From a virus, in the IMG/VR virus record IMGVR_UViG_3300027057_000001, positions 1 through 64,000 of that record: a DNA stretch of 64,000 nucleotides; one strand, given 5' to 3'. Below are positions 1 through 64,000 of the stretch, piece after piece (within the stretch, counting starts at the first letter, position 1; each line of letters opens with the position of its first letter). Made by a program: the position numbers and the translations under genes. The notes under the pieces were generated by a model. That model saw only the letters and a program-made list of their open reading frames with translations. It was not told the origin of the DNA and made no database searches.

Positions 1-138
1 GTAGGTCATGATCGCGTTGTACGGCAGGCGCATCTTCGTGCCGTTGTGCTCGAAGCGAAGCATCTCCCTCACGTCTTCGAGGGGGAACTCCACCTCGTAC
101 TGCTCCATCTCGATCTTCTCGACCGACACCTTCGTCAT
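1..138 (-). CDS. hypothetical protein, runs off window start (MTKVSVEKIEME...)
   Basis: ATG at 138 preceded by AAGGAGG RBS; frame open to window edge. Confidence 0.7.
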   Translation of the reverse strand, partial: MTKVSVEKIEMEQYEVEFPLEDVREMLRFEHNGTKMRLPYNAIMTY

Positions 139-175
139 GACGGGCCTCCTTCACCTGGTCGAGTGCTGCGCGTGG

Positions 176-1117
176 TCAGGCGTGCGGGGGACGGTCGGCC
201 TCTGGGAAGAGGGGTCGGTCCTTGATCGAGGTCCGCTTCAACTCTTCCTTCGAGCCCGGCTCGGCGCGGCGGCGCAGCACCTTGTCATCGCCGTCGTAGC
301 CGAACTCGTAGTCACCTTCCACCATCAGCTTCAGGGCGTCCCGAACGACCTTCGGTTCACAGTGCAGGTCGGCGGCGATCCAGCCGATGTTCTTCTCGGC
401 GACCCGGACCTGCTTCTTCCTCTTCAGTTCCTTCTCGATGGCCATGATGACCTCGGCGGTTCCGACCACCACGACCTCTGCTGGAGATGGCTCATCGGAC
501 ACGTCGAGCAGGGAGCCCTGCTCCGGGGCCTCCTGGGTGCTCTCCTGCGCGGGAGCGGATTCCTCGGACGCTGGGGCCTCCGACTCTTCGGGGCTCTCAG
601 CGGGCTCCTGGGGGCCTGTGACGGTGAGATTTATGTGGGTCGTCTCGTGGCCGTCCTTCGGGACGACGCCGATGGTCGTCGAGAAGGTCCATGCGCCTCG
701 CTTGCCCTCCTGGATAAACACGCCCTCTTTGGCGAGCCCCTGGCAGGCGGAACGGATGCTCTTCTCACGAGCCCCTTCGACGCGCCCCTGGATGAGCGTG
801 ACGATCTTGTCTTCGGTCCAGGGGTCGCCGATGACCATCTCGCTGGCGAACTCGCGCACGGCTTTCTTCACGCCCGTGACGCGCTTGGTCGGCACCGATT
901 CCTTCGAGGGGTCGCCCTCGTACTTCGGCACCACGCCGATCTGGGCCTCCAGCATCTTCTCCAGAGCGGCGATCTCCTGGTCCGTGTCCGCGATGGCGGT
1001 CTCGACGGTTTCCCGTTCACGCTCCAGTGCCTCGCGCTTTGCACGGAGTCCCTTCAACCCGTCGTGCGCCTCTTGCAGCCACGTCTCGAAGTCGAATCCT
1101 TCGGTCATCTCCTTCAC
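176..1117 (-). CDS. hypothetical protein with N-terminal coiled coil, possibly DNA-binding
   Basis: 313 aa ORF, phage-like codon use, TTGACA..TAGATT promoter just upstream. Confidence 0.75.
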   Translation of the reverse strand: MKEMTEGFDFETWLQEAHDGLKGLRAKREALERERETVETAIADTDQEIAALEKMLEAQIGVVPKYEGDPSKESVPTKRVTGVKKAVREFASEMVIGDPWTEDKIVTLIQGRVEGAREKSIRSACQGLAKEGVFIQEGKRGAWTFSTTIGVVPKDGHETTHINLTVTGPQEPAESPEESEAPASEESAPAQESTQEAPEQGSLLDVSDEPSPAEVVVVGTAEVIMAIEKELKRKKQVRVAEKNIGWIAADLHCEPKVVRDALKLMVEGDYEFGYDGDDKVLRRRAEPGSKEELKRTSIKDRPLFPEADRPPHA

Positions 1118-1153
1118 CTTTCTCTAAGCAATCTAACACATGAGAACCGTGTG

Positions 1154-1933
1154 TCAATCTTCTGGCGGGGTCTCGATAATTGGTCCGATCATCGACTTCT
1201 TCGGTCCATCTTCGCGCTTGGAGAAGCCGTATCTGCGCTTCTTTCGGTCCCATTTGATCTCGTGGGTCCTGTACTTCGCCTCCGCCTTGCCGTTGAGCCA
1301 GCGCTTCCACCCCTTACAGGTGGACAGGTGGCCCTCGAAGCCGATGGTCCAGGGCTTCCTCAACTTGTGGTGCTCGGCGTAGTATTCGCGCTCGGCCTCG
1401 GTGGCGGCGCGGCCCAGGACCAGCTTGCCGGTGTGCTCCTCGAAGAGCGTGATGGGCTCCTTCGGTAGGAGGTCCACCTTCTCCTCGCCGGTCTCCGGGT
1501 CGGTGTACTTCTTCTTCACCCATGGCCCAGCGAAGACGATGAGCCGACGCTGGATCTCGACCATGATCTGGCCCTTGCCGTACTCCGGGTAGGGCAGCAG
1601 GATGTAGATGGTCTTGCCGCAGGCTGGGCACTCGTATGGGTCAAGCTCCTGCTTCGGGATGTTGCCGGGGCGTCGGCGCTTCTTCTTCCGCTCCTTCTTC
1701 GCGCTCTTGATCCCCCAGATGTCGAGGTTCTTCATCCCCTCCACGTCCCGCTTGCCGACGACGGTGATGAGTTCCTTGTCGGCGAGCGAGGCCATGTGGG
1801 TCTGCTGGTTTTTGATGATGCCGCAGGCGCGCTCGATCTCGAAGGCCGTCAGGCCCTCGGAGGACCGCTCGATGCAGTCGTAGATGCGCCTCGCGATGGT
1901 GTTCTTCCTGGGAAGGTTGGGGTTCTCGGCCAT
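1154..1933 (-). CDS. hypothetical protein with wHTH-like N-terminus and CxxC
   Basis: start MAENPNL with GAGGA RBS; CPACG motif. Confidence 0.65.
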   Translation of the reverse strand: MAENPNLPRKNTIARRIYDCIERSSEGLTAFEIERACGIIKNQQTHMASLADKELITVVGKRDVEGMKNLDIWGIKSAKKERKKKRRRPGNIPKQELDPYECPACGKTIYILLPYPEYGKGQIMVEIQRRLIVFAGPWVKKKYTDPETGEEKVDLLPKEPITLFEEHTGKLVLGRAATEAEREYYAEHHKLRKPWTIGFEGHLSTCKGWKRWLNGKAEAKYRTHEIKWDRKKRRYGFSKREDGPKKSMIGPIIETPPED

Positions 1934-1934
1934 C

Positions 1935-2273
1935 CTAGTCCTCGAAGGAGACGGGCGCGTCTTCGCAGCCCGACCGGCGAAGGAACGCAGCCATCTCGGC
2001 CACGGCCTGTTCCGACGAGTCCCGAACGTGGGACCAGTCCCAGCACAGGGTCTCGCACAGGGTGCGGAGATCCACCTTACCGAAGCCATCGGCCATGAGC
2101 CACGCCTGCTGCCGCGTGTACTCGTCGAGCGTGTGGTAGAGCGCCCCACGCCCTGACAGGCAGCGGACCACAAGGTCCCAGTTCATCTGCTGCACGCGGG
2201 TCATGCAGCCCATCTCGTAGGGGGAAGGAACGGTGAAGGTAGCGGTGTTGGTGTTGGTGTTGGTGTGGGCCAT
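1935..2273 (-). CDS. early hypothetical protein (MAHTNTNTNT...)
   Basis: conserved leader ACGGAGGACACC-ATG and early promoter upstream. Confidence 0.75.
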   Translation of the reverse strand: MAHTNTNTNTATFTVPSPYEMGCMTRVQQMNWDLVVRCLSGRGALYHTLDEYTRQQAWLMADGFGKVDLRTLCETLCWDWSHVRDSSEQAVAEMAAFLRRSGCEDAPVSFED

Positions 2274-2295
2274 GGTGTCCTCCGTCGCTGAACAC

Positions 2296-2323
2296 AATCT
2301 AAGCACTGGTTTTGCACTGTCAA
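2296..2323 (-). promoter_or_regulatory. conserved early-type promoter TTGACA-N5-AAACCA-N5-TAGATT
   Basis: 16-bp spacer; same motif seen at 7 sites. Confidence 0.8.
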
Positions 2324-2381
2324 CATGAAATCGACAGGAATCGAACAAGGGGCAGCAGCCGCCCTATATAAGGTAGACGAA

Positions 2382-2400
2382 AGCGAAAGTGACTTTCGCT
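2382..2400. repeat. 19-bp palindrome AGCGAAAGT-G-ACTTTCGCT, copy 1
   Basis: perfect inverted repeat between divergent promoters. Confidence 0.9.
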
Positions 2401-2513
2401 CTGGATGGTGCCAGACGAGAACACGCTGGCTCGTCTCTATCACAAGGGAAGGCTGAAAGCGCCAAAGAAAGTTTGTTGACAACGCAATCCCACGGCATTA
2501 GGTTGATGGAGTC

Positions 2514-3812
2514 ATGAGCAAGCGGCGGAAGAAAAGCAGCAAGGCAGCCAGGCGGAAGCGCCAGCGCGCCGACGAGCGCATGGCCGGGGTCGCCCTGAAG
2601 AAGTGGCTCGCCGTCCAGGAGTCCGCTGTGCTCATGAAGCAGGACTGCGAGGCAGAGGAATACAGGTCTGTCGAGGACGGGCACGTCCGCATGTACGGGA
2701 CGTCGGTCTCCTTCGGCCAGCAGTCCGCGTCGTGGCTCGCCAACGCCGTCTACAAGGGTGTGCGCGAGGCCAACGTCTTCGTCTTGAACCCGGACCAGTA
2801 CGGTGCCTACTACAACGAGGCCGACCTCTACACGACCAGGGTCATCGCGGAGCAGGAGTGGTGCGAGCCCATCGGTCACAAGAGCCCGGCCTTCGCGTTC
2901 GCGATGGCGCTGACCGGCGTGGGTGTCCCGGACGACGCGCGCTCTGAGAAGCGACAGAGAAACCCAGAGGAGTGGCGCGAGCACTTCGACCGCATCGTGG
3001 CCGAGGGCAAGCATGTCCCCGTGCCCGACCCGGAGAAGTGGCCATTCGAGGCAATGTGGATTTCCTTCGGTGAGGGCGTTGCCCTGCCATCGACAGCGGT
3101 GGAGTCCAGGCTTCGCCCGGAGTTCTTCCACAGCTTCGACCCCGTGTCCATCGGGCTGCTCGGCCAACTGTGGGTGCTCACCGAGAGAGGCCCGCTCATC
3201 GCGGAGGCCATCGAGTTCATCCAGGAGATCGACGACAACGGCGCGGGCGGTGTGGGTCTCGTGTGGTCCGTGACCTACCTGCCAGAGGATGGGACCTGGA
3301 AGCACCCCTACGACATGAACCCGTGGATATGCAACGCCATCCACAGGCATCTGCTCGACTTCCGCACCTTCATCGTCGAGAAGGAGTGGAAGACCCCTCG
3401 CCGTCGCCCTGACGATCCGCCCCCGGTGGTCATCGAGCGCAGGCCGATCCCCAGGCCGTACTACCTGGTCAGGCTGAAGAGCCAGACCATCACCCAGAAT
3501 TTCGCGTCGGCCATGCCCCCGCGCCGGAAGTTCGAGTACCAGCACCGATTCCAGGTGCGCGGTCACGAGCGCGTGCGCGTGCGCCGTGGAAACCTCCCCC
3601 TCCCGGCTGATGTCCGCGAGGAGTTGGAGCGCCGTCGCTACACCATCTACACCATCAACGAGATGTCGCAGGAGCACGCCAGGCTTCTCTTGGAGCGTGG
3701 CATCCCCGTGAAGAGGTCCAGCGAGTGGCTGGCTGTCCTGGTGTCCTGGGTCAAGTCCCACGAGAAGGGACCAGAGGACGGCCCATTCGTGCCGTCAGTG
3801 AGGTTGGCATGA
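2514..3812 (+). CDS. hypothetical protein
   Basis: 432 aa ORF, GGAG RBS, TTGACA-17-TAGGTT promoter at ~2476. Confidence 0.8.
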   Translation: MSKRRKKSSKAARRKRQRADERMAGVALKKWLAVQESAVLMKQDCEAEEYRSVEDGHVRMYGTSVSFGQQSASWLANAVYKGVREANVFVLNPDQYGAYYNEADLYTTRVIAEQEWCEPIGHKSPAFAFAMALTGVGVPDDARSEKRQRNPEEWREHFDRIVAEGKHVPVPDPEKWPFEAMWISFGEGVALPSTAVESRLRPEFFHSFDPVSIGLLGQLWVLTERGPLIAEAIEFIQEIDDNGAGGVGLVWSVTYLPEDGTWKHPYDMNPWICNAIHRHLLDFRTFIVEKEWKTPRRRPDDPPPVVIERRPIPRPYYLVRLKSQTITQNFASAMPPRRKFEYQHRFQVRGHERVRVRRGNLPLPADVREELERRRYTIYTINEMSQEHARLLLERGIPVKRSSEWLAVLVSWVKSHEKGPEDGPFVPSVRLA

Positions 3813-3837
3813 GCTACGACTTGGAGGCGAAGAAAAA

Positions 3838-4050
3838 ATGACCCTGAAGGATGACCTATTGAAGCAGGTCAGGAAGGACATCAGAGACGAGGCTCCCGCC
3901 ACGCCAGTCGATCCAGAGGAAGCCGACGACACGACACCGGACTGGGACACGAAGTGCTCTGTTTGCGGCGCTGTCCCGACCGTGCCTGTGACCGGGATGT
4001 GCGGACCTTGCACCTTCGGTGAGGCAGATACCTATGGAGGCAACTGGTGA
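3838..4050 (+). CDS. small CxxC..CxxC protein
   Basis: GGAGG RBS; CSVC and CGPC motifs. Confidence 0.65.
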   Translation: MTLKDDLLKQVRKDIRDEAPATPVDPEEADDTTPDWDTKCSVCGAVPTVPVTGMCGPCTFGEADTYGGNW

Positions 4051-4919
4051 GCAGCGAAGAAGAGCGGAAGGCAGGAGACTTGGACGTCATCCCGATGTTC
4101 TCCGACCACGACGTGATCAAGGCGGCGAAGGCCGAGGCGGAGCGCATGAACGCGCACCAGGCCGAGGAGCAGCGGAAGATCGCGAGCACGATCCCGGAGA
4201 GCGCCATGCCGTGCCCAAGGCTTGAACTGCGCTGGGTCAGGGTGGGCTACGAGACGCGGTGCGACTACAACATCGTCATCCCCATCAACAAGAACGACAT
4301 CAGAGAGGGAAGCCCGGTCAACATCGGGTCGGAACTTCGCTTCTGCATGGGGTTCACGACGACTCACACGTCGCGTGACGGACATCCATTGTGGCCCAAC
4401 GGCGTCATCGACACGCCCTACCGCGACGGCAAGCACGCGGCATGGGACAGCCACCGCACCGGGTTCCCGGCGTTCGTCGTGTGGCAGGGGCAGGCCCAGA
4501 GCATTCTGCCAGAGGAGCCCAACGGCGAGCCCATCGAGGACGACCCGCCCGACGAGAAGCCTGGGGGCGGCAAGGACTGGGCTCACCGCTCATCTTCGCG
4601 CGTTCTGAACGACGCAAGGGACATGATCAAGCGGCACGCATTCAAGGTCCAGGGCCTTCGAGATGGGCAGCAGAAGGGGTCGTGGCCGTGGCTCTACTTC
4701 GACTGGATCTACGAGACCATGATGGTCCAGGCGAAGCGGATCGATGACGATGGATTCACCGACTTCGAGGACTGGGTGCGGTTCCGCACGAGCAAGATCA
4801 ACATCGGGGTCGTCAAGCGCGTGTGCTCGAAGTGCGGCGCGGACGTTCCGAGGGACATCACCCAGGCGTGCGAGCACGTCTACGGCGACAACGCGAGGGA
4901 GTTCGCCGCGAAGGAGTAA
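4047..4919 (+). CDS. hypothetical protein with C-terminal Zn ribbon
   Basis: GTG start overlapping upstream stop; CSKC..CEH. Confidence 0.7.
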   Translation: MSSEEERKAGDLDVIPMFSDHDVIKAAKAEAERMNAHQAEEQRKIASTIPESAMPCPRLELRWVRVGYETRCDYNIVIPINKNDIREGSPVNIGSELRFCMGFTTTHTSRDGHPLWPNGVIDTPYRDGKHAAWDSHRTGFPAFVVWQGQAQSILPEEPNGEPIEDDPPDEKPGGGKDWAHRSSSRVLNDARDMIKRHAFKVQGLRDGQQKGSWPWLYFDWIYETMMVQAKRIDDDGFTDFEDWVRFRTSKINIGVVKRVCSKCGADVPRDITQACEHVYGDNAREFAAKE

Positions 4920-4921
4920 CC

Positions 4922-5161
4922 ATGGGCAGCAGAGGGGCCTACGCGGGCCAGCCCTACAGCTTCATGTGCAAGGGCTGCAAGACCAAGCGCATCGAGGTCA
5001 TCCACACGACCGGGAAGACGCGAGCACAGAAGAGCGAGGGCATGAACTACCACAACTGGGGAGACGTTGCCTTCGAGTACGAGTGCTCGCACTGCCATCA
5101 CAAGGGCTGGTCGAGGCACCCGGACATCGAGCGGAAGCACAGGCTGGAGCACGGGTCATGA
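4922..5161 (+). CDS. small Zn-ribbon protein
   Basis: AAGGAG RBS; CKGC and CSHC. Confidence 0.65.
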   Translation: MGSRGAYAGQPYSFMCKGCKTKRIEVIHTTGKTRAQKSEGMNYHNWGDVAFEYECSHCHHKGWSRHPDIERKHRLEHGS

Positions 5162-5466
5162 GACGGGACCAGATCGAGACCGACGACACGCGGTGGGTGC
5201 GGTTCTGGCGGAGCTTCAGGAGTGGGCGTAACGCGACCACGTTCCAGCGGCTCTCCTATCACGGCACGACCGACGAGGACTACCTGCGCCACGAGGCAGA
5301 GCGCTGGGCCTCGGACCAGGGTCCAAACAGCGAGTTCCGGTACGGCTGGGAGATCGTGGACAAGCCCCCGCTGGAGTGGCTGATGGAGCGCATCGACCAA
5401 CTGGATCAGAGCATCGACTACGCCACCAGCGAGGCGGCTGCGCTGCGAGAGCTTCTGGGCGAATGA
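5158..5466 (+). CDS. hypothetical protein
   Basis: ATGA overlap with upstream gene. Confidence 0.65.
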   Translation: MRRDQIETDDTRWVRFWRSFRSGRNATTFQRLSYHGTTDEDYLRHEAERWASDQGPNSEFRYGWEIVDKPPLEWLMERIDQLDQSIDYATSEAAALRELLGE

Positions 5467-5478
5467 AGGAGTGAGGCG

Positions 5479-6009
5479 ATGGCGAAGAAGAAACCGGGTG
5501 GCATCGCGCCGTCCGTGATCCTCATCAACCCGAAGTTCGCGCACAATGTCGGCGCGGCTCTGCGAGCTTGCTCCTGCTTCGGCGTGCGGCAACTCACCTA
5601 CACCGGGGACCGCATCGAGGGGGACCTGGCGCTGAAGGGTCGGCTCCCGCGCGAAGAGCGCATGAAGGGCTACAAGGACGTGGACCTCTGCGCCTGCGAC
5701 TACCCCTTCGAGCGGCTTCCAGATGACGCGGTGCCCGTCGCCGTCGAACTACGTGAGGGCTCGACTCCGCTGACCTTCTTCGAGCACCCGGAGAACGCGG
5801 TCTACGTCTTCGGCCCGGAGGACGGCAGTCTGCGGAGCGTCCAGGTGCGTGAGTGTCACCACTTCATCGTCATCCCCAGCGCCCACTGCCTGAACCTGGC
5901 AGCGGCGGTGAACGTGGTCCTGTATGACCGCAGGGTGAAGAGGCAACTGCTGGGGCTGGAGTCCGTTACGCAGTGGGACATCCTAGAAGAACATCGAGGT
6001 GCGTTATGA
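5479..6009 (+). CDS. SpoU/TrmH-family (SPOUT) RNA methyltransferase
   Basis: NVGAALRACSCFG, VFGPEDG and CLNLAAAVNVVLYDR match the three SpoU motifs. Confidence 0.9.
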   Translation: MAKKKPGGIAPSVILINPKFAHNVGAALRACSCFGVRQLTYTGDRIEGDLALKGRLPREERMKGYKDVDLCACDYPFERLPDDAVPVAVELREGSTPLTFFEHPENAVYVFGPEDGSLRSVQVRECHHFIVIPSAHCLNLAAAVNVVLYDRRVKRQLLGLESVTQWDILEEHRGAL

Positions 6010-6548
6010 CTGTCAATTCGTTCGAGGAAGCACAGGAGCTTCACAACACCTACCGAGGACACCTGGTCGAGTACGCTCGCTACCTGGGCGTCAAGCTCGC
6101 CTTGGAGAACGGAACCGTTCACGCGAGGCAGGTCCGAGAGATCATGAAGCAGCGCGGGATGCTGCACCAGGACATCGACGAGAGATGGATGGGGACGGCG
6201 TTCAAGGCCCCCTCTCTCTTCGTGTGGACCGGGAAGTACATCGAGGTCGAAGAGGCGTCACCCAGGAAGCGTGGCGGAGGGGGCGGCGGCAGACCGATCC
6301 GCGTGTGGAAACTCGCGCCAGGCGTGACTGCGCTTCCAGAGCCGGATGCGATGCCGAAGCCCATCGCCTTCGCTGACCTCGAAGAGCCACCGAAGCCACA
6401 GAAGAAGGACTTCCAGGCGGCGCTCGACGACCTGCGAGAGATGGCCAGGTTCGCCAAGGACCACGGCTTCGAGTTCTCCAACCTGGATGCCGGAAAGAAG
6501 CTCAGTGCGTGGTTGCGCTACCAGGCTGCGATGGGCGACAAGGAGTGA
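6006..6548 (+). CDS. hypothetical protein
   Basis: ATGA overlap; ORF with typical codon use. Confidence 0.65.
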   Translation: MTVNSFEEAQELHNTYRGHLVEYARYLGVKLALENGTVHARQVREIMKQRGMLHQDIDERWMGTAFKAPSLFVWTGKYIEVEEASPRKRGGGGGGRPIRVWKLAPGVTALPEPDAMPKPIAFADLEEPPKPQKKDFQAALDDLREMARFAKDHGFEFSNLDAGKKLSAWLRYQAAMGDKE

Positions 6549-6817
6549 TGCGCTGGCTGGTCGTGATCATCCTTGGTGGCTGCTCGATGTCGTCGCCGTG
6601 CTCCAACGATTGCGACTGGACATGGCTCGAAGAAGAGGGCTGCATGATGGACACCTGCGAGCTTCAGCTTCTCGACGTCGAGCGAGATCACTCCTGGACC
6701 GAGTGTCGCGATGGCGAGTGCTGGTGCTGTACAAATCCGCAAGGCACGCGAGCCCAGCAAGCTCGGTGCTGGTTCTCTGGCAGGGTCTTCGAGCCGTGGT
6801 CTGACGGCGACAGTTGA
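6548..6817 (+). CDS. small Cys-rich protein, possibly a lipoprotein
   Basis: MRWLVVIILGGC lipobox-like N-terminus; many Cys. Confidence 0.55.
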   Translation: MRWLVVIILGGCSMSSPCSNDCDWTWLEEEGCMMDTCELQLLDVERDHSWTECRDGECWCCTNPQGTRAQQARCWFSGRVFEPWSDGDS

Positions 6818-6962
6818 CGGGGGTAGGCGGAGTCGTCTACCTTCACAGATCGCGCCTGAAGCCAGGCAAACCAGCCCCTTCATCTGTTCACCGAGGACCA
6901 ATCGGAAGTTGATGAAGGATGGGTGGGGAGCCCTTGGCTGGCGTCAAGGAGACGTGACCTCC

Positions 6963-8186
6963 ATGACTGTTGGGAAAGTATCCCCATCATCTTGTGCCTG
7001 TCAACCCGCAACACCACCACACGTAGCGTCATCTTCGCCTCCCGCCGCAAGCTCCGAGGAGCCCCAGGGGGACGGCCATCTTGCTTCCCCCCATAAGGGG
7101 GAGGCTGACATCTCGCCATCTGATTGGCATGGAAAGGGATTTCCCGACACGCCTGACCGCTACGAGAGGTGGAGGCGAGGTGGCTGGGTCTACGCGGACG
7201 GGGTAGCGAAGGAGATACGTGTTCTGAATGGAGACAAGCTGAGAGCGAGAGCCCGCGCCATCGAGTCGTGCGGGCAGGTGGTCGCGGTTCGCGAGTGCGA
7301 GTGCTGCGGCGAGAGTCGGCCAGGGAGCGGGACGTTTCGCGAGGTGAAGCGGACCTGTGGCGGGCGGACGTGCCCGTATTGCGCCTGGGTACGCGCGACG
7401 GAGAGGGTCGAGCTTCTTCGCTACGCGGCGGAAGAGGCGATAGCGGCGGTTCCTGGCTACGAGTGGCAGATGGTGACGCTGAACCTTCAGTACGACCCGG
7501 ACAAGCACAGCGCGGACATGACGCCGGAAGGGCTTCGGGCTCGGGCGCTGATGATGGCGAAGGTGACCCGCAAGCTCTGGGAGCGCGGGCTGCGCGCCGA
7601 GGGGGCTGCGCTGCTTCGCTGCACGGAGATGTCGGAGTACGGGCTCGTCCACGTCCACGCCATCTACTACGGCTCTCCTGTGGACAAAGAGTGGATAGAG
7701 GACGAGGCGAAGAAGCACACCAGGGGGCGCGGAGTCTTCGCGACGGTGAAGCGGGTGAAGGGCGGCGCGAAGGGCGTTGCCACGGCCACGCGCTACGCGG
7801 CGAAGTCGGTGAAGAACTCGGCGGCGGGCTTCGACGAGGACTTCCTGACTGGCGAGAAGGACCGCCCATTGATTCATCCACAGCTTGCCGCCAAGTGGGA
7901 GGTCGGCTCGTACAACCTTCGGATGACCGAGGTGTATGGGGCGCTCCGTGGGCTCTCTGTGCCCCGTCCTGACGAGAGGGGCGGTCCCCACGATGATGGA
8001 GACGTCCCGTGCTCCTGCGGCTCTGTGGGGCGCTACAGGACCGTCTACAGGGGTGTCCACGATTTCCTTATCGAGTGCCACCTGAAGGGGGAGGCAGGGA
8101 TGGAGGGAGGGCGGTGGCTGCCCTACTGGATGCGGGAGAACGTGCGGCGGAAGAAGAAGCGAATGAAGAAGCGAAAGCGAAAGTGA
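6963..8186 (+). CDS. HUH endonuclease / rolling-circle replication initiator (Rep_1 or IS91-like); start uncertain
   Basis: Zn finger CG..CECC..TCGGRTCPYC, motif 1 VTLN, motif 2 HVH, motif 3 YAAK. Confidence 0.75.
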   Translation: MTVGKVSPSSCACQPATPPHVASSSPPAASSEEPQGDGHLASPHKGEADISPSDWHGKGFPDTPDRYERWRRGGWVYADGVAKEIRVLNGDKLRARARAIESCGQVVAVRECECCGESRPGSGTFREVKRTCGGRTCPYCAWVRATERVELLRYAAEEAIAAVPGYEWQMVTLNLQYDPDKHSADMTPEGLRARALMMAKVTRKLWERGLRAEGAALLRCTEMSEYGLVHVHAIYYGSPVDKEWIEDEAKKHTRGRGVFATVKRVKGGAKGVATATRYAAKSVKNSAAGFDEDFLTGEKDRPLIHPQLAAKWEVGSYNLRMTEVYGALRGLSVPRPDERGGPHDDGDVPCSCGSVGRYRTVYRGVHDFLIECHLKGEAGMEGGRWLPYWMRENVRRKKKRMKKRKRK

Positions 8187-8194
8187 CTTTCGCT
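8176..8194. repeat. 19-bp palindrome, copy 2 (overlaps Rep stop codon)
   Basis: AGCGAAAGTGACTTTCGCT. Confidence 0.9.
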
Positions 8195-8225
8195 CTGTTA
8201 TCGAATGGGCGGCTCGGTGTGTGTA

Positions 8226-10412
8226 TTAGTTCAGGAAGGGGGCGTTGGGCTTGGGGTCGTCATCGTCATCGTCATCGGACCAGTCCTCGAACAGCGGGCC
8301 ATCGCTCTCGGGCTTGGGCTCCTCGCGGAGCGTTGGGACCTGATCGTCGGCCTCGTCGCGGACCATGAAGGTCGGCTCCAGACCGGCCTCAAAGATGAAG
8401 GGGCTGGCGCTCGCGGGGCGCACGCGGTCGCCGACAGCGATCTCGCTCACGCAGGAGACTTCCAGGCGCTCCTTCGCTCGGGTGACGCCGACGTAGAACA
8501 GGCGGCGCTCTTCTTCGATGTCCTCGCTGCGAGCGTGGGGCAGCACGTACTCGTTGCAGCCGGTCATGAAGACGTTCTCCCACTCCAGACCCTTGGACCT
8601 GTGGAGCGTGGTGAGGATGACCTTGTTGGGCTTTTGACCCTTGCGGTAGGCACCCTTCGATGCTTCGGCCAGGTCGTCGATGAAGTCGAGCAGTTCCTTG
8701 ACCGTGGGGAAGCGGCGCGCGGCCCGAATCAACTCGCGGACGTTCGAGACGCGGCTGTTCTCGGTGGTCTCCTCGCCCTCGTCCTTCACCAGCCAGTCGG
8801 TGTAGCGGGTGGCCAGCACGATGTCTTCGAGGATGTTGACCGGCTTGCCCCGGTCCCAGGCGTCGGTGTCGCGCTGGGCGGTCTCCTGCTCGGAGATGCG
8901 CTCCATGCAGTCGGCCAAGATGTCGGACCACTCGTTGGCGCTGATGCGCTGGCGGTTCTGCACGCGGGCCATGTTGCACGCCTCGCGGACGACGCTCGGC
9001 CAGTGGACTCGCTTGCCCTGCTTCTTCGCTGCGCGGCGAGCGTTCTTGGCCACGCCAGTGACCTTCTCCACGAACGCCTTGCCCAGGAACCTGAAGGGCG
9101 CGTTGATGCAGCGGCGGACGTCGTCCAGGGTGCCACGGCCCTCGGCGATGCGGAGGTACGCGAGCAGATCCTTGACCTCCTTGCGGTTGTAGAAGTTCGT
9201 GCCGCCCACGACCATGTAGGGGATGCGACGGGAGATGAGCGCTTCCTCCGGGGCTCGGGACTGGGCGTTCGTCCGGTAGAGGAGCGCGCAGTCCTTGGGC
9301 TGGGTGCCGTCTTCGATCATCTCCGCGATCTGCCCGGCGATGGCGTCGGCTTCCTCATCGAGGCTCTGGTACTGGTGGCAGACGACCTCGCCTTCGGTTC
9401 CCTTCTCGTAGACCATGTGCATGTCCAGGCGAGTCGAGGGGTCCATGGCGTCGAGCACGCGGTTGGCGGTGTCGATGATGGCCTGCCCGCAGCGGTAGTT
9501 GCGGCTCATCTTGACGACCTCGGCACCCCAGCGTTCCTCGAAGGAGAGCAGCATCGAGGGCATCGCTCCGCGCCAGGCGTAGATGGCCTGCGCCGGGTCG
9601 CCGACCAGGAGGTAGTTGCGGTGGTCCTTGGCCAGTAGCTCACCCAGCACCAACTGGACCTTGTTCTGGTCCTGTGCCTCGTCCTGAAGCACGTAGTCCC
9701 AGCGGCGAGCCCAGCGCTTGCGGACGTCTTCGCGCTCCTGAAGCAACTCGGCGGCGTCGATCATCATGTCGTCGAAGGTGACGAGTTCTCGGTCGCGCCG
9801 AATCTCCTCGGCCCGCTCGTACACGCGGTTGAGCATGGTCGGGTCGGCCTTCGCTGGACCGTACTGGTAGTAGTAGCGCTCCTTCGCGATCTCCATGGCA
9901 TCATCGGAGTAGGGCCGGGCCATGTTCGACTTGCAGAAGGAGATGAAGTCGCAGGTCATGTTGACGTCGCAGGACTTCCAGTTCAACTCGCGGAACCCGG
10001 CAGCGTCCTTCACGCAGTAGCGGTAGCGGTCCTTGCCGTCTACCTCGCCCAGGTAGCCACGGATCTCGCTCTTGCAGATTTCGAGCGCGACAGAGTGGAA
10101 GGTGCCGATGCGTGCCCCGGAGTTGGGGAGCATCTTGGCCAGCCTGTCGTTCATCTCGTCGGCACCGGCCTTCGAGAAGGTGACCGCGAGGATGCGCGCG
10201 GGGTTCACGTTGCGCTGTGACACGAGGTAGGCCACGCGGTGGACGAGCGCACGGGTCTTGCCCGCACCGGCCACGGCGGCGACGAGGATCGGCCCCTTGC
10301 CGAAGACGACGGCTGCTTCCTGCTCGGGGTTGAGCCCCTTCAGGAGGGTCTTCGCGTCGATGGCGACGGCTGCGGCTGTAGCGGTAGCTGCGAGGATCTT
10401 CTTCAGGCCCAT
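8226..10412 (-). CDS. uvrD: UvrD/PcrA/Rep superfamily 1 DNA helicase
   Basis: AVAGAGKT, VTFSK, DEAQD, VGDPAQAIY, NYRC, LYRTNAQS, TLHRSKGLEW, EERRLFYVGVTRA. Confidence 0.95.
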   Translation of the reverse strand: MGLKKILAATATAAAVAIDAKTLLKGLNPEQEAAVVFGKGPILVAAVAGAGKTRALVHRVAYLVSQRNVNPARILAVTFSKAGADEMNDRLAKMLPNSGARIGTFHSVALEICKSEIRGYLGEVDGKDRYRYCVKDAAGFRELNWKSCDVNMTCDFISFCKSNMARPYSDDAMEIAKERYYYQYGPAKADPTMLNRVYERAEEIRRDRELVTFDDMMIDAAELLQEREDVRKRWARRWDYVLQDEAQDQNKVQLVLGELLAKDHRNYLLVGDPAQAIYAWRGAMPSMLLSFEERWGAEVVKMSRNYRCGQAIIDTANRVLDAMDPSTRLDMHMVYEKGTEGEVVCHQYQSLDEEADAIAGQIAEMIEDGTQPKDCALLYRTNAQSRAPEEALISRRIPYMVVGGTNFYNRKEVKDLLAYLRIAEGRGTLDDVRRCINAPFRFLGKAFVEKVTGVAKNARRAAKKQGKRVHWPSVVREACNMARVQNRQRISANEWSDILADCMERISEQETAQRDTDAWDRGKPVNILEDIVLATRYTDWLVKDEGEETTENSRVSNVRELIRAARRFPTVKELLDFIDDLAEASKGAYRKGQKPNKVILTTLHRSKGLEWENVFMTGCNEYVLPHARSEDIEEERRLFYVGVTRAKERLEVSCVSEIAVGDRVRPASASPFIFEAGLEPTFMVRDEADDQVPTLREEPKPESDGPLFEDWSDDDDDDDPKPNAPFLN

Positions 10413-10500
10413 GGTGTACCTCCTGCTGGTTCTTGCCAGCCCGTTCTTCGGGTGCGAGCCCCATGGTTGAGCACCGCACCCGGTTCGTTGACTCCCCCTC

Positions 10501-10528
10501 AATTTAGGGGATGGTTTGCGATTGTCAA
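10501..10528 (-). promoter_or_regulatory. early-type promoter driving uvrD
   Basis: TTGACA-atcgcAAACCAtcccc-TAAATT. Confidence 0.75.
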
Positions 10529-11043
10529 GCCCTCTTCGTGGCCTTGCACTTCGGGAAGTCGATGCACCCGTAGAAGGGGGTGAACTGCTTCTTCGCGCCA
10601 CGCTTCGGTCGGCGGAGAGCCATCGGGCAGCCGCAGTCGGGGCAGACCTCGATCTGATGGGCCTGACCGTAGCCCTCGCGAATGGTGTCGGTCAGCCGGT
10701 CCAGGCACGCCTGGGGGCGGTCTTCCGGGTGGAGGTTGTTCGGAGCGGTGCGGAGCACCTTCCGAGACTTGCCCAGGGGCCGGAACTCGCCGTCGAAGAT
10801 GACGCCGACGACAACGCGCATGGCGTCCGAGTCACACACCCGGAGACGGTCTGCACCCTCGGTCAGGGTGGTGTACACGCGGAGCGCGCCGCGCCCGGAG
10901 TGGTGGTTGTACTCGAAGACCACTTCGCGACCCTGAACGGTCTCCTGATAGGAGCCGCCCGCGCTGACGATCTTGTCGCCGACCGCGCGAAGAGCGAGAA
11001 GAAGAGCCTGAGCGGTGATTTCAACGAATCTCGACTTTGCCAT
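10525..11043 (-). CDS. protein with C-terminal topoisomerase-type C4 zinc ribbon
   Basis: CPDCGCPMALR..FYGCIDFPKC; conserved early leader. Confidence 0.75.
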   Translation of the reverse strand: MAKSRFVEITAQALLLALRAVGDKIVSAGGSYQETVQGREVVFEYNHHSGRGALRVYTTLTEGADRLRVCDSDAMRVVVGVIFDGEFRPLGKSRKVLRTAPNNLHPEDRPQACLDRLTDTIREGYGQAHQIEVCPDCGCPMALRRPKRGAKKQFTPFYGCIDFPKCKATKRA

Positions 11044-11065
11044 GGTGTCCTCCGTCCTCCCTCAC

Positions 11066-11093
11066 AACCTAACCAATGGTTTGGCTCTGTCAA
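11066..11093 (-). promoter_or_regulatory. early-type promoter
   Basis: TTGACA-gagccAAACCAttggt-TAGGTT. Confidence 0.8.
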
Positions 11094-11151
11094 CAGGCTG
11101 GAGGACAGATTTCTGGCAAGGGGGTTCGGAGGCCCTGGGCTGTCGTGAGCC

Positions 11152-11385
11152 CTACGCTGCGGAGGCGGCTGCGGGCTCGATGGCGAAGATGGCGGCGGGG
11201 TCACCAACGGCGACGAGGAAGCAGTGTTCGTGCATGTAGCCCCACACTGTCTTCTGCTCGAAGTCGGGCAGGTCTTCCTCAGTCACTTCGTGAAGGTGTC
11301 CCTTGCCGACCTCCACAACCTTGTCCGTGGGGGCGATGCGCCCGCCACAGCCGCGACACTTCCGGTGATCGTTTTCGGTCGTCAT
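11152..11385 (-). CDS. small Zn-binding protein
   Basis: CRGC..HEHC. Confidence 0.6.
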   Translation of the reverse strand: MTTENDHRKCRGCGGRIAPTDKVVEVGKGHLHEVTEEDLPDFEQKTVWGYMHEHCFLVAVGDPAAIFAIEPAAASAA

Positions 11386-11433
11386 ACCTAGAAGTTTGAC
11401 CATATAGGATGACGCTGTCAAGACTGGCGAAAC

Positions 11434-12075
11434 TCAGAGCACGACGTCGCCGACGCAGTTCCAGGGTCCTGATGCGATGGTCTTCGACTGTCCACGGTAG
11501 AGGTTGTAGTCGAGCCCGCTGGCCGTGGTCCAGCCGGTGAAGTCAACGGTCATCGAGGTGGGAGAGAGCACGGAGAGGATCATGTAGTGCTGGTTATTGA
11601 TGTGGATGATGTCGCCGAGGCCAACCCCGGCAGCAACGAAGTCGGTGCCAGTGCCCTGGACGACACGCTGGCCAGCGACAACGGTGACGGTCCCCGGAGC
11701 TTCCGCGATGTGCTCGACGGCCTTCGTCAACTCCAGGTCCCAGTTCATGAGCCCCAGCGGGTGCTGGTAGGTGTCCGACTTGCGGATCTTGATTCGAGCC
11801 CGGCCAGAGGTCTCGTTGACGAACTCGATCTCGGCGGGCAGCGCGGAGGACTTGTAGATCTGGAGCCCTTCATTGCCGACCACAAGCTCGCTCGCGTTGA
11901 AGGTCGTGCCGTAGCCCTGCTTCGCGCCGAAGCGGAGGATGGAGCGGTCGATGGAGACGATGCCTGGCGGGTCGCGGTCGTCCTGGACCTGCACGTCGAT
12001 GTCGAATGAGTCCCCGCGCCGGAACTTGATCTCCTGGCGGTGGGGGATGACGGTTGCTGAGAGTGCTGGGAACAC
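11434..12075 (-). CDS. putative virion/tail-associated beta-rich protein
   Basis: GGAGGTGA RBS plus GTG; RRGDSF N-terminus and GTVTV..VQGTGTDF motif typical of tail-fibre/baseplate proteins. Confidence 0.5.
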   Translation of the reverse strand: MFPALSATVIPHRQEIKFRRGDSFDIDVQVQDDRDPPGIVSIDRSILRFGAKQGYGTTFNASELVVGNEGLQIYKSSALPAEIEFVNETSGRARIKIRKSDTYQHPLGLMNWDLELTKAVEHIAEAPGTVTVVAGQRVVQGTGTDFVAAGVGLGDIIHINNQHYMILSVLSPTSMTVDFTGWTTASGLDYNLYRGQSKTIASGPWNCVGDVVL

Positions 12076-12160
12076 GCCGATCACCTCCACGGCTGAAGGA
12101 ACCACGCCAAGGATGCCAACCGACGCGAAGCCGATCAGGATGTCGCGGTTGCGACCTTCT

Positions 12161-12472
12161 TCACCTTGCGGGCAGCCCATCCTGGTCCCTGCTGACGATC
12201 TGCACGGTGACCCGGATGTCGCGCACGGCACCGGCAGCCATCATCATCGTGCGGATCGCTTCGGCGTGCTTGCCCCGGCGACCGATGAGAGTGCCGGTGT
12301 CGGTGTCGTCGCAGATGACCTCGAAGGCGATGAAGCCACGACCCTGGGCCGGGTTGACCACCACCTCTTCGGGCCTGTCCACGATCATCTTCGCCATGTG
12401 GACCAGAAGCTCTTCCAGTTCCACGAACGGGTCTGGTTGCTCCCTCATCACCTTCTCCTCGGCTGCGCCCAT
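12161..12472 (-). CDS. khpA: single KH-domain RNA-binding protein, KhpA-like
   Basis: IVDRPEEV..DTGTLIGRRGKHAEAIR (GxxG loop). Confidence 0.85.
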   Translation of the reverse strand: MGAAEEKVMREQPDPFVELEELLVHMAKMIVDRPEEVVVNPAQGRGFIAFEVICDDTDTGTLIGRRGKHAEAIRTMMMAAGAVRDIRVTVQIVSRDQDGLPAR

Positions 12473-12539
12473 TGACCTCTCTCCTTCGGCTCGGTTCTAT
12501 GGTACAGTACCACCAACCCTTGGCGAAGGAGAAGGTGAC

Positions 12540-12848
12540 ATGCCATCCAAGACGAAACCACAGGACATTCTCGACCGAATCTCGTGGGTGAAGAACCTCC
12601 CGGACGGCGGCGGCTCGTGGGGGCAGGGCATCACCGGGACTGGTGAGGCCACTGCTCGCGAGGTTGCAGATCTGGAGAAGACGAAGGCCAACATCCAGGA
12701 GCAGATCAACAAGCGCCTCCGCGTCATGCGAGCGCTCCCAGGCCGTGCAGAGCGCGAGGCCCCGCTGATGTACGACGACAAGGCGGTCGCCAAGGCACAG
12801 GCCGAGGTGGTCACGAAGGCACCAGAGCCAGACCCCACGGGCGAGTAG
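12540..12848 (+). CDS. hypothetical protein
   Basis: RBS plus MPSKTKPQ start; divergent from khpA. Confidence 0.6.
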   Translation: MPSKTKPQDILDRISWVKNLPDGGGSWGQGITGTGEATAREVADLEKTKANIQEQINKRLRVMRALPGRAEREAPLMYDDKAVAKAQAEVVTKAPEPDPTGE

Positions 12849-12950
12849 CCCCGCACAACACAGTTGACAAGCGGAACCCATAGCACAATACTGCTATGGT
12901 AGAAGGAGTCCTGCACCCTGGACCTGTCACCGAAGGCGAAGGAGGACGAG

Positions 12951-13829
12951 ATGGGCGGACAGGCATTCGATGCACCTCGGAAGCAACTCTTCATGTTCAG
13001 GCCGGAAGACCTGGTCATCGTCGGGCTCGACCCGCCGTTCGAGAACGCACCCGAGGACCACGAGCTTTACGACAAGCGCAAGGACCGCAAGCTGGAGCCC
13101 ACGTTCATCGAGGACATCTGCCTGAACAGCGTCATGCAGAGCGTGGACGTGACGAAGGTCGGCGGCATCCCGTTGGTCGTGGACGGAAGGCAGCGGACCA
13201 GGGGCGCTCGTGAGGCGAAGAAGAAGCTCATCGCGCGAGGTGTCCCGGAGGAAGAGGTCGAGGAACTGATCCGCGTGCCCGTTCGGTTCATCCAGATGGA
13301 GGACCCGGCGACGATGCTCGCCAGGCTCATCTCGGCGAACAGCCATCGTCACGACGACGGCATTATCGAGAAGGCCGAGAAGGCGGCGCGACTCATCAAC
13401 CTGGGCAAGACCCAGAAGGAGGTCGCGACTCGCAACGGGGTGAGCACCAGCACGATGTCGAACTGGCTGAAGGTGCTCCAGTGCATCCCTGCCGTGAAGC
13501 GGGCGGTGGACCAGGGCGTCATCAGCGCCAGCGCGGCTGCCGAGCTTGCCGGGCTCGACCCGGACGAGCAGAAGCGCATCCTGGACGAGATGATCGAGGA
13601 AGGCGCGACGACCATCGCCGACGCGAAGAGCAGGTCCGCGAGTTCGGCGGGCGGCTCCGCGCCGAAGAAGCCGGGGAAGAAGATCGTGCGCTTCATCCTC
13701 GACAAGCACGACGATCTCATCGAGTCCAACCCAGTGGGGGCGGTGAAGTGGGCCATCGGAGACCTGGACCCGGAGGACGACTGGCCCGACCTCTACGATG
13801 CCATCCAGGAAGCCGAGTCGGTCTCGTGA
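12951..13829 (+). CDS. ParB/Spo0J-like protein with HTH
   Basis: VVDGRQR arginine patch, SANSHR, HTH TQKEVATRNGVSTSTMSNWL. Confidence 0.8.
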   Translation: MGGQAFDAPRKQLFMFRPEDLVIVGLDPPFENAPEDHELYDKRKDRKLEPTFIEDICLNSVMQSVDVTKVGGIPLVVDGRQRTRGAREAKKKLIARGVPEEEVEELIRVPVRFIQMEDPATMLARLISANSHRHDDGIIEKAEKAARLINLGKTQKEVATRNGVSTSTMSNWLKVLQCIPAVKRAVDQGVISASAAAELAGLDPDEQKRILDEMIEEGATTIADAKSRSASSAGGSAPKKPGKKIVRFILDKHDDLIESNPVGAVKWAIGDLDPEDDWPDLYDAIQEAESVS

Positions 13830-13885
13830 GATCTCTTCGGTCGAATGGGGGTTGACAGAGGCTCAGGATGCTGTAACTTGCCTGA

Positions 13886-14186
13886 CACATCCGGGGCGCA
13901 GTCAGGGTGCAGCCAAGCCGAAAGGCAGGCAAAACCCGGCAGCAACGCCACCTCGGATAGGGCGGGTCCTACCGCTGACTGGCGTCGTTGAGGGTGGCTG
14001 GCACCATCCAAGAGAGGCGTCGAAATAGGGCTTGGGGCTGAAGCGCCATCCCGGTCCAGAGGGACCGTAGACCGACAGGTGGAGTTGAGGGGAAGCGCCC
14101 AGAGCGGACCCCGGACACTGTGAAGCCGGTCGGCCCCTCACTCGTTGACCCTGGTGGGAACCCGGTGGGAACCCGCTGGGGTTTTC
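13886..14186 (+). ncRNA. putative structured ncRNA of unknown family
   Basis: own TTGACA-16-TAACTT promoter (13852), no convincing ORF, nested stems, GNRA loop, terminator-like end. Confidence 0.55.
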
Positions 14187-14254
14187 GTGTATTTTGGACC
14201 CGGATCATCCTGACCCGGTTGACATATCCATTTGACGACATAAGATGGACACAT

Positions 14255-14504
14255 GGGCCGGAATGGGGGCAACCCCAAATGGCCCTGCTGTCGGAGGCCA
14301 TGGCCTGCTAGCGGTTCACACTGCGACAGCGAGGCTCTAAGACGCTTGGGCCGCGAGGCACGTACAGTAAGCCCTCGTGCTGGGGATCGAGGCCCCAGGT
14401 GGGTAAAGGGTGGTTCGACTCCCCCACGGAGCCCTGTTTCACTGGGAATCACCTCCCGGGGTGTAGCCCGGGGTCGGACGCCTCATCCGGCTCCGGGCAT
14501 TTTT
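14255..14504 (+). ncRNA. putative structured ncRNA with T-loop-like hairpins
   Basis: TTGACA-16-TAAGAT promoter (14219), several hairpins, GGTTCGACTCC, terminator. Confidence 0.5.
14466..14504 (+). terminator. rho-independent terminator
   Basis: GCCCGGGGTCGGA/TCCGGCTCCGGGC stem followed by ATTTTT. Confidence 0.75.
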
Positions 14505-14521
14505 GTGCTACCGTGCGACCC

Positions 14522-14920
14522 GTGGACACAGAGAGCACGCACATCCTGGCGGAGTTCTGGGACTGCAAGGAAGACCTCAACGACCAGTGTCTCATCCGAG
14601 ATCACATGCTCAGGGCGACCCACGAGGCCAACGCTGACCCGCTGAACGTCTTCTCGAAGAGCTTCGAGCCCCAGGGCGTCAGCGTGCTCATAGCCGTCTC
14701 GGAGAGCCACCTCTCCATCCACACCTGGCCAGAGAAGGGGTACGCAGCGGTGGACGTGTTCACCTGCGGAAAGACGACGGAGCCCGTCAAGGCCATCGAG
14801 TATCTGAGGGAGGCGTTGCGCCCGAGAAGGCTCGACATCGCCAAGCTCAACCGTGGCCGAAAAAGGGGCATTGGGATGACTTCTTTCTCGAAGTCGGGTA
14901 CGTGTTGTAGACTGGGCTAA
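14522..14920 (+). CDS. speD: S-adenosylmethionine decarboxylase proenzyme
   Basis: FEPQGVS..SESHLSIHTWPEKGYAAVDVFTCG. Confidence 0.92.
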   Translation: MDTESTHILAEFWDCKEDLNDQCLIRDHMLRATHEANADPLNVFSKSFEPQGVSVLIAVSESHLSIHTWPEKGYAAVDVFTCGKTTEPVKAIEYLREALRPRRLDIAKLNRGRKRGIGMTSFSKSGTCCRLG

Positions 14921-14934
14921 CGTCGGGAGGAATC

Positions 14935-15444
14935 ATGGCCGTCAACACGACTTTCAGCATGTTCCAGCAGTTGCTTCGGAACAGCGTGAACAACGACTCC
15001 TCGCTGGAGGCAACGCTGAAGGCGGCGCTCCTCCTGCGAATCGACTACCTGTGCCGAGACGAGCCCCACATCATGGGGTCGGGCCAGGTCAACGCCATCA
15101 GCGGCGGCACGGTGGACGAAGCCACCGACTCCATCCTGGTCCCCAGCGGCTCCGGGGCGGAGATCACCTACGACCTCATCACCTTCGGCACGCCTGTCAG
15201 CATCGACGGGACCAAGACGTCCATCGGGCTGCTCCTGGGGAACATCGGCCAGGGCTCGAATCCCGCCGTGGCGGAGTCGGACATCACGCTCCAGTACCGC
15301 GAGAGCGAGTCCGATGCCTGGAAGGCGTTCGGTCGCACCGTGGTGCTCGACAACATCTCCAGCGTCCAGTTCAAGGCCACCGTCGCGGTCCAGGGAGCGG
15401 ACGCGGACATGCCGCAGCTTCACCTCGTGGCGGAACAGGACTAG
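14935..15444 (+). CDS. hypothetical protein, possibly virion-associated
   Basis: GGAGG RBS, 169 aa, beta-rich. Confidence 0.65.
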   Translation: MAVNTTFSMFQQLLRNSVNNDSSLEATLKAALLLRIDYLCRDEPHIMGSGQVNAISGGTVDEATDSILVPSGSGAEITYDLITFGTPVSIDGTKTSIGLLLGNIGQGSNPAVAESDITLQYRESESDAWKAFGRTVVLDNISSVQFKATVAVQGADADMPQLHLVAEQD

Positions 15445-15447
15445 GAC

Positions 15448-17877
15448 ATGGGTGACTTCGAGAAGGCATTAGCGGAAGCCATCGAGGCGGACGGCGGTGA
15501 GCTATCCGAGGTCAAGGACCAGGACGGCAACATTCTGAAGAAGGGTGACATCGTCGGCTTCAAGGCCGGGATGGAGCAAGAGGGCAAGATCGTCAAGATC
15601 CGTGGGAAGCAGATCACGGTGAAGTCGCTGGATCGCGAAGGCTTCAGCGGCGGGTACGCTGCTGGCCAGGAATACTACGACGTGATGGCCGACGACGTGT
15701 GGCAGGAGGAGTCCGTCGAGCCCACGGGCGTTCCCATTGAAGAGGTCCAGAACCGCTACGTGCGAGACATGCTGGGGTTCATCGACAACATCATGAAGCG
15801 CGGTGAGGAGGCGACCTGGAAGATCTGGGGCCTTACCAAGGGAAGCCCACCGGAGGAGTACGAGCTTCACGTCTCGGTTGACCCCTATGGTGTCACCATC
15901 GAGGACCCGACGCCTGGCTACACGCCGATGCGTCTGGCTAACACGGCGAACAAGGGGAAGATCAAGGCGTTCTTCGACAAGTGGATCAAGACGCTCTCTT
16001 GGGATCGCATGGAGTCCGTCGAGCCAACGGGCGTTCCTGTCGAGGAGGCCAAGGGGCGCACTTGGAGCGCCAACGGCTATCTGGAGATCAAGACCTTCGA
16101 CAGGCTCACCTCGAAGGACATCAGCGCCATCAAGCGGTACGTGATGCGCTGGGCCAACGGGGCGGAGAACGCTGGTCCCTCGATGCTTCCAAAGAACAAG
16201 CGGTGGAAGGCCACGGACGCCAGACTTCTTGGCGGCAAGCTCATGATCGTCTTCGAGACCGACGCTCCCGCCAACAGGACGACCTTTCAGGACATCGAGA
16301 ATGAGGTCATTGGCAGGGATGGCACGGGCGGGATGCTCTGGCAGTTCGCCGTCAAGGACGCATCGTCGCCAGACAATCTGGAGAGGCGTCTGTACGGTGG
16401 CAACTGGAACGCCGACGACCATATGTACGCTCTCCGTGTGGTGAATTTTGACATCCAGCCCAACGTGGGCTTCGGCGAGGAGAGGAGAAGGCCCATGGCA
16501 CGTAATCCATTCGGACACGCCATCAGCGAAGACGCCCATGACGAGCTTGCCGCGCTGGTCGGCGAGAAGGGGGCCAACGCCATCGTCGAGTCGATGGACG
16601 CCAGGCTGCCGGTCGAGCCCATCGAGGAGAACCGGCCCATGGACAAGGGCCTTCGCTTCGAGGTCATCAACTACGAGCCCGGCGACTTTGGCGGGATGGG
16701 CAAGGCCCAGGGCGAGTACGCCGTCTACATCATCGGCGAGACCTTCGCGATCAAGGACCGGCTGAAGAAGCTGGGCCTGCGCTGGGATGGCACTCGGAAG
16801 CAGTGGGGCCTCTGGAACCGCTACACCAGCTTCGGTCGGTCGCAGCGCGGCAGCGTGTCGTCGAAGCAGGTCGAGAAGGCCATCGACAAGGTCAAGACGT
16901 TCGTCAAGGACTACAACGCCGAGGTCGAGAAGGGCAACCAGGCGAAGCTCTCCGGTGGTGGCATCGCCGACGACCCGAAGCCGATGACGATGCGGGGCCA
17001 GGTCAAGGCCATCATGTCGGCCCAGCGGCTCAACAAGCGGCTGAAGAAGAACGGCCTGGTCGTCACCTACGACTTCCCGCACAGCGTCGGCGGCTTCTCC
17101 GAGGCCGGGGCCTACAACGCCTGGGTGGTCGGCAAGACCTGGCTCGTGAAGAACGCGCTGAAGCGGTTCGGCTTCACCTTCAACCGCACGGTGCCTGGTG
17201 ATGTCGCCAGGCGCGCGAAGGAGGCTGGGCTGAAGAAGGTCGATGCCGGGTGGATGATGGACGGCGCGACCTACGACCGCATCTCGAAGCAGGTGGAACA
17301 GCACCTCCTGCGCGTGGCCGAGGGCACGATGAGGGAGGCCGAGGAGATGGACTCGAACCTGGACGAGGCCGGGTTCGTCATCGGCGCAGGCGGGCTGGAG
17401 AAGCCCGCTGGCGAGGGCATGAAGCTCCAGCCCAACACCGCCTACTACTACGGCGCGTCGTCGAGCCCCGGCCTCATCATCGTGGACAGCGTCAAGGGTG
17501 GCCGCGTCACCTACTACGACCCCTACTCGAAGAAGCGGCGCACGGAGCAGGAGTGGATCTTCCGCGACCTGGCAGAGAAGGGCACCCGGAACTGGCTGAA
17601 GGTCTACGCCAAGTACCAGCCGGAACTCGCGCGCAACATGAAGGCTCTGCTGGCCGGGAAGTCGGCCAAGGCCAACGGTCAAGACTTCGACCGCTTCAAG
17701 GTCATCGTGACGGTGGCGCAGCGCAAGGGCGATATGTGGCGGGCAGCCGAGGAGTTCGGCAGCGTGGGCGGATTCGCGGACGACCCCGACCGCTACGAGA
17801 TCGAACTGATGCGGTCCTCGCTCAACCGGCTCCGCAAGGACCGGCGCTTCTCCATCGAGAGCGAGACCAAGCTCTAA
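15448..17877 (+). CDS. multi-module protein; candidate protease-processed internal head polyprotein
   Basis: basic modules separated by acidic linkers ending (L/I/V)xE; duplicated ESVEPTGVPxEE linker. Confidence 0.6.
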   Translation: MGDFEKALAEAIEADGGELSEVKDQDGNILKKGDIVGFKAGMEQEGKIVKIRGKQITVKSLDREGFSGGYAAGQEYYDVMADDVWQEESVEPTGVPIEEVQNRYVRDMLGFIDNIMKRGEEATWKIWGLTKGSPPEEYELHVSVDPYGVTIEDPTPGYTPMRLANTANKGKIKAFFDKWIKTLSWDRMESVEPTGVPVEEAKGRTWSANGYLEIKTFDRLTSKDISAIKRYVMRWANGAENAGPSMLPKNKRWKATDARLLGGKLMIVFETDAPANRTTFQDIENEVIGRDGTGGMLWQFAVKDASSPDNLERRLYGGNWNADDHMYALRVVNFDIQPNVGFGEERRRPMARNPFGHAISEDAHDELAALVGEKGANAIVESMDARLPVEPIEENRPMDKGLRFEVINYEPGDFGGMGKAQGEYAVYIIGETFAIKDRLKKLGLRWDGTRKQWGLWNRYTSFGRSQRGSVSSKQVEKAIDKVKTFVKDYNAEVEKGNQAKLSGGGIADDPKPMTMRGQVKAIMSAQRLNKRLKKNGLVVTYDFPHSVGGFSEAGAYNAWVVGKTWLVKNALKRFGFTFNRTVPGDVARRAKEAGLKKVDAGWMMDGATYDRISKQVEQHLLRVAEGTMREAEEMDSNLDEAGFVIGAGGLEKPAGEGMKLQPNTAYYYGASSSPGLIIVDSVKGGRVTYYDPYSKKRRTEQEWIFRDLAEKGTRNWLKVYAKYQPELARNMKALLAGKSAKANGQDFDRFKVIVTVAQRKGDMWRAAEEFGSVGGFADDPDRYEIELMRSSLNRLRKDRRFSIESETKL

Positions 17878-18107
17878 AAAGGCCGGGCCGAGGCGGCATC
17901 GAACAGCCACCGTTGCCCAGGGGCGCTCTGGAAGGCGTCCCAGGCAGCCTGGGCCAGGTCGATGTCGCGGAGGTCGCAGGCGTACCCCTCGAACATCTCC
18001 AGACCGCTATCCTCGATGCGATAGACCTCCAGCTTGCCACCACGGAACGAGGTGACCTGGAAGGGCCGACGATTGTAGGTGAAGTGGGCTTTGGTGATGT
18101 CGCTCAT
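17874..18107 (-). CDS. hypothetical protein
   Basis: GGAGG RBS. Confidence 0.65.
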   Translation of the reverse strand: MSDITKAHFTYNRRPFQVTSFRGGKLEVYRIEDSGLEMFEGYACDLRDIDLAQAAWDAFQSAPGQRWLFDAASARPF

Positions 18108-18116
18108 GGTGGCCTC

Positions 18117-18395
18117 CTACAGATCCTCGTGCGCGGGCACGGGGGTGGTGTCCTCGAACACGTTCCAGTAGCACTCCTGGGAGCAGAGCCCGGCGTAGGC
18201 GTCACGGTCGCCGACCGGCTTGCCGCACTCCGGGCAGGTGTCGGAGTCGAGCGCCGCGCAGAAGTCCTCGACCTCCTGGGGCACGTCGATCTCGACGGTG
18301 CGGGGGTTGACGATGGCGATAGCCTCGTCCACGGAGTGACCCTCGGTGATGAGGGCCATGATCTTCAGTCCGTCTTCGCCGTTGTAAAATTCCAT
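18117..18395 (-). CDS. small Zn-finger protein
   Basis: CPECG..LCSQEC. Confidence 0.6.
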   Translation of the reverse strand: MEFYNGEDGLKIMALITEGHSVDEAIAIVNPRTVEIDVPQEVEDFCAALDSDTCPECGKPVGDRDAYAGLCSQECYWNVFEDTTPVPAHEDL

Positions 18396-18409
18396 CGTCT
18401 CCATCCCTT

Positions 18410-18733
18410 CTACAGAGCCACGCAGTCCGCGATGGCTTCGATGCGGGTGCTGTTGCGGTACGCCCACTCCATGATTTCGACCACGCTGGTCCCAAGGGAG
18501 CGGACCTCGTCCACGGTCATGCCGTAGTCGAGCAGGTCGCGAGCCATGCTCTCGGCGTGGGACCAGGTCTGATCCCACTCGTAGCCGTAGTCCTCGCAGT
18601 CGTAGTCGTCGTCGTGGGACGACGGCAGGGGGTAGACCGCGCAGAGCGCGTCCATCACCACCTCGGCCATCATGTCGATGGCGAGCGCCTGGGGGGTGGG
18701 GGGAGTGTAGGTGGTGATGGTGTTGGTGTTCAT
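18410..18733 (-). CDS. early hypothetical protein (MNTNTITT...)
   Basis: GGGACACC-ATG leader, early promoter upstream. Confidence 0.7.
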   Translation of the reverse strand: MNTNTITTYTPPTPQALAIDMMAEVVMDALCAVYPLPSSHDDDYDCEDYGYEWDQTWSHAESMARDLLDYGMTVDEVRSLGTSVVEIMEWAYRNSTRIEAIADCVAL

Positions 18734-18757
18734 GGTGTCCCTCGCTGCCATGCACAC

Positions 18758-18785
18758 AATCTATGGTCTGGTTTGCGATTGTCAA
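18758..18785 (-). promoter_or_regulatory. early-type promoter
   Basis: TTGACA-atcgcAAACCAgacca-TAGATT. Confidence 0.8.
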
Positions 18786-18803
18786 CATCCTCCTGTAAAT
18801 TAG

Positions 18804-19022
18804 GTGGAGAAAGTTACAGGAGACAGGTGGTACGATTTCCTTATGAGGCAGTGGAAGCACAGCCCCCAGAAGGTCCAGTGCGCTGCCTGTGGTGTCGAAG
18901 GGCTCCGGGTCAACGACAAGGACAAGGAGTGGGTCAACATCGCGGGCCAGTGGTACTGCCGCAAGGACGCCTGTCAGCAGGTGGCCAGGATGCCCCTCAT
19001 CCGGCACCAGTTGACAAAGTGA
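18804..19022 (+). CDS. small Zn-finger protein
   Basis: CAACG..WYCRKDAC. Confidence 0.55.
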   Translation: MEKVTGDRWYDFLMRQWKHSPQKVQCAACGVEGLRVNDKDKEWVNIAGQWYCRKDACQQVARMPLIRHQLTK

Positions 19023-19045
19023 AAACGACACCATAGGTTAGACGC

Positions 19046-19429
19046 ATGTCGGTAATCAACGAGACGGACAGGTACGTCTACGACGCATCGGTCATTCGGG
19101 TGGTGGACGGAGACACGCTCGACCTGCTCATCGACCTCGGCTTCCGCGTCTTCACGAAGGTGCGCGTGCGCCTGTTCGGCGTGGACACGCCCGAGACATT
19201 CGGCGTGAAGAAGGAGAGCGAGGAGTACCAGGCAGGGAAGGAGGCGACACACTTCGTCGAGACCTGGTTCACCGAGCGAGAGAATGTGCTCGTCAAGAGC
19301 CACGACGGCAAGCCATTAGGGCAGGGCAAGTACGGACGCTGGCTGGCGGTCGTGCTTCCGAGGGATGGCGGCATGTCCCTCAATGAGGCGCTGTTGAAGA
19401 ATGGCCACGCAGAAAAGGTCTCCTACTGA
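19046..19429 (+). CDS. thermonuclease (SNase-like)
   Basis: RVVDGDT, VRLFGVDTPE, GKYGRWLA, LNEALLKNGHA. Confidence 0.9.
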   Translation: MSVINETDRYVYDASVIRVVDGDTLDLLIDLGFRVFTKVRVRLFGVDTPETFGVKKESEEYQAGKEATHFVETWFTERENVLVKSHDGKPLGQGKYGRWLAVVLPRDGGMSLNEALLKNGHAEKVSY

Positions 19430-19694
19430 GCGGAAGGTCCAGGACGGTCGGGTCACGAAGATCTGCCCCATATGTGGGCGCGGCATCATCATGGACCACA
19501 ACCTGTCGGACCTGAACTACGACAAGCACGTTGACGCCTGTCCGAAGCAGCAGATGAAGGCTCGACGAGCGGCTGGGCGGCGGTACATCAGGAAGCTCGC
19601 CAAGGCGGGCAAGGGGACGGACGCGGCGCTCCCGGGGATGGGGCAGCTTGCGCTTCCATTCGTCGAAGGGGTGCCACAGGAGGTTGGTGGATGA
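19401..19694 (+). CDS. hypothetical Zn-finger protein
   Basis: CPICG..HVDAC. Confidence 0.55.
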   Translation: MATQKRSPTERKVQDGRVTKICPICGRGIIMDHNLSDLNYDKHVDACPKQQMKARRAAGRRYIRKLAKAGKGTDAALPGMGQLALPFVEGVPQEVGG

Positions 19695-20368
19695 GCGCTA
19701 CGGGTCGGGGCAACAAGAGGGTCTTTCTGGATGACTACCCGACCCCTGCGTGGCCGGTGCATCGGCTGCTGGAGAAGGTGAAGCTCCCCGCTGGCACCTG
19801 GATCGAGCCCGCCTGCGGCGCGGGCAACATCGTCAAGGCCGTGAACCAGGCGAAGAAGGGGGTGAAGTGGGTCACCATCGACATCAACCCGCAGTACCCA
19901 GCCGACCTGACAGGCGACTTCACCTGGTTCGACGGAGCTATCCTGAAGGGCCTAATGCCCGCCAAGGGGCTCTTCGACGTCTGCATCACCAACCCACCCT
20001 ACAAGCTCGCCCAGGCGTTCGTGAACCAGGGGCTCCGTGTGGCGCGCTACGTCGTCATGCTGCTCCGCGTCAACTTCCTCGAAGGCGATGACCGGCAGCC
20101 CTGGATGGCGGAGAACACGCCGAGCTTGGCGGTGCTCCCCAACCGGCCCAGCTTCCGCGAGTTCATCGACCCGGAGACCGGGAAGAAGACGACGACCGAT
20201 GCCTGCGCCTACGCCTGGTTCGTCTGGGCACAGGACGGCGAGCGGCGGCTGGTCAAGGACGGGATCGTCATCCTGAACCGGACACCGGCAGCGGTGCGGC
20301 GCAGGGAGAAGGAGATCCTGTACAAGGAAGACATACCGGGCGACCTGTTCTCAGGAATCGAGATCTGA
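19691..20368 (+). CDS. DNA amino-methyltransferase (likely N6-adenine)
   Basis: DDYPTP, IEPACGAG SAM-binding motif, ITNPPY catalytic motif. Confidence 0.88.
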   Translation: MSATGRGNKRVFLDDYPTPAWPVHRLLEKVKLPAGTWIEPACGAGNIVKAVNQAKKGVKWVTIDINPQYPADLTGDFTWFDGAILKGLMPAKGLFDVCITNPPYKLAQAFVNQGLRVARYVVMLLRVNFLEGDDRQPWMAENTPSLAVLPNRPSFREFIDPETGKKTTTDACAYAWFVWAQDGERRLVKDGIVILNRTPAAVRRREKEILYKEDIPGDLFSGIEI

Positions 20369-20451
20369 AGCTGTCAGAAATCGACATCGGACTCCGTCCA
20401 TAGTGTTGACAACGCAATCCCATGCGCTAAGATTATGGGAGCGGAGGCAAC

Positions 20452-20694
20452 ATGAGCAACTGGACAGAGGAATGGGTCAACTCGGTCGGGCGGCGCGTCC
20501 GTGTCGTGATGGACGACATGAGCGTCGTGACCGGCGAGGTCGTCTCCGCGCGAGTCTCAGGGGACGTCACCGTGATGAGCGTCAGGGCAGAGTCGGTCGA
20601 GCCCGCTGGGATGCCCACGCAGCCCGGTGAGGTCGTTCACTCTCACCCACGCCACGTCAGCCCGGTCACCTGGGAGCCTTCGGAGGAGTCATGA
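20452..20694 (+). CDS. hypothetical protein
   Basis: GGAGG RBS; TTGACA promoter at ~20406. Confidence 0.65.
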   Translation: MSNWTEEWVNSVGRRVRVVMDDMSVVTGEVVSARVSGDVTVMSVRAESVEPAGMPTQPGEVVHSHPRHVSPVTWEPSEES

Positions 20695-21191
20695 GCGTCA
20701 CCTTCTTCATCACCAACTCGCCCACCCACGTCGTCGATGCCTGGGAGTGCCAGTGCGTCGATGACGGGAAGGCGTGGCCGACCTGTCTCCACTGCATGGG
20801 CACCGGAAAGGTGGAGTACGAGGAGCCCGTGTGGCCGAGCGTCAACATGGCCAACACGAACGCCCTGAACGTGCTTCGTGCCATCGGGTTCGCCCCGGAG
20901 TACGACGGCATGTGGGAAGGGGAGACCTTGGAGAGGGCTATCTCCGGGTGCCTGGCCGCGCTGAACAGCGAGTCTCGGCGGGCCGTGGCGACCCGCGAGG
21001 CGTACCACATCCCCGGTGGCCACGCTGGCGTTCGCGTCACCCACGAGGGCAACGTGGCGCGCGTGGAGCGCATGGGTGCCGAGGTCCACGGGTGCGCGTA
21101 CACGGATGACACCGTTCGGATGCGCGTGGGCCAGATCCTCGACATCTGCCGCAAGGCGCGTGAGGAAGGCGAGAAAGTCTGCTGGGGGTAG
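20691..21191 (+). CDS. hypothetical protein with CxxCxGxG
   Basis: ATGA overlap; CLHCMGTG. Confidence 0.65.
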   Translation: MSVTFFITNSPTHVVDAWECQCVDDGKAWPTCLHCMGTGKVEYEEPVWPSVNMANTNALNVLRAIGFAPEYDGMWEGETLERAISGCLAALNSESRRAVATREAYHIPGGHAGVRVTHEGNVARVERMGAEVHGCAYTDDTVRMRVGQILDICRKAREEGEKVCWG

Positions 21192-21219
21192 TTGACAATC
21201 GCAAACCAGTGGATAGGTT
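21192..21219 (+). promoter_or_regulatory. early-type promoter
   Basis: TTGACA-atcgcAAACCAgtgga-TAGGTT. Confidence 0.8.
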
Positions 21220-21241
21220 CTAGGCACGGACGGAGGACACC

Positions 21242-21802
21242 ATGGGCGTTTACACATACACTCTCAGGACCAAAACTCAGAACCTCGAACTGCCTGGTGG
21301 CGAGGTCGTGGTGGCGAACGTCATGGCGTACCTCTGCCGGTCGAACGACCACGACATGACCTTCATGTGGCCCGGCGACTACGGCTACAAGGAAGGGCTC
21401 CTGCTCAACGCCGCCATCGAGCGGTGCCAGGACCGCTTCTGGAACAAGGGAGAGGTCTACATCATCCACGAGGACTCGAAGCAGGGCTACGAGGTCTACA
21501 AGGCCGAGGACGCCCACAAGGCGTGCGTCTGGTACGACTGCGATGCGATGACCTCCATGGAGGGCGTCACGCTCGTCGGGCGGCTGGGTTCGCGCGTGCG
21601 CCGGGGCCGGAAGTTGGTCTGGACCGTCATGGCCGACGACGAGGCCGAGGCGTTCGACAAGGCCGAAGAGGAGAAGCGCCGGGCCGAGCGCGCGGAGCAG
21701 AAGCGGAAGCGCATCTTGGCCCGCGTGAAGGCGTACCAGGAGAAGATCGCGCAGAGACAACGGGAGGCCCAGGACGCCTCCCTCAACAGCGCTGGCCTGT
21801 AG
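21242..21802 (+). CDS. early hypothetical protein
   Basis: GGACGGAGGACACC-ATG leader. Confidence 0.75.
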   Translation: MGVYTYTLRTKTQNLELPGGEVVVANVMAYLCRSNDHDMTFMWPGDYGYKEGLLLNAAIERCQDRFWNKGEVYIIHEDSKQGYEVYKAEDAHKACVWYDCDAMTSMEGVTLVGRLGSRVRRGRKLVWTVMADDEAEAFDKAEEEKRRAERAEQKRKRILARVKAYQEKIAQRQREAQDASLNSAGL

Positions 21803-21823
21803 GCCGGTGGAGAGGAGAGCATC

Positions 21824-22321
21824 ATGGGACTCGGAAATCTGAGCAGGCGCGTTGGCATGAACCAGTCGAGCCGTGACGACCGCACGAAGCTGGCGGACCA
21901 CGAGAACCAGACCCTCAACGATCAGTCGAGTGCCTGGGAGCGCGGTGAGTCGGACGGCGAGATCATCGAGGCGTCCAAGCGGCCAGAGAAGCGCGAGCGC
22001 AAGGAAGGGGCCGTCACGGACCTGACCGAGGAGATCGCGGACCTCGTGAACGAGTTCGCCGAGGTGGAGGCCGCGCTGAAGGTGCTCAACGAGCGGCGTG
22101 CCGACCTGAAGGTGAAGGCGACGAAGCTGTCGCTGGAGCACGGTGTGGACGACTTCAGCGGTCCCCAGGGCAAGGTCCAGGTCATCGTGACGAAGCCTCG
22201 TGTCACCTTCGATAAGAAGAAGGCGAAGCAGTACATGACCGAGGAGCAGTTCAAGTCCTGCCACAAGACCGGCAAGACCCCGGACCCGACCGTGAAGTTC
22301 GTCCCGGCAGAAAAGAAGTAG
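21824..22321 (+). CDS. hypothetical coiled-coil protein
   Basis: GGAGAGGAG RBS. Confidence 0.65.
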   Translation: MGLGNLSRRVGMNQSSRDDRTKLADHENQTLNDQSSAWERGESDGEIIEASKRPEKRERKEGAVTDLTEEIADLVNEFAEVEAALKVLNERRADLKVKATKLSLEHGVDDFSGPQGKVQVIVTKPRVTFDKKKAKQYMTEEQFKSCHKTGKTPDPTVKFVPAEKK

Positions 22322-22338
22322 TGCAAGTCACTTTCGCT
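22320..22338. repeat. 19-bp palindrome, copy 3 (2 mismatches)
   Basis: AGTGCAAGT-C-ACTTTCGCT. Confidence 0.7.
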
Positions 22339-22349
22339 CTCCGTTCCTG

Positions 22350-22377
22350 TTGACAACTCAAAACCAAGCCTTAGATT
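22350..22377 (+). promoter_or_regulatory. early-type promoter
   Basis: TTGACA-actcaAAACCAagcct-TAGATT. Confidence 0.8.
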
Positions 22378-22399
22378 GTTGATACGGACGGAGGACACC

Positions 22400-22816
22400 A
22401 TGACACTTACCAAGACCATCACCATCACCGAGACGGCAGCGAACGGCTGGAAGCGCGAGACGACGAAGCGCGTCCCTATCGAGGCTGACGACTCCTGGGG
22501 CATGTTCACGACGGCGGGCAACAAGAGCCTCCAGAAGAAGGCCCAGCGGCTCCTGACCCGCGTGGAGAAGTTGCTCGACCAGGACAAGGCGAGCCGGAAG
22601 AACGTGCGCGCGGCGTGCGTGACATTCGTCGCGGGCTGGGAGCGCATGTCCTACTCGAAGACGATGGGCGAGGCTGGTGACTCAGATGTCAGGGGGTGCG
22701 TGGCTGGCTTCGTGGACGAGATCTGGGAGGCCGTGTTCGGCGAGAGCAACTGGGACCTCTGGGACGAGGTCAGCAGCGAGGCGTATCGGCGAGTGCGCGC
22801 AGAGCGCAACAAGTAG
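22400..22816 (+). CDS. early hypothetical protein
   Basis: GGACGGAGGACACC-ATG leader. Confidence 0.75.
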   Translation: MTLTKTITITETAANGWKRETTKRVPIEADDSWGMFTTAGNKSLQKKAQRLLTRVEKLLDQDKASRKNVRAACVTFVAGWERMSYSKTMGEAGDSDVRGCVAGFVDEIWEAVFGESNWDLWDEVSSEAYRRVRAERNK

Positions 22817-22829
22817 GACGGAGGACACC

Positions 22830-23303
22830 ATGGCACGACTGAAGGTGACGAGCATCGAGCAGAGGGATCGAGACTGGCGCGACCGCGAAGAGAAGGTCCG
22901 CGTCTACATCTTCCCCGAAGGGGAGGGCGTCTTCTCGAACCTCATCAACCGGCACGACCGACCCCACAAGCTGTACCGGGCCGAGGTGATGCCGAAGGTG
23001 CTCGAAGACCTGGGACTGGAGCCCACGGCGAAGTACCGCTGGAGCCAGAAGTGCGGGTGCTCGTGCGGCTGTTCCCCCGGCTTCATCATCAGCGGCGACT
23101 TCCGGCGACTGGATGTCTACGTGAAGTGCGAGCCCATGGACGAGGAGAACGACGTGGACGCCGCGAAGCTGTCAGACGAGCCCGACCAGGCGCGTCGGCT
23201 CTCCAGAGCGGCGGACCTGGATGCGGACCCGACAATCCCCGTGAGCCTCACACCGGAGGCCAGGGCCTTTCTCGACGAGGTGGACAATGCGACGACGGAC
23301 TGA
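22830..23303 (+). CDS. early hypothetical protein with WSQKCGCSCGCSPGF motif
   Basis: GGACGGAGGACACC-ATG leader. Confidence 0.75.
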   Translation: MARLKVTSIEQRDRDWRDREEKVRVYIFPEGEGVFSNLINRHDRPHKLYRAEVMPKVLEDLGLEPTAKYRWSQKCGCSCGCSPGFIISGDFRRLDVYVKCEPMDEENDVDAAKLSDEPDQARRLSRAADLDADPTIPVSLTPEARAFLDEVDNATTD

Positions 23304-23514
23304 GCAGTGGGAGATGGAGATCGAGGCCCCAGAGACCTGTCCCGTGTGCGGAGGCGACAACAGCGAGAGCGCCAGCGGGTTCTGCTCCCTGGCGTGCGAG
23401 AACGCCTACATGGACGAGCAGCGCAGGCGCGACGACGAGTACGCGCGGGACCTTCAACTGGAGATCCAGGAGTACCCGCCCGACGTGGTGAGAAAAATCA
23501 TGGGAGGGTGTTGA
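23287..23514 (+). CDS. small Zn-finger protein
   Basis: CPVCG..FCSLAC. Confidence 0.6.
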   Translation: MRRRTEQWEMEIEAPETCPVCGGDNSESASGFCSLACENAYMDEQRRRDDEYARDLQLEIQEYPPDVVRKIMGGC

Positions 23515-23538
23515 CAATAGCAAACCAGTGCTTAGATT
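23511..23538 (+). promoter_or_regulatory. early-type promoter driving the ncRNA array
   Basis: TTGACA-atagcAAACCAgtgct-TAGATT. Confidence 0.8.
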
Positions 23539-23781
23539 GAGTTCAGGCAGGGAGGAACGGAGGCCGACGATGAGCTAGAGAAAAGCCGATACCCCGCCAG
23601 CCAATGGACAAAGTGATGGCTGGGGCGAGGCGGGGTGGCGAGATACCAGCCGACTTCAACCATAGAGCCCCCAACGGGCGGGGCAGAAAGCGAGAGGTTC
23701 GACATGGTCTAAGTCAGGGGCAGGAGAGCGGGTGACCCGGCACCTTCCTCCACAGCCCCATCGCAGCCGGGTGGCCGATAT

Positions 23782-23967
23782 GCCCAGTAGAAGCAGCGAC
23801 GGGTCAGCGTTGCCCCCTAGCCAGGGGCTTGAAAGACCCGGTCACCACGCGAGGATTGTTCCACGCGGGTGGAGGTGGATGGCCCCACTTTGTAGCGGTG
23901 GCGCGAATGCTTCGTCCATGAGCCTGGCTAGCACATGGATTCGGTTCAACTCCGATGCTGGGCACCA
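23782..23967 (+). ncRNA. expanded tRNA-like RNA 1 (186 nt)
   Basis: acceptor GCCCAGT/GCTGGGC plus ACCA; T-arm TCGG-TTCAACT-CCGA. Confidence 0.7.
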
Positions 23968-23979
23968 ATGAGGTCTTTT

Positions 23980-24163
23980 GGCTCGTGGAGCAGCGCATCG
24001 CGCAAGTCTGAACGCCTTGGCCAGCGGGAGGATGCGGTGCCACCCGGAGGGGTGGAGAAGGGGCTGACCTCTTCTTCTCGTAGCAGGGGCGAATGCTCCA
24101 AGCCCACCCGTGCAGGTCAGCAGGGGGTGGGTTCGCCGGGTTCGATCCCCGGACGGGTCACCA
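23980..24163 (+). ncRNA. expanded tRNA-like RNA 2 (184 nt)
   Basis: acceptor GGCTCGT/ACGGGTC plus ACCA; T-arm CCGGG-TTCGATC-CCCGG. Confidence 0.72.
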
Positions 24164-24167
24164 TTAT

Positions 24168-24360
24168 GGTCTTGGGAGCAGGTTGACGGTCAGTGCAGGG
24201 TGGAGCGCGACGGCGCGGAGACACCCGGCTGCATACGGACCTGGGCAGGTGTAGCCTTCTCCCCCTCTCCAGCCCTGCCTGGAAGGTCGTCGGGTTGATC
24301 GCCGATGGACGCCTTGTGGGTCTGGCGGAAGCGTGGGTTCGAGGCCCACGGGGGCCACCA
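24168..24360 (+). ncRNA. expanded tRNA-like RNA 3 (193 nt)
   Basis: GGTCTT/GGGGCC plus ACCA; T-arm CGTGGG-TTCGAGG-CCCACG. Confidence 0.6.
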
Positions 24361-24394
24361 GTTGACAAGTGTTTTTGAGTGTGTAGGTTGAGAA

Positions 24395-24499
24395 CGCTGC
24401 GGTTGTCCTCCGCAGTAGGTGATCCGACGTAAGTCTCTATCCGTCGGATTCTCCGTCCTAGAGCCCCCTGGGGTGGTGCCCGGGGGGCTCGCTTTTTGT
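24395..24499 (+). ncRNA. putative three-hairpin small RNA
   Basis: TTGACA-16-TAGGTT promoter at 24362, two hairpins, terminator, no ORF. Confidence 0.6.
24461..24499 (+). terminator. rho-independent terminator
   Basis: GAGCCCCCTGGG/CCCGGGGGGCTC stem then GCTTTTTG. Confidence 0.8.
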
Positions 24500-24552
24500 T
24501 CTGGGTGTGGACCCCATGGTAGGGTGCGGGGCTTTGTGAAGGGAGGTGGTCC

Positions 24553-25572
24553 ATGTCTTCATGGTCATCAAAGGCGAAGGGGGTGATGGTGGCAGTAGCG
24601 GTGGTGATCGCTACCGCTGTGCTCGTCGCGCTCATTCCGCTTGTCACCTGCGAAGAAGAGGCCGAGGCGGCGAGGCCCAGCCTGACCGAGCAGCGTGAAG
24701 CTCGACTCGCCAAGGCGAGGGCCGAAGCGCAGGCTCGACGAGAGGAGTGGGCTGCGCGTGACAGAGAGCGCGAGGAGCGCTGGGAGAGGGAGCAGGCCGA
24801 GGCAGAGGAAGAGCGAGCCCGCATGGAGGCGGAGTTTGCTGCGAATGCCGAGAAGCGGGAGCGAGAGCGCCGTCTGCGGCGACGGCGAGCCAGGGACAAG
24901 CTCTGGCTACTCCGAAGCCCCCAGGCCATCAGAGAGGCGCTGTGGGCCATTCCACGCGAGGGAGGCCACGAGGAGACCGTGGCAGCGCTGCACCGCATCT
25001 GCATCTCCGAGGCTGGCTGGAGGCCCGAAGCTCTGCGCGACTGCGTGTGGATCTGGCAAGTCGTTCAGAACATCCGGTCCAGGTCGTGCGACAGAGACCG
25101 TGGGCTGATGGAGTGCGACGAGAACGGCGAGACGTACCTGTCGGCGATGCGGCGGCTCTCCGGTCGGATACTCGATGAGAGCAAGGCCAGGACGGTTCGG
25201 CAGCGGTTCATCTCGAAGCTCGACCTGACGTGCGAGCGGCCCATGTTCTTCCCCCGTGGCGATAGCTGGGAGCGCAACCTGAAGCGTCCCTGTGAGCGCA
25301 TGGCGAGGGAGGTCAGGGCCATCGTGCAACTGAAGGCCGACCGGAGGCTGACGAACGGGGCGAGGCCCATCGCCTGGGGTGGTCGGTGCGAGGACAGCGG
25401 TGGAGCTTGTGACGACGAGATCGCTTGCAGGCGCGGGCTGGCTCGCATCCCTGGCTCGAAGACCTACAACGCCTTCTGGTGCCGACCCGGGACGTCCGGG
25501 TGTAGGGACACCATCGATCCGGTCTGCACGCCTGGCGGCAAGCGCAGGCCGGTACTCGCCTCGAACCCCTAG
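24553..25572 (+). CDS. membrane-anchored protein, possible SleB/Hydrolase_2-like cell-wall enzyme
   Basis: N-terminal TM helix, coiled coil, LHRICISEA..VWQVVQN resembling LAxxIxxEA..VxxN. Confidence 0.45.
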   Translation: MSSWSSKAKGVMVAVAVVIATAVLVALIPLVTCEEEAEAARPSLTEQREARLAKARAEAQARREEWAARDREREERWEREQAEAEEERARMEAEFAANAEKRERERRLRRRRARDKLWLLRSPQAIREALWAIPREGGHEETVAALHRICISEAGWRPEALRDCVWIWQVVQNIRSRSCDRDRGLMECDENGETYLSAMRRLSGRILDESKARTVRQRFISKLDLTCERPMFFPRGDSWERNLKRPCERMAREVRAIVQLKADRRLTNGARPIAWGGRCEDSGGACDDEIACRRGLARIPGSKTYNAFWCRPGTSGCRDTIDPVCTPGGKRRPVLASNP

Positions 25573-25608
25573 ACCTGTTGACCAACCGTTGTTACAGTGT
25601 GAGTTGTC

Positions 25609-25968
25609 ATGCTGTACTTCACCGACGACCAGGTTCACGTCTGCAAGGAGAAGCACCCCTGTGCCGAGTGCCGTGAGCGCAAGGCAACCTGGGTGACCAC
25701 GCTCCTGGATGGCAGCGAGGTAAACGTCTGCGCCTTCTGTCTGCTGTACTCCGGGAAGACCGAGTGGGGGCACGACAACCGGGCCGAGCTTGTCGAGGTG
25801 GGCCGCGCCGCACAGGAGCAGGCCGCGAAGTTCCGCAAGCCGCTACCCATGCTCGACGACAGGGGCAGGCTTCATCCAGCCGACGCCGAGAAGTTTGTCA
25901 TGGGGGTGAGCTTCACCAGCCGGATGGTGGTGGACCGCTTCGGGGTGGGTCGTGACCTTTCTGACTGA
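25609..25968 (+). CDS. Zn-finger hypothetical protein
   Basis: CAEC..CAFC. Confidence 0.6.
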   Translation: MLYFTDDQVHVCKEKHPCAECRERKATWVTTLLDGSEVNVCAFCLLYSGKTEWGHDNRAELVEVGRAAQEQAAKFRKPLPMLDDRGRLHPADAEKFVMGVSFTSRMVVDRFGVGRDLSD

Positions 25969-26227
25969 GCAGTACCCTCGGCCCAAGGTCGGCCAGAGCG
26001 TCAGGATGCACAACGGCAGGGTCGGCAAGGTGGTGACCGTCTACAAGGCCGACTCCGTGCTGAAGATGATGAAGGAGTCGGAGGCCATCGGACTGGCGAC
26101 CAACGCCCAGGCGCGCTTCGGACAGAACTGGCGCGACGTCTACTACCAGGCCGACATCATGTATCCGTCCGGGGTCATGGACGTCATCGACACCGCAGAG
26201 GTCGCCGAAGTCTTCGACACCCCTTGA
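25952..26227 (+). CDS. hypothetical protein
   Basis: ORF in operon context. Confidence 0.6.
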   Translation: MTFLTEQYPRPKVGQSVRMHNGRVGKVVTVYKADSVLKMMKESEAIGLATNAQARFGQNWRDVYYQADIMYPSGVMDVIDTAEVAEVFDTP

Positions 26228-26259
26228 CTATCCCTTTTGACGATATAGAATTGTAGGTG

Positions 26260-26757
26260 ATGGGCTCGAAAACCCTCACGCTCGCCACCCTCGCAGCCGC
26301 CCAGCGCGACAAGGGGGTCAAGGCGAGAGCACGGAAGGTGCAGAAGAGAAGGACGAAGAGCCCTGCGAAATGGTTGGGGAAAGAGTGGGCGGCGTTGTAC
26401 CGCCAGGCGTTCCCCGGGGCGAAGGTGGAGTGGACCGGCGCGGAGGCAGCGCTGGCGAAGAAGCTGGTTGACGAGCAAGGCTTTGAGGGAGCCCTGTCGA
26501 TGATCAAGCACTTCTTCGGCACATGGGACAGGAGGAAGGCATCACGTAGCGGGACACCGGAACTCAGGCTGCTCTGGGTTATGCGAGAGCGCATGAAGGC
26601 CGAAATGGAAGGCAAGGTCGCCGTCCCGGAGCTACGCGAGACAAGGATTGCCTCTGGGGAGTTCTCAGAGGAAGCAGCCGAGGCCAGCCCAACGCAAGGC
26701 TGGGGCGAAGTCGAAGAGGACATCGATCCCTACGAGGGCTGCGGGAATGGCTGGTAG
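26260..26757 (+). CDS. hypothetical protein upstream of the helicase loader (possible initiator partner)
   Basis: TTGACT..TAGAAT promoter; gene position. Confidence 0.6.
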   Translation: MGSKTLTLATLAAAQRDKGVKARARKVQKRRTKSPAKWLGKEWAALYRQAFPGAKVEWTGAEAALAKKLVDEQGFEGALSMIKHFFGTWDRRKASRSGTPELRLLWVMRERMKAEMEGKVAVPELRETRIASGEFSEEAAEASPTQGWGEVEEDIDPYEGCGNGW

Positions 26758-27415
26758 GCTCGAAATAGGCAGAGCCATGCGAATCGTCGGACTCAGAATC
26801 AAGCTGACGAAAGCCCACATGGACCTGATGCGGATTCCGCGTCGGTTCTGGGAGTCGAGCTTCGACGCGATCCCCGAGTGCGAGGGCAGGGACGTCTTGC
26901 GCTCCTACCTCCGCAACATCGAGGACATGCTGGACCGTGGTGAAGGTCTCCTGCTCTGGGGGCCGAATGGTCACGGCAAGACGTCGGCTGCCGTCATCGT
27001 CATGATGGAGGCGCGGCGTCGTGGTGCGTCCGCTCTGTTCGTCCAGGCCGAGACTCTGAGGGCCAGCGTGCTCGACGGCACCATGTTCTCCGACGAGAAG
27101 ACCCTGCTGGAGCGAGCGAGGGAGGTGGACTTCCTCGTGCTGGACGACCTTGGGAAGGAGCACGCCGGGGAGACCGGCTTCTCCGAGAGGCTGTTCGAGA
27201 ACCTGATCAGGGGACGGACGGCGAGCAAGCGAACGACGCTCGTGACGACGAACCTGCCGGTGAACCCGCCCAAGGGCGGCGGAGCCTCGTTGAAGACCAA
27301 GTACATCGCCTCCATGTTGGAGGTGATGAGGGAAGCCATGTACCCTGTGCTCCTGAGAACGCACAACTGGCGTGACCGGGCGCAGCAGGACATGGAAGCC
27401 CGACTCACTGGATAA
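26747..27415 (+). CDS. dnaC: DnaC/IstB-like AAA+ helicase loader
   Basis: GPNGHGKT, FLVLDDLGKE, TLVTTNL. Confidence 0.85.
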   Translation: MAGRLEIGRAMRIVGLRIKLTKAHMDLMRIPRRFWESSFDAIPECEGRDVLRSYLRNIEDMLDRGEGLLLWGPNGHGKTSAAVIVMMEARRRGASALFVQAETLRASVLDGTMFSDEKTLLERAREVDFLVLDDLGKEHAGETGFSERLFENLIRGRTASKRTTLVTTNLPVNPPKGGGASLKTKYIASMLEVMREAMYPVLLRTHNWRDRAQQDMEARLTG

Positions 27416-27471
27416 CACCAGGTAGGACCAACCTGGAACCCTGATACCGGGGGTGTAGGGGGAGTTTCGCC

Positions 27472-28812
27472 GTGGACCTTGACGCAGCCGCCATCGGACT
27501 GGCGACGAAAAATGAGTCTGGGTACAGGAAGGCAAGGGAGCTTCTGAGCGACACCCTGCTCCTGAAGCCAGGCAAGAGAGCCTGGGCTTTCGTCCAGGAA
27601 TACTTCACGGCCCACGGCCAACTCCCCCCGCCTTCTGTCGTCAAAGAGCAGACCGGCGTCAACGTCGAGCGGGTCGAGGACGGCACCGCCATCGACTGGG
27701 TGGTGGACCAGCTTCTCGACCGGCACAAGTTCAGAGCGTTGGAGTTCGGCTTCTCGAACGGATTGGAGCACCTGGAACAGGGCGACAAGACCGAAGCCGA
27801 GGCCGAGGTCCACAAGCTCTCGGAGCATCTTCGTGGCCTGAGCATCCAGAAGGCCCGCATCCACACGCTGGCAGAGATCGCACCGGAGGTCCGGGAGGTC
27901 TACGAGCGCACGAAGCGCGGCGAGACCGGCATCCAGTTCCCCTGGGAGACGATGACGAAGATGACCATGGGGATGTGGCCGGGCACCCTGACGATGTTCG
28001 TGGCCCGCCCATCGGTTGGCAAGACCTGGACGATGGTGCTGATCTGCATCTGCGCCGCGTTCGAGCAGAAGAAGAAGGTGCTGCTCGTCAGCCCGGAGAT
28101 GAACCGGGTCGAGATGGGCGAGCGGTTCGTCGTCAAGCACGGCGGCTTCAACTACGGTGACGTCGTCTCGGCTACCCTGGGCATGTACGCCGAGCCCCAG
28201 TTCTTCAAGACCATCGAGGAGATCCAGGCGAGCCCGGAAGCGGCCAACCTCTTCATCCTGGACGACGAGGACAAGCTGGAGCCCACCTTCATCGAGGAAG
28301 CCATCGAGGCGACCGACGCCGACCTGGTAGGCATCGACTCCGCGTACATGCTGAAGGTCGCGCAGAAGGGGATCAAGAGTGGGCCGGGCTCACGCGGCGA
28401 CCGCCAGGAGCGCATGGTCCAGACGGTGGACTGGATGCGCTCGACGTCGCGCAGGACCCAGAAGCCCGTCTGCGCCATCAGCCAGCTTGCTCGCGCCGGG
28501 AAGGTGAAGAAGAGCGCGAAGGAGACGCTGAAGAAGGGTCTGGGCACCGGAGGTCTCGAAGACCATCTCGCCTTCTCGGACACCCTGTTTCAGGACTGCC
28601 ACAACCTCTTCGCTCTCTTCCAGGACGACGACATGAAGCTCGACAAACAGATGCTCTTCGTGCCGCTGAAAGCGCGGCGTCAAGCGCTCTGGTCGGCGGT
28701 CGTCTCCCGCTGGGACATGGACGAGATGAACTTCGAGGAGATCGGGACCTCGGTCATCAGCGACGACGATGACGACGACTTCGATGACAAGGGGCACGAC
28801 TACGTCTACTGA
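27472..28812 (+). CDS. dnaB: DnaB-like replicative helicase
   Basis: ARPSVGKT, SPEM, VGID, AISQL. Confidence 0.88.
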   Translation: MDLDAAAIGLATKNESGYRKARELLSDTLLLKPGKRAWAFVQEYFTAHGQLPPPSVVKEQTGVNVERVEDGTAIDWVVDQLLDRHKFRALEFGFSNGLEHLEQGDKTEAEAEVHKLSEHLRGLSIQKARIHTLAEIAPEVREVYERTKRGETGIQFPWETMTKMTMGMWPGTLTMFVARPSVGKTWTMVLICICAAFEQKKKVLLVSPEMNRVEMGERFVVKHGGFNYGDVVSATLGMYAEPQFFKTIEEIQASPEAANLFILDDEDKLEPTFIEEAIEATDADLVGIDSAYMLKVAQKGIKSGPGSRGDRQERMVQTVDWMRSTSRRTQKPVCAISQLARAGKVKKSAKETLKKGLGTGGLEDHLAFSDTLFQDCHNLFALFQDDDMKLDKQMLFVPLKARRQALWSAVVSRWDMDEMNFEEIGTSVISDDDDDDFDDKGHDYVY

Positions 28813-28858
28813 GCAAACACTATTTGCGAATGGTGTTTGTATAGTGTACAGTCCTGGT

Positions 28859-29443
28859 ATGGACCGCAAGCCGAAGGGCTACTGGACCGAGGAGACGATC
28901 AGGGCTGCGCTGGTCCCGTATATCGAGATGCACAACGGACGGATGCCATCGCTGAAGGAGCTACAGGCGCAGGGGCGCAACGATCTCTCGTGCGCCATCG
29001 TGCGCCAGGGTGGCTACCGGAAGTGGGCTGGGCTCATGGGTGTGCCGCAGAAGGGGCACAACACCCACCGTGGCCAGAAATGGGAGCGTCACGAGGCGAG
29101 CTTCTTCCGGGGCTTGGGCATGGATGTTGAGGAGCAGGCCACGCTGGCACCGTTCGATCTTCTCGTGAACGGCTACCGTGTGGACGTAAAGACATCGACG
29201 CTGAAGTTTCCTGGAAAGTGCGCCAGGAATGGGTGGTATCAGTTCGGCTCGACGAAGATGGGATCTGATTGTGACGCATTCGACTTGCTCTGCATCGGCG
29301 GTGATGCCGTGGTGGCTCGATTCGTGGTCCCGTCTGCGTTCATAGGTGGGGCTTCGTCTATAACGCTCGTGCCAAGCGCACTGGACGGGCGCGGGAAATA
29401 CGGGCCATGCCTTGACGCGGTGCATCTGCTTGGGCACGACTGA
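28859..29443 (+). CDS. putative free-standing homing endonuclease (DNA-binding N-terminus plus PD-(D/E)XK)
   Basis: RKPKGYWT; E..PFDLLVNGYRVDVK; atypical codon use. Confidence 0.65.
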   Translation: MDRKPKGYWTEETIRAALVPYIEMHNGRMPSLKELQAQGRNDLSCAIVRQGGYRKWAGLMGVPQKGHNTHRGQKWERHEASFFRGLGMDVEEQATLAPFDLLVNGYRVDVKTSTLKFPGKCARNGWYQFGSTKMGSDCDAFDLLCIGGDAVVARFVVPSAFIGGASSITLVPSALDGRGKYGPCLDAVHLLGHD

Positions 29444-29461
29444 GCGAAAGTGACTTTCGCT
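29443..29461. repeat. 19-bp palindrome, copy 4
   Basis: AGCGAAAGTGACTTTCGCT overlapping a stop codon. Confidence 0.9.
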
Positions 29462-29472
29462 CCGAGGAGAAG

Positions 29473-30006
29473 GTGATGGACATCCAGTGGTGGGAGGTGG
29501 TCGGCCTCATCGGCGTGACCCTGGTGGTGACGGCGGGCAAGATCTTCGAGGGCCTTCGCGACTGGCTCAACGGCTTCCGCAACTGGTGGAGCCCGCTTCG
29601 TATCACCGGGAGCTTGCTCTCGTGCTCGATGTGTAGCGGCATCTGGGTCGGGTTCCTGTGGGGCTGGCTCGCCAAGGGCTGGCCGTGGTACGCGGCGCTC
29701 ATCCTTGGAGGCTGCATCAGCATCGCGGCTCTCGTGACCGATGAGACCGTTGGGCTCCTCTCGCTCTATCGGCTGAAGTGGAAGAAGCGCAACCAGGGCT
29801 CGATGACGATGGAAGAGCTTGTCGCGGCCAGGCAGCAGCAGGCTGCCATCGCGAAGCAACGCAAGTCAGATGAGATGGCGCTCGCACGGGCGCGCAGACG
29901 CGGGACTCCGAGGGACATGACAGAGGACGAGGCGGAAGCCTACGCTGACGCCCAGGAGCAAGCTGCGGACGCCATGGTCTTGGGCGAGCCACCGGAAGCA
30001 GCCTGA
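29473..30006 (+). CDS. membrane protein, DUF1360-like
   Basis: three hydrophobic segments; LLSCSMCSGIW. Confidence 0.6.
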   Translation: MMDIQWWEVVGLIGVTLVVTAGKIFEGLRDWLNGFRNWWSPLRITGSLLSCSMCSGIWVGFLWGWLAKGWPWYAALILGGCISIAALVTDETVGLLSLYRLKWKKRNQGSMTMEELVAARQQQAAIAKQRKSDEMALARARRRGTPRDMTEDEAEAYADAQEQAADAMVLGEPPEAA

Positions 30007-30563
30007 TGGAATTCATGCTGCCTGGGCTGATGTACGCCTGCCCGTTTGACGACGAACCGAAGGAGAAGGTGATGGAGATTCAGATGGCCGAGGGGTTCCC
30101 CGTTCGGCCCATGCACGACTACATCTTCGTGGCGGACATCGGGATGCCAGCGATGAGCCAGGGCGGCATCTGGTTGCCCGACGAGGCGTTCAAGTTCGCC
30201 CGCTACAAGCACCTCAACGAGCGCTATGGCATCGTGGTCGCCATCGGTAAGGGCCGCGTCATGGAGCCGGGCACCGACTCGCTCTGTAAACAGTGCTCGT
30301 GGGGCTGCCCGAAGAGGAAGGCGATCCTCTGCCCCAAGCTGGGCGGGCTCATCGACGAGGGCCTGAAGCTGGGCTCGACTGTGATGTTCAACCGGCGCTT
30401 CGGCTCGCGGCTGGGTATCCAGTTCCAGCCCGAAGGCTTCGCCCACCCGCTCTACGTTCGCGTGCTCGACACCGACAAGGTGCTTTGCCTGGTGGACGAC
30501 TTCGAGCCCTGGTGGGACACGGAGCGTGGAGTGCTTCATCCAGACCTCCTGATGAGCGGTTGA
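30006..30563 (+). CDS. groES: GroES-like co-chaperonin with Cys-rich insert
   Basis: RPMHDYIFV, SQGGIWLPD, GIVVAIGKG. Confidence 0.75.
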   Translation: MEFMLPGLMYACPFDDEPKEKVMEIQMAEGFPVRPMHDYIFVADIGMPAMSQGGIWLPDEAFKFARYKHLNERYGIVVAIGKGRVMEPGTDSLCKQCSWGCPKRKAILCPKLGGLIDEGLKLGSTVMFNRRFGSRLGIQFQPEGFAHPLYVRVLDTDKVLCLVDDFEPWWDTERGVLHPDLLMSG

Positions 30564-30594
30564 CTATTTCTTTTCAGTGCGTAGGTTGCATGGA

Positions 30595-31797
30595 GTGACC
30601 CCGCAACGACTCCAAGCCATTCTCCAGACACTCGGCGCTCGCAATCTGAGCATCAGCGGCAGTCGTGTGCGCTGCTCCTGCCTGCTGGCCCCTTGGACCC
30701 ATTCATCCGGCAAAGACAACAAGCCCTCGATGGTGGTGTTCCCGGAGGGGCGCTACGGCGATCCCATCTACTCGTGCCAGGCGTGTCACGAGGATGGCTC
30801 TCTGCGGAACCTGGTCCTGTTCCTGTGGCACAAGACCGGGCTCAACATGATGAACGTCGTGGAGGCCCTGGACGGCCCGGACGCACCCATCGAGGCCCCG
30901 GCTGGGAAGGAGGTCAAGAACCCCTTCATCCGGGAGAAGGCCAACCGGCTGGCGAAGCTCCAGCGCGAGGGAGGGAGCCACGAGGTCTACCGGCGCAAGC
31001 GGCAGACGACGGACGCGCCGTGGCACGATAAGTACGCGGTGGCGGCGAGCGACAAGGTGCCCGAGATCCCGTGGGCAGAGTACGAGCCCCACCTGACGGA
31101 CCAGGTCCATCCATATGCCGAGATGCGAGGCATCAACGAGGAGACCTGGCTGGAGTGGGAGCTTGGTGTAGACAAGAGGATGCACCGCATCCTGTTCCCG
31201 ATGCGCGACCATCACGGGCGGCTCATCGCCATCAGCGGGCGGCTCTACGACGAGCACCGATGCCACCGCTACGGCTGCAAGGGGGAGATCGTCACCCTGG
31301 CCCCGGTGCCCCCGGCGAAGAAGGGGAAGAAGATCTGCGGCAACTGCGGCAAGGCTCCGCCGCCGAAGTATCTTCACAGCAAGGGGTTCAAGCGCAACGT
31401 GTTCCTGTACGGCGAGCACATGCTGCCCAACGACTCAGGGACGAAGCTCTACGTGGTCGAGGGGCACCTGGATGCGCTGGCGCTCTGGCAGGCCGGGTAC
31501 AGGCCGGTGGTGGCGACACTGGGGACCAAGGTCGGGGAGAGTCAGATTGAGCGACTGGTCCACTACGCCGCGATGCCTGGGAGGCCCATGCGGATCATCC
31601 TCGTCGTCCACGATGGCGATGACGCCGGGCGCAAGATGGGCGTCCTGGTGAAGCAGATGATCGCTGGTCGCGTGCCCTGCTTCAGCCGCCCCTGTCCAGA
31701 GGATTCCGATCCCGCGAAAATGCTTCCATACGAGCGCGTAAAATTGCTGGGGGAGCCGTGGGGAAAGTCTGTTGACACGCAACTCACCATGGGTTAG
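30595..31797 (+). CDS. DNA primase (Zn finger plus TOPRIM)
   Basis: C..H..CQAC; RILFP, SGR, PKYLHS, VVEGHLD, HDGDDAG. Confidence 0.9.
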   Translation: MTPQRLQAILQTLGARNLSISGSRVRCSCLLAPWTHSSGKDNKPSMVVFPEGRYGDPIYSCQACHEDGSLRNLVLFLWHKTGLNMMNVVEALDGPDAPIEAPAGKEVKNPFIREKANRLAKLQREGGSHEVYRRKRQTTDAPWHDKYAVAASDKVPEIPWAEYEPHLTDQVHPYAEMRGINEETWLEWELGVDKRMHRILFPMRDHHGRLIAISGRLYDEHRCHRYGCKGEIVTLAPVPPAKKGKKICGNCGKAPPPKYLHSKGFKRNVFLYGEHMLPNDSGTKLYVVEGHLDALALWQAGYRPVVATLGTKVGESQIERLVHYAAMPGRPMRIILVVHDGDDAGRKMGVLVKQMIAGRVPCFSRPCPEDSDPAKMLPYERVKLLGEPWGKSVDTQLTMG

Positions 31798-31865
31798 ATT
31801 GGGAAGTGTGCAGCGGTGACTGCACGTCTGATTTGGTGCTCTGGTGAGCACGGAAGGAGAGCGAG

Positions 31866-32624
31866 ATGGGATGGTTCAACACCGGATTCGAGTCTTCCAA
31901 CAACGCCTACGACTTCGCTGACGGCGACAGGGGACCGCGAAGGTTCTGGATGCCAGCCGACACGGAGAAGCGCGTCATCTTCCTCGATGACGACCCGACC
32001 ACGTTCTGGGAGCACAACTTCAAGCACAAGGGCAACTGGCGGAACTGGGAACCGTGCAAGGTCCGCAACAAGATGGCCAACGACTGCGCCGTCTGCGACC
32101 GCTACCCCGACCGCAAGCCGTCCTTCATCGGGATGCTGTCGGTCATCAACATGACCCCCTGGGAGTCCAACAACGGGCGCGAGTTCTGCTACGGGCGCGA
32201 GTTGTACGTGGCCAAGCTGGGCGGCAAGGACAAGCCGGGCGTCCTGAAGAAGCTGGAGCGGCTGAAGAAGCAGCACAGTGGGCTCACCGGCTGCGTCTTC
32301 GACGTCTACCGCAGCGGCGGCAAGACCGAGTCGGTCGGTGACGAATTCACCCTGGTCGAGAAGATCGACCCGAAGGAGATCGAGGCGTTCGGCAAGCGGC
32401 ACCTGAAGGAGTGGGTGCAGCGGATCAACGAGCAGATCGACGACCCGGAGAAGTACCTCACGCTCGACAAGCTGTGGGAGCGAGCCCCATGGGAGCCCTA
32501 CGTCTACGCCGACATCTTGGAGGTCCGCTCCAACGAGGAGTTGCGCGTGATGTTCGGTGACGCAGGGGCCGACGAGGACGACGACGGCGGATCTTCCCAG
32601 GCCGACGCCGATAACCCCTACTGA
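31866..32624 (+). CDS. single-stranded DNA-binding protein (gp32-like)
   Basis: H..C..CAVC Zn site, acidic C-terminal tail, replication context. Confidence 0.7.
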   Translation: MGWFNTGFESSNNAYDFADGDRGPRRFWMPADTEKRVIFLDDDPTTFWEHNFKHKGNWRNWEPCKVRNKMANDCAVCDRYPDRKPSFIGMLSVINMTPWESNNGREFCYGRELYVAKLGGKDKPGVLKKLERLKKQHSGLTGCVFDVYRSGGKTESVGDEFTLVEKIDPKEIEAFGKRHLKEWVQRINEQIDDPEKYLTLDKLWERAPWEPYVYADILEVRSNEELRVMFGDAGADEDDDGGSSQADADNPY

Positions 32625-32640
32625 TCAAGGGTCCTTCACT

Positions 32641-32690
32641 CGTCCCGCCCGGTAAGGTGCGTCCCCCCCCCGTGCCAACCGGGCGGGGCG
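32641..32690 (+). terminator. strong hairpin after the SSB gene
   Basis: CGTCCCGCCCGGT/ACCGGGCGGGGCG; weak U-tract. Confidence 0.5.
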
Positions 32691-32710
32691 TTGTGAGGGG
32701 TGGAGGCGTC

Positions 32711-34549
32711 ATGGACCTGCGTGTCTCAGGCATGGTCTGGCTCCCGAAGAAGGAGGTGGACCCCTTACTCATCGCCCATCTGCGGGACGAGTTGACCATC
32801 ATCCCGCGCAAGGCGAAGGGCTACGACGACGTGAGGCCCGAGCCTGTGCGCTGCTACTCCGAGACCCCGTTCGAGTTCGGGGTGCCCAGGGCGTTCTGGT
32901 TCGGGACATCGAAGCAGGAGCACACCTACCACTGGGACATCTCGCTGGGGGAGGAATGGGCCGAGCCGCCCGAATGCCGCCTGACCCACGAAGGCCCCTA
33001 TGCCGAGCAGGGGGAGATCATCGACCTGTTCCAGGACAGGTTCGAGCAGGCCGAGCATGACGAAGAGGTCTCTGACCGGCGAAGCGGGCTGCTCATGGGC
33101 GGCATCTTCCAGGCTGACACCGGATTCGGAAAGACCGACACGGCGCTGGGCCTCATCAACCGGCTCCAGAAGAGCACCCTCATCATCGTCCACAAGGAGT
33201 TCCTTCAGAAGCAGTGGATCAACCGCGCGAAGAAGTGGCTGCCAGGCATCGAGGTCGGCATCGTTCGCGAGGGCCGTTGCGACTTCGAGGGCAAGCATAT
33301 CGTCGTCGCCATGGCCCAGAGCTTGGCTCTCGACGACGGGGAGCGGTATCCACAAGCGCTCTATGACTGGCCTGGGCTCCTGGTCATCGACGAGACGCAT
33401 CGCGTTGGAGCGCCGACCTGGGCACCGTTGCCGCCGAAGTTCTCGGCAGCGTTCCGGCTGGGCCTCACGGCAACGCCACGGCGCATAGATGGTGCGGACA
33501 ACGTCTTCTGGTGGCACCTGGGCAAGATCGTCTACAAGGCCCGCACAGAGACGCCGAAGCCCAACGTCCGCATGATCAAGGTGCGCTCGACGAGCCTGCC
33601 CCCGGTGGTGCAGCGGTCCAGCGTGAAGAGCCCCATCGTCATCAACGTGCTGACCAGGCTGAAGAAGCGAAACCGCATGGCTGTCACCGAGATGGTCAAG
33701 GCCCTGAAGGCACCGAGCGAGCGTAAGCTGTTCGTGCTCTCCGAGCGCCTGGACCACCTGCGGAAGCTGGAATCATCGCTACAGGCTGCCTGGGCCGAGG
33801 AGCGCGGCGCTGGAGGAGTTCCAGACGAAGACCTCACCACTGGGTTCTACGTCGGGGAGTGGTTCACGGGCGAGGTCGTTCCGAAGCTCGCACCCAGGAC
33901 GTGGCCGATGAAGGACGGAGGGCGGGAGAAGGCCATCGCCACCATCTACCGCAGCCTGTCGAGGCGGTGGAAGAAGGTCGAGGAGCTTGGGGACCTGAAG
34001 CCCATGACCTCGGTCTCGAAGTCCACCATGGAGAAAAAGCACCACATCTTCATGCAGTGGGGTGATCTCGCTGGCATTCAGGGCATCGTCACGGACGGGG
34101 ACGACGACGATAGATGGGTCCATGTCACGCTCGAAGACCTGGACGACGCTCATCTGTACGACCTGGCCAAGCTCAACAAGATCGCCCAGGAGAAGAAGGA
34201 GAAGAAGCGCAGGCGCACGGACGTGGAGCTTGAAGAGGCCGAGCGTGCGCGGGTCATCTTCGCGACCTTTCAGATGTGCGCGGAGGGCGTGGACATCCCG
34301 GCCATCGACACCGAGTTCTTGGTCACGCCCATCAGCGACGTGCAGCAGGCGAACGGTCGAATCAGACGAATCTGCAAGCCCCAGAAGGAGAAGTGTGAGC
34401 ACTACTGCCCGTGGCGCGCGGGCGTGTGCGAGGGCAAGCCCCACCCCATGGTGGCCGACATCGTGGACCTCGGCATCCCGCTCGCATCGAAGCGCGAGGG
34501 GTATCGTCGCGACTACTACGCCACGCTGGGCACGACGGTAACGGGGTAG
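32711..34549 (+). CDS. superfamily 2 helicase (UvsW/SSL2-like)
   Basis: DTGFGKT, IDETH, GLTATP, EGVDIP, QANGRIRR. Confidence 0.9.
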   Translation: MDLRVSGMVWLPKKEVDPLLIAHLRDELTIIPRKAKGYDDVRPEPVRCYSETPFEFGVPRAFWFGTSKQEHTYHWDISLGEEWAEPPECRLTHEGPYAEQGEIIDLFQDRFEQAEHDEEVSDRRSGLLMGGIFQADTGFGKTDTALGLINRLQKSTLIIVHKEFLQKQWINRAKKWLPGIEVGIVREGRCDFEGKHIVVAMAQSLALDDGERYPQALYDWPGLLVIDETHRVGAPTWAPLPPKFSAAFRLGLTATPRRIDGADNVFWWHLGKIVYKARTETPKPNVRMIKVRSTSLPPVVQRSSVKSPIVINVLTRLKKRNRMAVTEMVKALKAPSERKLFVLSERLDHLRKLESSLQAAWAEERGAGGVPDEDLTTGFYVGEWFTGEVVPKLAPRTWPMKDGGREKAIATIYRSLSRRWKKVEELGDLKPMTSVSKSTMEKKHHIFMQWGDLAGIQGIVTDGDDDDRWVHVTLEDLDDAHLYDLAKLNKIAQEKKEKKRRRTDVELEEAERARVIFATFQMCAEGVDIPAIDTEFLVTPISDVQQANGRIRRICKPQKEKCEHYCPWRAGVCEGKPHPMVADIVDLGIPLASKREGYRRDYYATLGTTVTG

Positions 34550-34603
34550 GTGTATCTTGACAATGCCATCTCAAGTGTTAGTTTGGTGTGTAGGAGGTGC
34601 GAG

Positions 34604-35197
34604 ATGGCAGAGCGCACAGAGAGCCCGCGCAAGGACTACTACGCGGACTGGTATCAGAAGAACAAGGGACGCATCTCGGACAAGCGGAAGGCAGCCTATC
34701 ACGAGGACCCGGAGTACCGGGAGAGGGTGTTGGCGCAGTCTGCCGAGCACCGAGAGCGGCAGCGAAGGACGCCACGGGTCAAGGTGCCCAGGCACCAGGT
34801 CCCGAAGCGGTACAAGACCGGGGACGGCGGCGAGGTCGTGCTCTACAGCATCGGCTTCTTCGCGATGTTCATCGGCAGGTCCGTCCAGAGCATCAACGAG
34901 TGGGAGAAGGAGAAGGCGGCGGACGAGCCGGGAGGTCCGAGACCTGCCCTGTTGCCACCGACGCCCTACATCCAGGGGACCAGGCGGTTCCGCTTCTACA
35001 CCCAGGCGATGATGGAGGCGGTCAAGGAGATGGTCGGGACGAAGAGACGTCTCTACCCTGTCGATCCCGAGATGTACGACAAGATCGTGGCGGCGTGGGA
35101 AGCGTCGGGCGTGCCCGTGGACTGCGAAGACGGCATGGAGGCCGCGCTGGAGCAGACGAAAACCGCCCAGGACGAGGCCAAAACCGCCGCACAGTGA
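34604..35197 (+). CDS. putative MerR-like HTH DNA-binding protein
   Basis: YSIGFFAMFIGRSVQSINEWE..RFYT. Confidence 0.55.
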   Translation: MAERTESPRKDYYADWYQKNKGRISDKRKAAYHEDPEYRERVLAQSAEHRERQRRTPRVKVPRHQVPKRYKTGDGGEVVLYSIGFFAMFIGRSVQSINEWEKEKAADEPGGPRPALLPPTPYIQGTRRFRFYTQAMMEAVKEMVGTKRRLYPVDPEMYDKIVAAWEASGVPVDCEDGMEAALEQTKTAQDEAKTAAQ

Positions 35198-35247
35198 GTT
35201 GACAACCCATTCTTAGTGGTTAGAATGGGTAGGCGAAGGAGAAAACC

Positions 35248-35571
35248 ATGGCGGAAGAGGCGGTAATCGCGTTCATCGACGGACGGTTCCTCCACAAGGG
35301 GAAGGAGTACGACTCCAAGGCGACCGAAGAGGTCGTCCACGTCCACAACTTCGACGGTCCCGTGGCGCGCATCCGTCGTGGGTACGGGCTCACCATGAAC
35401 CTGGGCAACTACGAGTCCGCCAGGTTCGACGTCACCCTCGAACTGCCCTGCCACGTCGAGGACATCGACACGGCGGACGAGTTCGCCAAGCGGTGGGTCG
35501 AGCAGCGGTGCGAGGCCGAGGTCGCCGAGGTGCGCGGCAACGGCAACGGCTCGTCGAAGCCAGGGTACTGA
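35248..35571 (+). CDS. hypothetical phage protein (TMNLGNYESAR)
   Basis: AAGGAG RBS; promoter at 35199. Confidence 0.7.
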   Translation: MAEEAVIAFIDGRFLHKGKEYDSKATEEVVHVHNFDGPVARIRRGYGLTMNLGNYESARFDVTLELPCHVEDIDTADEFAKRWVEQRCEAEVAEVRGNGNGSSKPGY

Positions 35572-35572
35572 C

Positions 35573-36865
35573 ATGGCGGAGAAGAGCGGTCTCGCCGCCG
35601 CCAAGGCTGCCCTGCTGAAGCAGTACGGGGAGAAGGTGATGGGCTCTGGTGAGCGCATCGCGACCAGGGACGTGCGCGTCTCGTCTGGCTCCTTCGCCCT
35701 GGACATGGCTCTGGGCGGCTCTCTCGAAGGCGGCTTCGGAGTCGTGACAGGCAGGCCACACGCCTTCTGGGGTGACAAGTCTGGTGGCAAGAGCACGACG
35801 TCGATGCGGATCGCTGGCATCTTCCAGGGGCTCTGCCGCAACTGCTGGCGACCTGCGAAGAACATCGAAGCCGTGCCGCCGACCGAGGATGAGTTGAAGG
35901 CCGACCCCGATGCCAGGTGGAGTGCGACCGGCGAGTGCGACTGCTACGCGACCGGCTGCATGGACCACGAGTGGAGCCCGCCGCCGAAGGAGACGGGTGA
36001 GAAGGCCAAGGCATACGCCGAGCGCGTGGCTGCCGAGAAGGAGGCGCTGAAGACCAACTCCTACGAGGAGCCAGTGGTCGTCTGGGTGGACGCCGAGGAC
36101 GCCTTCGAGAAGCGCTACTTCGCCAACTTTGGTGACCCGAGACGCCTGATGCTCGTCAAGCCAGAGGTCGGAGAGGACGCTGTGGACATCGCTCACGTCC
36201 TTGCGGCGAGTGGGAGCGTCGATCTTATGGTCCTCGACTCCCTGGCTCACTTCGTTCCGAAGGATGAGGTGGAGGCCAGCGCTCACGACTGGCAGCAGGG
36301 TCTTCAGGCTCGCATCGTGAACAAGGGCGTGCGGAAGTTCATCTCCGCAGCCCACGGAGCCCACCAGGGCGGCAGACGGCTCACCCAGATCTGGATCAAC
36401 CAGGTCCGCATGAAGATCGGCGTGATGTTCGGAGATCCGAGCGTCAAGCCATCGGGCATGGGCCAGGACTTTGGCGCTCACATCGAGATCCGGTTCAGGG
36501 GCTCGAAGGGCGACTTCATGTCCGAGCAATTTGGCGATGCGAAGAAGGGCGAGATCGTCTCCACCATGGTCGGCGAGACCTTCAAGTTCGAGGTCGTGAA
36601 GAACCGAAGCTGTGCGACCAAAGGGCGCAAGGGCTTCTACGAGCAGACCCCGGACGGTAAGGTGCTCGAAGACGACTACATCTACAAGATGGCCATGAAA
36701 TTCCTCGTGAAAGAGGAGAAAAAGGCCAAGGCCGACGAGAAGTACAGCCTGGGCGAGATGAAGTTCCGCACCCAGAAGGCAATCCTCGAAGCGATCAAGG
36801 ACGACCCGGTGGTGCGCGAGGCGGTTCGCAACGCGCTGCTCGCCAGATTCGTGCCGGGGTCGTGA
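35573..36865 (+). CDS. recA: RecA/UvsX recombinase with Cys-rich insertion
   Basis: SSGSFALDMALG, GDKSGGKS, VDAE, VLDSLA, QAR, INQVRMKIGVMFGDP. Confidence 0.92.
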   Translation: MAEKSGLAAAKAALLKQYGEKVMGSGERIATRDVRVSSGSFALDMALGGSLEGGFGVVTGRPHAFWGDKSGGKSTTSMRIAGIFQGLCRNCWRPAKNIEAVPPTEDELKADPDARWSATGECDCYATGCMDHEWSPPPKETGEKAKAYAERVAAEKEALKTNSYEEPVVVWVDAEDAFEKRYFANFGDPRRLMLVKPEVGEDAVDIAHVLAASGSVDLMVLDSLAHFVPKDEVEASAHDWQQGLQARIVNKGVRKFISAAHGAHQGGRRLTQIWINQVRMKIGVMFGDPSVKPSGMGQDFGAHIEIRFRGSKGDFMSEQFGDAKKGEIVSTMVGETFKFEVVKNRSCATKGRKGFYEQTPDGKVLEDDYIYKMAMKFLVKEEKKAKADEKYSLGEMKFRTQKAILEAIKDDPVVREAVRNALLARFVPGS

Positions 36866-37272
36866 TGGCGCTTCCTCGCTTCATCCAGGATGTGGCTGAC
36901 GGCAAGGCGGCGAGGGACCGCAAGCCGAAGAGGCACGAGAAGGCCACGGCCAAGGCCCTGGGCGGACGTACGCAGCCAGGCAGCGGAGCGAAGGACGGTT
37001 TCAAGGGGGATGTCCGGGAGGTGGCTACCCCGGACATGGAGTTTTTGATAGAGTGCAAGCGCACCGAGGACCAGTCTCTCAGAGTAGAGGCCCGGTGGCT
37101 GAACAAGATCACCACGGAGGCAGGCCCCGATAGGGAGCCCGCCCTGGCGATCCAGTTCGAGACCAACGTGCTCCGCAGGCTCACCAGGCCCGACCAGGTG
37201 ACGGCGGAGGCCGACTGGGTGGCTGTTCCCCGGAGCGTCTTCAAGCGGCTGCTCGATGCAGCAGGGGAGTAG
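36862..37272 (+). CDS. PD-(D/E)XK Holliday junction resolvase-like nuclease
   Basis: HE..PGSGA..KGDV..IECK. Confidence 0.75.
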   Translation: MMALPRFIQDVADGKAARDRKPKRHEKATAKALGGRTQPGSGAKDGFKGDVREVATPDMEFLIECKRTEDQSLRVEARWLNKITTEAGPDREPALAIQFETNVLRRLTRPDQVTAEADWVAVPRSVFKRLLDAAGE

Positions 37273-37277
37273 GAATA

Positions 37278-38228
37278 GTGGGTCTCGGAAGTCTGGTACG
37301 CAAAGGGCAGCAGCAGAAGCCCAGGAAGCCCACAGGGGCGCTGGAGCGACCAGACAACCTCTGGCTCCAGCCTCGCATCATGGAGGCCCTGACGAGCGTC
37401 AGGGAGGTCACGGTCAAGCCGGATATGTGGCTCTCGCCATCGGTGCTGGCTGGCTGGTGCCCGCGCGCCTGGGTGATGGCCTACCGGCTGGGCATCCCGC
37501 TCCTGGACGAGATCGGCCCGAGCAACCGCTGGTGGATGGACGGCGGCACGGCTCACCACACCCTGTTCCAGGAGTGGTGGATGGGACCGGCCAAGATCAT
37601 CAAGGGCGGTTGGGAGTGTCCGTGCTGTGGCCGGATCGAGGGCATCGACCCAGACGACGACTTCCCCGTGTACACGCACGGCGAAGAGGTTATCGACAAG
37701 GTGACGCCGAGGAGTGCTGTGTTCTGCCCCGACGTGTGCCAGAAGTGCGGCTACAAGCCCACCTGGCGTGCTCCGTTCAGGTACGTCGAGCCCATCCTCT
37801 ACGACGCCGAGATGCGCGTTGTCGGTTGGAGCGACGGCATCATCGACTGGGGGGCATACGACGACGAGCTATGGGACCTGAAGACCAAGGCAGGTCCAGA
37901 CGGCATGGGGTGGATTCGCGAGGCCCCCGACGAGGGCAACGTGAAGCAACTCAACTGGTACTTGGACCTGGCGAAGATGAAGTACGGTCGCCTGGTCTAC
38001 ATAGAGCGAGGTGCAAAGCACCTGGTGGACGCCTTTCAAGAGCACCCGGTGGAACACGATCCACTGCTCATGGCGAAGGAGAAGGAGAAGGTCATTGCCT
38101 TCCGCGAAGCGTGCAACAACCCCGAATCCAGCCTCCCAGCCTGCCCAGATGGCGGGCGTACTCGGTTCGGCCCTTGCCAGTGCCGAGAGTTGGAGAGCGC
38201 CTGGAAGGATCATCGGGCTCGACCTTGA
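37278..38228 (+). CDS. Cas4-like PD-(D/E)XK exonuclease
   Basis: SPS..WCPR, GTAHH, DGII..DLKT, QLNWY, C-terminal Cys cluster. Confidence 0.8.
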   Translation: MGLGSLVRKGQQQKPRKPTGALERPDNLWLQPRIMEALTSVREVTVKPDMWLSPSVLAGWCPRAWVMAYRLGIPLLDEIGPSNRWWMDGGTAHHTLFQEWWMGPAKIIKGGWECPCCGRIEGIDPDDDFPVYTHGEEVIDKVTPRSAVFCPDVCQKCGYKPTWRAPFRYVEPILYDAEMRVVGWSDGIIDWGAYDDELWDLKTKAGPDGMGWIREAPDEGNVKQLNWYLDLAKMKYGRLVYIERGAKHLVDAFQEHPVEHDPLLMAKEKEKVIAFREACNNPESSLPACPDGGRTRFGPCQCRELESAWKDHRARP

Positions 38229-38736
38229 ACTGGTGAACACCGGGCTGGTCGTGCTCTCCGACAGGGGCCATGTGCTCCGGTCGGCGACGTACCACTACCC
38301 CCTCACCAGCACGAAGAAGCGCAAGGTCACAGAGCGCGACAGGGTGGACCGCATCCTCCACCTCGCAAACGACATCATCGGCGTTGCCAGGACGTTCAGC
38401 GTGCAGCACATCGCCATCGAGGCGGGCGGCGCGACGTTCGGGGCCAAGAGCCAGGCCGTTCAGCGCGGCGGTCTGATGTACGTGGTGCTCACCCAGATCT
38501 GGCTCGCCTGCCACATCTTCCCAGAGACCCCGACAGCCAGTGCCACTAGGAAGAAGGTGCTGGGCTACGGCGGCAGCGGCCCGAAGACGAAGAAGGGTGA
38601 GAAGAAGGTGTCACAGAAGGAGCGGGTCATCGAAGCCCTGCGCCTGGCTGGCATCGAGTTCGAGACAGACCACGAGGCCGACGCCTATGTCGCGGCCAGG
38701 TGGATGTACGAGACCGTGAAGGAGAGGACGTCATGA
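38149..38736 (+). CDS. RuvC-like resolvase; start uncertain
   Basis: IIGLDL..TG, IAIE, RKKVLGYG, HEADA. Confidence 0.8.
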   Translation: MAGVLGSALASAESWRAPGRIIGLDLELVNTGLVVLSDRGHVLRSATYHYPLTSTKKRKVTERDRVDRILHLANDIIGVARTFSVQHIAIEAGGATFGAKSQAVQRGGLMYVVLTQIWLACHIFPETPTASATRKKVLGYGGSGPKTKKGEKKVSQKERVIEALRLAGIEFETDHEADAYVAARWMYETVKERTS

Positions 38737-39764
38737 CGAGAATCGCCAAAAAAGGCGGCGGCTATCGCGAGTTGACCGACGAGGAAGCGAAGGCCTGCAA
38801 GTCAGGCAACCTCGTCTCTCTGTCGGGTGCGAAGGGCGGCGTGGAGGTGCTGACGACAGACGAGACGGAGGCAAACAAGATCCATCTGCGCCTGATCGAT
38901 CTCGCCGCCAGGTATCACAGCACGCAGTTCGAGATCGCAGCCCTGCTCTACCGCGTCACCGAGGAGCGCCTGTTCACGGCGAAGAGCCTGGGGGCCTACG
39001 AGACCTTCAAGGAGTACGTGGAGACCGAGCTTGGCTTCTCCCTCCGCAAGGGTCAGATGCTCGCCACCATGCACTGGTGGTACTGCATCGAGAACAAGGA
39101 CGCGCCGAAGCTGCTCGAAGGAGCCCGCGAGATCGGCTGGACGAAGGCGTACCACCTGGTCAGGGTCGTCGATGCGAAGAACGCCGACAAGTGGTTCAAG
39201 ATGGCGAAGGAGATGAACGAGCAGGAGCTTCGCCGGAACGTGCGGGCGGCTCTGGAGGCTGCCGGGAAGAAGAAGGACCGGCGCATCAAAGAGACGAAGC
39301 CGAAGATGAACCCACCACCCGGCATGACACCGGACGACCCGGAGCCCGACACTCCGACCACGGAAGAAGCCGAGGAGAACGGGCAGGTCGTGGACGACGA
39401 GACTGAGTCGGAAGGACCAGAGGGCGTCGATCCTCCGACCGAGGAGCAGGTGGAAGAGGTGAGGGCCAAGGATCAGGAGTGGACCACCTACCAGCAGCGC
39501 GTGCCGAAGGAGGTCAAGGGCCTCATCGACGACGCGGTGGCGCTCGCGAAGAAGATCGGCAACACGGAGCACCCAGGCTACGCCCTGAGCCTCATCGCGC
39601 AGCACTTCCTGTCGTTCAGCCACGATAAGAAGACGGTGATGATCGGCGAGTGGCTGGCCTGGTTCGAGCGCAACACCGGCCTGAAGGTCATCGCCGTGGA
39701 CCCGAAGGACGAGAAGGTGGTCTACGGTCACGACGTCCTGAAGGGCGTTGACGCGGAGGAATGA
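38733..39764 (+). CDS. hypothetical protein, probably DNA-binding
   Basis: YETFKEYVETELGFS motif; ATGA overlap. Confidence 0.7.
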   Translation: MTRIAKKGGGYRELTDEEAKACKSGNLVSLSGAKGGVEVLTTDETEANKIHLRLIDLAARYHSTQFEIAALLYRVTEERLFTAKSLGAYETFKEYVETELGFSLRKGQMLATMHWWYCIENKDAPKLLEGAREIGWTKAYHLVRVVDAKNADKWFKMAKEMNEQELRRNVRAALEAAGKKKDRRIKETKPKMNPPPGMTPDDPEPDTPTTEEAEENGQVVDDETESEGPEGVDPPTEEQVEEVRAKDQEWTTYQQRVPKEVKGLIDDAVALAKKIGNTEHPGYALSLIAQHFLSFSHDKKTVMIGEWLAWFERNTGLKVIAVDPKDEKVVYGHDVLKGVDAEE

Positions 39765-39765
39765 C

Positions 39766-40017
39766 ATGCACGTCAGACGAGAGATGGCAGCCGACACACT
39801 GGAGCGAGCCAGGAAGGTCTTGTCCGGTTGGGAGCGCAGGCTGAAGAAGCCAGACCCCATCGTTGTTCAGCGCGACGGACAGGGGAGACCCATCGAGACG
39901 CAGCCGGTCCCGGAGGGCGCGATGGTCGTCCAGACCCTCGGCGAAGAAGACACGATCAAGCTCCGTGCCGAGTTGGCTGCCATTGCGACGACTCTGGAAG
40001 GGCTCGCCGGGACGTGA
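39766..40017 (+). CDS. hypothetical protein
   Basis: GGAGG RBS. Confidence 0.55.
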   Translation: MHVRREMAADTLERARKVLSGWERRLKKPDPIVVQRDGQGRPIETQPVPEGAMVVQTLGEEDTIKLRAELAAIATTLEGLAGT

Positions 40018-40047
40018 TAGTCTGTCCTTCAGCGGAGGTCAGAAATC

Positions 40048-41646
40048 ATGAAAACCGCGAGTCAATTCGCAGAGGAAATCAGTGCCATCACGGCAGACCT
40101 TCCGGGTGACGACGGCGAGACCGCCGCGATCACACCGGCAGAGCCAGCCCCGGTGGCCGAAGAGCTTGCCGACTGGCGGGGACCGCTTCAGGACATCCAG
40201 GTGCGCCTCCGCAGAATGATCCAGCAGGACATCGACAAGTTCATGGAGAGCGCCACGAAGATCCTCTCGGACGCCGAGAAGTCGGACTGGTCGCCCACTG
40301 TGGTCCAGAACTCCGTGGCCCGCTGGAGCCGCGACATCAACCGGGTCTACGCCGACTTCGTGAACAGCACGAAGGGGTTCCAGGGTCTCGTCAAGTCGAT
40401 GGGCATCCCGACCCGCCGTCACAGCGGCAAGGGGAAGGCCCCCGGCAAGAAGGGCAAGATGAACTGGAAGGGCTTGTCCCAGACCCAGTTGAAGAAGGAG
40501 GTTCAGCAGCAGGTCAAGCGCCTGTCGCAGGGCATCCACAGCCTAGCTGACGACGGTTCCTTCATGCTCCGCCAGATCGACCGTATCCTGAAGTACAAGG
40601 CCCCGAAGGACGAGACCGTGCGCGAGGAGATCGGCGCGCTGTTCCAGGACTTCGTGGACTTCCGCAACTCCTTCGGGTCGAAGGTGTGGGGTCCGTACAA
40701 GGGGCTCATCGGGCGGCTCGAAGCCATCCCGGCCAAGCCCATCACGAAGTACGGCAAGGAGTACGGCAAGGCCATGCGGAAGCGCCCATTGAAGACCATG
40801 CCGCCGACGCCGAGATTCGCGGCCAACGAGGACGCGCTGCCCATCGACTGCCCGGAGCTTCGCGAGGCCATCGAGCGCGACCGCCTGCGCGCCACGCGCG
40901 GCGTGCTGGGTGAGGACCAGGAGGAAGCAGCGGCGCTCATCGAGGACATCGAGGGCGAGCTTCTGGGCGAGATGGACGACGACCCCGAGAAGGGCGTGGC
41001 CAGCAAGATGAAGGCGAAGGGGTACAAGTTCAAGGTGCTCCTGAAGAAGGGGGCACCGCTCTACACGAAGACCGAGAAGGGGGCCAAGGACGTCCAGAAG
41101 GACTACCCGGGCTCCAAGATCGTCGCCAACGAGAGCGAGGAGATCGACGACCCCGCCGTCATCGAGGCAGCCGAGCACGGGAGCCTCTTCGACTTCTTCG
41201 AGGACTTCGACAGCCTCTTCGACGAGGAGCCGCTGGACGAGGGGGCCAGCGACGACGCCCCTTTTCTGAGTGAGGCAACCGAGTTCGAGAAGGGTGTTCG
41301 CGTGGCTGATGGCCCGAGCCGACAGAAGATGGCCATCCAGCAGGTCTTCGGTCACATGCGGCTGAAGGGGAACGTCGAGCCAGGCCCAGGCGGGAAGTTC
41401 ATGCACGGCGTGGCCAAGATTCCTGGCGGGCATCTGGAGTTCGACGCCGACCGCACGCGCCTGGCATGGACTGCCTTCGCCAACGGAAGCATCGTGGACA
41501 AGGGCCACAGCCCCTACGGCGGCTCCATCAACCGCATGACCAAGCCCATCGCTGCGGCGATGAAGAAGGTGGCTGCGACGACCGAGGGCAATGACCCTCT
41601 GAACGACTTCTTCGACGCCCAAGAGCGAAAGTCACTTTCGCTCTGA
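40048..41646 (+). CDS. candidate internal head polyprotein
   Basis: N-terminus MKTASQFAEE resembles the T4 capsid-targeting sequence; basic modules between acidic LxE linkers. Confidence 0.6.
   Translation: MKTASQFAEEISAITADLPGDDGETAAITPAEPAPVAEELADWRGPLQDIQVRLRRMIQQDIDKFMESATKILSDAEKSDWSPTVVQNSVARWSRDINRVYADFVNSTKGFQGLVKSMGIPTRRHSGKGKAPGKKGKMNWKGLSQTQLKKEVQQQVKRLSQGIHSLADDGSFMLRQIDRILKYKAPKDETVREEIGALFQDFVDFRNSFGSKVWGPYKGLIGRLEAIPAKPITKYGKEYGKAMRKRPLKTMPPTPRFAANEDALPIDCPELREAIERDRLRATRGVLGEDQEEAAALIEDIEGELLGEMDDDPEKGVASKMKAKGYKFKVLLKKGAPLYTKTEKGAKDVQKDYPGSKIVANESEEIDDPAVIEAAEHGSLFDFFEDFDSLFDEEPLDEGASDDAPFLSEATEFEKGVRVADGPSRQKMAIQQVFGHMRLKGNVEPGPGGKFMHGVAKIPGGHLEFDADRTRLAWTAFANGSIVDKGHSPYGGSINRMTKPIAAAMKKVAATTEGNDPLNDFFDAQERKSLSL
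41624..41642. repeat. 19-bp palindrome, copy 5 (extends to 23 bp)
   Basis: AGAGCGAAAGT-C-ACTTTCGCTCT. Confidence 0.9.
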
Positions 41647-41686
41647 TCTTGACCCATAGGCTGCCATTGTCCACAATGGTAGTGGT

Positions 41687-42394
41687 ATGGGTGACGTAAC
41701 CCCAATCCGAGGTGGTCGCATCCCGCTTGCACAGCGGATTTCGGACCTGCCCATCGTTAGCGAAGTGGACGACATGCTCCGCGAAGGGCTTTCTGCGCCC
41801 GACGTGGCCAAGCACATCCAGGAGACATTCGAGCTTCTGGCCGACGTCTCGCCCGACGTGCTTCGCAAGGCACTGAGCGAGAGGAAGAAGAACCTGCCTC
41901 CACCTCCACCTGACCCGGAACAGTGGCCAGCGGTCTACTCTCCCCCGGACACCGAGGTGGTGAACCATCCTGATGGAGCCCGACCCCCTGGGGCGCTCGC
42001 GAAGGCGCAGTACCAGCAGGCCAAGCGCGGCATCAACGTGATGCTGGAGGCCGAGTGCCTGTACCTCGCGCAGCGCGACCGCATCGACCGGCTCATCCAC
42101 AGCGAGAACCGGACTGGCGAGCCCTACGAGGACATGCCTCGTGAAATGGGGACTGCGCTGGAGATGCTGAAGACGCACGCCAAGCTCGAAGAGCAGTACG
42201 GACCCGCCGTGGACCGGATGCGATTGAGCTTGGATGTTCAGGGTGACGCGGCAACTGGGCTGGGCGGAGCTATCGCAGCCGTGATGAAGAACCCAGAGAG
42301 CCGACACAAGGTGCTCTCGATGGTTCAGCGGTTCGCGAAGCTCGCTGCACCCCCTGTCATGGATGTGGAGGCCGAGCCTGTTGGTGGCGGCTGA
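41687..42394 (+). CDS. probable terminase small subunit
   Basis: helical 235 aa ORF overlapping the TerL start; called by position only. Confidence 0.5.
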   Translation: MGDVTPIRGGRIPLAQRISDLPIVSEVDDMLREGLSAPDVAKHIQETFELLADVSPDVLRKALSERKKNLPPPPPDPEQWPAVYSPPDTEVVNHPDGARPPGALAKAQYQQAKRGINVMLEAECLYLAQRDRIDRLIHSENRTGEPYEDMPREMGTALEMLKTHAKLEEQYGPAVDRMRLSLDVQGDAATGLGGAIAAVMKNPESRHKVLSMVQRFAKLAAPPVMDVEAEPVGGG

Positions 42395-45300
42395 TGGCCA
42401 TCGAAATCGTCGGTGGCCGACCTCGCTCCGTCCGCACCGAGAAGGAGTTGACCCAGGAGATCCTTGAATCGCTCGAAGCGATGAGCGAAGAGGAGCGCCT
42501 GGCCTTCCTGTACTACCTGGACGAACTGGAGAAGGGGAACACCGACGTACTCGACGAGCACATCAAAGCCGAGTACATCGAGGAGCCCGTTGACCCGCTC
42601 ACCTTCCTGCTCGACGAATACTACCTGGGACAGGTCGGCCAGCATATGTGGCCGAAGCTCCAAGAGGACTTCGTTGAGCTATTCGAGGGCGACTACTCCG
42701 AGGCCATCCTGACCGGCTCACTGGGCTGGGGGAAGAGCTTCTTCGCGACGTGCGGGCTCGCCTACGTGCTCTACCAGATGTCGTGCCTGGCAAACCCACA
42801 GGAGGTCTACGGACTGGCCAGGGGCACGGGGCTCGCCGTCGCCATCCTGTCAGCTACGAGGGAGGCAGCCAGGCGCGTTCCGCTCGCGGAGTTGGGCTCG
42901 AAGCTCCAGTTGAGCCCCTACTTCAAGGAGAAGTGCCCCTACAAGATCGCTCAGACCATGTACGAGATCCGCTTCCCCACGAAGAAGATGATGGTGGTGG
43001 CGGGCTCGACCTCCAGCGCGGCTATCGGCACCAACGTCTTCAGCGGCTTCCTGGATGAGATGGCGTTCATGGGCGGCAGAAGGCAGATGGACAGGACCGG
43101 GCGTCTCGTGGAGGTGGATAAGAGCGAGGTGCTGACCAAGGCCATCGTGCGCCGGATGAAGTCGAGGTTCATGAAGTCAGGGAAGCTCCCTGGGCTGATG
43201 TTCCTGGTCTCCTCGAAGGAGAAGCCCGTCGCCTTCATCGAGCAGAAGATCGAAGAGGCCCGAGCAGGACAGGCCCCGGACGTCTTCGTGAGGGACTATT
43301 GCTTGACGGGGGACACCATCATCCCGCTTCTCGACGGGACGGAGAGGCGTCTCGATGATCTGTTCGCTGAGTTCGGCGGCACCGACGAGCGATTCGAGGT
43401 CTATTCGTTCGACGTGTCGAGCGGTCGTATGGTGCCTGGCCGTGCGTTCAGGCCGAGGCTGACTGCCAGGGCCGAGGAGATTCTGGAGGTCGAGCTAGAT
43501 AACGGCGAGGTGGTCAGGGCGACACCGTGGCACCCGTTCATGTTGAAGGATGGGACGTACAGGAGGGCTGACGAGCTTCAGCCAGGTGACTCGCTCATGC
43601 CCCTGTACCGAAGGCTGGATGACAAGGGGTACGAGGAGGTCGCGCAGCCGTGGTGGGGTGGGCGCTGGCAGAAGACGCACCATATGGTGGCGAGGGCCAA
43701 GTTCGGGTCGTGGCCCCGTCGTGGGAGCGATGGCAAGCCAACGGTCATCCATCACAAGGGCTTCGACAAGCGCAATAACACGACAGGGAACCTTCAGGTG
43801 AAGGAGTGGGACGAGCATCGTCGCATTCACACCGAGAATATGGAGACCTTGCTTCGCCATGTCAGGTCAGATGAGCATCGCAGGTTCGCATCCGAGCGAA
43901 TGAGGGCTCTTCACCAGGACGAGGACTTTGCACGGGAGCGCGATAGGCGTGGTCGTGAGTTGTTGAACAGGCTGCGTGAAGACGAGGGGTTCAGGGAGTG
44001 CCAAGCCAAGGCGGCGTCGAAGACGCTTTCGAGATTTCATCGCACAGACAGGGGGAGGACGAGGCAGTCTGAGAGAAGCCTGAAGAGGTGGGACGGCGAG
44101 CGCAAGATCGGCGGCGTGGGTGTCATTGTCGATGCGGCGAGGTGTGGTGAGACCATCACGTCTCTGGCCGAGAGGCTTGGGTGTTCACCGAGCGCCGTGA
44201 GTCAGCGTCTCAGGCGTGCTGGGATGCCGACCTATTCCAAGTTGAAGAGGGAGGCAGGACACGCGAGCCCAGGGAACCACAAGGTCGTCTCTGTCAGGGC
44301 CGGTGGTCGGAGCGATGTGTACGACCTTTCGGTGGAGGGGCTTGAAAACTTTGCCATCGGGAGCGGGGTTTTCGTCCATAACTCGACCTGGGACGTCAAG
44401 CCACAGGAGAATTTCAGCGGCAAGACCTTCCAGATCGCGGTCGGAAACGAGACCGTGCGCTCGAAGATCGACCCGACAGACGAGGACAAGGAGTGGTACG
44501 AGGGCTCCGGGCTTCGGGTCATCGAGGCCCCAGAGGAGTACCGCCCCGACTTTGAGTCCGATCTGGAGGGTGCGCTCCGCGACATCGCAGGCATCGCGAC
44601 CGAGAGCACGAGCCTGTTCGTCCATCGGCGCGAGAAGATCGTGGAGGCCATCGACGAGAGCCTGAAGAGCCCAGTCGATGTCGAGGAGTGGATGAGCGGC
44701 GACCCGCTGGAGTTCTGGTGGGAGAGGGTGGCGATCCCCTTTGAGAGGCCCATTCCTGGCGGTTTTACAGAGAAGGCGTGGAGGCCCATCAGGCACCCAC
44801 AGGCTGTGCGCTACGTCCACATCGACCCATCGCTGGTCGGAGACTGCGCCGGGCTCGTCATCAGCCACATCGCCGGGCACACGGAGGTGACCCGGAGGGA
44901 TGCTGGCGGCGAGTCGTACACGGAGGTGGCTCCGGTCATCGAGACGGACCTCCTGCTCAGGATCATTCCCCCGCCTGGGGACGAGATCTTCCTGGGGGAC
45001 ATCAGGGGCATCGTCTACGAGTTCCAGGCCCACGGCTTCATCATCGCCTTCGCCTCACTGGACAGCTACCAGAGCGCGGACACCAGGCAGCAGTTCAAGC
45101 AACGCGGCATCGAGTCAGAGGTGCTGTCGGTGGACAAGACGACGATCCCATACGAGTCAATGAAGACGGCCTTGTATGAGAACCGTCTGCGGCTCCAAGA
45201 CAACGTGACGCTCCAGAGGGAGCTTCGTGCGCTTCAGCGAGTGCAGAAGACCAAGGGCGTCATTCCGAAGTTCATGATCGACCACCCGGCTCGTGGCTCG

Positions 45301-45540
45301 AAGGACATCGCTGACGGTCTGGCTGGCACCGTTCACAGCCTCATGACCAGGCAGCCGGGATTGCCGATGGCACCCATGATGTCCGAGCGAGACGCGATGA
45401 CAGAGAAGCGAGACGACTCCTGGGTGACTGGCGGAAAGGTGATGGTCCCACCTTCGGCTGGTCAGCGAGGGGGTGGCCAGGGTATGGTTGGGCAGAAGGT
45501 GTCGAACAAGGATCTACCGATGCCGTTCACAAGGGGATAA
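42394..45540 (+). CDS. terL: terminase large subunit containing an intein
   Basis: GSLGWGKS, FLDE Walker B, HIDPS and KDIAD nuclease motifs; directly upstream of portal. Confidence 0.92.
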   Translation: MAIEIVGGRPRSVRTEKELTQEILESLEAMSEEERLAFLYYLDELEKGNTDVLDEHIKAEYIEEPVDPLTFLLDEYYLGQVGQHMWPKLQEDFVELFEGDYSEAILTGSLGWGKSFFATCGLAYVLYQMSCLANPQEVYGLARGTGLAVAILSATREAARRVPLAELGSKLQLSPYFKEKCPYKIAQTMYEIRFPTKKMMVVAGSTSSAAIGTNVFSGFLDEMAFMGGRRQMDRTGRLVEVDKSEVLTKAIVRRMKSRFMKSGKLPGLMFLVSSKEKPVAFIEQKIEEARAGQAPDVFVRDYCLTGDTIIPLLDGTERRLDDLFAEFGGTDERFEVYSFDVSSGRMVPGRAFRPRLTARAEEILEVELDNGEVVRATPWHPFMLKDGTYRRADELQPGDSLMPLYRRLDDKGYEEVAQPWWGGRWQKTHHMVARAKFGSWPRRGSDGKPTVIHHKGFDKRNNTTGNLQVKEWDEHRRIHTENMETLLRHVRSDEHRRFASERMRALHQDEDFARERDRRGRELLNRLREDEGFRECQAKAASKTLSRFHRTDRGRTRQSERSLKRWDGERKIGGVGVIVDAARCGETITSLAERLGCSPSAVSQRLRRAGMPTYSKLKREAGHASPGNHKVVSVRAGGRSDVYDLSVEGLENFAIGSGVFVHNSTWDVKPQENFSGKTFQIAVGNETVRSKIDPTDEDKEWYEGSGLRVIEAPEEYRPDFESDLEGALRDIAGIATESTSLFVHRREKIVEAIDESLKSPVDVEEWMSGDPLEFWWERVAIPFERPIPGGFTEKAWRPIRHPQAVRYVHIDPSLVGDCAGLVISHIAGHTEVTRRDAGGESYTEVAPVIETDLLLRIIPPPGDEIFLGDIRGIVYEFQAHGFIIAFASLDSYQSADTRQQFKQRGIESEVLSVDKTTIPYESMKTALYENRLRLQDNVTLQRELRALQRVQKTKGVIPKFMIDHPARGSKDIADGLAGTVHSLMTRQPGLPMAPMMSERDAMTEKRDDSWVTGGKVMVPPSAGQRGGGQGMVGQKVSNKDLPMPFTRG
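43300..44382 (+). mobile_element. intein (361 aa) with HNH-type endonuclease
   Basis: CLTGDT start, TPWHPF block B, VYDLSV..FVHN/S end; internal VIHHKGFDKRNN..NL..H. Confidence 0.92.
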
Positions 45541-45541
45541 C

Positions 45542-47323
45542 GTGGCAACACTCTGGGAAGGATTCACAGCGAACGTGGGCAATGCCCTGCGCTCGTTCTT
45601 TGCCCGGACCCCTCAGAGGCAGGCGGCGGAGCTTCAGCGAGGCGGCACACCGGCAGTCTCGATGGCCGGGCTACCATACAACCTGGTCACGCAGTTCGGC
45701 TACGATGCGCTCGCCAACTACCTCCGCATCGACCAAGACCTCCAGCAGCGCTACACCGACTACGAGGAGATGGACGAGTACCCCGAAATCAGTGTGGGGC
45801 TCGACATCTACGCCGACGACTCTACCAGCCCAGACCTGGACCGGGAGCAGGCGATCTGGGCAGTGAGCGAGGACAAGAGGACCGCCGACGAACTGAACCA
45901 CATGCTCCACAAGCAACTCCTCATCGAGGAAGACATCTGGGGCGTGGTCAGGACGCTGTGCAAGTACGGCAACGTCTTCGGTGAGTGCTTGGTGACCGAC
46001 CAGGGGCTCGTGGGCATCAACTACCTCCCTCCGCCGACCACGCGGCGTGTCGAAGGCCCGCGCGGGCAACTCATCGGCTTCATCCAGGACATCCGGGGCG
46101 AGTTCAACATCAGCCTGGAGGACTTCTACAAGCTCGCGGAGCAGCAGCAGGCGTACCGCCAGGGGCAGACAGACCGACAGGCGGCACCGGCTGCCATGGG
46201 TCGCAAGCCTGGCGAGTTGACCGTCTTCGAGGACTGGGAGTTGATTCACTGGCGACTCCGGGGCAAGCACCTGCGCTCCGTCTACGGGCACGCGGTCATC
46301 GACCCGGCTCGCTGGATATGGAAGCGGCTGGCGCTCCTCGAAGACGCCCTGCTCATCTACAAGCTGGAGCGCGCCCCTGCTCGCTACGCCTTCTACATCG
46401 ACGTGGGCGAGCTTGACGCCGAGCGCGGCCTGGCGTTCGTCAACAAGGTCAAGAACAGCTTCACCCGCCAGAAGTTCGTCAACCCCAACACCGGCAAACT
46501 GGACATGCGGTTCAACCCGCTGGCCATGGACGAGGACTTCTTCGTGCCGGTGCGGGCTGGCAAGCGGACGACCGAGATCGACGTCATCAGCGGCCCGGAC
46601 TATTCCGAGACCGAGACGCTGGAGTACCACCGGGACAAGCTCGTCAGCGCCATCAAAATCCCGAAGGTCTACATGGGGTATGGCGGCGAGAGCACGCGCA
46701 ACGCCCTGTCCAGCGAGGACATCCGGTTCGCCCGCACGGTGATGCGGATTCAGCGCGTCACGAGGAGCGGATTCCGCCAGGCGTCTCGCGTCCATCTCAT
46801 CGCCAAGGGCATAGACCCCAGGGCCGACTACGACATCAGGATGAACGTCCCGAGCCAGATTCTCGAACTGGCTCGCGTGGAGGTGATGAGCGCCACTGCC
46901 GATCTCGCCTCTCGCATGAAGGAGGACGTCGGCACGAGGTGGGTCCTGACGCACCTCTACAAGTTCTCGGAGGACGAAGCTGCTGCGGTCATGAAGGAGA
47001 AGAGCCAGGAAGAGCTTGACCGAGGCAAGCGCGAGGCCGACATCGAGAAGATGAGGATGGAGGGCATGTCACCGGAAGAGCAGCGAGATGCCATCCTGAA
47101 GGGGGATCTCGATGTCCGTCTGTCGAAGCTCATGACTGCTGTCTCTCGGCGCGACTGGCGGCGCGACTTCGAGCGCCCCCGCCACGTCGAAAAAAGGGCC
47201 GAGGAGAAGCTGTCCCGTGTCCTCAAGGAGAACCGCGATACAACCCGCCGCCTGAAGGAGCTTGGGGGCCTCATGATGGAGATTCGTGGGGCACTCAGGG
47301 CTTCCGCTGCGCCTCCCATGTGA
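45542..47323 (+). CDS. portal protein (T4 gp20-like)
   Basis: YEEMDEYPEI, LLEDALLIYKLERAPARYAFYIDVG, EDFFVP, EDIRFAR. Confidence 0.93.
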   Translation: MATLWEGFTANVGNALRSFFARTPQRQAAELQRGGTPAVSMAGLPYNLVTQFGYDALANYLRIDQDLQQRYTDYEEMDEYPEISVGLDIYADDSTSPDLDREQAIWAVSEDKRTADELNHMLHKQLLIEEDIWGVVRTLCKYGNVFGECLVTDQGLVGINYLPPPTTRRVEGPRGQLIGFIQDIRGEFNISLEDFYKLAEQQQAYRQGQTDRQAAPAAMGRKPGELTVFEDWELIHWRLRGKHLRSVYGHAVIDPARWIWKRLALLEDALLIYKLERAPARYAFYIDVGELDAERGLAFVNKVKNSFTRQKFVNPNTGKLDMRFNPLAMDEDFFVPVRAGKRTTEIDVISGPDYSETETLEYHRDKLVSAIKIPKVYMGYGGESTRNALSSEDIRFARTVMRIQRVTRSGFRQASRVHLIAKGIDPRADYDIRMNVPSQILELARVEVMSATADLASRMKEDVGTRWVLTHLYKFSEDEAAAVMKEKSQEELDRGKREADIEKMRMEGMSPEEQRDAILKGDLDVRLSKLMTAVSRRDWRRDFERPRHVEKRAEEKLSRVLKENRDTTRRLKELGGLMMEIRGALRASAAPPM

Positions 47324-47417
47324 TAGGATGCCTTTGGTGATGGGAACAGTGGCTTGACATCGGCTCAATGGTGGCCGTAGGTTAGCTGCTTAGAGCAACC
47401 CATCATCCACGGGCGAC

Positions 47418-48350
47418 ATGACACGGAAATTGGTTGACGGCGAATACCTCTCCAAGCTCATCGAAGGCTCCCACGAGGAGGCCATTCGACGGGCTGACGA
47501 GATGGTGGAGAGCCATTCCGAGCTATTCGGCGGTGGTGAGGGTGTCCAGCTTCAGTCCTGGACTTTCCCCCAGCACGTCATCGTCGCCAACTCGGAAGGT
47601 GAGTTCTTTCGCGCCTCCCTTGGTGTCTCAGAGGACACCGGAGAGGCCACTTTCGAGCAGGTCGAGACCATCGACGTGCCCGTGCGCGAGGCCAGGACGA
47701 TGGCCCGCGAGGCTCGCGAGACCGCGACCTCGGCGGTGGATGCCATCCTCTCTGGCGACCGCAACGGAGCACTGAGGGCTGTCAGCGACCTTCACGACCT
47801 CGTGCAGGGTGGTGTGCGGCTGACGGCAGAGGCCGTCGAAGACGATCTGCTCTCCGTGGACGTGTCCGACGCCGACTGGTTCAAGGCAGTCCGTGTCAAC
47901 GAGAAACAGATGCGGAGCTTCGTCGGGGCAGAGGCCAACAAGCCCACCCCGCAGCCCCGCTTCGAGAACATCCAGGAGCACACCCCGGACAATGCCGACC
48001 GGCTTCGTCAGATCGTCACAAGCAGCCTCGTCTCCCTGAAGGAGAGCCTGGCTGGCATGTGCAACGGCCTGGCGCTGGCTCGCGAGGTCACCGAGGCCCA
48101 TGTGCTTCAGGGGGGTGCCGGTGACGCCGCGATGTCCGCGATGGACTACGTGGAGTTCGTCGGTGCCTTCGACTCCGACCTCTGCCGCGTCAAGGGTGTC
48201 GTCGAAGACGCCATGATGGTGGCGCAGGACGGCTCGCTGGACAGCCTGGGTCGCATCCATGACAGCGTGGCGTCCAGGATGTACGAGATGGCACTGGCGG
48301 CGGCGTTCTGCGAGAAGCTGGCCCGCCGATTCGACGCCCCTGCGGCGTAG
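47418..48350 (+). CDS. hypothetical head-assembly protein
   Basis: lies between portal and protease; LIE/VRE sites. Confidence 0.6.
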   Translation: MTRKLVDGEYLSKLIEGSHEEAIRRADEMVESHSELFGGGEGVQLQSWTFPQHVIVANSEGEFFRASLGVSEDTGEATFEQVETIDVPVREARTMAREARETATSAVDAILSGDRNGALRAVSDLHDLVQGGVRLTAEAVEDDLLSVDVSDADWFKAVRVNEKQMRSFVGAEANKPTPQPRFENIQEHTPDNADRLRQIVTSSLVSLKESLAGMCNGLALAREVTEAHVLQGGAGDAAMSAMDYVEFVGAFDSDLCRVKGVVEDAMMVAQDGSLDSLGRIHDSVASRMYEMALAAAFCEKLARRFDAPAA

Positions 48351-48359
48351 GAGGTCAGC

Positions 48360-50402
48360 ATGAGGCACCCTCACAACGCAACTGTCCGACCGCTCGACGA
48401 AGAGCTTGCCGAGATGGGGCTCAACCCCGACAAGGTGCTCTCCGAGATCGACCGCAACACCGCGATGCTCGAAGGTGAGTCTCCGCTGCTCGATCCAGCG
48501 GGTCTACCCGAAGGCTCCGAGGACGTCCCCCGCTCTCTGGCCCAGTACGGCTCGACCCTGCTGGACGAGAAGAAGAAGTGTAAGAAGAAGGAGGACGACG
48601 ACGAGGACGACGACGACTCCGACGACGATGGACCCGAAGGCGACGAGTACGAGGGCATGGGCGAGGGCCAGGACCCGGAACCCGCTCCCGAGCCAGTCTC
48701 CGAGGACGTCATCGTCGAGAAGGAGTGGATCGCCAAGGCGATCAAGGACCCGGGCCGCGTGCGGAAGTACCTGGGCGTGCCAGAGGGCGAGAAGATCCCG
48801 ATGGCGAAGATCGAAGCCGCCATCGAGAAGCTGAAGGGCCAGCCCGACAGCGACGAGAAGAAGAGTCTCATCGGTGCCCTGGTGCTCGCGAAGCGCCTGA
48901 AGAGCGGCATCGGCGAGGATGTGACCGAGGACCAGATCTCCGACCTTCTGTACCTCATCGACGAGGGCTGGGAACTCGACGAGGCTGGTCTCGGCATCGT
49001 GAAGAAGGCGCGCGGCGCGGCTGCTCGCCTGGCCAAGCGCATGAGGCACCGGGCCTACCTGAAGTCTCGCGGGGCCATGAAGCTCGCCGCGAAGATCTAC
49101 CGGAAGAAGTTCAAGCGGAAGATCAAGCGCCGCGAGAAGATGAAGCTGCGCCGCTTCGGTCGCGAGGGGTTGGCGAAGCTCCACAAGATGGGGAAGCGCG
49201 TCGTCCAGCGCGTGACCGGGAAGAAGAAGAAGAAGGAGTGGGCCGACACCATCGCCAGTCTCCAAGAGGAGATGGGCGTGATGGAGGAGACCTTCGGCAT
49301 CCAGGAGCCCATCGACGAGGACATCGAGGAGCGCGAATACTCCCCCACGGTGGAGGCCCTTCTCAACGCGGCAGAGACCGCGATGTACCTCGGCGAGGTC
49401 TTCGACGCCATGGGCGACGAAGCGGGCCAGGTTCTCCTGAAGCTCTCCGACAAGGCCGTGGACCTCGCGGACGTCATCGAGGCCAATGAGAACGGCGAGC
49501 CGACCGAGGAGCAGGAGAAGCACCTGGACACGGTGCTCGATGCCGTGATCAAGGCCCTGGGAGAGTACGAGGACCGGGGCTCCCCCTCTCTGAGCGAGGC
49601 CATCGGCATGGCGCTCGTCGCCGAGGGCGTGGGCACCTGGGACGAACTGGTCGAGTACAAGATCCCGACACCTGCCGAGATGCAAGCTCGCATCGCTGGC
49701 GGGAAGAAGGCGCACCAGAAGACTGGCCACAGGGTTCCGGCTGGCAAGACGGTCTCTCCCGACCCCACGGTCGCCGGGAAGTACCTGAAGGCCATCAACA
49801 TGGCCATGCAGAAGCGCGAGCCTGCCGCAGCGATGAAGGCTGCCGAGAAGGTGCTGAAGAAGCACAAGGTCATGGACGCCAAGGGGCTGCCGGTCACGCG
49901 CATCGACACGATGACCGACGTGCTGCGGACGGTGTTCTACCTCTCGCAGATCACCGGCCTGAAGGCCCCGGCCTGGATGTACGCCGGGAAGAAGAAGCCA
50001 TGGTTCGTGGCCAAGGGCGACGACGACCAGCCCGGCATGGCGAAGACCGACGCGAAGCTCGTCGGCGCGCTGAAGGCCCTGGGCGCTCCCGCTGGCCTGC
50101 TGAAGGCCATGGGTGAGGAGTTCGAGCACGTCACCGACTTCGTCTTCTCTCTCGAAGAGGCGGGGATGGGGGCGCAATCGGTGGTGCCCGGTCTGGACCC
50201 GGACCAGGAGCGCATCTTCGACACCATCGTGCTGATGGCGACGAACGACGGCGCGTCCTACAAGAAACGGGACGCCAAGGGTGCGGTGAAGAGGGCCGCG
50301 ACTCAGCACAAGCGGGACGCGGCGAGCGACCTCGCTTTCGACCTGAAGAAGGTCGAGCCCTACGCCACCAAAGAGGTGGCCCGGCGCTGGGCTGCGGCGT
50401 GA
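48360..50402 (+). CDS. prohead core / internal polyprotein
   Basis: alternating very acidic and very basic blocks; many LxE sites; position of T4 gp67/68. Confidence 0.65.
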   Translation: MRHPHNATVRPLDEELAEMGLNPDKVLSEIDRNTAMLEGESPLLDPAGLPEGSEDVPRSLAQYGSTLLDEKKKCKKKEDDDEDDDDSDDDGPEGDEYEGMGEGQDPEPAPEPVSEDVIVEKEWIAKAIKDPGRVRKYLGVPEGEKIPMAKIEAAIEKLKGQPDSDEKKSLIGALVLAKRLKSGIGEDVTEDQISDLLYLIDEGWELDEAGLGIVKKARGAAARLAKRMRHRAYLKSRGAMKLAAKIYRKKFKRKIKRREKMKLRRFGREGLAKLHKMGKRVVQRVTGKKKKKEWADTIASLQEEMGVMEETFGIQEPIDEDIEEREYSPTVEALLNAAETAMYLGEVFDAMGDEAGQVLLKLSDKAVDLADVIEANENGEPTEEQEKHLDTVLDAVIKALGEYEDRGSPSLSEAIGMALVAEGVGTWDELVEYKIPTPAEMQARIAGGKKAHQKTGHRVPAGKTVSPDPTVAGKYLKAINMAMQKREPAAAMKAAEKVLKKHKVMDAKGLPVTRIDTMTDVLRTVFYLSQITGLKAPAWMYAGKKKPWFVAKGDDDQPGMAKTDAKLVGALKALGAPAGLLKAMGEEFEHVTDFVFSLEEAGMGAQSVVPGLDPDQERIFDTIVLMATNDGASYKKRDAKGAVKRAATQHKRDAASDLAFDLKKVEPYATKEVARRWAAA

Positions 50403-50629
50403 AATGGGTGCCCCTCGAATGGCTGTTCGAGGCCCCGCGAAAGCGACGGACAGCCTATCGAAGTGGGCGTAGAGAGCTTCTGGGAGTGGAGACGCGACGA
50501 AATATCATTGGCTTCGAGAAGCCTGGTGAGCGTAAGATAGCTCCCAAGAGGAAGCGCCCGAAGAAGTCGAGGAGCGTCATAGACCGCACGGCACTGAGGG
50601 CGAAGACGAAGAAATCGAGGGTCTGGTAA
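50399..50629 (+). CDS. small basic protein
   Basis: GTGA overlap; LFE/A followed by Arg/Lys-rich body. Confidence 0.6.
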   Translation: MKWVPLEWLFEAPRKRRTAYRSGRRELLGVETRRNIIGFEKPGERKIAPKRKRPKKSRSVIDRTALRAKTKKSRVW

Positions 50630-52281
50630 TGGCCGAAATTCTCATCGACTCCATGCCTCTGGAGTTCACGCTGGAAGAGGCGAAGGATCGCCCCGGCAAG
50701 TACGTGGCTCGTGGGCAGTTCGCCCGCAGCGACAAGCCGACCGAGAACAAGCGGCTGTACGGCCCCCACCTGTGGGAGCGCGAGATCGGTCGCCTGTCCG
50801 ACTCCATGAAGGGCCGCATGGTCTTCGGCGAGTTGGACCACCCGGCTGACGGGCGGACCAAGCTCCAGCGGGTCTCACACATCCTCACCAACCTCCGCGC
50901 CGATGGCGCTGAGATCATGGGCGAGGCGGAGATCCTGGACACTCCCAACGGGCGCATCCTGAAGGCCATCCTGGACGCCAACGGCAAGGTCGGCGTGTCC
51001 AGCCGTGGATTCGGGACGACCAAGGTGACCGGCAGTGGAGTCCACGAGGTGCAGGAAGACTTCCGTCTCCACACATTCGACTTCGTGGCGGACCCCGCAA
51101 TGAAGACGGCGTATCCCGACGTGTTCCACGAGGAGACGCAGAAGATACCGGAGGACGGCATGGAACTGACCCTGGAAGACCTGAAGAGGGACTACCCAGG
51201 GCTCGTGGAGGCGCTGTCGAGCGAGGTCAAGACCGCCGCTCTGACGGAGGCTGGCGAGACCCATGGGCAAGCTCTCAGCGAGGCGGTGACGGCGGCAGAG
51301 GAGCGCACCGAGGCGAGGCTGCGAGAGCAGTTCTCCGGTGAGCTTCGGCGAACCATCGAGCAGATCGAGGAGTCGGCTCGCGAGAAGGCCCACAGCGAGG
51401 CCGCGAGCGACCCGACCCTGGCTGGCTCGAAGCTGGCGGTCGAGCAGATCGCCCGCATCATCGCGCCCTTCGGCGTCCCGATGGACCAGAAGGCGGAACT
51501 CGACCGCAAGGACGAGGAGATCGCCAAGCTGAAGGGCGACCTCGCCGAGCGTGACCTGGAAATCCAGGCCGCGAAGAAGCAGGCCGAGGAGTACAAGGCC
51601 GTCGCCACCGAGGCGGCGTTCCAGCTTCATCTGGAGCGCCTGGTGTCGGAGGACGACTCCAAGGACGCGATCATCTCACTCGTCGGCGCTGTCGCCCAGT
51701 ACGGCACGACCGACGAGATCGAGGCCAAGGTGGAGGCCGTCAGAGACGAGCTTGCCAAGGCCAAGGTGCAGGAGCAGGAGAAGGCGGAGCAGGCCGACGC
51801 CGAGACCCAGGCCAAGATCGAGGAGATCGAAGCCCGGCTCGATGCGGCGGAAAAGAAGGCCGAGGAAGCCGAGGCCGAGAAGGAGAAGGCGAACGACCGC
51901 ACCCGGAAGGCTCTCCAAGTGGCCGAGGAGATGCAGCTTGCGATTCACGTCGAGCAGCGTCTTCGCGAGCACAAGGGGGGCGACGACCTGCGTGCCCTGT
52001 GCGAGAATGCCAAGTCCGCCGACGAGGTGGACAGCATCATCGCGGGGTACGACGAGCGCCATCCCGAGCCCCCTCGCATCGACGAGGATCAGGCACAGCG
52101 GATCAGGAGCCGCGCGGCCACCGGGAAGGAGCGGGACATTCACGAGGACACTCACGGGAAGCCCGAGGACGAGGGCAAGGGCAACGGCGTGGACGAGCAC
52201 GCCGAAGACCCCCTCGCCGCCCTGGGTCTGACCGAGGAGCAGTTCGACGAGTTCGCCGGGACGAAGGGTCTCGACAGTTAG
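50629..52281 (+). CDS. prohead protease (gp21-like) fused to a scaffold-like coiled coil
   Basis: NKRLY, GELDHP, VGVSSRGFG, TFDFVADPA; acidic coiled-coil C-terminus. Confidence 0.9.
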   Translation: MAEILIDSMPLEFTLEEAKDRPGKYVARGQFARSDKPTENKRLYGPHLWEREIGRLSDSMKGRMVFGELDHPADGRTKLQRVSHILTNLRADGAEIMGEAEILDTPNGRILKAILDANGKVGVSSRGFGTTKVTGSGVHEVQEDFRLHTFDFVADPAMKTAYPDVFHEETQKIPEDGMELTLEDLKRDYPGLVEALSSEVKTAALTEAGETHGQALSEAVTAAEERTEARLREQFSGELRRTIEQIEESAREKAHSEAASDPTLAGSKLAVEQIARIIAPFGVPMDQKAELDRKDEEIAKLKGDLAERDLEIQAAKKQAEEYKAVATEAAFQLHLERLVSEDDSKDAIISLVGAVAQYGTTDEIEAKVEAVRDELAKAKVQEQEKAEQADAETQAKIEEIEARLDAAEKKAEEAEAEKEKANDRTRKALQVAEEMQLAIHVEQRLREHKGGDDLRALCENAKSADEVDSIIAGYDERHPEPPRIDEDQAQRIRSRAATGKERDIHEDTHGKPEDEGKGNGVDEHAEDPLAALGLTEEQFDEFAGTKGLDS

Positions 52282-52312
52282 GGCCTCCTGGGGCCAAATC
52301 GAGGAGGGAGTT

Positions 52313-53809
52313 ATGGAAGCGAGGAACCAACTCACCGAGGCCGGTGCCAGGAGCATCAGGGATGAATCCTACACCGCGCAACTGAAGGGCAAGTGGGGCA
52401 AGTACCTGAAGGGTGTGAAGGAAGAGCACACCCAGAAGTGCATGGCCATGCTCTTCGAGAACCAGTTCGGCGACATGCGTCGTCAACTGTCGGAGGACAC
52501 GCTGGCCGTGAACTCGGCGGAGTACACCAAGTACATCTTCCCCGTTCTCAGGCGCGTCTTCCCCAACCTGATCGCCAACGAGGTCGTCAGCATCCAGCCG
52601 ATGACCGCGCCGGTCGGGGCCGTGTTCTACTTCGAGTACAAGCACGGCAAGTCCAAGGGCTCGACGGCGGCGGGCACCAACCTGCTCCAGAACTTCGACG
52701 AGAACTACTCGGCGGAGTTGGTGCAGTGGGAGCAGCTTGCCGCCATCGTGGCCGGTGGCGAGTGGTCCGGGGCGACCCCCGGCTCCGTCATCCTGGCCTA
52801 CTCCCCGGTGCGACCGCTGGACACCGCTCTCGGCATCCGGTGCGTCATCCAGGAGTACAACCCGACGACCGACACCGTGGTCCAGGAGGCCATCGACGAC
52901 GGCGCGGGCGGGTTCACGGGCGCGGTGGCCACGGGCGTCATCAACTACGCCAACGGCCAGGTGACGAACTTCACGTTCGCCGCCGCGACCACGGCGGGCA
53001 ACGTCGTTCGGACGTCGTACCAGTACGACTCCGAGGCGAACCGTCTGGTCCCCGACGTGTTCATCGACATCGAGCTTCAGGAGATCCGGGCCACCACGCG
53101 CAAGCTGAAGGCCCGCTGGTCCTCCGAGGCTGCCGACGACCTCCGCGCCTTCCACGGCGTGGACGCCGAGACCGAGTTGGTCAGCGGCATCTCCCAGGAG
53201 ATCTCGCTCGAACTCGACCGGGGCATCCTGGAAGAGCTTTTCCAGGCGTCGGCTGGCATCGTCCGGTCCTTCGACTTCACCGTCCCGGCGGGGCTGTCGG
53301 AGATCGACCACATCCGGTCGGTCATGACCCAGATGTCCAACGTCAGCTTCCAGATCCACAAGGAGTCGCGCCGGGCTCCCGCGAACTGGGCCGTGACGAG
53401 CCCGGAGGTTTCCTCCAAGATCGTCCAGCTTCAGACGCACATGGACTACCGCGCGCCGTGGGTCTCGGACCCGGCCAGCCCGAGCGGCCCCTACGACGGC
53501 ACCGTCGTGCCGCCGAGCTACGGCCCGATCACGAGCCACTTCGGCATCCTCCGCATGGGGCCTCTGAGCAACAAGTGGATGATGTACCAGGACCCCTTCT
53601 TCAGGACGAACTACATCCTGCTGGGGCTCCGGGGCCAGAGCTACCTGGACGCGGGCTTCGTGTTCGCGCCCTACGTGCCGCTCCAACTGACCCCGACGTT
53701 CCTGGACCCGGAGGACCAGACCTACCGGAAGGGCCTCCGCACCCGGTACGCCACGAAGCTCCTGCGGAGCGAGTGGTACGGAAGGGTTCAAATCACCGGA
53801 GGTCTGTAG
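52313..53809 (+). CDS. major capsid protein (T4 gp23-like)
   Basis: RRVFPNLIA..IQPMTAP, TRKLKARWS, FAPYVPL, GLRTRYA. Confidence 0.96.
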   Translation: MEARNQLTEAGARSIRDESYTAQLKGKWGKYLKGVKEEHTQKCMAMLFENQFGDMRRQLSEDTLAVNSAEYTKYIFPVLRRVFPNLIANEVVSIQPMTAPVGAVFYFEYKHGKSKGSTAAGTNLLQNFDENYSAELVQWEQLAAIVAGGEWSGATPGSVILAYSPVRPLDTALGIRCVIQEYNPTTDTVVQEAIDDGAGGFTGAVATGVINYANGQVTNFTFAAATTAGNVVRTSYQYDSEANRLVPDVFIDIELQEIRATTRKLKARWSSEAADDLRAFHGVDAETELVSGISQEISLELDRGILEELFQASAGIVRSFDFTVPAGLSEIDHIRSVMTQMSNVSFQIHKESRRAPANWAVTSPEVSSKIVQLQTHMDYRAPWVSDPASPSGPYDGTVVPPSYGPITSHFGILRMGPLSNKWMMYQDPFFRTNYILLGLRGQSYLDAGFVFAPYVPLQLTPTFLDPEDQTYRKGLRTRYATKLLRSEWYGRVQITGGL

Positions 53810-53887
53810 ACCTTTCGGTGGCTTGCGCCGCTTGACTCAAAGATAACAACGATTCACACTCACCCCTGGCGGCTTGTTCGCCGGGAG

Positions 53888-54376
53888 GTGGGCGTGGACG
53901 ACGAATCCCTCGCAAGATTCAAGCTGAAGTACGTGGTGGCCGATGAGCCGCACGAGCGTCTTGGTACGCCGTGCTGGTTGTGGACTGGTGCGAAAAAGAA
54001 TGGCGGCTATGGATTCATATGGGTGCCACGGGAGCCTGGTGGGAAGGTCAGAGAGGGGTATCAGCGTTCTGCTCATGTGCTCATCTACGAGCATGTGAAC
54101 GGGCCTGTCCCAGGGGGGCTGGAGCTTGATCATCTCTGTCGCGTGCGACACTGTGTCAACCCGGCTCACCTCGAAGCGGTCACGCACGCCGAGAACGTGA
54201 AGAGGGGCGAGGCAGGGCTCCACAACCCGGCCAAGACGCACTGCCCCAATGGGCACGCCTACACGGCTGAGAACACGCTCATCATCAACGACCCCCGTGG
54301 AGCCCATCGGCGGTGCAAAAGGTGTCACGCCGACTACGAGCGCAAGCGCAGGCAACGACTGAGGAAGAAACGCTAG
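53888..54376 (+). CDS. HNH homing endonuclease
   Basis: CWLWTGA, LDHLCRVRHCVNPAHLEAVTHAEN, THCPNGH. Confidence 0.9.
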   Translation: MGVDDESLARFKLKYVVADEPHERLGTPCWLWTGAKKNGGYGFIWVPREPGGKVREGYQRSAHVLIYEHVNGPVPGGLELDHLCRVRHCVNPAHLEAVTHAENVKRGEAGLHNPAKTHCPNGHAYTAENTLIINDPRGAHRRCKRCHADYERKRRQRLRKKR

Positions 54377-54417
54377 TTCGTGTGTGGTAGGATGCCCTGG
54401 AAGGAGGGCACACCTAC

Positions 54418-54804
54418 ATGGCACACCGTTACGTCAAGCACCCGATGTACGTCGGGAAGAGCCTCACCGTCCAGCGTGGGCGGCAGGACAAACTCGTGGG
54501 TGACCGCGAAGTCCTGGTGGGCCGAGAGTGGGAGAAGTTCGTCAAGCAGGGCCTTCTTGTCCCGGCCCCAGAGGAGGAGAAGCCGGCGCCGAAGGTCAAG
54601 CCGGCCCCCAAGCCGGCTCCTGAGCCTGTCAAGGAGCCCGATCCCACACCCGTTCCCTCGCCGCCCGAGCCCGAGCCCGAGCAGAAGGCGGAGCCCGAGG
54701 TGGAGAAGGGCGCTCGCGACGAGGGATCTGTCTCGAAGTCGCCTGCCTCGAAGGTGAGCGGCGCGGGCGGGAAGAAGAAGAAGGGTCGCAAGGGGAAGAA
54801 GTAG
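54418..54804 (+). CDS. hypothetical Pro/Glu/Lys-rich protein
   Basis: AAGGAGG RBS. Confidence 0.65.
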   Translation: MAHRYVKHPMYVGKSLTVQRGRQDKLVGDREVLVGREWEKFVKQGLLVPAPEEEKPAPKVKPAPKPAPEPVKEPDPTPVPSPPEPEPEQKAEPEVEKGARDEGSVSKSPASKVSGAGGKKKKGRKGKK

Positions 54805-54847
54805 GACAGCTACGTCCCTTCCTGTAGACTAAGAGAAGGAGGGGTCG

Positions 54848-55609
54848 ATGGCTCGACCTTGTGACAGAGCGGGTGCCATCGCGTGGCTTCGTAGGAAGCT
54901 AGGCTGTGGTGTCGTCGCCGTCGAGTTGACCGAGGAGCAAGCCGAGGACAGCTTCGACGATGCGATTCGGTGGTGGGTGGGCCGCAAGGGCTTGAAAAAG
55001 CACGCGGTCCAGAACCTCACCCCAGGGGTGCAGGAGTACACCATGCCGGATGACTGCGACATGGTGCTCGAACTGTTCTTCCCAGGGGTGCAACTCGACA
55101 TCATCGCTGCGGTCAACCCCTACGCCTTCATCGACGTGGACCAGCTTCCGGTGGCGTACTCCAGCATCACCGGGGTGCCAGGTGGGAGCTTCTACGGGAC
55201 CTTCTACCAGATCTTGGCCCACGCCGAGACGGCCAGGCGTGTTGTCGGTAGCGAGCCGACTTGGGAGTACCGCAAGAACGAGAACACGGTCTGGGTCTTC
55301 CCTCGCAACCAGCGGAACGGTGCGGCCATCGCCAGGTACGTGTCCAACGACCTGACGAACGAAGCCTGCTCCGACGAGTTCGGGTCGAAGATCACGGTGC
55401 GGGACAGGGACATCATCCTGAAGTGGGCGCTGGCCGACGCGAAGGAGACGCTGGGCCGCATCAGGGGCAAGTACCAGGACTGGCCGACAGCAGGCGGGAC
55501 GCGGGCGCTCGATGGCGACACGCTCCGCACAGAGGGGCTGGCCGAGAAGGAGAAGCTGGACGAAGAGGTCATCGGCCTCTCGGACCCGGTTCCCTTCCTG
55601 ACGGGGTGA
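54848..55609 (+). CDS. neck protein (T4 gp13-like)
   Basis: LRRKLG..VELTEEQ, LGRIRGKY, LDGD, PFLTG. Confidence 0.8.
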   Translation: MARPCDRAGAIAWLRRKLGCGVVAVELTEEQAEDSFDDAIRWWVGRKGLKKHAVQNLTPGVQEYTMPDDCDMVLELFFPGVQLDIIAAVNPYAFIDVDQLPVAYSSITGVPGGSFYGTFYQILAHAETARRVVGSEPTWEYRKNENTVWVFPRNQRNGAAIARYVSNDLTNEACSDEFGSKITVRDRDIILKWALADAKETLGRIRGKYQDWPTAGGTRALDGDTLRTEGLAEKEKLDEEVIGLSDPVPFLTG

Positions 55610-55614
55610 CGAGG

Positions 55615-55860
55615 ATGGAAGACGAACAAGCTCTCCACGAGGGCATCAGAAAGGCCCTGACACGCCAAGGTCTTCTCGATGAGGCGGTTTCCAGCAAGGC
55701 TGTTCAGGCACGGGACAAGGCCGTGAAGGCGGCGATGCTGGAGATCAAAAAGCACGCGAACCAGACCGGCAAGACGCTGACGCCGACCATGGTCAGACAG
55801 ATGGAGGCGTTCATCGCCAGCGCTGTCTCCAGTGCCATGGCCTACTACGGGATGGCGTGA
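55615..55860 (+). CDS. small protein with LxE/A sites
   Basis: ORF in structural operon. Confidence 0.55.
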   Translation: MEDEQALHEGIRKALTRQGLLDEAVSSKAVQARDKAVKAAMLEIKKHANQTGKTLTPTMVRQMEAFIASAVSSAMAYYGMA

Positions 55861-56204
55861 CCTGGGTCGCGCTCGATAGCCTCTTCGAGAGGTCTCCGCG
55901 CACGCAGGCGCGCGGGAGGGGCAAGACGAAAGCCCAGATGGTTCCCGCCGTGGTGTCGCACTGCGTCCTGCGTGTGAAGAAGAAGGGGCACTCCACGAGC
56001 CAGGCGTGGAACATCTGCCGGTCGCAACTGACGAAGCAGGGCTACCTGAAGCCTCCATACAAGGGTGGCGCGAAGCTCCCAGACGCGGCCAGGCCGACCC
56101 AGAAGGGCGTGCGCCGGGGCATGAAGCACGCCATGGAGAAGGACGCCCCGGAGAAGTTCAACAAGTTCAAGGATGCCCTGCGGGACATCGAGACGAGGCT
56201 GTGA
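55857..56204 (+). CDS. small basic protein
   Basis: GTGA overlap; AWNIC motif. Confidence 0.6.
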   Translation: MTWVALDSLFERSPRTQARGRGKTKAQMVPAVVSHCVLRVKKKGHSTSQAWNICRSQLTKQGYLKPPYKGGAKLPDAARPTQKGVRRGMKHAMEKDAPEKFNKFKDALRDIETRL

Positions 56205-56611
56205 TGGCGAAGAAGACCTACCACGCGAAGGATGGACGGTTCACGTCGTTCAACCGGGCCAATGTGGTCAACCAGGGAGGCGAGCGCTTCAAGCTCGTGC
56301 GGACCTTGGAGCCGCTGGACCCCCCGAAGGAGCCCGAGCCGACACCGGCAGAGACCTCAACGGCAGAGGGTGTGGCCCAGGTGAAGCAGAAGGTCCACGA
56401 CCTGGCGGCACGCATCGCCCCGCAGTGGATCTCTCTCGACGAGGTGGTCGAGGCGAAGATGGCCGGGACGAGGCTTCGTGACGCACTTCCGAAGGAAGCG
56501 AAGCTCACGGGCAAGATCGGGCCAAACGAGACCTACAAGCACGGTGAGTGGTTGTACCTCGTGGACCCGAAGACGAAGAAGGTCTTGAACGTCACGAAGG
56601 ACAGGCGGTAG
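56204..56611 (+). CDS. hypothetical protein
   Basis: YHAKDGRFT; LDEVVE/A. Confidence 0.6.
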   Translation: MAKKTYHAKDGRFTSFNRANVVNQGGERFKLVRTLEPLDPPKEPEPTPAETSTAEGVAQVKQKVHDLAARIAPQWISLDEVVEAKMAGTRLRDALPKEAKLTGKIGPNETYKHGEWLYLVDPKTKKVLNVTKDRR

Positions 56612-57175
56612 GTGGCCAAGTTCTGCCCATCGGACTGCGTTTCGGGCCGTCAGCGGTTCCCCGGCGACAACTGCGAGGGGTGTGGAGACGAGCGCCTGAT
56701 TCACGACGTCATCGCGACGGAGCCAGCAGTCCTGGCGGGCACGGCCATCCGGCTCTACGTGCTCAGGCGGGCGAAGAACCGTCACCCCCTGTACAAGGAG
56801 CCGAGCCACGAGGGGAAGGAGTGGTCGTTCCAGGGGCCATTCGAGATGTACGCCGAGCTTGACTTCCCCCAGGCGGCGAACACCACAAGCGAGGTCACCG
56901 AGGTCGGTCAGCGCAAGATGAGCGAGGCCATCCTGAAGCTCCCGCGCAGCGAGGTCGAGCGTGCCGAGGCCCCGGAGCCGAAGAAGGGTGACGTCATCGA
57001 GATGTGGTGGGAGGGACCGTTCGCCGACATGAACGGCTACAGCCAGTGGGACGTGGTGGGCGCAGACCGCGACGGCAACGTGTGGTCCACGCCTGTGTTC
57101 ACTGGCTACGAGATCGAGATCAAGCGGCGCGGGAAGTTTCTGGCGTTCCGCAAGACGGAGCACACGAAGATATGA
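56612..57175 (+). CDS. neck/head-completion protein (gp14-like)
   Basis: PLYKE..FQGPFEMYA..PKKGDVI; position. Confidence 0.6.
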   Translation: MAKFCPSDCVSGRQRFPGDNCEGCGDERLIHDVIATEPAVLAGTAIRLYVLRRAKNRHPLYKEPSHEGKEWSFQGPFEMYAELDFPQAANTTSEVTEVGQRKMSEAILKLPRSEVERAEAPEPKKGDVIEMWWEGPFADMNGYSQWDVVGADRDGNVWSTPVFTGYEIEIKRRGKFLAFRKTEHTKI

Positions 57176-57492
57176 CGCCGCTGTCCCAACGACTGCGAGA
57201 GGCCAAGGACGCCAAGGTGGTGCTCCACCCGGGCCTCATGGTGAAGGTGAAGACGAAGGCGGGCGCGCTGGTGACCCAGGGCCGCATCACGGACGTCATG
57301 CCCGACGAGGGCGTGGTCTTCGTGGCCAACGAGGATGCTGGTGCAGATCTCCGCGTCGGAGTGGATTCCAAGCACTACGAGATCTGGGTGGTGCCTCCGA
57401 CGAACTACGTGCCGAGACTCCCCGACGAGACGACCCTCTACATCAGGACGTCGAGACCAGGGCCGCACGCCTTCTCGAACGTGAAGATGTAG
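57172..57492 (+). CDS. hypothetical protein
   Basis: ATGA overlap. Confidence 0.6.
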   Translation: MTPLSQRLREAKDAKVVLHPGLMVKVKTKAGALVTQGRITDVMPDEGVVFVANEDAGADLRVGVDSKHYEIWVVPPTNYVPRLPDETTLYIRTSRPGPHAFSNVKM

Positions 57493-57501
57493 GAGGCGAA
57501 G

Positions 57502-57828
57502 GTGTTGGAGCCAAAGTGGTTGATGAGCCTGGGATTCGCGTTCCCATGCTCCTTCTGCACGAGAATGTTCAAGCCCCCGAATCGCGAAGCTCCCAGGTGC
57601 TCGATGCAGACCTGCGGCGGGCCATTCGCCGGGCGGTCGTTCCCTGACTACCAGGGACCTCTGACCAGGACCACCATCGCGACCAACTGCTTCCGTTGCG
57701 GTGAGGCAGCGAGCGAGGCCATCGTGGCGAAGGACGGCGGCTACGTCGGGGTCTGCGAGAAGCATCTCAACTCGACCGTCGAGACGTCGTCGGACACGTT
57801 GATTCCATCGACGGAGGTGTCTCGCTGA
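57502..57828 (+). CDS. Cys-rich Zn-binding protein
   Basis: CSFC, CFRCG, CEKH. Confidence 0.6.
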   Translation: MLEPKWLMSLGFAFPCSFCTRMFKPPNREAPRCSMQTCGGPFAGRSFPDYQGPLTRTTIATNCFRCGEAASEAIVAKDGGYVGVCEKHLNSTVETSSDTLIPSTEVSR

Positions 57829-58634
57829 TGCTGGATTTCTACCTGAAAGAGGACAAGAACAACAAGCTGGCCTGGAAGCTGGCAGAGGAGTGGCCAGACC
57901 GGCTCAAAGCCTTCACCTTGGCGCTCCCCCAGGACGTGGCCAAGATGGTCTACGAGGACGTCCTGAAGCTCGCCCCGACTGACATCCCGAAGTACCCGGA
58001 GATGCTGAAGGTCGTGCAGTTCCCGGAGCAGCAGGGCTGGCAGGTGATGGGGATCATCCCCCCTGGGTGGAACTACAGCCAGCGGCTCAAGAGCAGCGAC
58101 GTTCAGCGCACGGTGCTCTACGTGCTGCCCAAGGTGAGGGCCGGGAAGGTCGTCAGCGAGGCGGCTGTGGTGCTGGAGCGCAACAACCCCTGGACGATGA
58201 ACACGCTGCCCTACGAGCCGAAGAGGGTAGAGGCGAGCCTGCGAGCCCGACGTGTGGACGAGCAGGACGTCAAGCGCATCGAGCAGCAGCGAGAGGCGGA
58301 CAAGTCCAAGATCATCAGCGAGCTTCGGTCGCTTGGGGTTCCCATCAGGGCCGAGGGCAAGGTACTCTTGGAGCGGCGCGTCAGTCGGGACATCGCCTTC
58401 GAGGTGCTTCGCAGGGAGAAGGGGATCGGCGTCCCAGGCAAGGCGCACTGGAGGCCAGCGGTCAGGGCGATCTTCACTCAGCACTTCAAAAGAGCCATGG
58501 AAGAGCTTGGGCCGTGGATGGCTGACCCGAAGGACGAAGGGTGGGAGGAAGACCGGAACCTCCCGATTGAGGCTGCATCTGTGATAAAACGGGTGCAGGA
58601 GTTTCAGGATAGAATCGCTCCAGACGGGGCGTGA
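57828..58634 (+). CDS. hypothetical neck/tail-completion protein
   Basis: position; HWRPA near the C-terminus. Confidence 0.55.
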   Translation: MLDFYLKEDKNNKLAWKLAEEWPDRLKAFTLALPQDVAKMVYEDVLKLAPTDIPKYPEMLKVVQFPEQQGWQVMGIIPPGWNYSQRLKSSDVQRTVLYVLPKVRAGKVVSEAAVVLERNNPWTMNTLPYEPKRVEASLRARRVDEQDVKRIEQQREADKSKIISELRSLGVPIRAEGKVLLERRVSRDIAFEVLRREKGIGVPGKAHWRPAVRAIFTQHFKRAMEELGPWMADPKDEGWEEDRNLPIEAASVIKRVQEFQDRIAPDGA

Positions 58635-59197
58635 GCGAGGGCAACATGGACATCGATCAGGTCAACGATGTGCTCTCCCGGGCGAACAGTGAGTTCGAGC
58701 GGCGTGAGCTAGAAGACCTCCGGGCCTACGAGATCGAGGGCGAACTGGAGACCGGCGAGGAGCCGAGCGCAGAAGATCTCGACCGCATCGAGGCCGGTGA
58801 CGACAACAGCCTGGGCGAGATGTACGTCGGGGTTGGCGGGACGGAACCACCCGACTTCTCGCCACCAGGCGACCCCATCGTGGGCAGCGACCAGGGCGTG
58901 GACAACCTCGCCACGGACGCCGAGTCCTACATGAGCTACGTCGCGCAGTGCGCCACGGACGTGGCGGCGCAGTGCGGCATCAGCGACGACGACGCTCTCA
59001 GCGCCTTCGAGGACGTGGCGGCGCAGCTTGCCCAGTCGGGCACGCTTCCCGAGATGCCCGACATCGAGAGCGCCACGAGCGAAGCGATCTCCGAGTGGAC
59101 GGGCAAGGCCAAGACGAGTGATCTCGTGGCTCGCGTCATCGAGTACGTCAAGGCTGGGAAGGGGCAAGGCCCCCTCCACACCGTCGCTGGGCGATAG
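58631..59197 (+). CDS. acidic hypothetical protein
   Basis: ORF in structural operon. Confidence 0.6.
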   Translation: MSEGNMDIDQVNDVLSRANSEFERRELEDLRAYEIEGELETGEEPSAEDLDRIEAGDDNSLGEMYVGVGGTEPPDFSPPGDPIVGSDQGVDNLATDAESYMSYVAQCATDVAAQCGISDDDALSAFEDVAAQLAQSGTLPEMPDIESATSEAISEWTGKAKTSDLVARVIEYVKAGKGQGPLHTVAGR

Positions 59198-59200
59198 CTC

Positions 59201-59902
59201 GTGGCAGATGGCCGCACCGGCACCGTCTTCATCGAGGACTTCGACACGGGGTTGGTGACCACGTTCGGGTCTGTGCTGAAGACGATCACCCTCGATGACG
59301 AGGAAGTGCAAGACTACGCGGTCCAGATCCCGGGTGTCACAGGCCCCGACGAGTACGATGGGCTCATTCCGGTCATCTTTCAGGAGCCCGAAGACGTCTA
59401 CCAGACGGGCTACATTCCGCACATCGCCATCTCGCGCAGCGCCATCACCCCGGCGATGCAGAGGTGGCATCCGGTGGGCAAGGCGTACCAGGTCCCGTCG
59501 AAGGTCGCCCAGACCGTCGCCGCTCAGGACGGCAGCGAAGGCCCGAGTCTGAACGAATTGAAGGGCTATGCCCTGCCCTTCGACATCACCTACGACATCC
59601 ACATGCGCGCCCGGCTCAGGTTGCAGGCGAATCGCATGTTGAAGTACATGGGCCGGTTCATCTGGGCCTATGGGAGCATCTTCTTCACGGACAACGAGGG
59701 GGACGAGCGCGGCTACGTCGCCTACTTGGAGTCCATTGACAACCTGGACGAATTGGTAGAGTTTTCAGATAGGACGCTTGGGTTCACGATGAGCGTGAGG
59801 GTCGAAGCGGAGCTTGACTTCTCCGACCCGCTCGTCGTTCCCACGGCGAGGGCTTTCGGCATCAGCGTTGAGAACCTGGCTGCGAGCGTCCTGGGAGGTT
59901 GA
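59201..59902 (+). CDS. putative tail terminator / sheath stabiliser (gp15-like)
   Basis: IPHIAISR, PFDITYDI; upstream of sheath. Confidence 0.55.
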   Translation: MADGRTGTVFIEDFDTGLVTTFGSVLKTITLDDEEVQDYAVQIPGVTGPDEYDGLIPVIFQEPEDVYQTGYIPHIAISRSAITPAMQRWHPVGKAYQVPSKVAQTVAAQDGSEGPSLNELKGYALPFDITYDIHMRARLRLQANRMLKYMGRFIWAYGSIFFTDNEGDERGYVAYLESIDNLDELVEFSDRTLGFTMSVRVEAELDFSDPLVVPTARAFGISVENLAASVLGG

Positions 59903-59904
59903 CG

Positions 59905-60306
59905 ATGCAGTGGTGGCTTTATAAAGGGGCGGTCACGACCCCCATCGACATCCCTGGAAAGGGACCGACCGTCATCCGTCCCAGGGACAAGTTCCAGGCT
60001 CCGTTCGCGGCTGTGGCGCACCTGAAGCGCCTCGGCAGGGTCGTCCCCTGTCGCCCCCCAAAGGAGGCGAAGGAGGCGAGTCCCAAGCCCAAAAGTGCCC
60101 CCAAGGCACCGAAAGCCTCCGAAGAGCGTGCGGTTGCGCCTCCGACTGTGGTAGCATCCAAGTCGGAACCAAAGGCGGAGGTGGTAGAACAAGAGAAGGT
60201 CGAGGCCACCGTGACAGAGGTCGCGGACGACACCCAGAAGGAGAAGGCGGAAGAGGAGAAGGAGGCCCCGAAGGAGAAGGCGAAGGAAAAGAGGCGCAGG
60301 CGGTAG
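59905..60306 (+). CDS. hypothetical Lys/Glu-rich protein
   Basis: GGAGG RBS. Confidence 0.6.
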   Translation: MQWWLYKGAVTTPIDIPGKGPTVIRPRDKFQAPFAAVAHLKRLGRVVPCRPPKEAKEASPKPKSAPKAPKASEERAVAPPTVVASKSEPKAEVVEQEKVEATVTEVADDTQKEKAEEEKEAPKEKAKEKRRRR

Positions 60307-60352
60307 AAAAGCTGACCCTTCATGGCCCCCCAGGGGGTAGGGAGATTGAACG

Positions 60353-63124
60353 ATGGCAGAACGCTTGCACCCTGGCGTGTACGTGGAGGAAAAGCGCAGC
60401 GGGCTTGCTCCGATTCAGGGCGTCTCGACGTCGAACATGGGCATCGTCGGCTTCGCCGAGCGCGGCCCGAGCGACGAGGCCACGCTGGTCACGAGCTACC
60501 CGAGCTTCGAGCGCACCTTCGGGACCTTCATCGCCGCCTCGCAGATGCCGACCCACGTCTTCGCCTTCTTCGCCAACGGTGGCGCGAGGGCATACATCGT
60601 CCGCGTGACCGGCGCGGGCTCGACCAAGGCCACCGGCTACATCACGAGCGACTGGACCGAGGAGACCATCGCCACAGGCGACGGCTCGACGGCCTCCATG
60701 GACAGCGCTGCTCCGACCATTGGCGAGACGGACATCGATCACGTCCCCGAGATCGAGCCGTCCTCCGTCGCGGTGAGCATCTACCAGACCCCAGGAGCAC
60801 TCGGAGCGGCTGGTGATGCCATCGACGCGACCGCAGCCCCGGTATGCACGCTGACGCTCCCGGCTGGCACCCCGCTCTACGCAGCGATGGTGACCTGGGG
60901 CGCAAGCCTCACCCTGGCTGGATGCACGTCGGCTCCAAATGATGGAACCTTCCCAATCACGGCGGTGGACACGGTCAACAACGTCGTCACCTTTACGAAT
61001 GCTGCTGGCGTGACAGAGCCTTTGGTTCTTGGTGTCTCGTCCTGGGCCATCAGCGTCGTCGGTGAGGCTGGCGACCTGAGCCCTGTCCCGGCTGGCGTGG
61101 TGACGGAGTTCGCGGGCAAGCTCGGCCCGTCCTCCACCAACATGAAGATCATCCCCGGGACCGTGACGATCAACGACTCGACGGCACCTGGGCAAACCTA
61201 CTCCGACACCGGCAAGGACGGCGTGCTCTACGAGGCCGGTGCTCCTGCGGTTCCGGCTGGGTTCGTGGACTACGAGACCGGCCTGTTCTCGCTCACGGCG
61301 TCGGTGGCACCGCTCCTGCCCGGCAACATCACCTACGACTACACGCCCGCTGGCCCCCAGGTGGAGATCACCGACGACGGCGCTGGCGCGTGGAACGCCC
61401 TGGGCGTGACGGCCATCGCTGGGGCGCTGGACTACACCACGGGCGTCTGGTCCATGGGTCCGCTCCCGCAGGCCCCAGCCGACAGCCTGCCGGTGGATGT
61501 GGCGTACACCCAGCAGGTCTGGGAGTACAACCCCATCAGCGAGGGCACCTGGGGCAACTACGTGCGAGTGGACGTCCGAGGCGACGAGGACTACTACACG
61601 CGGGCCACGGCGAGCTTCACCCGCTACGACGCGCTGGTCTACCTGTCGGAGGACCAGGGCACGACCTTCGACCTCGCCGAGACCTACGAAGACCTTTCGC
61701 TGACAGACCCGACCGATTCGCGGTACATCGGCGACATCCTCAACAACGAGGGCGTCGGGTCCAGCCTGATCGATCTCGTGGAGCCGTCCAACGAAGACGT
61801 CGCCCCGCGAAACCTGTCGGGCTACCAGAGGACCAGGGCCGTGGGGGCTGGCAACGGCACCCAGGCGCAATTCGGAAGCTCTGGCGCGACACCGACCATC
61901 CCGGCCCCCTTCGTGTGTGCCCCGCTGGAGAGCCCGGTGCAGCCCGGCTCCGTGACCATCAACTACACCGACCTCAACGGGGTGGCCAGGACCGTCACGG
62001 ACGACGGCAATGGGAACCTCGTCGGTGATGTCTTCGGCGGCGCGGCGGCTGGCTTCAACGAGATCGACTACACCTCTGGCGAGTTCGCCTTCGAGTCCTC
62101 GGCGGACGACGGGGCGACCTCTGGCGCGGTGGGCAACTTCACCCAGGCTGGCAACGCCTCGGTGCCGACCGTCAGCTACTACGTCACGCCTTCGGACACC
62201 GAGACGGCGGACCAGGCCAGCGGCGGCACGGACGGCGCGGCGCTCACGCGCAACGAACTGACCGACCCGGCGCTCCAGACCGACCGCAAGGGCATGTACG
62301 CCCTGCTCTCGACCGACGAGCTTCAGAACGTCACCATCCCGGACGCGGCTGGCGACGTCACCATGAGCGTGGACCAGGTGACGGAGGCCGAGCGCAACGA
62401 GAAGTGGTTCATCATTCTCGCGACTCCGCCCGGCTACACGCCGACACAGGCCCGCGACTGGCGCATCAACACGCTGGGCATCACGTCCAGCTACGGTGCG
62501 CTGTACTACCCCTACATCCAGATCGCGGACCCGGTGACCGACCTCCCGGCCAACGTGCCGCCAGGCGGTCACATCGCGGGCGTCTACGCGCGCACGGACG
62601 CGAGCAGGAGCGTCGGCAAGGCTCCCGCTGGGACGGTGGACGGCAGGCTGCTCTTCGCCACGGGCGTCGAGCGCAAGATGGAGTTCGCCGAGATCGACGT
62701 GCTCCATCCCAACCAGGTCAACGCCATCATCAACACCCCGCAGACCGGGCTGGTCGTCTGGGGTGCGCGGACGTTGGAGCGCCCGCCGAGCGACTTCCGC
62801 TACGTCCACACGCGGAGGCTGTTCAACTTCCTGAAGGCGTCGATCTTCAACAGCACCCACGGCTTCGTCTTCGAGAACGTGGGGCCTCCCCTGTGGTCGA
62901 AGATCCGGCTGTCGGTGGAGAGCTTCCTGCTGACGCAGTTCCAGCAAGGGCTCTTCAAGGGGACGACCCCAGCAGAGGCTTACGCGGTCATCTGCGACGA
63001 GACCAACAACCCCCAGAACGTGCAGGATTCGGGCACGGTCATCTGTGACATCTACGTCGCGCCGAACGTGCCAGGCGAGTTCATCGTCTTCCGCATCCAG
63101 CAGAAGGTGGCCCAGGCGGCGTAG
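60353..63124 (+). CDS. contractile tail sheath protein
   Basis: PGVYVEE, FFANGG, ALYYPYI, PPGGHIAG, WGARTL, YVHTRRL, VFEN, EFIVFRI. Confidence 0.95.
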   Translation: MAERLHPGVYVEEKRSGLAPIQGVSTSNMGIVGFAERGPSDEATLVTSYPSFERTFGTFIAASQMPTHVFAFFANGGARAYIVRVTGAGSTKATGYITSDWTEETIATGDGSTASMDSAAPTIGETDIDHVPEIEPSSVAVSIYQTPGALGAAGDAIDATAAPVCTLTLPAGTPLYAAMVTWGASLTLAGCTSAPNDGTFPITAVDTVNNVVTFTNAAGVTEPLVLGVSSWAISVVGEAGDLSPVPAGVVTEFAGKLGPSSTNMKIIPGTVTINDSTAPGQTYSDTGKDGVLYEAGAPAVPAGFVDYETGLFSLTASVAPLLPGNITYDYTPAGPQVEITDDGAGAWNALGVTAIAGALDYTTGVWSMGPLPQAPADSLPVDVAYTQQVWEYNPISEGTWGNYVRVDVRGDEDYYTRATASFTRYDALVYLSEDQGTTFDLAETYEDLSLTDPTDSRYIGDILNNEGVGSSLIDLVEPSNEDVAPRNLSGYQRTRAVGAGNGTQAQFGSSGATPTIPAPFVCAPLESPVQPGSVTINYTDLNGVARTVTDDGNGNLVGDVFGGAAAGFNEIDYTSGEFAFESSADDGATSGAVGNFTQAGNASVPTVSYYVTPSDTETADQASGGTDGAALTRNELTDPALQTDRKGMYALLSTDELQNVTIPDAAGDVTMSVDQVTEAERNEKWFIILATPPGYTPTQARDWRINTLGITSSYGALYYPYIQIADPVTDLPANVPPGGHIAGVYARTDASRSVGKAPAGTVDGRLLFATGVERKMEFAEIDVLHPNQVNAIINTPQTGLVVWGARTLERPPSDFRYVHTRRLFNFLKASIFNSTHGFVFENVGPPLWSKIRLSVESFLLTQFQQGLFKGTTPAEAYAVICDETNNPQNVQDSGTVICDIYVAPNVPGEFIVFRIQQKVAQAA

Positions 63125-63134
63125 CAGGGCCGTG

Positions 63135-63153
63135 AGCGAAAGTCACTTTCGCT
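63135..63153. repeat. 19-bp palindrome, copy 6
   Basis: AGCGAAAGT-C-ACTTTCGCT just after the sheath stop. Confidence 0.9.
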
Positions 63154-63169
63154 CTGAGGAGAGGATAGA

Positions 63170-63592
63170 ATGGACGCAACGATCACGAACCTGAGCGCCG
63201 AGCGGGTCTTCATCTCTGGCCCGCAACTGGACCTCGCTCCCACGGGAGATCCCGATGGCAAGGACGTCCAGGTGTGGCCCGACATCACGGTCAACGACAT
63301 CGACAGCCACGTCAGGCTGAAGGAGTTGGTCGTGGCTGGCACGGTCTCCATCCAGATGGACCCGGACAGCTTCGACGCGGCGCTGGCGACACGGGGCGCA
63401 CTCAACTTCGCGGCGCTCCCCGTCTACCTGTTCGCCGACCTCCCGACCGGCTACAACGGTCGTGTGGCCTTCGTGTCGAACGGCCTGAAGGGTGGCGAGG
63501 TTTCGCCTGGCGGGACCGGAGTTCCGGCGTACTACGATGCGGTCGCCGGGGCGTGGCTCAACTTCTTCGACAACCTGCCGACCGCCGCCTAG
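63170..63592 (+). CDS. hypothetical virion protein
   Basis: GAGGAGAGG RBS; structural context. Confidence 0.65.
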   Translation: MDATITNLSAERVFISGPQLDLAPTGDPDGKDVQVWPDITVNDIDSHVRLKELVVAGTVSIQMDPDSFDAALATRGALNFAALPVYLFADLPTGYNGRVAFVSNGLKGGEVSPGGTGVPAYYDAVAGAWLNFFDNLPTAA

Positions 63593-63618
63593 CGGCTCGC
63601 TGGCAGTAGGAGAAGCCC

Positions 63619-64000
63619 GTGGCACAGTCCCCAGTGGTCATAGAGCAGCGCATCAACGCTGGGCAGCAGTTCAACGAGACGTTGCCCAGCACGACGCCTG
63701 CCGACGCAGATGCGATTCGCAAGTTCCCCGTGGACAACCAGGGGGGCTTGTTCGAGTTCGCCTTCGCAGGCCCCGATGCGTCATTCGTGACCTACCAGAT
63801 CGACCAGGTGTTCGTCGATTTCGGGGATGCGGCTCCGGGGGAGGTCTCCATCATCAACAGCGACACGCCGAGCCCGAAGAGGGTGGTGTTGGCATCGTTG
63901 CCCGCTGGTGGAACGTATCTCCGGGTGGACCCAATCAAGCTCGCCTGGGACGAGAGGCTGGTCCTGAAGACGACGGGGGCGACTCTGGCCCTGTACGCCA
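63619..64000 (+). CDS. hypothetical protein, truncated by window end
   Basis: AGGAG RBS plus GTG; frame open to the edge. Confidence 0.6.
   Translation, partial: MAQSPVVIEQRINAGQQFNETLPSTTPADADAIRKFPVDNQGGLFEFAFAGPDASFVTYQIDQVFVDFGDAAPGEVSIINSDTPSPKRVVLASLPAGGTYLRVDPIKLAWDERLVLKTTGATLALYA

Follow-up and report, generated by a model that had tools for sequence, protein, structure and literature searches.

Two neighboring tRNA-like RNAs of a large tailed phage each carry two hairpin loops that are complementary to one another, and this loop complementarity is real, non-random, and statistically sound. In models of the folded RNAs, the two loops likely form a loop-loop pseudoknot in both units. 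The explanation that we favor, at somewhat under an even chance, is that this pairing (K) is a static clasp of the kissing-loop type, formed within one molecule of a tRNA-scaffolded stable RNA.

The array and its tRNA-like units

The window analyzed here is the first 64 kb of a 100.7-kb phage contig from IMG/VR (63% G+C, ~53% complete). Its genes for portal, head protease, major head, and tail sheath proteins mark the source as a large tailed phage. The RNAs with the loop pairs are situated in an ORF-poor part of the window, in an array that runs from a strong promoter-like site through a 235-nt leader RNA, three tRNA-like units, and a second promoter-like site to a small RNA and a terminator. 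The elements are as follows.

23511-23538, plus strand: promoter-like site (TTGACA, 16 nt, TAGATT), 10 of 12 matches, 0.1 expected in shuffles
23546-23781, plus strand: leader RNA ("unit 0") without tRNA-like features, conserved in part in the related phage G001
23782-23967, plus strand: unit 1, 186 nt, fold z-score -2.97
23980-24163, plus strand: unit 2, 184 nt, fold z-score -1.7
24168-24360, plus strand: unit 3, 193 nt, with 5' words GGAGCA and GACGGUCAG, T arm at 24333-49, and ACCA end
24363-24500, plus strand: second promoter-like site (TTGACA, 16 nt, TAGGTT), small RNA, and intrinsic terminator

The promoter-like site at 23511-23538 would drive the whole non-coding cluster. Its core is 93% conserved in G001, similar sites (TTGACA-N17-TAGRTT) recur within the window, and from this site onward the first intrinsic terminator, at 24461-24500, lies downstream of the array, in a region conserved in G001 and in a second relative, G007. 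The leader segment 23683-23773 is 81.5% identical to L003:3562-3652 of G001. The leader (window 23546-23781; L003:3395-3650 in G001) opens in the manner of an mRNA: a GGAGG-type site precedes a frame of two codons, ATG AGC TAG, whose counterpart in G001 reads ATG GAC TAG. Further along, the G001 counterpart of ATG GTC TAA is ATG GTC TGA, with the tiny frames preserved and the stop codon changed. ATGGTCT or ATGAGGTCT is found again in the spacers that precede units 2 and 3. A coding function for the region was rejected, the 83-aa frame at 23935-24186 having neither a ribosome-binding site nor a PHROG match.

A T arm with a UUCRANN loop, followed by an acceptor strand, a discriminator, and CCA, is found at three sites, the only credible ones in the record, and these define the three units. 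U-1/G+1, the T loop (UUCAACU, UUCGAUC, and UUCGAGG, respectively), and A73-CCA are intact in all three, and the partner strand of the acceptor stem is present at the expected place, with 7 of 7 pairs in units 1 and 2 and 6 of 7 in unit 3. The parts of units 1 and 2 are listed below.

23782-88 / 23957-63, plus strand: unit 1 acceptor stem, with an eighth pair A23789-U23956
23790-95 / 23908-13, plus strand: unit 1 helix P2
23796-23907, plus strand: unit 1 insert
23914-23940, plus strand: unit 1 pre-T hairpin
23941-23955, plus strand: unit 1 T arm, 4-bp stem and loop UUCAACU
23964-67, plus strand: unit 1 ACCA end
23980-86 / 24153-59, plus strand: unit 2 acceptor stem
23987-92 / 24094-99, plus strand: unit 2 helix P2
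23993-24093, plus strand: unit 2 insert
24103-24131, plus strand: unit 2 pre-T hairpin
24136-24152, plus strand: unit 2 T arm, loop UUCGAUC
24160-63, plus strand: unit 2 ACCA end

With lengths of 186, 184, and 193 nt, compared with 70-95 nt for a canonical tRNA, the units hold much more than a tRNA-like frame. Units 1 and 2 each contain an insert of about 105 nt closed by P2, a 6-bp helix directly after the acceptor stem (GAAGCA/UGCUUC in unit 1 and GGAGCA/UGCUCC in unit 2). The pairing of P2 is kept between the two units through one double change, from A-U to G-C, and its 3' side is marked by the conserved word GCGAAUGCUYC. The acceptor stem, P2, the pre-T hairpin, and the T arm meet in a predicted four-helix junction with few or no linker bases in units 1 and 2. 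The acceptor/T-stem split of unit 1 is 8/4 and not 7/5, a geometry known from rare tRNAs (PMC5389517).

No D arm or anticodon arm occupies its standard position: unit 1 has only D-arm-like and anticodon-arm-like stretches, and unit 2 has neither. A cloverleaf-like fold of the 5' half of unit 1 is 15.7 kcal/mol worse than the fold with P2, which competes with the D-arm-like local pairing in this unit; the D arms of real tRNAs are also weak under these energy rules. ARAGORN reported 0 genes across the window and across the complete record, with poor fits only at lowered thresholds, and Rfam searches over the array (RF00005, tmRNA, or other families) gave no match at the gathering score or at E <= 10. 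An attP-type tRNA fragment was ruled out by the presence of the 5' acceptor strands.

Complementary loops in units 1 and 2

The original prediction paired CTAGCCAGG (23817-23825) with CCTGGCTAG (23923-23931) in unit 1 and GCTGACCT (24063-24070) with AGGTCAGC (24114-24121) in unit 2, and all four words were found exactly there. The four strands are placed in the fold as follows.

23817-23825, plus strand: unit 1 K 5' strand, CUAGCCAGG, covering the 7-nt loop of hairpin 23812-23828 (CUAGCCA) and two bases of its stem
23923-23931, plus strand: unit 1 K 3' strand, CCUGGCUAG, covering the 7-nt loop of the pre-T hairpin (CUGGCUA) and the base pair that closes it
24063-24070, plus strand: unit 2 K 5' strand, GCUGACCU, tip of hairpin 24055-24079
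24114-24121, plus strand: unit 2 K 3' strand, AGGUCAGC, loop of the pre-T hairpin

In the nested ensemble of unit 1, the probability of being unpaired is 0.70-0.94 across the seven loop bases of the 5' strand and 0.92-0.99 for the loop bases of the 3' strand. In unit 2, the 3' strand is open (1.00 for 24114-24119), and the 5' strand is exposed at 24064-67 and paired at 24068-70, which leaves four of its eight nucleotides exposed in the nested fold and three stem pairs that must open.

The longest perfect Watson-Crick complement measures 9 bp in unit 1 and 8 bp in unit 2, compared with 6-7 bp for ordinary helices. It reaches no further than one or two bases past the loops, and the flanks of the words are unrelated; an inverted duplication as the origin of the word pairs was therefore rejected. 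When the pre-T loop was set against the shuffled upstream domain, the probability of a complement at least as long as the observed one was 0.002 in unit 1 and 0.013 in unit 2. A second score compared all hairpin loops (±2 nt) of the minimum-energy fold with one another and kept the best complement. The score of unit 1 (8 bp) was reached by 0 of 250 dinucleotide shuffles and that of unit 2 (7 bp) by 1 of 250, and the maximum among 588 random 186-nt stretches of the source phage genome was 6. The complementarities thus exist, as had been proposed; they lie in or next to hairpin loops and are longer than chance would give. A test on duplex energy was weaker than the test on length (P = 0.06 for unit 1 and 0.36 for unit 2). 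CTAGCCAGG and CCTGGCTAG occur once each in the 100.7-kb record. Each of the unit 1 words combines the palindromic sites CTAG and CCWGG, whose order is opposite in the two words, and TAGCCA has only two occurrences in the record.

The K pairing of units 1 and 2 crosses helix P2 and is thus a pseudoknot in the model, in agreement with the pseudoknot or loop-loop contact originally suggested. In both units, the strands lie in hairpin loops, offer at least six contiguous Watson-Crick pairs, and cross another helix, cleanly in unit 1 and with the 5' strand half buried in its stem in unit 2. With the 6-nt cores of unit 1 held single-stranded, the predicted energy equals that of the free fold (-86.2 kcal/mol), the two 7-nt loops CUAGCCA and CUGGCUA being displayed, and the core duplex (-7.1) brings the total to -93.3 kcal/mol. 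In unit 2, holding the cores single-stranded gives -88.2 against -91.0 kcal/mol for the free fold, a cost of 2.8 kcal/mol, and -95.2 with the duplex. Since forcing K into a nested fold costs 8.6 kcal/mol in unit 1 and 12.7 kcal/mol in unit 2, the pair appears to sit on top of the nested fold.

The two paralogous K pairs use different words, yet dock on the same-position hairpin just before the T arm. The original prediction saw the same pairing logic in both units and placed the 5' partner in an anticodon-position loop. The first claim stands for the docked pre-T hairpin, which is the same in both units, but not for the 5' hairpins, which differ. The second applies to unit 1, where a hairpin of 5 bp with a 7-nt loop, at unit nt 31-47 and after the D-arm-like stretch, serves as the 5' partner, but fails in unit 2, where the 5' word is at unit nt 84-91, in a hairpin that is not homologous in position to that of unit 1. 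In our reading, this unit 2 hairpin aligns with the unit 1 hairpin at 23872-23891, just upstream of the conserved GUAGC...GCGAAUGCU stretch. Because the 5' word of unit 2 sits in a different hairpin, the units reach the same pre-T loop from non-homologous places, which is convergence or a shift of partner and not a conserved pairing.

Unit 3 shares the 5' words (GGAGCA and GACGGUCAG) and lacks the 3' strand of P2; its fold z-score is +0.53. No loop-loop pair better than chance was found within unit 3 or between it and the rest of the array, the best one, of 3 bp, being ordinary. In this unit, GCAGGG (24195-24200) and GGCAGG (24244-24249) can each pair with CCCUGCC (24273-24279), which gives two mutually exclusive helices.

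Relatives and origin of the units

Among the capsid relatives, those whose genomes are complete (190-198 kb) have ordinary tRNA genes in arrays of 32-37. The T arm and acceptor of unit 2 are identical at 28 of 33 positions to tRNA-Glu(UUC) of the related phage G025, the acceptor stem being that of the G025 tRNA apart from one C-to-U change, and the 5' stretches of units 1 and 3 resemble the D loop of the same tRNA, followed in unit 1 by the anticodon-arm-like hairpin with the 5' word. Because of these matches, we consider the units to be tRNA-derived, and by their sequence they are predicted to be stable-RNA genes. Complete or large relatives (L238, L239, and L240) hold 25-37 tRNA genes in one array, compared with none in the 100.7-kb record, and by this comparison the three odd units are the only tRNA-like genes in the DNA available for the source phage. 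The missing half of its genome may hold an ordinary tRNA array.

No orthologue of the array was recovered. A blastn search of 23500-24520 against GenBank phage records gave none of use, nor did searches of IMG/VR, including with the flanking proteins, and of GTDB species genomes. The array is absent from the syntenic place in the nearest relatives with a readable region there, namely, G001, G007 (90% capsid identity), and L111 (77% identity in the downstream gene). T-arm-plus-CCA units were absent from both strands of 60 JGI metagenome loci with the downstream gene, and 28 capsid relatives, with their whole records, showed large normal tRNA arrays and none like that of units 1-3. DNA patterns made from the conserved GCGAAUGCU word or from the pre-T hairpins retrieved only ordinary tRNAs, a tmRNA 3' end, and attP-core-like tRNA 3' fragments. 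In G001, both the leader RNA and the small RNA are retained, with a different structured RNA of 160-170 nt in place of the array. This replacement (L003:3655-3815) is unrelated and very stable (z = -3.7), is closed by a long helix, and contains neither a T arm nor a loop-loop complement.

Other unusual tRNA-like elements were observed in these phages. One of ~110 nt (window 14322-14432 and, on the minus strand of G001, L171:1500-1600) is ~88% conserved between the two phages and has two T-loop-type hairpins, with loops AUCGAGG and UUCGACU. The G001 copy ends in CCA, the copy of the source phage does not, and the closing stem (GGCUCU.../...GGAGCC) resembles the acceptor stem of unit 2. In G021, a capsid relative with a complete genome of 191.6 kb, a permuted element at L239:5840-5960 lies inside the array of 37 tRNAs. 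Its order is T arm, CGCCCCC (acceptor 3'), 7-nt loop ACCAAGC, GGGGGCG (acceptor 5'), and D arm; immediately downstream of it are an ORF of 528 aa that has no Pfam match and a gene with an ARPP-1 domain. The element received no Rfam call. Finally, G023 has an unannotated tRNA-like gene of ~78 nt (L240, complement of 2417-2495), missed by ARAGORN, in which an anticodon stem of 7 bp bears a loop with the anticodon CAU; its D arm is very short, and ACCA is encoded.

Interpretation of the loop pair and known counterparts

In the favored explanation, units 1 and 2 would keep the acceptor/T-arm minihelix and the encoded ACCA, the rest of the tRNA having been replaced by a domain of ~105 nt. The pre-T loop would pair with the loop of an insert hairpin through a 6-bp core, extendable to 9 bp in unit 1 and 8 bp in unit 2, and this clasp would fold the insert back onto the tRNA-like core to give a compact, nuclease-resistant particle. 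RNase P and 3' trimming may release the units from an early transcript, as suggested by U-1/G+1, A73-CCA, and the short spacers. The sequence features, their statistics, and the thermodynamic compatibility are established here; from them we infer transcription of the units, a pairing confined to single molecules, and a structural role for this pairing. As a guess, the particle might be a decoy or sponge for a tRNA-binding factor. Several points speak against a clasp. The array has no orthologues, the 5' partners are in non-homologous hairpins, and unit 3 is pairless; the fold z-scores are modest (-3.0, -1.7, and +0.5) and the duplex-energy signal is weak. In addition, nine base pairs would be long for a loop-loop helix.

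The same observations could mean that the units have no selected function and are decaying or recently rearranged copies of tRNA genes in a lineage-specific insertion, with accidental complementarities, which we consider unlikely but take seriously. The absence of the array from every relative with a readable syntenic region would fit such a history, as would the degenerate look of unit 3 (z = +0.53, 6 of 7 acceptor pairs, no P2, and no K), the lack of homology between the 5' partners, and the weak energy-based P values. However, the complementarity is confined to the loops, and chance would have to account for two independent events, each reached by at most 1 of 250 shuffles and by 0 of 588 natural stretches, that involve the same pre-T hairpin. 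The promoter, U-1/G+1, the T loops, and the ACCA ends are, moreover, intact in all three units, which argues for maintained genes.

The loops may instead pair between molecules, in dimers or chains of tRNA-like RNAs, or within an unprocessed precursor, although we find this improbable. Two mutually complementary loops on one RNA permit reciprocal dimers equally well, a 9-bp loop-loop helix would form more easily between molecules than inside a 186-nt fold, and neither the shuffles nor the genomic stretches separate pairing in cis from pairing in trans. There is also a precedent in ROOL and GOLLD, in which covariation first suggested that kissing loops were tertiary contacts and these proved to be bridges between chains (PMC12286853). 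Intramolecular pairing is nevertheless favored by local concentration, and the loops lack the palindromic self-complementarity typical of symmetric dimers. In unit 1, the arm bearing the 5' loop (6 bp, a 6x6 internal loop, and 5 bp) roughly matches in length P2 together with the pre-T hairpin (6 + 10 layers), so that the two loops could, in our view, meet side by side.

It is still less probable that the pairing is one state of a conformational switch, masking an anticodon-like or target-binding loop until a protein, the ribosome, or another RNA releases it. The 5' partner of unit 1 would suit this role, as it is a homologue of a tRNA anticodon arm (5-bp stem and 7-nt loop, with a CU start and an A end) and follows a D-arm-like stretch resembling the D loop of the relatives' tRNA-Glu. 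The outer K pairs compete with two local stem pairs in unit 1 and three in unit 2, and the acceptor 3' strand offers the 3' word of unit 1 (pairing at 23922-28) a second partner that matches it 7/7. However, the 5' partner of unit 2 is away from the anticodon position, the analysis turned up neither a ligand nor a target site nor a second conserved conformer, and the unit 1 words are present nowhere else in the genome. As the 6-bp core of unit 1 is predicted to form at no cost to the nested structure, there is no balanced alternative fold, and a static contact is favored over a switch. Equally improbable is an ordinary nested long-range helix, an anticodon-stem equivalent that would close the inserted domain as P2 does in tmRNA in the absence of the local hairpins: the K words do form the longest perfect helices of their units, but the forced helix destroys P2 and the pre-T hairpin at the energy costs given above, has a probability of 0.000 in the nested ensemble, and would displace a P2 that both units share with a compensatory change. 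There is, in our view, a small chance that the loops are assembly or control elements of a new tRNA-scaffolded phage RNA, forming head-to-tail dimers or oligomers, or holding an anticodon-like loop shut until a host factor, such as a tRNA-targeting defense nuclease, engages.

The units combine two known kinds of RNA, the tRNA-like stable RNAs of phages and kissing-loop pseudoknots. In purine and lysine riboswitches, the L2-L3 loop-loop (kissing) contacts hold neighboring hairpins together. Similar to these, the units have two loops of one RNA that pair by Watson-Crick bases and would organize a multi-helix junction, and their 6-bp K core is of the usual kissing-loop size. They differ from the riboswitches in the possible extension to 8-9 bp and in that K joins a tRNA-like core to a large insert, with no known ligand and no covariation support. 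Among phage RNAs, we know of no loop-loop pair described for RNAC and RNAD of T4. These two are stable RNAs in the tRNA region of that phage with no known role (PMC3014915). Like them, the units are phage-encoded, non-decoding, linked to tRNA genes, and presumably tied to tRNA processing; however, they share no sequence match with RNAC and RNAD, exceed them in length (184-193 nt), and are arranged in tandem, apart from any tRNA cluster in the 100.7 kb.

Two other families have a comparable architecture. In tmRNA, as in the units, an acceptor stem, a T arm, and a CCA end frame a large structured insert with pseudoknots, and the 5' stretch CGACGGG of unit 1 recalls the tmRNA D-loop word. However, the units are about half the size and have no tag reading frame, and position 3:70 is C-G, C-G, and U-G in units 1, 2, and 3. 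A tmRNA identity was rejected on the lack of G3:U70, and neither ARAGORN -m nor Rfam found one. Bacterial Y RNAs such as YrlA mimic tRNA (PMC4201824), and YrlA, also present in phages, shares with the units a tRNA-like module fused to another RNA domain. The permuted order described for YrlA Y RNAs is seen in the G021 element; the units, in contrast, are not permuted, their acceptor stem being made by the 5' and 3' termini, which carry CCA. A Y RNA identity was rejected because the acceptor 3' strands do not pair with the following sequence and Rfam gave no match, and no TROVE (rsr) match was found in the 100.7-kb record, itself 53% complete. ROOL, GOLLD, and OLE are RNA-only assemblies (PMC12286853). 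Often associated with phages or tRNAs, they resemble the units in having complementary loops that could bridge copies, but they measure 500-800 nt and have strong covariation, compared with two orphan RNAs of ~185 nt here, with no evidence of multimers.

From a biological perspective, phages carry many tRNA-like RNAs with unknown jobs, and RNAC and RNAD of T4 have gone unexplained for decades. The array is an orphan without evolutionary support, and its value is therefore moderate. The sequence alone nevertheless yields a structural hypothesis that mutations can test, namely, a tRNA acceptor/T-arm frame with a large insert pinned by a loop-loop pseudoknot. If true, nature would have its own version of the "tRNA scaffold" engineered for the expression of folded RNAs, and loop mutants would give a handle for finding what the particle binds. 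If the pairing is intermolecular, these small phage RNAs would join the short list of natural RNA-only assemblies.

Follow-up and report, generated by a model that had tools for sequence, protein, structure and literature searches.

Why do several unrelated small genes of an uncultured phage carry one and the same short leader directly in front of their start codons, and is a small unit without open reading frames (ORFs) in the same genome, which displays sequences complementary to this leader, the gene of a regulatory RNA acting on them? The initial annotation of this locus had proposed that a single trans-acting small RNA (sRNA) silences the dispersed genes by blocking their shared ribosome-binding site (RBS). 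Control of phage genes by phage sRNAs is, to our knowledge, almost always exerted by cis-antisense RNAs or single-target immunity RNAs of temperate coliphages. If true, a trans-acting sRNA that silences dispersed early genes via a standard leader would represent a new timing means for a large lytic phage, and it would explain the identical 5' untranslated region (5' UTR) on otherwise unrelated small genes. Promoter, leader and sRNA would then form a compact and portable regulatory kit, and phage-encoded KhpA proteins would obtain a first functional context.

The window analyzed here comprises the first 64 kb (64,000 nt) of a 100,682-bp IMG/VR virus record, which is estimated to be 53 % complete; this phage is designated G000. 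Its DnaB-like helicase shows merely 23-27 % identity to isolates, hence there is no close cultured phage. Moreover, nothing matched among 50,697 phage records when the region 23500-25000 was searched by blastn and the protein from gene 24553-25572 by tblastn. Protein and pattern searches retrieved three relatives from IMG/VR, namely G001 (47 kb), G002 (a 35.6-kb fragment) and G003 (26 kb), in which the sRNA unit is found in synteny, with either the DnaB-like helicase or the downstream protein being homologous. The G+C contents of G000, G003, G001 and G002 amount to 63.4, 63.7, 54.5 and 48.7 %, respectively, and thus differ by up to 15 points despite ~86 % amino-acid identity in the DnaB-like helicase, a compositional spread that is unusually wide for close relatives. 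The helicase match in G002 covers residues 182-446 only, yet it extends over 1.9 kb of DNA (L082:6154-8043), and at the DNA level its pieces are ~1.1-1.3 kb apart, which suggests inserted elements (intein or intron).

A non-coding unit with its own promoter and terminator

The initial annotation had described a self-contained, ORF-free unit with its own promoter and terminator at 24362-24499. All features of this unit were recovered at their positions as sequence predictions (Table 1). The promoter is one of 13 matches of the pattern TTGACA-N15-18-TAGNTT in the window, where only 0.01 would be expected, and further copies of this promoter family occur beyond the 64-kb window. From promoter and terminator, the expression of a short RNA with the ends given in Table 1 can be predicted. 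The RNA 24395-24499 folds into three hairpins at -55.4 kcal/mol (z = -5.73), a stability reached by 0 of 200 shuffled sequences, and the coding GC3 signature is absent from every frame of the 1,038-nt stretch 23515-24552. The terminator stem (24461-24490) contains 10 G-C among its 12 bp and is followed by GCTTTTTGT.

Two parts of the unit are complementary to the leader, as had been annotated before. Hairpin 1 bears UGUCCUCCG at 24404-24412, which is complementary to the leader motif CGGAGGACA and represents its sole antisense copy, while CGGAGGACA itself is found seven times in the window versus 1.19 expected. The 10-mer TAGGACGGAG at 22814 (+) recurs as an exact reverse complement in the linker (24451-24460).

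The unit could not be assigned to a known RNA class. No Rfam family reached its gathering score within the window, and at E <= 10 the region 23500-25000 gave chance-level matches only, none of them of C4 type. The best sub-threshold Rfam alignment was ctRNA_pGA1 (RF00236; 20.6 bits versus a gathering score of 45, E = 0.31), the resemblance being limited to the G+C-rich terminator hairpin and the U-run of the sRNA. ARAGORN reported 0 tRNA/tmRNA genes in the window as well as in the whole 100-kb record.

Table 1. Positions of the predicted sRNA unit, its putative target leaders and associated features in the window
Feature	Position	Strand	Remarks
sRNA promoter TTGACA-N16-TAGGTT	24362..24389	+	member of the phage promoter family
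Predicted sRNA transcript, ~104 nt	24396..24499	+	start inferred at the G 7 nt after the -10
Hairpin 1, 7-bp stem, loop UUGUCCU	24396..24416	+	from the fold
Hairpin 2, 9-bp stem, 12-nt loop	24421..24450	+	sequence variable
Single-stranded linker CUCCGUCCUA, putative seed	24451..24460	+	complementary to (UA)GGACGGAG of the leaders
Intrinsic terminator, 12-bp hairpin and U-run	24461..24499	+	loop GUGGUG
Extended -10, TGnTAGGGT	24517..24525	+	conserved in 4/4 phages (TGnTAGGGT/TAAAGT), ~30 nt past the terminator
Predicted target leader ACGGACGGAGGACACC of gene 21242-21802	21226..21241	+	full 5' UTR behind promoter 21192
Predicted target leader of gene 22400-22816	22384..22399	+	behind promoter 22350
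Predicted target leader of gene 22830-23303	22814..22829	+	operon-internal, without own promoter; best predicted site, -11.8 kcal/mol
Predicted target leader of gene 10525-11043(-)	11044..11059	-	behind promoter 11093
Predicted target leader of gene 1935-2273(-)	2274..2289	-	behind promoter 2323; matched mainly via hairpin 1
Family promoters with CAAACCA box	2296-2323(-), 11066-11093(-), 18758-18785(-), 21192-21219, 22350-22377, 23511-23538		
Family promoters with other leaders, without CAAACCA box	1157, 2476, 19011, 24362, 31772, 34557, 47354		
KhpA-type KH-domain protein of the phage	12161..12472	-	KhpA/KhpB-type, PF13083, 56.6 bits

The shared leader of the putative target genes

In agreement with the initial annotation, the leader GGAGGACACC-ATG was found ahead of the gene starts 2273(-), 11043(-), 21242, 22400 and 22830, and it also precedes at least three genes outside the window (74659, 75179 and 84459(-)). 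In four of the five cases inside the window, the distance from the -10 of a family promoter to the leader is exactly 12 nt. If transcription starts ~7 nt downstream of the -10, A/G-CGGACGGAGGACACC-AUG would form the beginning of the mRNA and the leader would make up the whole ~16-nt 5' UTR. The designation of these genes as early follows from their promoter type only. No such leader was detected in the 35.6-kb fragment of G002, whose early region is cut off. The leader also contains three GGA motifs, a possible site for the CsrA protein of the host; genes for CsrA and Hfq were not found in the phage.

The spacing of the leader motif is constant with respect to the ATG, not to the promoter; the motif occurs at operon-internal starts as well (22830 here and 28442 in G001), and it is present in the targets in sense orientation without exception. 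Because the distance is kept to the ATG and operon-internal starts are included, the leader is probably an RNA or translation element and not a DNA operator. However, pairing with an sRNA is not the only reason that can be given for its conservation. A CAAACCA box in the spacer between -35 and -10 is common to the promoters of GGAGGACACC leaders and to the promoter of a non-coding RNA operon at 23511, and it is missing from the spacer of the sRNA promoter. This box may be bound by a second regulator as an operator, or it may reflect the duplication of a cassette. Since it tracks the leader-bearing promoters, the conservation of the leader is probably in part that of a duplicated promoter-UTR-RBS cassette. 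Hence, the earlier view that sRNA pairing accounts for leader conservation beyond a normal Shine-Dalgarno (SD) sequence holds only to some extent: it is favored by the association of the motif with the ATG, but a duplicated cassette of promoter, spacer box and RBS explains the conservation as well.

Conservation of the unit in related phages

The position of the unit is identical in the three relatives, just upstream of the homologue of gene 24553. Its architecture is most similar in G003, where the family promoter (L096:2469), hairpin 1, a short middle hairpin, the linker and the terminator are all present, with 19 of 21 nt of hairpin 1 being identical and both changes neutral or structure-improving. 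The unit of G001 is shorter (~68 nt) and consists of the promoter (L081:6227), a 4-5-bp hairpin, the linker and the terminator, without hairpin 1. In G002 no clear private promoter is visible, and linker and terminator close a ~225-nt ORF-free RNA that begins at a family promoter and carries a degenerate hairpin-1-like UGUCCCUCG. Hairpin 1, one of the two complementary parts named in the initial annotation, is therefore not a conserved feature, being present in the close relative G003, degenerate in G002 and absent from G001. At the site of hairpin 2 the relatives carry a shorter GGCC/GGUC hairpin.

The part common to all four phages is restricted to the 3' module, i.e. the unpaired linker UCCGUCYUA and the terminator hairpin. 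In the intergenic DNA of G001 and G002, BLAST alignments are limited to a few short blocks, among them the 47-nt stretch of linker plus terminator with 87-89 % identity. A total of 39 columns of the four-way module alignment do not vary, UCCGUC-Y-UA and the GUGGUG loop being among them, and the terminator helix shows 100 % pairing in each sequence and three compensatory double changes. In each of the four homologues the seed is predicted to be unpaired, and 0.8-2.7 kcal/mol would suffice to open it. Searches with a covariance model of the module gave a single copy in every genome (79-84 bits), and no score exceeded 16 bits in 20 loci that are more distant. Patterns combining seed and terminator retrieved only the three relatives from IMG/VR and one match among metagenome contigs. 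The results of two other searches were discarded: a single match of this pattern in GTDB (Myxococcaceae MAG) lies inside a coding region and is attributed to chance, so that it gives no hint to the host, and the 79 matches of a 15-nt hairpin-1 pattern in IMG/VR (16-29 nt) were all due to chance. Collectively, the data suggest an sRNA family whose 5' part varies while its 3' seed and hairpin are under constraint, and judged from the DNA of the four phages there is little doubt that the conserved sRNA gene is real and represents a new family of phage sRNAs.

Predicted pairing of the seed with the leaders

Raw duplex scans of whole genomes were uninformative, because hundreds of sites at or below -14 kcal/mol appear in these G+C-rich genomes. 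The start regions were ranked instead by duplex energy combined with opening energies in a windowed scheme, a type of check that the initial annotation had suggested. In G000, GGACGGAG-type leaders occupied each of the first five ranks among 117 start regions, with pairing to 24450-24461 and energies from -9.3 to -11.8 kcal/mol. Hairpin 1 is the predicted contact for leaders without the upstream GGAC (-6 to -8 kcal/mol), after its opening at a cost of ~10.8 kcal/mol. When the relatives were ranked with their own sRNAs, the leader family provided the best four of 74 sites in G003 and the best five real sites of 114 in G001, hence GGACGGAGG-type leaders came first in all three genomes with a visible early region. 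The preference is not that of a generic anti-SD sequence, since the leader sites had a mean of -9.1 kcal/mol compared with -3.3 kcal/mol for 39 other GGAGG sites (p = 3e-6), a comparison that is partly circular as the family is defined by the motif itself.

Further tests were directed at the complementarity as such. GACGGA, the complement of the seed, is present in 10 of 117 start regions versus 0.85 expected and is the most enriched hexamer besides plain SD cores. Watson-Crick matches of 9 bp and 8 bp to the 17-nt leader consensus were combined in 0.16 % of 20,000 dinucleotide shuffles and in 0.13 % of genomic 104-nt windows, and none of 116 linker permutations placed all five family members on top. 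A different picture emerged for the strength of pairing, which the initial annotation had expected to exceed that of shuffled sequences: 74-80 % of the shuffled sRNAs and 15-22 % of the linker permutations paired equally well with some start site. Dinucleotide-shuffled sRNAs lose the hairpins and become accessible, and the absolute energies of -9 to -12 kcal/mol are ordinary. Covariation between seed and leader was not observed, because neither partner differs between the genomes, apart from two C-to-U exchanges in the seed that lie opposite a G, retain G-U pairing and are not significant. The GUGGUG loop, which can form five Watson-Crick pairs and one G-U pair with the leader sequence CACCAU(G), was considered as a simultaneous third contact and rejected, since such a contact is geometrically impossible on a single leader and the complementarity is weak (coverage P ~0.01-0.03).

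A possible mechanism of repression

In the mechanism that we propose, a sigma-70-type RNA polymerase of the host would transcribe the sRNA from its family promoter, and the strong intrinsic terminator would end the transcript. The constant 3' module would expose the unpaired seed UCCGUCYUA (CUCCGUCCUA here) between the variable hairpin and the terminator hairpin, permitting its pairing with GGACGGAG in the ~16-nt 5' UTR that is common to about ten small genes. Most of the leader-bearing genes are located directly behind family promoters. Pairing at ~+3 to +10 of the target mRNAs would cover the SD sequence GGAGG near the mRNA 5' end, so that binding of the 30S subunit would be blocked and translation would stop, possibly followed by mRNA decay. 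In G000 and G003, a second site might be provided by the loop and stem of hairpin 1, where UGUCCUCCG could pair with CGGAGGACA and cover the SD together with the following ACA, which would extend the reach of the sRNA to leaders without the upstream GGAC. As the linker and hairpin-1 sites overlap by four nucleotides on the leader, they would act as alternatives on any one mRNA. Since the sRNA and its putative targets use the same promoter class, a self-limiting pulse of target proteins would be expected; the shared promoter type is at the same time a point against the model, because repression would begin at once.

The presence of a KhpA homologue in the phage, on which the initial annotation had built its suggestion of a chaperone, could be verified (Table 1), and a homologue also exists in G001 (57.3 bits). 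KhpA is a reasonable candidate for an RNA-binding partner or helper of the sRNA. From the original idea that one trans-acting sRNA silences a dispersed regulon, the independent conserved unit, the invariant unpaired seed and the first rank of the leaders have stood up to analysis, but the pairing energies are no better than those of controls. Translational repression of the leader genes by a trans-acting base-pairing sRNA of the phage is the most likely role of the unit, with chances that we regard as evenly balanced. The wider scenario of an RNA-based early shut-off, in which an apparently lytic clade would time at least about ten dispersed small early genes with one sRNA (carrying one seed, or two in some phages), possibly assisted by KhpA, is put forward more tentatively and appears somewhat doubtful to us.

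Several other explanations need to be considered. The sRNA could be real and conserved for another purpose: it might pair with an mRNA or another RNA of the host, or it might bind or titrate a protein, e.g. the phage KhpA or a host factor. In that case, its match to the leader would be a by-product of C/U-rich versus G/A-rich composition, or result from descent from an inverted leader cassette. The ordinary outcome of the energy controls, the retention of KhpA in G000 and G001, and the seed of G002 without a visible leader would all fit, and the conservation of the GUGGUG loop and the stem sequence beyond the needs of termination suggests sequence-specific recognition. Such a purpose nevertheless seems unlikely in view of the enrichment of the seed complement as the top non-SD hexamer in start regions, the first rank of leaders in three genomes, and the occurrence of two independent complementary stretches (P ~0.0015). 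A full-consensus promoter immediately upstream in three of the four phages is, in turn, difficult to understand if the module were mainly a cis element, i.e. a terminator for the ~0.85-kb non-coding operon upstream, which comprises three tRNA-like units behind promoter 23511, and an insulator of gene 24553, with the short RNA from promoter 24362 being a by-product or an attenuator leader without function in trans. The separate extended -10 of the downstream gene is conserved past the terminator, more distant homologues of this gene are entirely without the sRNA element, and a plain terminator would leave the invariant unpaired 9-mer unexplained. We consider a mere cis function rather improbable for these reasons, even though there is no terminator between promoter 23511 and 24461, the downstream gene starts within 54 nt, and in G002 the module ends a longer RNA without a clear private promoter.

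It might also be possible that the same pairing has another role, namely immunity or superinfection exclusion by silencing the early genes of incoming related phages with the same leader. Leader and seed are conserved in at least three related phages, which makes cross-silencing possible, and the c4 RNA acts in such a way (PMC12197685). The probability of this role appears small, because no integrase, serine recombinase or resolvase was found in the 100-kb record with its estimated completeness of 53 %, no repressor context was seen, and the sRNA promoter belongs to the class of the lytic early genes. Finally, GGACGGAGG and its inverted copies might act at the DNA level by binding a factor that regulates either the family promoters or the one past the terminator. 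In this regard, the inverted 9-mer in hairpin 1 is located at +15 to +23 from the -10, near the +12 to +20 of the cassette motif, and the linker lies ~76 bp upstream of the putative start of the downstream gene. Spacing that is fixed to the ATG and not to promoters, presence at promoter-less internal starts, the constant sense orientation in targets, and compensatory changes in the adjacent hairpin, which indicate selection on RNA structure, make a DNA element highly improbable.

Similarity to known systems

The closest logic to that proposed for the sRNA is probably found in the c4 RNA of phages P1 and P7, but here it would be aimed at a dispersed regulon; the sar RNA of P22 is also close. 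c4 is a small structured phage RNA in which short exposed stretches pair around the RBS and block translation in trans (PMC12197685). Like the sRNA described here, c4 possesses two separate complementary elements; however, it is processed from the operon of its single target (icd-ant) in a temperate phage and has an immunity role. In contrast, the present sRNA has its own promoter and terminator and about ten dispersed predicted targets with one standard 5' UTR, and no lysogeny genes were seen in the 100-kb record of the phage.

The sar RNA of P22 and the OOP RNA of lambda are likewise short, are transcribed from their own promoter up to an intrinsic terminator and repress a phage gene by pairing, and sar covers the RBS of ant. 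Both are cis-encoded and fully complementary to one overlapping gene, whereas the sRNA found here is trans-encoded and would use seeds of 8-12 nt. In the style of its seed, the phage sRNA resembles C-rich anti-SD sRNAs such as the 6C RNA of Actinobacteria and RoxS/RsaE of Firmicutes, which are Hfq-independent; unpaired C/U-rich motifs in their loops or linkers pair with the G-rich SD regions of several mRNAs. These RNAs are chromosomal and use generic C-rich motifs, while the seed of the phage sRNA extends into leader-specific flanks and discriminates against the 39 other GGAGG sites. The difference from what is known is therefore the combination of one sRNA, a dispersed regulon, a standard 5' UTR and a large, apparently lytic phage clade.

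Neighboring features

The extended -10 past the terminator is likely a separate promoter of gene 24553-25572, and the sRNA would therefore not simply be the leader of this gene. Its 339-aa product contains many invariant cysteines in the C-terminal part and has no Pfam or PHROG family, and 88 metagenomic homologues were collected at 31-79 % identity, the closer ones (P0001-P0007) at 58-79 %.

Upstream of the sRNA, three tandem RNAs of ~185-193 nt (23782-23967, 23980-24163 and 24168-24360) each show a 7-bp acceptor-like closing stem, a T-arm (GGTTCRA loop) and an encoded ACCA. They are found by ARAGORN only at lowered thresholds, and the acceptor stem is closed in all three minimum free energy folds. 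The sRNA promoter starts 2 nt past their last CCA. One homologue (u3 type) exists in G003, and none is evident in the corresponding regions of G001 and G002. In the non-coding operon, the family promoter at the 5' end is followed by a strong SD and by a mini-ORF of two codons (ATG AGC TAG; 23511-23578). The layout is kept in G001 (ATG GAC TAG, L081:5758-5835) and G003 (ATG CCC TGA, L096:1977-2056) with a different codon, and the mini-ORF may serve in ribosome loading or as a start-stop element where the long non-coding RNA begins. Furthermore, a 91-nt block of the operon (23683-23773) is 81.5 % identical in G001 (L081:5957-6047) and recognizable in G003 (~L096:2185-2260); it holds a CGGGUGACCCG hairpin and an anti-SD-like CCUUCCUCC stretch and is probably another structured RNA element.
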